From assembly GCF_033153115.1 (NCBI RefSeq), contig NW_026889769.1, positions 3,720,001 to 3,784,000 of the forward strand: 64,000 nt of DNA, in the 5' to 3' direction. The position numbers were made by a program, and so were the translations under genes. Each line of letters opens with the position of its first letter. Position 1 is the first letter of the stretch. The notes under the pieces are model-generated. The model made no database searches. It was not told the DNA's origin and worked only from the letters and a program-made list of their open reading frames with translations. Of the stretch, positions 1-64,000 are shown piece after piece. Origin of the DNA: Saccostrea echinata (Eukaryota).

Positions 1-25100: not shown

Positions 25101-26642
25101 GGCAATATGATAGTCAGTTGCTGTATATCATTTGATTTTTAACTGTAAGACTGCTTCTGTTGCAACCTCTAGGACCACCATCTGTATCACCAACTTCATA
25201 CCTAGGAAAAAACTGCACAGTGCACATCGGGAAATTGGTTTTCAGGCAAGGTCATTTAAGGGTCTTGTCAGTACTCCAAGACATATGTCAATCCCACTGT
25301 ATCAGAAAAGATGGCATATTAGGTATACTAGTACCAATTAAGCAAATGTTCAATTCACAAATAAGAATAACAAGTGATGCGTTAGCAATTTTGTCTAGTG
25401 TACATGTAAGTGTTCACAAAAAATATCTCTGTTTGCATCAATAATACTTAGTGTGGTAGTGTTAGATATACGGCTTCCTACTAGTTTGGGCTAGTGGAGT
25501 AACTCTTTAGCTCAATCGGTAGAGCATTGAAATGGCATGCCAGAGGTCCCAGATTCAATGCCAAGCAGAGGCAAAAACTGTCTCTGTTACAAATGACCTA
25601 ACAACTACAGTCAAAACTCCTTATCTTGAACACTATAAGACCAAGATTAAACTTTGAGATATCAGAGGATTTGAGATAACGAGGGTAAAAACACAAAGAA
25701 AAAGTGCCTGGCACTGCCTACTAGTATCCCTGGTATTCAAGTTTTTGGTGTTTGATATAACAAAGTTCAATTATAAATTGCATTTAAAGTTTCTACTCCA
25801 AAAAATGAAAGTTTAGTCTTATAAATGAGACAAAGAATGTTTTAAAACAACATTATGTAAATTCATAAAAAAAAGTTATGGATTTTACTTAAAAAATTTA
25901 TTGTTGAATCCCTTTTGTCAAGCTCTTACTTGTTGACAGCCAGCATCAGGATGAAATCTGTGAGAATGACAGAAAGTCGCTGGAAAAGGACTGTGGCTTC
26001 ACTGGCATAATTCAGATTCTCTACCCTCAGCATTTCCTTGTCAAAATAATAGGCCACTTTGGCCAGGAAATACTCAAACCAAGCAAAGAAGGGGGGATAA
26101 TCTAAGGTCCATTCTGAAGTTTTCTGAAAACAAAACCATAGAAAAATAAAATATGTTCTTGTATACACTATTCTTCTAGGGACAGTGTTAAATCATGAGA
26201 ACTTAAACATTTCAATATTTCCTGTGTAGTCCCTGATTTTGTTACTTTATAATTAATGCATAAATCAGAGATAACATAAAACTTTCAAAATTTAAAATCA
26301 TTCTCATAATAACTAAGTGTAAACTTCAACTCATCAAGCTTCATTATTTACTACAACAAAGTAATTTCTTACTATAGGTAAGGTGAATAGCATTTAACAT
26401 ATCAAAAGATGTGCATTACTATCAATTAAATTAGACAAAAACCATCAAGAAATCATCATCAAAAACCTAAATGTACGGTCTGTCTTCCTTTCGTTCAGAA
26501 AGGAGAACCAGCTGTGTCAAAAAATATTATTAGAATTAAAATGTACTTCTTTTAAAAACTTACCTCATAGTACCATTGCTCTATAGGTCTGCTGAATGTA
26601 ATCGCCAACCAGTTCCTGTGAACTTCAAAATCCGTAGAATGG
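16183..26642 (-). CDS. ALG8: Dolichyl pyrophosphate Glc1Man9GlcNAc2 alpha-1,3-glucosyltransferase ALG8 (multi-exon; first coding exon not located)
   Basis: In-frame exons: 26642-26564 ([15 protein letters not shown]), 26123-25930 ([16 protein letters not shown]), 24373-24249, 23463-23396 (HIHFQYNGF), 23262-23142 ([20 protein letters not shown]), 23015-22912, 22732-22612 ([23 protein letters not shown]), 22521-22388 (MTGGLVQE), 22098-21959 ([11 protein letters not shown]), 21802-21705 ([10 protein letters not shown]), 17247-17175, 16420-16183 ([14 protein letters not shown]...KKVKSQ*). Phases are consistent; ~498 aa recovered. Confidence 0.95.
16564..17095 (+). mobile_element. Helentron-type non-autonomous element in the last ALG8 intron
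   Basis: AACAAGAGGCCCATTTGCCAC start, GACAGAC-type tract, 3' hairpin GCTTACTTGAGCTTTCAGCTCAGGTGAACT; same family as ~12812-14250. Confidence 0.7.
17887..21216 (+). repeat. Nested Helentron-type elements with a ~179-bp satellite-like array, inside an ALG8 intron
   Basis: Outer element: ATACGCCCGTC near 17912 pairs with GACGGGCGTAT near 21201-21211. Inner element ~18555-20206: CCCCACGC/GCGTGGGG pair, ~5 copies of a ~179-bp unit (CTACACATTGTGTAC at ~19297, 19476, 19654, 19833, 20020) and (GACT)n at 20110-20155. Confidence 0.75.
23464..24248 (-). other. U12-type (minor spliceosome) AT-AC intron in ALG8
   Basis: 5' splice site ATATCCTTT at 24248, branch point CCTTAAC at 23478-23472, 3' AC at 23465-23464; splicing restores the conserved [10 protein letters not shown] motif. 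Confidence 0.93.
25452..25591 (+). mobile_element. Possible solo tRNA-containing LTR (or SINE head)
   Basis: TGTGG...TGTTACA ends enclosing TAGCTCAATCGGTAGAGC (A box) and AGATTCAATGCC (degenerate B box); no matching TSD. Confidence 0.4.
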
Positions 26643-28199
26643 CTGGAAAGATCATTAATAATCTTTAAAACACTAAGCAAATGACATTATTGCCAATTCA
26701 ATTTTATATCTGATCTCAAAAACTAGTTCAACCCTCATTGCTTACACTTTTGTTGTTAGATATTTAAACAGGTATGTCATACGAGTATATTGATGTAATT
26801 TATATAGACTTGATTGCTATGACAGAAGTTTTTGAGCTCATTTGTGCATTCTGACCAAAATTTTAAGCTATTAAAATGTATGAGAGAACTAAAATTCAAT
26901 GTATTATAAATTTATAATAATAACATCCGGATTAGACAAGTTTCACTGTATATAATTAAACTGGGTCTGTAAAACAATGTTGTTTAACTATAGAGCATTC
27001 TACTTAATTATTATATTCAGTTTAATATTAGTAGTGACAGCATTTAAGGTTTAGAGGGTGTATTTCATTTCCGCAAATTTTGAAAAATTTCAATTCTTCA
27101 TGTATGTTTCCTAAGATGTTTTATTACATTTCCACAAAAAAGATCTCTACTACTATTATAACTATATCCTGTGGCATTGAGTTCAACTCAGGTTGATTTA
27201 AATGGCTTCATCAAATGAATCCAACTCATTGGAAATCACTTGAGATAAAACCTAACTTGTTATGTGTATGTACAACATGGAGATTGTACACTTTCTTATT
27301 AATAGGAGGAAAACATGTCTATTATATGTCATCAATTGGTATTCCTACAGATTATTGAATTCTTTATTGCATATCAAGTACATGTATTGCAAATAAATGT
27401 TTTAATTGTACCATAGGACTGGCAGTAATTTAGATTTTGCTTTGATGTTGTTGTGGTGTATTTGCCAGAAGAATCACAGTTTTTAAGTCACGCCCTCTTT
27501 TTGGCATCAAGCCATACTGTGACAAAACCTTGACTGATGAATGAATGATGTTAATTTCCAGACCTTGGCAATGGCTGATGAATGAATTAAGTCAACATTT
27601 CAATTCAAGAATACTAACATTGAGCTTGTCGATGTTCGCTTCATAAATGTTTTTGTATGTTTTCTCCGTGCATCCTTAATCAGTAAATGATACGTCCTAT
27701 CTCAAATTCTCGTCATTATCTTTCCCGTCGCCAAATACATATAGCAATTTCACATCAGAAGTCCCCGCATTTTTTTTTTTTACTTCCAATATCATTTCAG
27801 ACTTTCATTAAAATGTCAGAAATCATTCCATTTTTTTTTTCTGTACGCCGATTGCCATAAAGAAAATTTTGAATGGCGATGCTTCCCATACCCATCCACC
27901 CACCCTTTAAAAAAAAAAAGATAATAGAAAGATAAATTTTCTTTCAGAGTTGATGTCCTGAATATAAAAGCCTACAATCGCTACCCCTGTACCTGACAAA
28001 AATCATGTTTTTTGCGTCTTCAACATTCCAAAGGTACAATATCTTCACATGTACCAATTTCGAATTTTTTTTCAACAATTTGCCTTGCAGATGGAGACAG
28101 CTATTTATACAAACTCCGGACCGTGACTTGACACCTCGTAGTAGGCGGTGCTAATTATCAACTTGCTTTTCTCTCATTGGTCCTCTGGTACAAGTAACT

Positions 28200-28326
28200 T
28201 ACACAATAGATATTAATTAGTTAGCAGTAAATACACTCACAGTTTTTATTCATGAGGGGCGGAGCCCCAAGTGAATGAAAACCTGTGAGTGTATTTACTG
28301 CTAACCAATTAATATCTATAGTGTAA
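28200..28326. repeat. ~125-bp imperfect hairpin element
   Basis: TACAC..TAGATATTAATT..GCAGTAAATACACTCACAG arm and its reverse complement around a GGGGCGGAGCCCC centre. Confidence 0.65.
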
Positions 28327-28755
28327 CTATAACAAACACTATTTCATCATGCATGCTGTTTTTGCTATTTACTAATTAACATAATTTATCTGCATGTTTT
28401 ATGGGTGCTAGTAAATAACCAGATAACAAACTGCAGAAAAGAAGTACATTTTTGTGGAAGCATAAACAAAGAAACTGTGGAATCATTATACTCCTTTAAC
28501 ATTTTATATGTATTATATATACGTTTTTTTTATGTTTAAATATTATATGTGTATCTAAAGGATTTTGATGGTATCCAAGTTCTTAATACAATTGCATTTG
28601 CCCCATTAGTCACACCCATCAAATATTTCGATAATATCAACATATGTAAGTGTTCTTTTTTTCTTTGGTGTATGTATATGTACAAATAAAGTTGAAATGA
28701 TATTCATTTTAAATCAACACATTAACACAACACATGGGTACTAGTTTTATTTAAG

Positions 28756-29103
28756 TGTAATGTTTTGGGTCGTGGATATCAGCCTTGGTAGCTCAGTCAG
28801 TAGAGCATCTGACTAGTGATGCAGGGGTCCCAGGTTCGATTACCGGTCAGGTCATATATTTTTCTCCTTTCCTATTACATAATTTGGTGCCGTTGACCAC
28901 CCCCAGAATTGCGGGTGAAAGTCCTGCCAGGGGCAATAAAAACTTGGGTTGTGACTTTGAGGGCAAAGACAATTTAAAGAGAGAAATGTAATGGTTTTGG
29001 CTGTGGATATGGGCCTGGGTAGCTCTAGAACACCTGACTAGTGATGCAGGGGTCCCAGGTTCCATTCCCAGTCCAGCCACACTTTTTCTCCTCTCCTCTT
29101 ACA
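28756..29103 (+). mobile_element. Complete 348-bp miniature LTR retroelement with tRNA-derived LTRs (TRIM/Ajax type)
   Basis: LTR1 28756-28879 and LTR2 28987-29103 both run TGTAAT...TTACA and contain a tRNA-like core (TAGCTCAGTCAGTAGAGC...GGTTCGATTACC); PBS TGGTGCCG at 28885; PPT AAAGAGAGAAA before LTR2; 4-bp TSD TAAG at 28752-55 and 29104-07. Confidence 0.85.
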
Positions 29104-29416
29104 TAAGTAAAAACTGGGTGCAACAGAAAAATATTCTTTGTGATATAGAAAGAAAAAAAGTCATCAACTCCTATTTCGTACATACATTCCCTAAATTACA
29201 TGGCATGTATTTTTTAGAAAACTTTTGGCTGTGTTTTGAAACAGGTGAAGATTTCTTAGACACTTAAAAGTTAAATGCTTTTGTCAGTCTTGCCAGAAGC
29301 ACATCTAAAGTACTACAGAATGCAAACCCTTTGCACTTATTCAATGGCATATGCATAGTCAAAGACAAAACAGAATTATATTGCCACCAAATGGTTCAAA
29401 AGCCACCTGAAAAACT

Positions 29417-29929
29417 TAGGAGTGGGACGATCCACCGGTGCACCGATGCATCACAGTATTCACTTTGACGATCTACAGATCGATTCATCTAATTTAGTAT
29501 CACGATACCTGACCGCACTTTTTTTTAATTTCCAAAAATGTCCGGGCTTTAGAATTCGAAATTTTTAGTCCTTTAGTCTGTATCATCAAGACGTTTAAAC
29601 AAACACAAATAAAGTACAAACGTCTTTCTGATACAGAATTCAAGATATAAGCGTCAAAATGGCATCAGACACGCCGGATTATATTAAATTAACTAAAGAT
29701 TTCTGATTAATTTTTATATAATTGACTGTAATTTGAGTCAAGAAACTTGAATTCACAGTTCATTTGTTGAATTGGTTTGTTTTCATACACTGTTATGTTC
29801 CAAATTAAATGTTCTAAAAAAAATTCATAGTTTTATTTGGTTTTAAATGTATCGTGATATGTATCGTATCGCACCTAAGGTATCGTGATATGTATCGGAT
29901 CGGCTAAGTTCAGTATCGTCCCAGCCCTA
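29417..29929. mobile_element. hAT-type MITE
   Basis: TIR TAGGAGTGGGACGAT / ATCGTCCCAGCCCTA, perfect 8-bp TSD GAAAAACT (29409-16, 29930-37), subterminal ATCG repeats. Confidence 0.85.
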
Positions 29930-32295
29930 GAAAAACTCCGACAACAATGGTACATAGAGTGGTTCTGCATTGCATTACAGCCCATGTGTTCTTGTATACA
30001 TAATTTAAAAAAAATCTACGTAAAGGTAAAAAAAAAATGCATTTACTATGAAGGAATAAGGAGAAGTTTTATGCAACTGACTGCAAAAGAGATCTGCCAC
30101 ACTTCTCTCATTTTTCTTTCCTCAATGTTGAAGAATTTCTTTCACAGAAGACCTTTATACCCATGCAAGAGAGCGTTTTGCTAACCATGCATGCGAATAT
30201 ATACAATACAAAACCCACTCAAATCGAAACGATTTATTCCGTGAAAATATAAGTATTTTAGAAAAAAAAAAATGATAAAACATATATATGTGAATTACTA
30301 TATTACTACAAGAACCTGACATATTAGGAATATATATTATACACTTATCCACGGCTGTGTATGGGGATAGCTCTGTAGGGGACTACCATTTGGAAGTAAA
30401 TAATATGTCCTCGAAAATGTTGACAATAAATTATTTGTCCTCGACTAGCAAGAAAAAATAATCATTTTTTTGCTGGTGCTACATGTATGTACTACCCAAA
30501 TCAATATTAAATCAACAGGTTAATTGTTCGATTTATTGAATTTATGCTATGGGCTCCACAAAATTAACCCTCATTCATTTCATTCATAATGATTTTGTGT
30601 GACACCTCATTTTATCTTATTTCTTATTTTTCATTATGGTATTGAAAGACACAATCGATCAAACAATCATTCAATCAATCAAACAATCAATCAATCAAAT
30701 AAAATAAAATTAAAGGATAAGAAAAATATAAATTTAGAATGTATCTTTAAATGGATATTGTTTAAAAGGGTGTTTAAAAAAAATAAATATTTTTATCTAA
30801 AAAAAAAAAAAAAAAAAAAAAAAAGTCAAAATTTAATTTTTCAGTTGTAAAAAAAAAGTAATAATAAATGCAATAAATATATTCGAAAGATTCACCAATC
30901 TAGGTCCGGAAGTGGCTGAGTGGTGGTGCAAACGCAGCGGACGGCCGATGAGACGCAGAAGGATCCAAGCTTGGATACAAATCGTAGTGTTAGGGATCTC
31001 TTTGCTTTTGAGTCATCACTCGACAGAGCCGCAGACTTAGCGGAGGACTTTGAACCGCAGGCAAGTCACAGGCCACATAAAGACGAGAGAGAGTGGCCTA
31101 AGATGGAGGATGTAACAGCATGGGACACAGCTTTGACAATGATATCGGTACGATTCTGGAAACAACATTGGAAGGCAATACAGAAAGGAACATTGGAAAG
31201 CAATGCAGAAAGAAGCTTGTAACACTTGCCAGCATAATTTATAACATCGGGAAAGAAAGATTTGCCACTAAAGAAGCAACTTGTAGATCTATGGTCACTT
31301 ATAAAGGTGACAACAGGAGAGAGTCCAGGATCAGGGACTGTCGTGAAGAACTGAGACAACCTAACTAGCAATTCAAGAAGGGTCAGATGTGGAGAAAATT
31401 AGAATAGCTGCACTGACCGATGATGTTACACCGGAGCTCGCAAGGCCGAGGCGAACAGAAAGAACAAGGAGGATGAAGAGGCGAAGAACTGTAGACAGGG
31501 CACGTTTGTGAAAGATCCATTCAGGGTCATAAAAGAGTTGCTAGGCAAAGAACTATAATGTACAACGCGATGGTCGATCACGGAAGTAGATCATTATCCG
31601 AGGGAAACCCATTCTGACCCACAACGAAACTTAGATCTAGAACCTTATGTTGAAGTGGAACCAAGGGAAACAGAATTTGATAGCAAAGAACCATCTTGGA
31701 AGGAAATAACATCCATCGATAAGAAGGCTAGCTCTGGATCAGCCCCAGGACCCAACAGGGTTATGTACATAAAGCCCACAAAAAGCGCCCAAAGGTACTG
31801 CCGAAACTATATATGGAAATTGTGCAGAATCATGGGGAAAAGGGAAAAGTGCCAAACGTCTGGAAACAGACAGAGGGTTGCTTCGTGCCAAAAGAGATGA
31901 ACTCCAGGATTATTGGGTAGTTCATAACAATGTCTCTACTCAACGTGGAGGGAAAGATCTTTTTATCACTGTTAGCAAAGAGGCTGTCGGACTACATAGT
32001 TAGAGACAAATACATCAACATATCTACCCAGAAGACAGAAATCCTAGGTTTCTCGGAATGTGTGGAAAAGTATGAATTCAGAAATATACCAATCGCCAAT
32101 ACGAGGCTTCATGGATGACCTCATAGTGACTACATCAACATGCATACAAAATAGATGGGTTTTAGTTTCACTGGAGGATACCGTAACTTGAAGTTTAAAA
32201 AATGAAATCAGATGAAGGGACGAATCAGTCATTTAAGGTGAAGGTCCAAGACAAAGACGAAAGTTGACAACCCCATAAAATACCCTGATCCATCA

Positions 32296-33075
32296 CACAG
32301 GCACTTGGGGTATGGACCCCCCCCCCCTTTCCATTTTTTTTCTTTTAAAATCGGGGGTAGAGTCACCTTTTTCCTATTTTTGTATTCTAATACGCACTGT
32401 ATGTTATCAATAATGTAACTCTTTTGTCTCTATAAGCTGTTTTTAAATATATTGTTTTCGACTGATACATAAAAAGAGAGAAGGCTTGCAACTCTTTTCT
32501 CATCGTCTGCCTCACCTCGCTTAAACTTCGCCTGATTATTTATCGAAAGAATAAGAAAACATGGAATATGCATACATCAATAAATTCGTTATACATTCTT
32601 CTTCCTTTTCATATTTCCATTTAATTTTTATGTGCCCCCGATTTTTAAATATTTCGATTAAATCACCTGCATCTAGGGTAAATTTTGTTGATGTGCACCA
32701 GCTGGGACGGAAGTGCCCGGTATTTACAAATCGGGGGCACATAAAAATTAAATGGAAATATGAAAAGGAAGAAGAATGTATAACGAATTTATTGATGTAT
32801 GCATATTCCATGTTTTCTTATTCTTTCGATAAATAATCAGGCGAAGTTTAAGCGAGGTGAGGCAGATGATGAGAAAAGAGTTGCAAGCCTTCTCTCTTTT
32901 TATGTATCAGTCAAAAAAGATATATTTAAAAACAGCTTATAGAGACAAAAGAGTTACATTATTGATAACATACAGTGCATATTAGAATACAAAAATAGGA
33001 AAAAGGTGACTCTACCCCCGATTTAAAAAGAAAAAAATGGAAAAGGGGGGGGGGGGCATACCCCAAGTGCCTGTG
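32296..33075. mobile_element. 780-bp foldback DNA transposon (probably P-superfamily MITE) with ~350-bp inverted arms
   Basis: CACAGGCACTTGGGG...CCCCAAGTGCCTGTG termini, near-identical arms around a ~80-bp spacer, perfect 8-bp TSD ATCCATCA (32288-95, 33076-83); CANRG-type terminus. Confidence 0.88.
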
Positions 33076-33371
33076 ATCCATCACTGGCAAATAGTAATCA
33101 GTCGAAGGAACTAAAACCTACTGTAACATCATTGCTGAAGAAAGTAAATAAGAACGGGAAAGTACAAAGCTTGGATTTACTAGCAATACCAACATGGAAT
33201 CCTGCCGATATTGATGTGGTTTTGCTGATTTACGAGGTAGCGAGGACAGTTGTAGAGGGCTCGGAGAAGGCAGTCAACCGTTACGTACATGTAAGAAGAT
33301 GGTTGGGAGTTCCATCAAGTTTTGCTTCAATTAAATTCTATAGCAAAACATCTCAGCTCCTATCTTTGATA

Positions 33372-33673
33372 TTTGTTTGTTTGTTTATTGTTTAACGTCC
33401 CTCTCGAGAATTTTTCACTCATATGGAGACGCCACCACTTGCCGGTGGAGAGCTACAAACTTTGACCTATACTCGGCACTCAGGGCCATTGAGCAGTGAG
33501 GGATCTTTTTCGTACCAGCACCTACTGCGATACGGGACCTCGGTTTATACGGTCTCATCCGAAGGACCGGTCTCCACGTCCCACAGTGGGATTCGAACCC
33601 GCGACGTAAGGATCAACTCCTTACTCCGCGACTCTAGAGCGAACGCTCTAACCACTGCGCCACGCGGGCGACC
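33372..33673 (-). mobile_element. tRNA-derived SINE (V-domain-like core, (CAAA)n tail)
   Basis: Minus-strand head GGCGCAGTGGTTAGAGCG...GGTTCGAATCCC, core ATAAACCGAGGTCCCG...AAAGATCCC, tail (AAAC)n; approximate TSD CTATCTTYGAT on both sides. Confidence 0.85.
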
Positions 33674-34341
33674 CTATCTTCGATGATTGAAGAGTTCAAA
33701 GTGGCTAAATGCAGACTAGTGATGACTTTACGAGACTCATTAGATCAAAAAGGTCCGTGATGCTGGAGTAAGAAAAGGTCAGGACTCAAGTGGTAAGCAA
33801 TTATCGCAGAAGACCAAGCGGAGAGCATACTAGGATTGCAGAACATTATAAGCAACACGTGCAAAGGCAGAAAAAGTCACATTTCCAGCAATGACAAGAC
33901 CGAGTGGAGGAGCATGATTCAGGGTGAGGTGAGAAGAGAAGTTAATGAAGATGCCACAAGATCACGGGCAATTGAACTCAGGAAGCAGGGGGTTTGGATG
34001 AGATGGGAGCTTCCACAAGAAAACATGACATCGTCTGCCCTATGGAAAATGGACCAATTCAGTTTTTACTGCGATTGGTCTATGAGGAAAAGGACACAAA
34101 ATAATTTTTTAGGATGAAAATTCCTCTAGGAAGTGGAAATGGTCTTTGAGTTTTATCGACCCACACTCTTTCGTGATTCAGGTGGTTAATTCAAAATTAC
34201 TCGAGTTCTGTACATGTGTCATCAAAGTCGTACTTATATTACAGCCGCTGACATTTACTCCTCTCTTCTTATTCCAAAACATTGACCTCTTACTGTGCAT
34301 TGAGTTTCTTTATGTCCGAGAAAATAGACAGTAGTTGTTTT

Positions 34342-34688
34342 CACAGGCACTTGGGGGCTGGACCCCCCTCCATTTTTCTCTTTCTTAATCCTGGGGTCGA
34401 CACACCTTTTCCTATTTTTGTATTGTAATATGCACTATATGTTATCGATAATGTAACCCTTTTGTCTCAATAAGCTGTTTTTAAATATATCGTTTTCGAC
34501 TGATACATAAAAAGAGAGTATCAGTCGAAAACGATATATTTAAAAACAGCTTATTGAGACAAAAGGGTTACAATATCGTTATCAGGTATTTGCATATTTG
34601 AGTACAAAAATAGGGAAAAGGTGTGTCGACTCCAGATTTAAAAAAGAAAAGAATGGAGAAGGGGGGGGTCCATCCCCAAGCGCCTTTG
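34342..34688. mobile_element. Shorter, internally deleted copy of the CACAGG foldback family
   Basis: Same termini (CACAGGCACTTGGGG...CCCCAAGCGCCTTTG), palindromic body homologous to the 32296-33075 arms, 8-bp TSD GTTGTTTT (34334-41, 34689-96). Confidence 0.85.
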
Positions 34689-35597
34689 GTTGTTTTTAAC
34701 AAGCAGCTACATGTAGGTGATTACTCGGACATAGAAAACAGCTAGGAGGACCATGGGCTAAAACATATCTCTTTCTCTGTCACATGAAAATGTGAATGAA
34801 ACTTCTTAATCATTTTGTTTCTTTAGTTAAATTTAAAACATTTTTCAACATTTTTAATCTTACAGAATATCGATGTTTGAAAGTAAGATTGTTTTATTAC
34901 TGTATTCTTAAGAAAATCTATTTTTTTTTTACAATGGGGTTAACATGGTGAAATAAATCCATGTACATCTTAGATAAAAGTTATTGCCCCAACATAGGCC
35001 TTCAGATGGCTTTAACCTGACTGACATACTTGGGATAAATAGATATATAAAGATTTTAATATACTGTAAATCACTTTTTATTCGCGAGAACTTTATATTC
35101 TTGTAATAACGCGTGTCTTTCTGCTTGCAAAAAATTCACCCTACGTTCATTTCATTGCATGTTTTTATTGTTAAGTATAATATACAAAAACCATCGTTCG
35201 TCAAAATTTTGTTTCGTTCATAAATACCAAATGACTATCTCGCGAAAATAAGATGTCGCTAAAATATATATAGTGATAAACATGCAGTATCCAGGATGTC
35301 AGTCAGATTTTGAAGGATGTGGGCCCATGGGACCTCCATGGTCCACTTGAACCTGACAGGAGGAAACGATTTAATCTATTCTATATAAATAAACTGACTT
35401 CCATATGAGTTTGGTCTGCTCTGGCCTTGTGTTCGTGAAAAATAGGGGTACTACAAACAAATAAATCGACAATATAGAGTAACTCGATCATAGAGTCCTT
35501 GATATTCGCAGTACTGTGAAGTGTGTGTGATCAAGGAAAGATATTTTTTGCAATTTTCCTAAGTAGAACTTAAAGAAGAAAACAATTATTTGATACC

Positions 35598-36009
35598 AAT
35601 TAGTACAAATATCTTTTCTGCTTGAATATTCAGTAAGGCGTAACATTCTCGGCTATACATAATTAGCGTCTCTCAATTAGTGACCTAGATTCTCATTGGT
35701 TGCCATATTAGCTCATCAATACTGAAATTTACACAGCTTTTCATTCACGGGTGAAGTGCACATGGGATAAAAATGGTTCAGACGTCAACGAGTGACGGAA
35801 GGAACCAATTACATCGTTTCTTACAGTAAAGAGGTGTGGCTTATGTCATCTCATTGTTTGTTAACAACAATCTGAAGTTGCTAATGTTAATAATAATAAT
35901 GTCTTAACCAATGAGAATCTAGGTCACCATTTGAGAGACGCTAATTAAGTATCGCCGAGATTGTCACGCCTTACTGAAAGTTTAAGCAGAAAAGAGATTT
36001 GTACTAATT
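35598..36009. mobile_element. MITE-like element with ~105-bp inverted repeats
   Basis: AATTAGTACAAAT...GACCTAGATTCTCATTGGTT and its reverse complement AACCAATGAGAATCTAGGTC...ATTTGTACTAATT. Confidence 0.7.
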
Positions 36010-36893
36010 TGCAATGGTAAAATAATTGTGTATTGTAAATGTTGAATTGTGTATTGCATAATTGTAAAAAAAAAATGCAATAGTAAATTGTATACTTAGT
36101 TTTTAGGGATTAAAATTATAAAGATCCCTGCGTGGTTTATCAGTATACTATTAACGATGAAACAAACTTCTTTATAAATAAAATTTATTATATTTCTCAA
36201 ACTTAAATACTTTTACACAGTTCGCCAATTCTATGCAACATTTCTATGCAACTTGTGCCGTGACATATGGCAATTTAAAAATCTTTCAATTTATCACTAA
36301 AAATTTGCCAATGCACTTTGCCAAAACAGAAAGATAAATATACTATCCTTTGCCAACAATGTCAAGGAATGTAACATTATTTACTTAGCCCGTAAATTGA
36401 CGTGAAATTGAAGTGTTTGATAATTACATTTTATCATGAAGTCTGGCCGACATTCTCTGCTCAAATCCGGGGGGAAATTCTTTTAAACCGCAAAATCTCC
36501 CCGTCACAAGATACAGACACACGAAGATTCACCTTTATAGCTTCTTCCTATCCTTGCTCGCAACAGCAAGATTTCACTCGTTCTTTGGCGATCTCTTATC
36601 TAAACAATCACACACATTTTGTAAACTACCGTTCAATTAACCCGACTCGGCTTGAACTGCTAGTAATTTATTACAGACGAGATTGGACGGTCAAATCCAT
36701 ATAATTTTTTTGACAAGTACAGGTGTAACAAACCTGAGAATCTTTTTGTGACACAGGCTGATTGATAAATTATACGTGGAATTTTTAAAAATATATATTT
36801 AGTTATGTAATGTGTGCGCTAGATTCGTTTTTGATGTTGACTCGAACAGGAAGTATGTCTCGATCCTGATATTTTTTTTATTGATCACGAAAG

Positions 36894-39084
36894 ATGAAAG
36901 GACCTATTAACATCCTGGTATTGGGGAAGGAAGGCGTCGGCAAAACAGGTAAGTTCTGTAACTCATTTACATATACGACTTGGTGAATAGCGTCATCAAA
37001 TTTAAAAATTTAAGACATAATTAAGTCGTAAGAATTGAGTCTATGTGAAAATTTCAATCAATAATAAGCTGTTATTTGTGTATAATATGGCTGGATTGTG
37101 TCTTCATTCACAATGATTTTCTTCTTCATTTTAACAGCCATTGCCAATATAACCCTTATTAATAATTGAAGTAAAAAAAATATTTTGAGAATAAGATTCA
37201 CGATATGGTATTGATATGTACACTAGTAACAGTAGTTGAACTTGAACTTTGAACCCACTCAGTTCAGAGTCAATAAATGACATCACATACATTTCAATTA
37301 CATTTTTTAAATTCTCATCATAAAAAATTCGTATGTTTTTCTTGGTGTTCTTCAGTTAAATACTCCACAAAATTCGCAACAAAACACTATGCATTCAATT
37401 AAATGTATAGATGAAAAAATATACTAATTGGTACAAGAAAAAGAAATATTTTCCACCCATCAACGAAGGCTAGGGCCGTCCTATCGTCTCGTTACAACAT
37501 CAAATGCAAGCGAGCAACAACATTTTGACACTAATTAAGCATGTTAGGAAATGTTGTTCATTGAAAACTTTTAGACATTAATTAGATCATGATGAGTGAC
37601 GATGAGACTCGATGTATTAATTGACAAAAAATTAAAGTAACGATTACCCATTTCTCTTGTCCTAAGGTATGGGGATACGTAACATTTCAGAAATGCATAC
37701 AAAATCCATCATTTTCTAAGACTTGATGTGATTTTGGAAGAAATAATTACAAATATTCCCGATAGGTTTAAAGCAAGTTTGATTCTTATGTCGAATTCAA
37801 GAACTAAATCCATCGATCAGGAGAAAAAAAATCAAGATACAATCTGTGTAATGAACAATATTCTCTACTAATTGGCGACAGTGCGCCACCAGGGAGATCT
37901 AACTGGAACCTTAATACGGTAGATCTACTCTGCATTCTCTTACACATTGCTGGGGAGCTGAAGTTAAACCTAATACTCTACTAAAATAATCAAATCTCGC
38001 AGAAAGAAAATATTTAAAATCTATCAGACGAATTAGTCAGTACATGTGGAATCAGTGTGTAACCATAGTTAAAATCAAAAACAACCTTCAAGTTGAATTA
38101 TTCTTATACCTAAAATGGTAAAACATCCAAATTCAGCTAATATATACAAATTGTGCCAATGGAAAAAAAACAACAACAAAAAAACGGCCGCTATATTTCA
38201 CAAATAATAATGAAGAAAACTCCAAAATGAAAGATGACAATTAACAGTGAAATTTGAACCTGGGTATAATATTATTTGAATCAAATGTAACGGAAATCAA
38301 CATATTTCACAGAAAGAGGATTATTGAAAAGTTTTACAGCATTTTTAAATAGCTATGATAAATAAAATCAATAGCATCACTGATATTATCGATTCATTAA
38401 TTAACGTTCCGAATACTGTATACAGGGCTATTTTCGCACCGTGTTATTATCGGCCTCTCACACTTGCAAATAATATACCCCGTTTTAAATTCGCCCAATC
38501 ACAGTTCTTTTTAAGAAATTGAACTGTGTTTTTTTTAATTCGCCCCTTTTTAAATTCACCCACCTGTGAGTAAGGCGAAAATAAAACGGGGACAAACATT
38601 TCCCTGTATACAGGCAACAGCTGTCGTAATAAAGGTAGACGTACATTAGGTCACAAAAAAATGGAAATTTGAAATACTATAAATTGTACTGAAATTTTTA
38701 ATTTTATGGAACTGTAGAAAACAGGAAATGTTATAAATAGATATTATTCTTACTAAACAATACATTCATCTTAGATAATTATGATAATTTACGCAAGGGA
38801 ACCATCAAAGGTTATAGGGTTAAAGGGCAATATAGAAATATAACGTAATTCACCATACTTTTTGTGACAAAGATATTTAGCATTTTCATTTGAGTCGCAC
38901 TGTTCCAGTAACTGCCTTTGATACAGTGTTCTTCTATAATAAAAATTGATTACAGTAAATAAATCGCCAAGATTATATATGTCCAACAAAAATACCATTT
39001 TTCATTCATACCATTGGTTTTTACTGACACGTGTATATTTTCAGAGTTTGTCGGCACTTTTATGTTTTAAAATAACTTATAATG

Positions 39085-39116
<32 letters not shown>

Positions 39117-42100
39117 CTTTTTAAATGGCCCAGTAAACGAAGATTCGGGGGCATTTAGTTTTTGCTCTGTCTGTCTGTCTGTTTGTCCGCAAAAACTTTA
39201 ACCTTGCCTTAACTTTTAATTGGTTAGAGCCAGGGCCTTCATATTTCACTTGCCTGTTCCATGTGACAAGACCTTTCTTTGGGTACCAACATATTTAACT
39301 TCCTGGCCTTGACCTTGGAGTTTGACCCACTTGCAAACTTGTATATTCCTTGTGATAAGACCTTCCTTTGGATACAAATACTCTTGACCTCTTACCTTGG
39401 AGTTTGTCTTACTTTTGAAAAACCTGAACATTGGCCTTATGATTTGAATGGTTGGAGCTAAAGCATGTGTATTTCTTGTGACAAGACCTTCTCTTGTTTG
39501 CAAATAATTGACTTTTGAGTTTGACATACTTAACATTACCCATGGCCATACATGTAACTTTTAACGGTCAATGCTAGGGCTTTCATATTTCACATGTTTA
39601 TTCCTTGTGATGAGACCTCTTTTTGGGGGGATACCAACATTTTTTTATCTCTTCATCTTGGAGTTTGCCTTGCATTTGAGATACTTTAACTTTCGACATG
39701 AGCTACCATATGGGGGCATTAGAATTACACAAACATTTTTTGTAGTTTAACATACCTTTATTCTTTGAAAAAAAAATACGTGAGTCAATCACTTTAGAAA
39801 TATAGTTTTTCGTTTGTGACAAGATAATTTCAGTTTGGCAAAGTTAAACTAAATTTGGACGTAAAACCAACTTTTCCCCTGAAATTTTTAGTGCAAACTC
39901 TCTCGGGACAAATCGTACTTATTTCTTAATTTTAAAAAAGCAGTTATCACTAGTAACGTATTATTGTCTCGAACAAGATTTGAACAGTACGTGTAAACAG
40001 AAATTTACTATTTTTAGAAATCAAAGGGCTTAATGTTATTTTTATTAGCATATTATCAAAGAAATATACATATATTTTGTGTGTGAAGTTGTCTTAGTTG
40101 TAAAGTCGATAAAAACACACAGGATTCAGATGTTAACACGTCAGATCTTTAACCGATCTGAAAATATTTCAAATAAAACTGCCAGGTTCTTATCATGATG
40201 AGTGTTTTATTGGACAAAAAATTTCGGCTTTATTGACTGAAATGTGAATATAGAAAGAGGAAACGATATCATCCAAACGAATTTGAAATAATCTGAGATT
40301 TTATGCACAGCTTTTAAATGTTTGTATACATCAGGTTTATTAACGTTTTAATTCCAGTGACGGATTAGGAGTACCCTACAACCCTACGCTCTAAAATCAA
40401 GAAAGTCGTGTAAAAAAATTGTGTCATTAAACTGATAACTACAGGTATTTTGAGTTTCTGTCGTCGTTTATTTTGCTCGCAAATTTGAAATCCTGGATCC
40501 GCCCCTCTGTATTTAACAGTTTGGAATTTAAAAAAAAATCCCCCTTTTGCACACATATCGGTAATATCAGTACTGAATTTCCCACACTTACATTTACCAT
40601 GCACTCCAGATATAAAGTACCATATAAGGTGTAAATTAGATATGACACCTATATTTATGCCGCTATCACCATACTGGTACACTCTGTCTGTTCTTACACC
40701 ACTTTCTGTCATCTATATTTACTATATTAGTAATTCCTAAATTGACAAGTTCTTAAATTCCATTTGGGTTCATTCTATGGTATATTTATGTAATTACAAG
40801 AAAATTAGAAATCCAATATTTATTAAGTTCTGTAAAGTTAGAATCACTTTAATATATTAATTTTGTTTCACTGCATTAACATAATATGCCTTTTTTAAAG
40901 CTAGGTAATTAAGATTAATTAAAGATAGAGATTTAATTTTAAAAATATCGATGTTTAGGAAAAATGATTTGATCTAGATGATTTACCAAAGTATATATAC
41001 GTATATATGTATGCTTTCCACACTATTGTTATGATATTTATGTTAAATTTTGTCATTAGACGTAAGCACTGTCTTATTGTAGGACCGTAGAACGTATGCG
41101 CCGGGGGGTGGGGGGGGGGGGGGTCCGATATAGTATTCTGCTATAGTAAATTTTCAATTAGATGCTAATCCCCCCCCTTCCCCGTTTTTTGTTGTTGTTG
41201 TTACTGTAAGCTCGAGCACTGGTAAATTCCATGATTTGGGTAGTTATTTTGGAAGGTTGGCCCCTCCACTTTTGAAACCGTTGCTACGGGTCAGTATTGC
41301 TGTATAGTTGATTTATTATCATCTAATCTCGGCTTCTATTTCTTTGCGTTGCACTTTCCTGTTTTTATTGATGAAGAAAATTCTATGATTGGAATCGAGG
41401 TATATTTATAGTATAAAGGTAAAGGCTACTAATCACTTGGAGGTTTATTTCAATAATTCCAATTTTCTTCCTAGACATTCGCCTGTTTACAAAATCTTGT
41501 TTATTTAACGAAACCTGTTCTGATAAAAGTTGAGCCTCTGATAAGTTAATTGTAAATATTCCGATTAATGCTGTCAGCTTGAAATACAATGAACTTTTTG
41601 TTGAGTGAAGCTTCATTCTAAATTCTCTTTTATTCAGATAAGAAAGACATATTCAATATCCCAACGATAATTTTAGTCGGTAGGTAAAGAGAAACGTGAG
41701 AACATGATACACAAATTGAAATTTATTGTTGTTTTGATCCAGAGATGTATCCCGAGTAACCCTGAGAAGATTTCCTGTAAATATCTTACTGATATCTTGA
41801 TAATTAAAAAGAGCCCAGTTGTGAGCTGTAATAATCGTTCACGATTCTGCCATCAGTGGGTATCACCTGTATATAAAAATAATGTTCTCATTGAAGTAGC
41901 AAATCCATATACCAAAGTATAAACATTTTTGTACATCTATTTTTTTGGAGAAAATCATTCGATATGTACATAGGACTGTTTTATATAGTTTTCATGGGGA
42001 CCTTGTTTCATCTGAGATTTTTTTTTCACCCAGACTATTTATGAAGTAATTAGTGTAGCAGAAAATAACATGTGTTTTAAATTTTTCGCCGAGTGCCAAT

Positions 42101-45100
42101 ACATCTCCATCAGTCGTTATTTTCGGTAACTGATTGATGTTCTTAATATTTTCTCACAATCCTGACAAGAGGGAGTCATGAACTTTCATACTCTCTAGTT
42201 TTAATGGTCCCCTCGACTTTCAAGATGAAGAAGACGTTAAAAAATATTAGATATATTTATCAACTAAAAGAGTATTTTGCCGTAAAAGAAACGTGACATG
42301 CTTGTTTCGTATTGAAAAAAAGTATTTCAAATAGAATTTTTCTCGTGAATGAGGTAACATAAGGATTGAGCATTTCAACAGACTGAAATCAAATTAGAAA
42401 GAACATTAACTGATTTCTTCTTTTGAGAATAATTGAGAGGTTCTTTTGTTAATGCATTTTCATTCACTCCTGTTTTGAAGTTGGAATTTTATTTGTGTAG
42501 GAAACATTTGCTTTGTAATTAGAAACATCTAGAAGTGATATCTGATGAAAAAGCAATAAACATTTATCTAAACGGTGATGAATAGTACGTTAATTGTCAA
42601 CATCTGCAGTAAAAACTAATATTATGTGCTATCCAAACATTTTCTATTTGTTTATTAGATGAAAACAAAAAATAAGAGAATCTAGTGCTCTGATTAAGAG
42701 TTTTGTCAATAAATTGTGTAAAGTTAATTGAAGTAAATGTTATTTCTTCAATCTTCTAAACATTTTTGTTAACATGTTTTTGTACAAACAGTTCCAGAGG
42801 TCATAAGGGAAAAAGAGAAAAAAAACCGAACTAACTTCAAGCCATCGTAAAAGTTTAAATGAATACTTTCAATAGCTTTGGCTTATCAATTTTTATTTTA
42901 TTCATAACCTTTTCCTTATTTACTTATACTAATTCAGTAATTGATTATTTCAGCTATTGTGGTGCGCTTTTTGACTGGAAGATATCTAAGTGAATACGCA
43001 TCTCTGGAGGAAGTGACGTATGAAAGAAATGTCACAGTTGATGAAAAGCAAGTGTCGATTAAAATAACAGACGTTGCAGGGAAGGTATGTTAAAAAAATA
43101 TATAAATCAACAAATAATTTTTTTTCTTCAATACATAGAAAATAAAAAAAAAAATAGTGGCTATCATCTTATCTTAATTAATAAAAGTATTTTCTGTGGA
43201 TAAAAACCAAAATTTTGTAACAGCAGTCAACTAATTTAGCGTAACGAATAATTATAACGCCAAAATATATCTTTAATCGCTAAGTAAAGTACATTTCAGA
43301 CTGGAATCAGATCACTAGGAGATATAATCCACAGTATTTGAAATACTCTGCGTAAAGGATTTCATCTTTAAGACACAAATATCGTGTTTCGCGATTAAGC
43401 TGTCGGAAGCAAGTCTCTAACTGCAACCTTCTCACTGTACATATATTTGTGTTTACGTTTTATAATATTTATCTATAATTAAAAGCCAAGAATTTTTAAG
43501 CTGTAAAGATTTAGTGGAGATTCCTCTTGTTTATCCGATTTTTTAAAGCCTTTGATATAAAAATGTTTGCTCTTTTATTAAGAATAATAGTATTGGTGTC
43601 AAAATTTTTCACCTTTGTTTAAAAGAATGTCGATTCTTAATCTCTTTTGGCTTTGGCTTAGACTTCTTTTCACAGTGAAAAAGATAACTGACATATTAAG
43701 GGCATTTTCAAAGTATTAATTGTTACGTTTACAGAACCTGGACAGGAAGTCGACCTCAAGGGATTGGTTGCATAAAATAGATGGCGCTGTGATCGTTTAC
43801 TCCGTGACAGACCGGAACAGTTATGACATAGCGGAAGTCGTCATGGATTGGCTGAGGAAAGAAAAGAAACCAAATCAGATTATTCCAATGGTCTTGTTAG
43901 GAAACAAATGTGATTTAGAACATTCCAGGTTCTTACAACTTTATGGAAGTCAGAGTCTAACCTTGAATTTGCAAAGAGTACTTGGATACAATTCCTTGAA
44001 CTCGCATTCTAGCAGTGCTTTCTCCTGTGCTACATTGCATTCGAAACATTTTCCAAACATTTTGCTTAATTCTGCAGACGTTTGACAAATATTTATAATT
44101 TAGAAGTCATACATTATCGTGTTTATTTAGTCGTGAATATACGATGAATCAATTCAGAGGAACATATGCAACATCTTCAAATATCATTTACAGCAATTTA
44201 GAAACATACTCATCGTCTGGTTAAATAAACCTGATTGATCAATCTTAACATAAACATATTAACCTTACCACACAAGCAATTTCTTTAAAATGATATAGGT
44301 TATGACTTGCCCCCCCCCCCCCCCATCCCGACCTCCAGTCCATTGACAATAAATCCATTCTACATACTCCAAACTTATTTGAATTTAAGACTACCTGACA
44401 TATGTGTATTATGACGTAACCCTACATGTGGCCAGGGCTCCCCTCTAACACTCTTCATGTTTTCCTTTTCAGAACTGTAACAAAACAACCAACAGAGGAG
44501 TTGGAATGGCGAACAGATGGATTAATGTTGACGGAATGTTCGGCCTCTGCTAATACGGAGAACATTAAATGCGTGTTTCACGAGCTCATTAGAAAGGTAC
44601 TGTATCTCCTTCTATTCTTTCAGTGCTGTGTGTTAGCACAAAAATTATTGTACTCTAAGTTATTGGTACGGGTATTAGATCAGTAAAACACTTTAATTCA
44701 CCTACAAGTTCGTTGTCCAAGGCTCGGATTTTTCATACGAGTTACCCTTCAAGTGTTTGAATAGGTTATAATAGTTCGAAACGCATACTTTCAGAATCTT
44801 GGACTAAATGATTGCGTTAGCAGCACTTCGTTTAAATTCTTATAATAAGTCTTATTTCCCTTGCAATATATTTTTTATCTGAGAATTTAAAGGTTTTCTT
44901 TTTTTGGTTGTTTGTCATGTATCATCGATACAAAACCTAATGAATTTACACATGTGACATTGACCTTTCACTGCTTTGAGTTATAATTCTTTGATCAAGG
45001 TTACTGGACATTCCTAAAGCAGGGAAATTAAATACGTAATGTATTACTCTTTGATGCACAGACTGCCTTATCACACAAGGTCTCCCACAGAAGAGACCCT

Positions 45101-45375
45101 TTTAAATTTTAACAGGGTTTTCATGCAATCACTGCTTTACTCATTAAATTTGTTGTTTATTTACTTATTTTTGTTTTGGTGCATTGTAACTTGTTTTAAT
45201 ATTTCTGAATTGTATCAACTATCTGCATTACTTACAGATAAGTGAAAAAAGGGATTCGTCATCGAAAGCACAACGAAAACTTTCTCATGCACAGATTGGA
45301 TCTCCGAAATTAATTCGAGCGTCATTAAGGAGACGTTTTAGTGTGTTTACTCGAGAGCGAACCTCTACTATGTGA
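36894..45375 (+). CDS. RERG/RERGL/RASL-like Ras-family small GTPase, 5 exons, ~213 aa, no CAAX box
   Basis: Exons 36894-36948 (MKGPINILVLGKEGVGKT), 42954-43084 (AIVVRFLTGRYLSEYAS...DVAGK), 43735-43928 (DGAVIVYSVTD...LLGNKCDL), 44473-44596 (ECSAS...VFHELIRK), 45238-45375 (...RRRFSVFTRERTSTM*). All introns GT-AG and in frame; G1, G4 and G5 motifs present. Confidence 0.88.
38417..38612. mobile_element. Tc1/mariner-type MITE in the first intron of the GTPase gene
   Basis: CTGTATACAGGG...CCCTGTATACAG inverted ends preceded by TA, with TTCGC repeats. Confidence 0.6.
39138..39740 (-). repeat. Helentron-type element of the ~146-bp unit family
   Basis: (GTCT)n, GACCTTGGAGTTTG units and GGGGGCAT...CACAAACA end, as in 14901-15889. 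Confidence 0.7.
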
Positions 45376-46549
45376 AACAGGAAAGCCAGGGTATACTTAT
45401 GAAGTGACAGTTAATCAACAGAGATTCACTCGGATTTGAGAATTAACAGGGTCTCTCTACTTACTAGTATTAAATTACGAAGTTACACTTTCCTCACAAT
45501 TCTTGAATACCACAAAGAAGGAAGGACATTCCAATTCAAAAACACTTTAAATTTCATTTGGAGAATTATAAAGTGTGAATGTTGACGAGTACATGCAAGT
45601 ACGAATATTGATTCATTTTATTAATTATCTATTGTATGACATGTACATGTGCAATGAAAAGTATTTATTCTGAAAACTCATTGACAGTGTGTATTGTTAT
45701 CCTTCTTATTTACATGAATATAATCTTCCTGTTTATTCTAATCTACTCTAGTTTACAATCGCCATTCATTCTGATGCCTTTACATTTATAATTTGCACAC
45801 ACACACACACACACACCCACACACACACACACAAATGTTTTTCTTTAGAATAATATGTATGGAAAATGTGATACACACGGAAATATTTTTTTTACGTGTT
45901 CACCTTAAGTGCAAAGCATGTCTGAATCTAGACGTTAACCTAAAATATTCTATCCACTAGCCAAGTTTTTTTCTTCAAATAAATAAATGATATGCACTAT
46001 TTCAAACAATTTTATTATAATTCAAGACAAAATTTAAGGTAGTACACTAATAATGGCACTATCGCTCTTGGAACGAGCGTGGAAACGAAAACAATAGGGT
46101 AACGATGCGAAGGAGAAGAGGAGTCTATATGCGAGGGCTACAACTCGTGTACATGTACTTAAAATACAACTGATGGTAATCTCGCTCCAGCGTCCTTTTG
46201 TGGTACCTCTCGCTACCCCATTCTGTTGCTCCCACATTCTCGCTCTATAGCCCTTACGGCAATAAACCAGGTGCATGTAGCCCCATCAGTTTATCAGGAG
46301 AAAGTATGCATTTAATGTTTTATAAATACTACAAAAGGCTGTATGTAGCATGACTGCTATGTTTAATATAATAGTTTTCATAAAAGAATACATGACATTT
46401 CCACAACTCTTTATTAATTGAGAGTTTAATGAGATTTTTGCCAGTAAATTGAATTTGTGGTTTAATTTCACGGATTAAACTATAAGAACAATTCATAATA
46501 CTACAGTATATAGCGTAATAATTGCTGCCGAGAAGAAATGGAACACCAT

Positions 46550-48916
46550 CTATAAAACTTCTAAATTTGATGGACCTCCTGGTGCGTCGACCTCTCTGGA
46601 GGGATGACAATATGCATGTATGATTCTTTTGATTTCCTGCGACTGACTGTGATGCCTTCGTTTCTTAAACATGGAACACGAGTCTCCTAAAACCTTTGGT
46701 ACAAGACATACAATAATTGTGGCTGCAGCTTGTGTAAGTATACTTAAGTTCTTAGAGGCGGAAAATTCAAATAAGAGATCCACAGAAATATATAAAATAA
46801 GAACAATAACGCTGAGTTTTAACAAGGAGATAAAAATCTGCTGTCTTATTGGTCTGTACTTCTTCACAATTAAAAAGAAAAGATCTTTCGGGATGCCTTT
46901 GCATTCTTCCTCCCTTTTGAACAAAGATGTGTCTGGATATTGACCATACTTGTGTATTTTCTTGCATATTTTTCTGGTATGCAGGAATATATTATCGTAA
47001 ACCTTAGAAATGTCATTAAGACTGTCGAACATGTACATAAGGACCGTAAAAGAAAATATAAGGTATCCGTACGTTACCTCTGGATGGGCAAATAGTCCAG
47101 TGTATGTATACACAAACACTCCACAAATGAAGACGAAGCTATCGACAAAAATTATACTGAACATGTAATTGCTAAATGCCACAAAACAAAACGCAAAAAG
47201 ACAGCATATGATTTTTAATGGGACACAGATATCTAGATCCCGCCAAGGTGCAATAACGTATGCGCGTGCTATTGTCATAATGAAACTAATCAATGGAATT
47301 CCATAAAGCAAAAGGCATAACGCTAGTTCCAAAACAGAAAACAAAACATACAGAGGTGCTATGAAAAGAAATATTCTTCCGATAAATGCTGATTTCCTCC
47401 ATGCGTTAAGACTGTACTTATTCCAGCGCCTGATCTGTGTGATTACAGCAAATTTCCAAAAAGATGGATTCAGAACCATAAAAAATTGCGATAAGAAGAA
47501 ACGGAATATTTTTTCATATCCATTAATAGATTCCGTTGTTTTCATGGCACCAAATTTCACTCGAACAAATGCATCAACTTTCAGAGGAGATGTGATTTTA
47601 TTTTTGTTCTCAACTAATCCTTTTGCAAGAAATGTTGCCAAATCGGAGGGAACGCATGTACTTAATATGAAACACACGGCATATAGCAAACATGCTAGAA
47701 AAGGTCCCCCGAACACTCGAAGAAAATTTTTACTGCTTAACTCGTATCCCGCTAACATAGACTGAAAATCATTGGGCACACCTTTTTTTACACTTGCAAC
47801 TATATCGTTGTATTGCATGAGTCCATGCAGCAGTACCTTCAGAGCGATGATTGATATACTTACGAAAAAGAAAGTGATTCTAACAATTCTGGAAGTCCAA
47901 ATCGGGCATTTTACACAACAATATTTAAAAATACTCGTCACAATGGTTCCAATATGTATAGGATTGTAGAAAATCCAACTTTCCTTCTTTCCAATTAATC
48001 GAATATGACTTTCCATATCACTGCTTGGAAAGTTTTGGAGTTCATGATAATTAGATCTACCACTGTGTGTGATTTCATGGACGTATTTCAGTAACCACAC
48101 TAGAATAAGAGGAAAATACATGTATAAAACCAGACCAAGAACAAATGGTAACTTCCAGCCGATTTTTCTGTATTTCAGGTATGTTCCAGAGCACTCCAAG
48201 ATTCGTGTCTTCTCCAAGAAATTCCACTTCCAACGACAACATCGATAACCCATTGCTTCCAGGGGACAAATGACATTGAGGCAGAGCAAATAAAGTGCAT
48301 GGCTCTTAATGAATATGCGTTCTCTGTAACACCAGTAGCTCTGATTATAATTCTCCACCATGTCGTTAACATCGCCATCTTTAGTATAAGATACAAGATA
48401 ATCTGTAAGATTGGCTAGAGCTAAAGAAATCCGCTGTGTTGTCTCGTTGGCGCCATATTGGATTTGACAGTTTCCATTAACTCTTAATGGAACAGAAAAA
48501 TTTTCCAGAGCGTATACATCTAAGAGACCAAGAGACCAGACCCGGTATCCTAACGGCCAGTTTAGGTATTGCCTCGAACCTTTGGGTCCAGGAAATGTCC
48601 ATGTCCATTTGTTGCCTTGTATAACACATTTTGTTTCATTGATTTGATGACGGGGAACGTTCTCAAAGCGGAGCGCAAAATTTACAAGACTATATGAGTG
48701 CTGTGCAACTTCGTGAAGAAACCTTTCCTTGGTTGATGCTGACACAGAAAACCAACATGCGGAGTCTACTCCACTAGAGTATGGGTAAGTGTAGTCCCAG
48801 TATGGACAAACATCTGTATTTCCGGGAGTTACTTGTGTCCCTTCACTTGCGTCCTCTTCAGCTAAGGCTGCCTGGAGGACTACCAAACTACAAATTATGT
48901 GGTAGATTTTTTTCAT
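46550..48916 (-). CDS. Uncharacterised intronless 788-aa membrane protein: signal peptide, Cys/Trp-rich ~230-aa ectodomain, ~9-10 TM helices
   Basis: Long uninterrupted ORF in AT-rich DNA. MKKIYHIICSLVVLQAALA|EE signal peptide; hydrophobic stretches such as LPFVLGLVLYMYFPLILVWLL, VFGGPFLACLLYAVCFIL, YGYLIFSFTVLMYMF and IFISLLKLSVIVLILYISV. Confidence 0.85.
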   Translation of the reverse strand: MKKIYHIICSLVVLQAALAEEDASEGTQVTPGNTDVCPYWDYTYPYSSGVDSACWFSVSASTKERFLHEVAQHSYSLVNFALRFENVPRHQINETKCVIQGNKWTWTFPGPKGSRQYLNWPLGYRVWSLGLLDVYALENFSVPLRVNGNCQIQYGANETTQRISLALANLTDYLVSYTKDGDVNDMVENYNQSYWCYRERIFIKSHALYLLCLNVICPLEAMGYRCCRWKWNFLEKTRILECSGTYLKYRKIGWKLPFVLGLVLYMYFPLILVWLLKYVHEITHSGRSNYHELQNFPSSDMESHIRLIGKKESWIFYNPIHIGTIVTSIFKYCCVKCPIWTSRIVRITFFFVSISIIALKVLLHGLMQYNDIVASVKKGVPNDFQSMLAGYELSSKNFLRVFGGPFLACLLYAVCFILSTCVPSDLATFLAKGLVENKNKITSPLKVDAFVRVKFGAMKTTESINGYEKIFRFFLSQFFMVLNPSFWKFAVITQIRRWNKYSLNAWRKSAFIGRIFLFIAPLYVLFSVLELALCLLLYGIPLISFIMTIARAYVIAPWRDLDICVPLKIICCLFAFCFVAFSNYMFSIIFVDSFVFICGVFVYTYTGLFAHPEVTYGYLIFSFTVLMYMFDSLNDISKVYDNIFLHTRKICKKIHKYGQYPDTSLFKREEECKGIPKDLFFLIVKKYRPIRQQIFISLLKLSVIVLILYISVDLLFEFSASKNLSILTQAAATIIVCLVPKVLGDSCSMFKKRRHHSQSQEIKRIIHAYCHPSREVDAPGGPSNLEVL

Positions 48917-49483
48917 AACGAATCGTATTTCTTGGTATTAAGTCAAATAATGACACTATTAACTTCCTTTTTCTAGATTCTTTAAACACTTTACTGTTCA
49001 AGTATGCGTTTCAACAGCGATAATTCGGTCGCTGATTCATTTAACGTCCAGGAAATTTTTGTTTGATACGGATGATAGCCATTATTACATCCTTTATCGA
49101 ATATGGGAACTTCCCTGTAGGAAAAAAATCTAATTAGTCCCGCCTTTTACACACCCAAAATGATTTAACAAAAATGTCATATTGGAAGTACTTATATATA
49201 TGACAAGTAAGGAAAAACTCACCATATTTTAAACCATTAATGAATTATTCTTCCTCAGTACAGAAATTTGAACAAGTCCCTACATTATTTATTACAAGAA
49301 TCCCCTTTAAGCTACATTGACAATCCAGGAAGTTTACGACCCCAAGAGGATATTTTAAATCAAATAAGATTCGTAACACCCGAACCAATACATCAGTGTG
49401 CAATTATTTCTCTTATTTTATATATAAATCTTTCATTGCATTATAGTTTTACTAAAATTTAAATTATCCAATGAAATGCTAAT

Positions 49484-49741
49484 CATAGATGTGTCGTAAC
49501 GCCACAAATGCCCTCGCCGGCAGCCAAAATTTCAAATGCCATATTAGTTTTAAATTTGTATTCGAACTTGACCTGTATTTTCTGGTAAAATACCTGCATA
49601 TGCAATTTCAACCTTTTGCATACATCCCTACAAAAGTTAGAGAGCGAAAACTGAAAATTTCTTATTTTTTCTAAGTTCAAGAGGGATAACTCTGTCAAAA
49701 ATCATCGCAGCATGACCAAATTCAAACTTGACCTGCGTATT

Positions 49742-49814
<73 letters not shown>

Positions 49815-63555: not shown

Positions 63556-64000
63556 CTACAATAAATAGATTTCATAGATTAATATTTTCATCAGGCCAAT
63601 AGCAGCAAATATCATAAGTTTTCAATTTGTTTGTGTGAGTAAATATATATACCTTTTGATGATATCTGATTCCCTTTTTATTTTTAAAATCATACAGAAG
63701 TTATAGTTATGAACATATCAAAATAGGATTAATTATTTACTGAACATGATAATAAAGTTATGAAGAGTAGAATAGTAAAGATTTCAATGTACAATATGAC
63801 TGATTTTGGAGTTACCCCCCACCCACCCCCCTTTTCTGTCACATATTGTATATATACATGTAATTTAGTAACACTACACACTCACTAAAACACACATATA
63901 TATAATGATTACAATTGATAATGTTCGAGGGATCCTTATTTTTTTCTTAGATGTAAGAAATACATAAATGCATTTAAAACAGTGACTTGAGATATGGGTC

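What the first reader, a model, noticed from the sequence alone, without database searches (positions are those of the whole stretch)
46550..48916. Orphan intronless receptor/channel-like protein: Cys-rich ectodomain on a ~10-TM body
Seen: a clean 2.37-kb single-exon ORF with a cleavable signal peptide and a ~230-aa ectodomain rich in Cys/Trp and N-glycosylation sequons (NET, NFS, NLT, NQS). About 9-10 hydrophobic helices follow, separated by basic, probably cytosolic, segments (e.g. GIPKDLFFLIVKKYRPIR). The layout does not match any GPCR, MFS/SLC, Cys-loop, DEG/ENaC or TRP pattern I recognise. Inference: a member of an undescribed invertebrate family of ligand-sensing receptors or gated channels. 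It is the most plausible unexplained system in this window.
Basis: partly seen in the sequence, partly recalled or inferred. Interest (0 to 1): 0.7.

Follow-up and report, generated by a model that had tools for sequence, protein, structure and literature searches.

The report
Undescribed nine-helix oyster surface-receptor superfamily
This is a real, transcribed single-exon oyster gene for a membrane protein with a predicted sugar-coated outer domain and nine predicted membrane helices; it belongs to an unnamed family found across molluscs, annelids, brachiopods and ribbon worms, has a dozen intact relatives in the same genome, and is likely a new kind of cell-surface sensor, though nothing here tests what it senses.

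The parts
46550..48916 (-). Single-exon CDS, 788 aa (P0001), class I member of the family
48860..48916 (-). Predicted signal peptide, residues 1-19
   Evidence: sequence; family-wide N-terminal hydrophobic stretch in 84 of 97; not run through SignalP
48167..48859 (-). Ectodomain, residues 20-250: alpha/beta fold, 5 sequons. Inferred disulfides C54-C150, C196-C226, C227-C242 and subfamily-only C212-C217. Conserved W104-x-W106, S128-x-G130-L-L132
   Evidence: C227/C242 phi 0.75, C212/C217 phi 1.0; the other two pairs by elimination
48086..48166 (-). TM1, residues 251-277, with near-invariant P269
47819..47890 (-). TM2, residues 343-366, starting with S-R343-x-x-R346 (class I)
47705..47818 (-). 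Conserved outer loop 367-404 with short helices, ending in G-G-P (class I); candidate lid or re-entrant element (inferred)
   Evidence: highest mean conservation among the loops, 0.45
47648..47704 (-). TM3, residues 405-423
47384..47647 (-). Predicted cytosolic loop 424-511 with G466-Y467 and F486-W487...R497
47243..47383 (-). TM4-TM5 hairpin, residues 512-558; intramembrane E530 (102 of ~107 class I, absent in class II) and P541 (both classes)
47084..47224 (-). TM6, one 45-residue helix (565-611); acidic D/E592 is the charged membrane position shared by both classes
46997..47083 (-). TM7, residues 612-640, with Y618, Y628, Y640 conserved in both classes
46841..46996 (-). Predicted cytosolic loop 641-692 with the G674-I-P-x-x-L-F...P689 motif
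46682..46840 (-). TM8 (693-720), short outer loop, TM9 (726-745) with P740 in 41 of 41 sequences of the joint alignment
46553..46681 (-). Basic, poorly conserved C-terminal tail, predicted cytosolic
   Evidence: K+R 19%
46270..46549 (-). 3' UTR at least to 46270 (same contig as the CDS); AATAAA-like site near 46415

Best explanation
This is a transcribed, conserved single-exon gene of an unnamed lophotrochozoan membrane-protein superfamily, and its product is likely a cell-surface receptor whose disulfide-bonded ectodomain would bind an outside cue and open a likely ion-conducting path through the predicted nine-helix body. Shown: the ORF, transcription, conservation, family, two classes in one genome, tandem array with broken copies. 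Predicted: signal peptide, outward-facing glycosylated ectodomain, nine crossings, fold. Inferred: the ectodomain docks on TM1 and the conserved outer loop 367-404 and passes ligand binding to the membrane core; the part shared by both classes (TM6b-TM9 with D/E592, Y618, Y628, Y640, P740) is the gate or pore-forming unit, with proline kinks as hinges; the output is ion flux. Class I in oysters would read one conserved cue (two genes, ectodomain as conserved as the core), while class II would act as a small diversifying repertoire.
For: Outward-facing ectodomain: sequons at four times background only there, in 105 of 105 members; six Cys shared by both classes; confident independent fold, pLDDT 93.7, pTM 0.91. 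The ectodomain appeared only joined to the membrane body in this genome (2 of 2 matches). Charged or polar residues are kept inside predicted membrane helices: E530 in 102 of ~107 class I; position 592 D/E in 58 of ~108 class I and 11 of 11 class II; positions 360, 599, 700, 729 polar in 79-95% of class I. Gene-family behaviour: 10 intact single-frame class II genes at 17-77% identity, about 7 broken or partial copies, and 8 copies within 0.29 Mb of contig C29. That pattern is reported for expanded molluscan nAChRs (PMC6896357, abstract seen) and divergent insect IRs (PMC2924276, passages seen). No catalytic or nucleotide-binding Pfam domain was found in any member scanned, and no internal repeat of the kind many secondary transporters have (hhalign probability at most 1% in 4 of 4 comparisons).
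Against: No ligand, current, tissue or cell-type evidence at all. Polar residues in the membrane fit a transporter, a lipid-uptake protein or an enzyme equally well. E530, R497 and the G-G-P loop are class I only, so there is no single pore signature across the superfamily, and D/E592 is kept in only about half of class I. Conserved-face tests were significant in only 3 of 10 helical stretches. Class I has two copies here and one-to-one oyster orthologues with the ectodomain 71-90% identical, unlike a fast sensory repertoire. Being intronless is weak evidence: two MAM33 ORFs and an ankyrin ORF in this same window are also single-frame. Breaks in the C29 array may partly be assembly errors (not checked with reads). 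Signal peptide plus sequons fit the ER, Golgi or lysosome lumen as well as the cell surface.
Confidence: 0.38

Rival explanations
1. Uptake or export protein for a solute or lipid: the ectodomain would capture a carrier or substrate and the membrane body would move it across, working like STRA6 or SID-1 without being one.
For: Nine crossings with N out and C in matches STRA6's count (nine TM domains, PMC8595884, passage seen). Intramembrane E530 and D/E592. Stable one-to-one orthologues in oysters. One octopus member is auto-labelled STRA6 in UniRef.
Against: PF14752 (STRA6 family) hit none of the members scanned, including the octopus one, while it found 9 matches over cut-off elsewhere in this genome and neither class I locus. 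No internal repeat. Tandem birth-and-death in class II is less typical of housekeeping transporters (inference).
Confidence: 0.25
2. Non-conducting signalling, adhesion or immune-recognition receptor: the ectodomain would bind a protein or microbial ligand, and the large conserved cytosolic loops (424-511, 641-692) would recruit adaptors.
For: Conserved cytosolic motifs in L3 and L7. Class II has larger cytosolic inserts with an invariant Cys cluster. Tandem array with broken copies.
Against: No TIR, death, kinase or other signalling domain in any member scanned. Nine helices with buried charges are more than an anchor needs. The class I ectodomain is not more variable than the core.
Confidence: 0.2
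3. Secretory-pathway protein: an intramembrane enzyme, cargo receptor or chaperone whose 'ectodomain' faces the ER or Golgi lumen.
For: Topology evidence cannot tell lumen from outside. A near-invariant membrane Glu could be catalytic in class I.
Against: That Glu is absent in class II. No His/Ser/Asp cluster is conserved across both classes. No relative appeared among the named clusters outside Lophotrochozoa (17 of 17), which is unusual for core secretory machinery.
Confidence: 0.12
4. Chance ORF, retro-pseudogene, mobile-element or foreign DNA.
For: Single exon; repeats nearby at 49.5-53 kb.
Against: Shuffle maximum 169 codons; transcribed in two studies; intact orthologues in three oyster genera; 7 synonymous to 8 non-synonymous differences, pN/pS 0.31, one-sided P 0.025; no relative confirmed in prokaryote, viral or metagenome scans.
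Confidence: 0.01

Closest known systems
STRA6 / RBP receptor family (PF14752)
   Same: Nine membrane crossings (PMC8595884, passage seen); N out, C in (recalled); the source of an automatic label on one octopus member.
   Different: No PF14752 hit in any member scanned, while true PF14752 matches lie at other loci of this genome. This family has a signal peptide and a folded 200-aa Cys ectodomain.
Expanded molluscan nAChRs, cephalopod chemotactile receptors and divergent IRs (working analogy only)
   Same: Ectodomain on a membrane body; intronless genes in tandem arrays with losses (PMC6896357 abstract; PMC2924276 and PMC11526382 passages).
   Different: Those have 3-4 helices per subunit and Cys-loop or clamshell ligand domains (established knowledge). 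Here there are nine crossings, no Pfam hit to those domains, and an alpha/beta ectodomain.
SID-1/SIDT and GOST (GPR107/TMEM87) proteins (recalled as architectural look-alikes)
   Same: Signal peptide, glycosylated ectodomain, multi-pass body.
Database entries 'uncharacterized protein' LOC134247628 (Saccostrea cucullata), LOC125647777 (Ostrea edulis), LOC144625851 (Crassostrea virginica), KP79_PYT05415 (Mizuhopecten yessoensis)
   Same: Homologues at 88, 69, 66 and 35% identity by their cluster representatives; the first three group as orthologues.
   Different: Sequences are on record but carry no function; none of six identifiers searched occurs in the paper library.
Pfam PF28478 (name unknown)
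   Same: Precomputed on one divergent member, P0110.
   Different: Not in the local Pfam copy, in no paper searched, and not listed for the 8 close relatives. Its span, score and meaning could not be seen.

Membership tests
STRA6 / RBP receptor | Match to PF14752 above cut-off | tested here: not met
   No hit in the query (E<=1), 52 members (E<=0.05) or 21 divergent members including the octopus protein (E<=1); positive control: 9 matches over cut-off at other loci of the genome.
STRA6 / RBP receptor | Nine transmembrane segments | tested here: met
   Nine crossings inferred from model and hydropathy; a count alone is not diagnostic.
STRA6 / RBP receptor | Superposable membrane fold | tested here: inconclusive
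   the membrane core was not folded and searched alone.
STRA6 / RBP receptor | Dimer with calmodulin bound to the C-tail; retinol transport | not testable with these tools
   Needs biochemistry or cryo-EM.
GPCR (classes A, B, C, T2R) | Seven-helix bundle profile | tested here: not met
   No 7tm Pfam hit in any member scanned; nine crossings predicted.
GPCR (classes A, B, C, T2R) | Structural overlap with the 7TM bundle | tested here: inconclusive
Cys-loop, iGluR/IR, DEG/ENaC, P2X and TRP channels | Family ligand-domain or channel-domain profile and 2-6 helices per subunit | tested here: not met
   No such Pfam hit; no PDB sequence hit; nine crossings.
Cys-loop, iGluR/IR, DEG/ENaC, P2X and TRP channels | Ectodomain fold | tested here: inconclusive
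Any ligand-gated channel (functional class) | Oligomer or monomer with a gated ion path | not testable with these tools
   Needs electrophysiology or a structure.
MFS/SLC secondary transporters | Family profile and internal helical repeat | tested here: not met
   No Pfam or NCBIfam hit above cut-off; no repeat by hhalign in 4 of 4 comparisons, though old repeats can be invisible in sequence.
This superfamily (class I and class II as one) | End-to-end homology including ectodomain cysteines | tested here: met
   HHalign 99.4%, E 1.8e-21, 648 columns. Class I profile scores 52-96 bits on 10 of 11 class II proteins (L056 9.8 bits); reversed sequences at most -13.8 bits; 220 local shuffles at most 2.5 bits. 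An ectodomain-only profile scores 11.5-28 bits on 10 of 11.

The most novel reading that the evidence does not exclude
An ancient, overlooked superfamily of ligand-gated ion channels or chemoreceptors, with a new ectodomain fold and a new nine-helix membrane fold, unrelated to GPCRs, Cys-loop, iGluR/IR, DEG/ENaC, TRP or 7TM ion channels. It split into two classes that both survive in oysters, and lophotrochozoans use it as intronless, tandemly duplicated sensor repertoires.
Probability: 0.3. Interest if true: 0.9.

Novelty: categorically new. Interest (0 to 1): 0.64.

Why it matters
Animal receptor and channel families with a new architecture are rare. This one has at least 203 sequence clusters, named members in four phyla, two deep classes and confidently predicted domains, yet no name, paper or solved relative turned up in these searches. 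If it gates ions or senses cues, it adds a receptor class for how bivalves and their kin detect settlement signals, food or microbes. It is directly testable because each gene is one exon and easy to express. Even as a transporter it would offer two candidate new folds for structure work. The novelty rating refers to the family and architecture; the function is unproven, and PF28478 may already list part of it as a domain of unknown function.

Full report
Observation. The finding is a 788-codon ORF on the minus strand, 46550-48916. Chance does not give it: the longest stop-free frame in 100 base-shuffled windows was 169 codons. The named sequons are present (N93, N139, N157, N169, N191) and residues 20-250 hold 10 Cys and 9 Trp. 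The runs offered were only guessed to be RNA. Laid on 41500-49480, they join three GT..AG introns of the neighbouring gene (43082-43733, 43925-44470, 44594-45236), so they are transcript data. In the same runs (4 of 4 laid, at most 3 samples, 2 studies) one contig each spans the ORF, or all but its first ~20 codons, without a joint or a gap in the coding part. The 15 coding differences from the assembly listed are 7 synonymous and 8 non-synonymous, pN/pS 0.31, one-sided P 0.025. Several are shared by all runs and may be alleles or errors of the assembly, so this is a weak test. Contigs cannot show start, level or tissue.

Family. The closest named protein is an uncharacterised Saccostrea cucullata protein at 88%; other oysters are at 66-69% and a scallop at 35%. 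The exhaustive HMMER search found 203 clusters at E<=0.001, of which I saw the best 150. I looked up 30 clusters; 15 had a species name, plus 2. All 17 are lophotrochozoan: bivalves, abalone, octopus, Owenia, Lingula and Tubulanus. The 53 weakest clusters were not visible, so the true range may be wider. No Pfam family reached its cut-off in the query, in 52 chosen members, or in 21 divergent members; NCBIfam and PDB sequences gave nothing credible. One divergent member carries a precomputed accession, PF28478, which the local Pfam lacks and no searched paper names. This is the main open threat to novelty.

The STRA6 lead. UniRef labels an octopus member 'Receptor for retinol uptake STRA6', and STRA6 has nine membrane domains (PMC8595884, passages seen). 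The STRA6 profile PF14752 hit no member scanned, but hit 9 places over cut-off elsewhere in this genome and neither class I locus. I reject membership and keep 'works like an uptake protein' as a rival.

Own genome. Five full-length queries and the ectodomain found only this gene and one single-frame paralogue on contig C1, 774 aa, 39% identical. The C-terminal third found three weak extra hits, E 0.005-0.02, which proved to be long single-frame ORFs with the same layout. Three searches from these converged on one set (lower bounds). It has 10 intact ORFs of 878-1023 aa on six contigs, one 856-aa frame behind a stop near its 5' end, and about six broken or partial copies. Eight copies lie in 42.58-42.87 Mb of C29, three of them intact. 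Homology to class I is solid: HHalign 99.4%, E 1.8e-21 over 648 columns with the ectodomain cysteines in register. The class I profile scored 52-96 bits on 10 of 11; the miss, L056 at 9.8 bits, links through class II at E 2e-41. Reversed controls reached at most -13.8 bits and 220 local shuffles at most 2.5. In a 41-sequence tree (30 of the 110 class I rows chosen, midpoint root) the two classes are separated by one long branch with support 1.0. Shared by both classes are C54, W106, S128, L132, C150, C196, C226, C227, C242, P269, P319, P541, Y618, Y628, Y640, I675, F680 and P740, with an acidic residue at 592 in 11 of 11 class II. E530, R497 and G-G-P are class I only. Class II has no Pfam or PDB sequence match either.

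How it likely works. A folded, disulfide-locked outer domain tied to a nine-helix body with buried charges, no enzyme or adaptor domain, and a gene family that duplicates in intronless tandem arrays and loses copies, is most simply a sensor. The same genomic pattern is reported for expanded molluscan nAChRs (PMC6896357, abstract and outline seen) and divergent IRs (PMC2924276, passages seen). A 2024 review of sensory receptor families (PMC11526382, passages seen) named none like this in the passages I read. I commit to a ligand-gated, likely ion-conducting receptor whose gate is the TM6b-TM9 unit shared by both classes (0.38). Against it: there is no functional evidence, no pore signature common to both classes, only two conserved class I genes in oysters with an ectodomain as conserved as the core, and other single-frame genes in the same window. 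Transporter (0.25), non-conducting receptor (0.20) and secretory-pathway protein (0.12) stay open.

Verdict. This is a real, unnamed membrane-protein superfamily with two classes and confidently modelled domains that have only weak structural neighbours; its function is inferred. Ten paper searches found no description, but subscription journals and supplementary tables were not covered. Interest 0.64.

Noticed in passing
G000 C29:42.58-42.87 Mb; C52:4.58 Mb; C45:0.94 Mb; C47:6.44 and 6.55 Mb; C1:31.97 and 42.90 Mb; C56:2.86 Mb; C2:9.73 Mb (L027-L056): Second, distant class of the same superfamily: 10 intact single-frame genes and about 7 broken or partial copies, with larger cytosolic inserts and an invariant Cys cluster before TM2.
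   Followed up: yes
window 42951-45786 (+): Spliced Ras-family small GTPase gene (PF00071, E 4.6e-9 on one exon), tail to tail with the finding; contigs at 46090-46442 suggest the two 3' UTRs meet or overlap.
   Followed up: partly
window 2679-3455 and 8643-9425 (-): Two tandem single-frame MAM33/C1QBP-family ORFs, 258 and 260 aa (PF02330, E 6e-19 each).
   Followed up: no
window 53220-55022 (-): Single-frame 600-aa ankyrin-repeat ORF in two repeat blocks, covered by a transcript contig. The middle has a SOCS-box-like stretch (recalled motif; no Pfam hit).
   Followed up: no
window 49500-53200: High-copy repeat region with contig depths in the thousands, between the finding and the ankyrin ORF.
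   Followed up: no
window 62311-62646 (-): Fragment of a DDE_Tnp_4 transposase-like endonuclease (E 3.5e-10).
   Followed up: no
G000 C8:10.61-10.63 Mb, C54:44.82-44.86 Mb, C14:1.15 Mb (L010-L014): Several STRA6/RBP-receptor-family matches, clustered on C54 and C8, suggesting a small expansion in this oyster.
   Followed up: no
P0110 (protein collection): Carries precomputed Pfam accession PF28478.1, absent from the local library and from the papers searched.
   Followed up: partly
P0007 and P0013 (scallop): Two class I paralogues with near-adjacent locus tags (KP79_PYT05415, KP79_PYT05420) on contigs of the same length, probably a tandem pair.
   Followed up: no
G000 C1:45.508-45.516 Mb (L016, L017): Exon-sized frames that look like C-type lectin domains (recalled pattern; the one scanned had no Pfam hit at E<=0.01) lie 6-14 kb from the class I paralogue.
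   Followed up: partly
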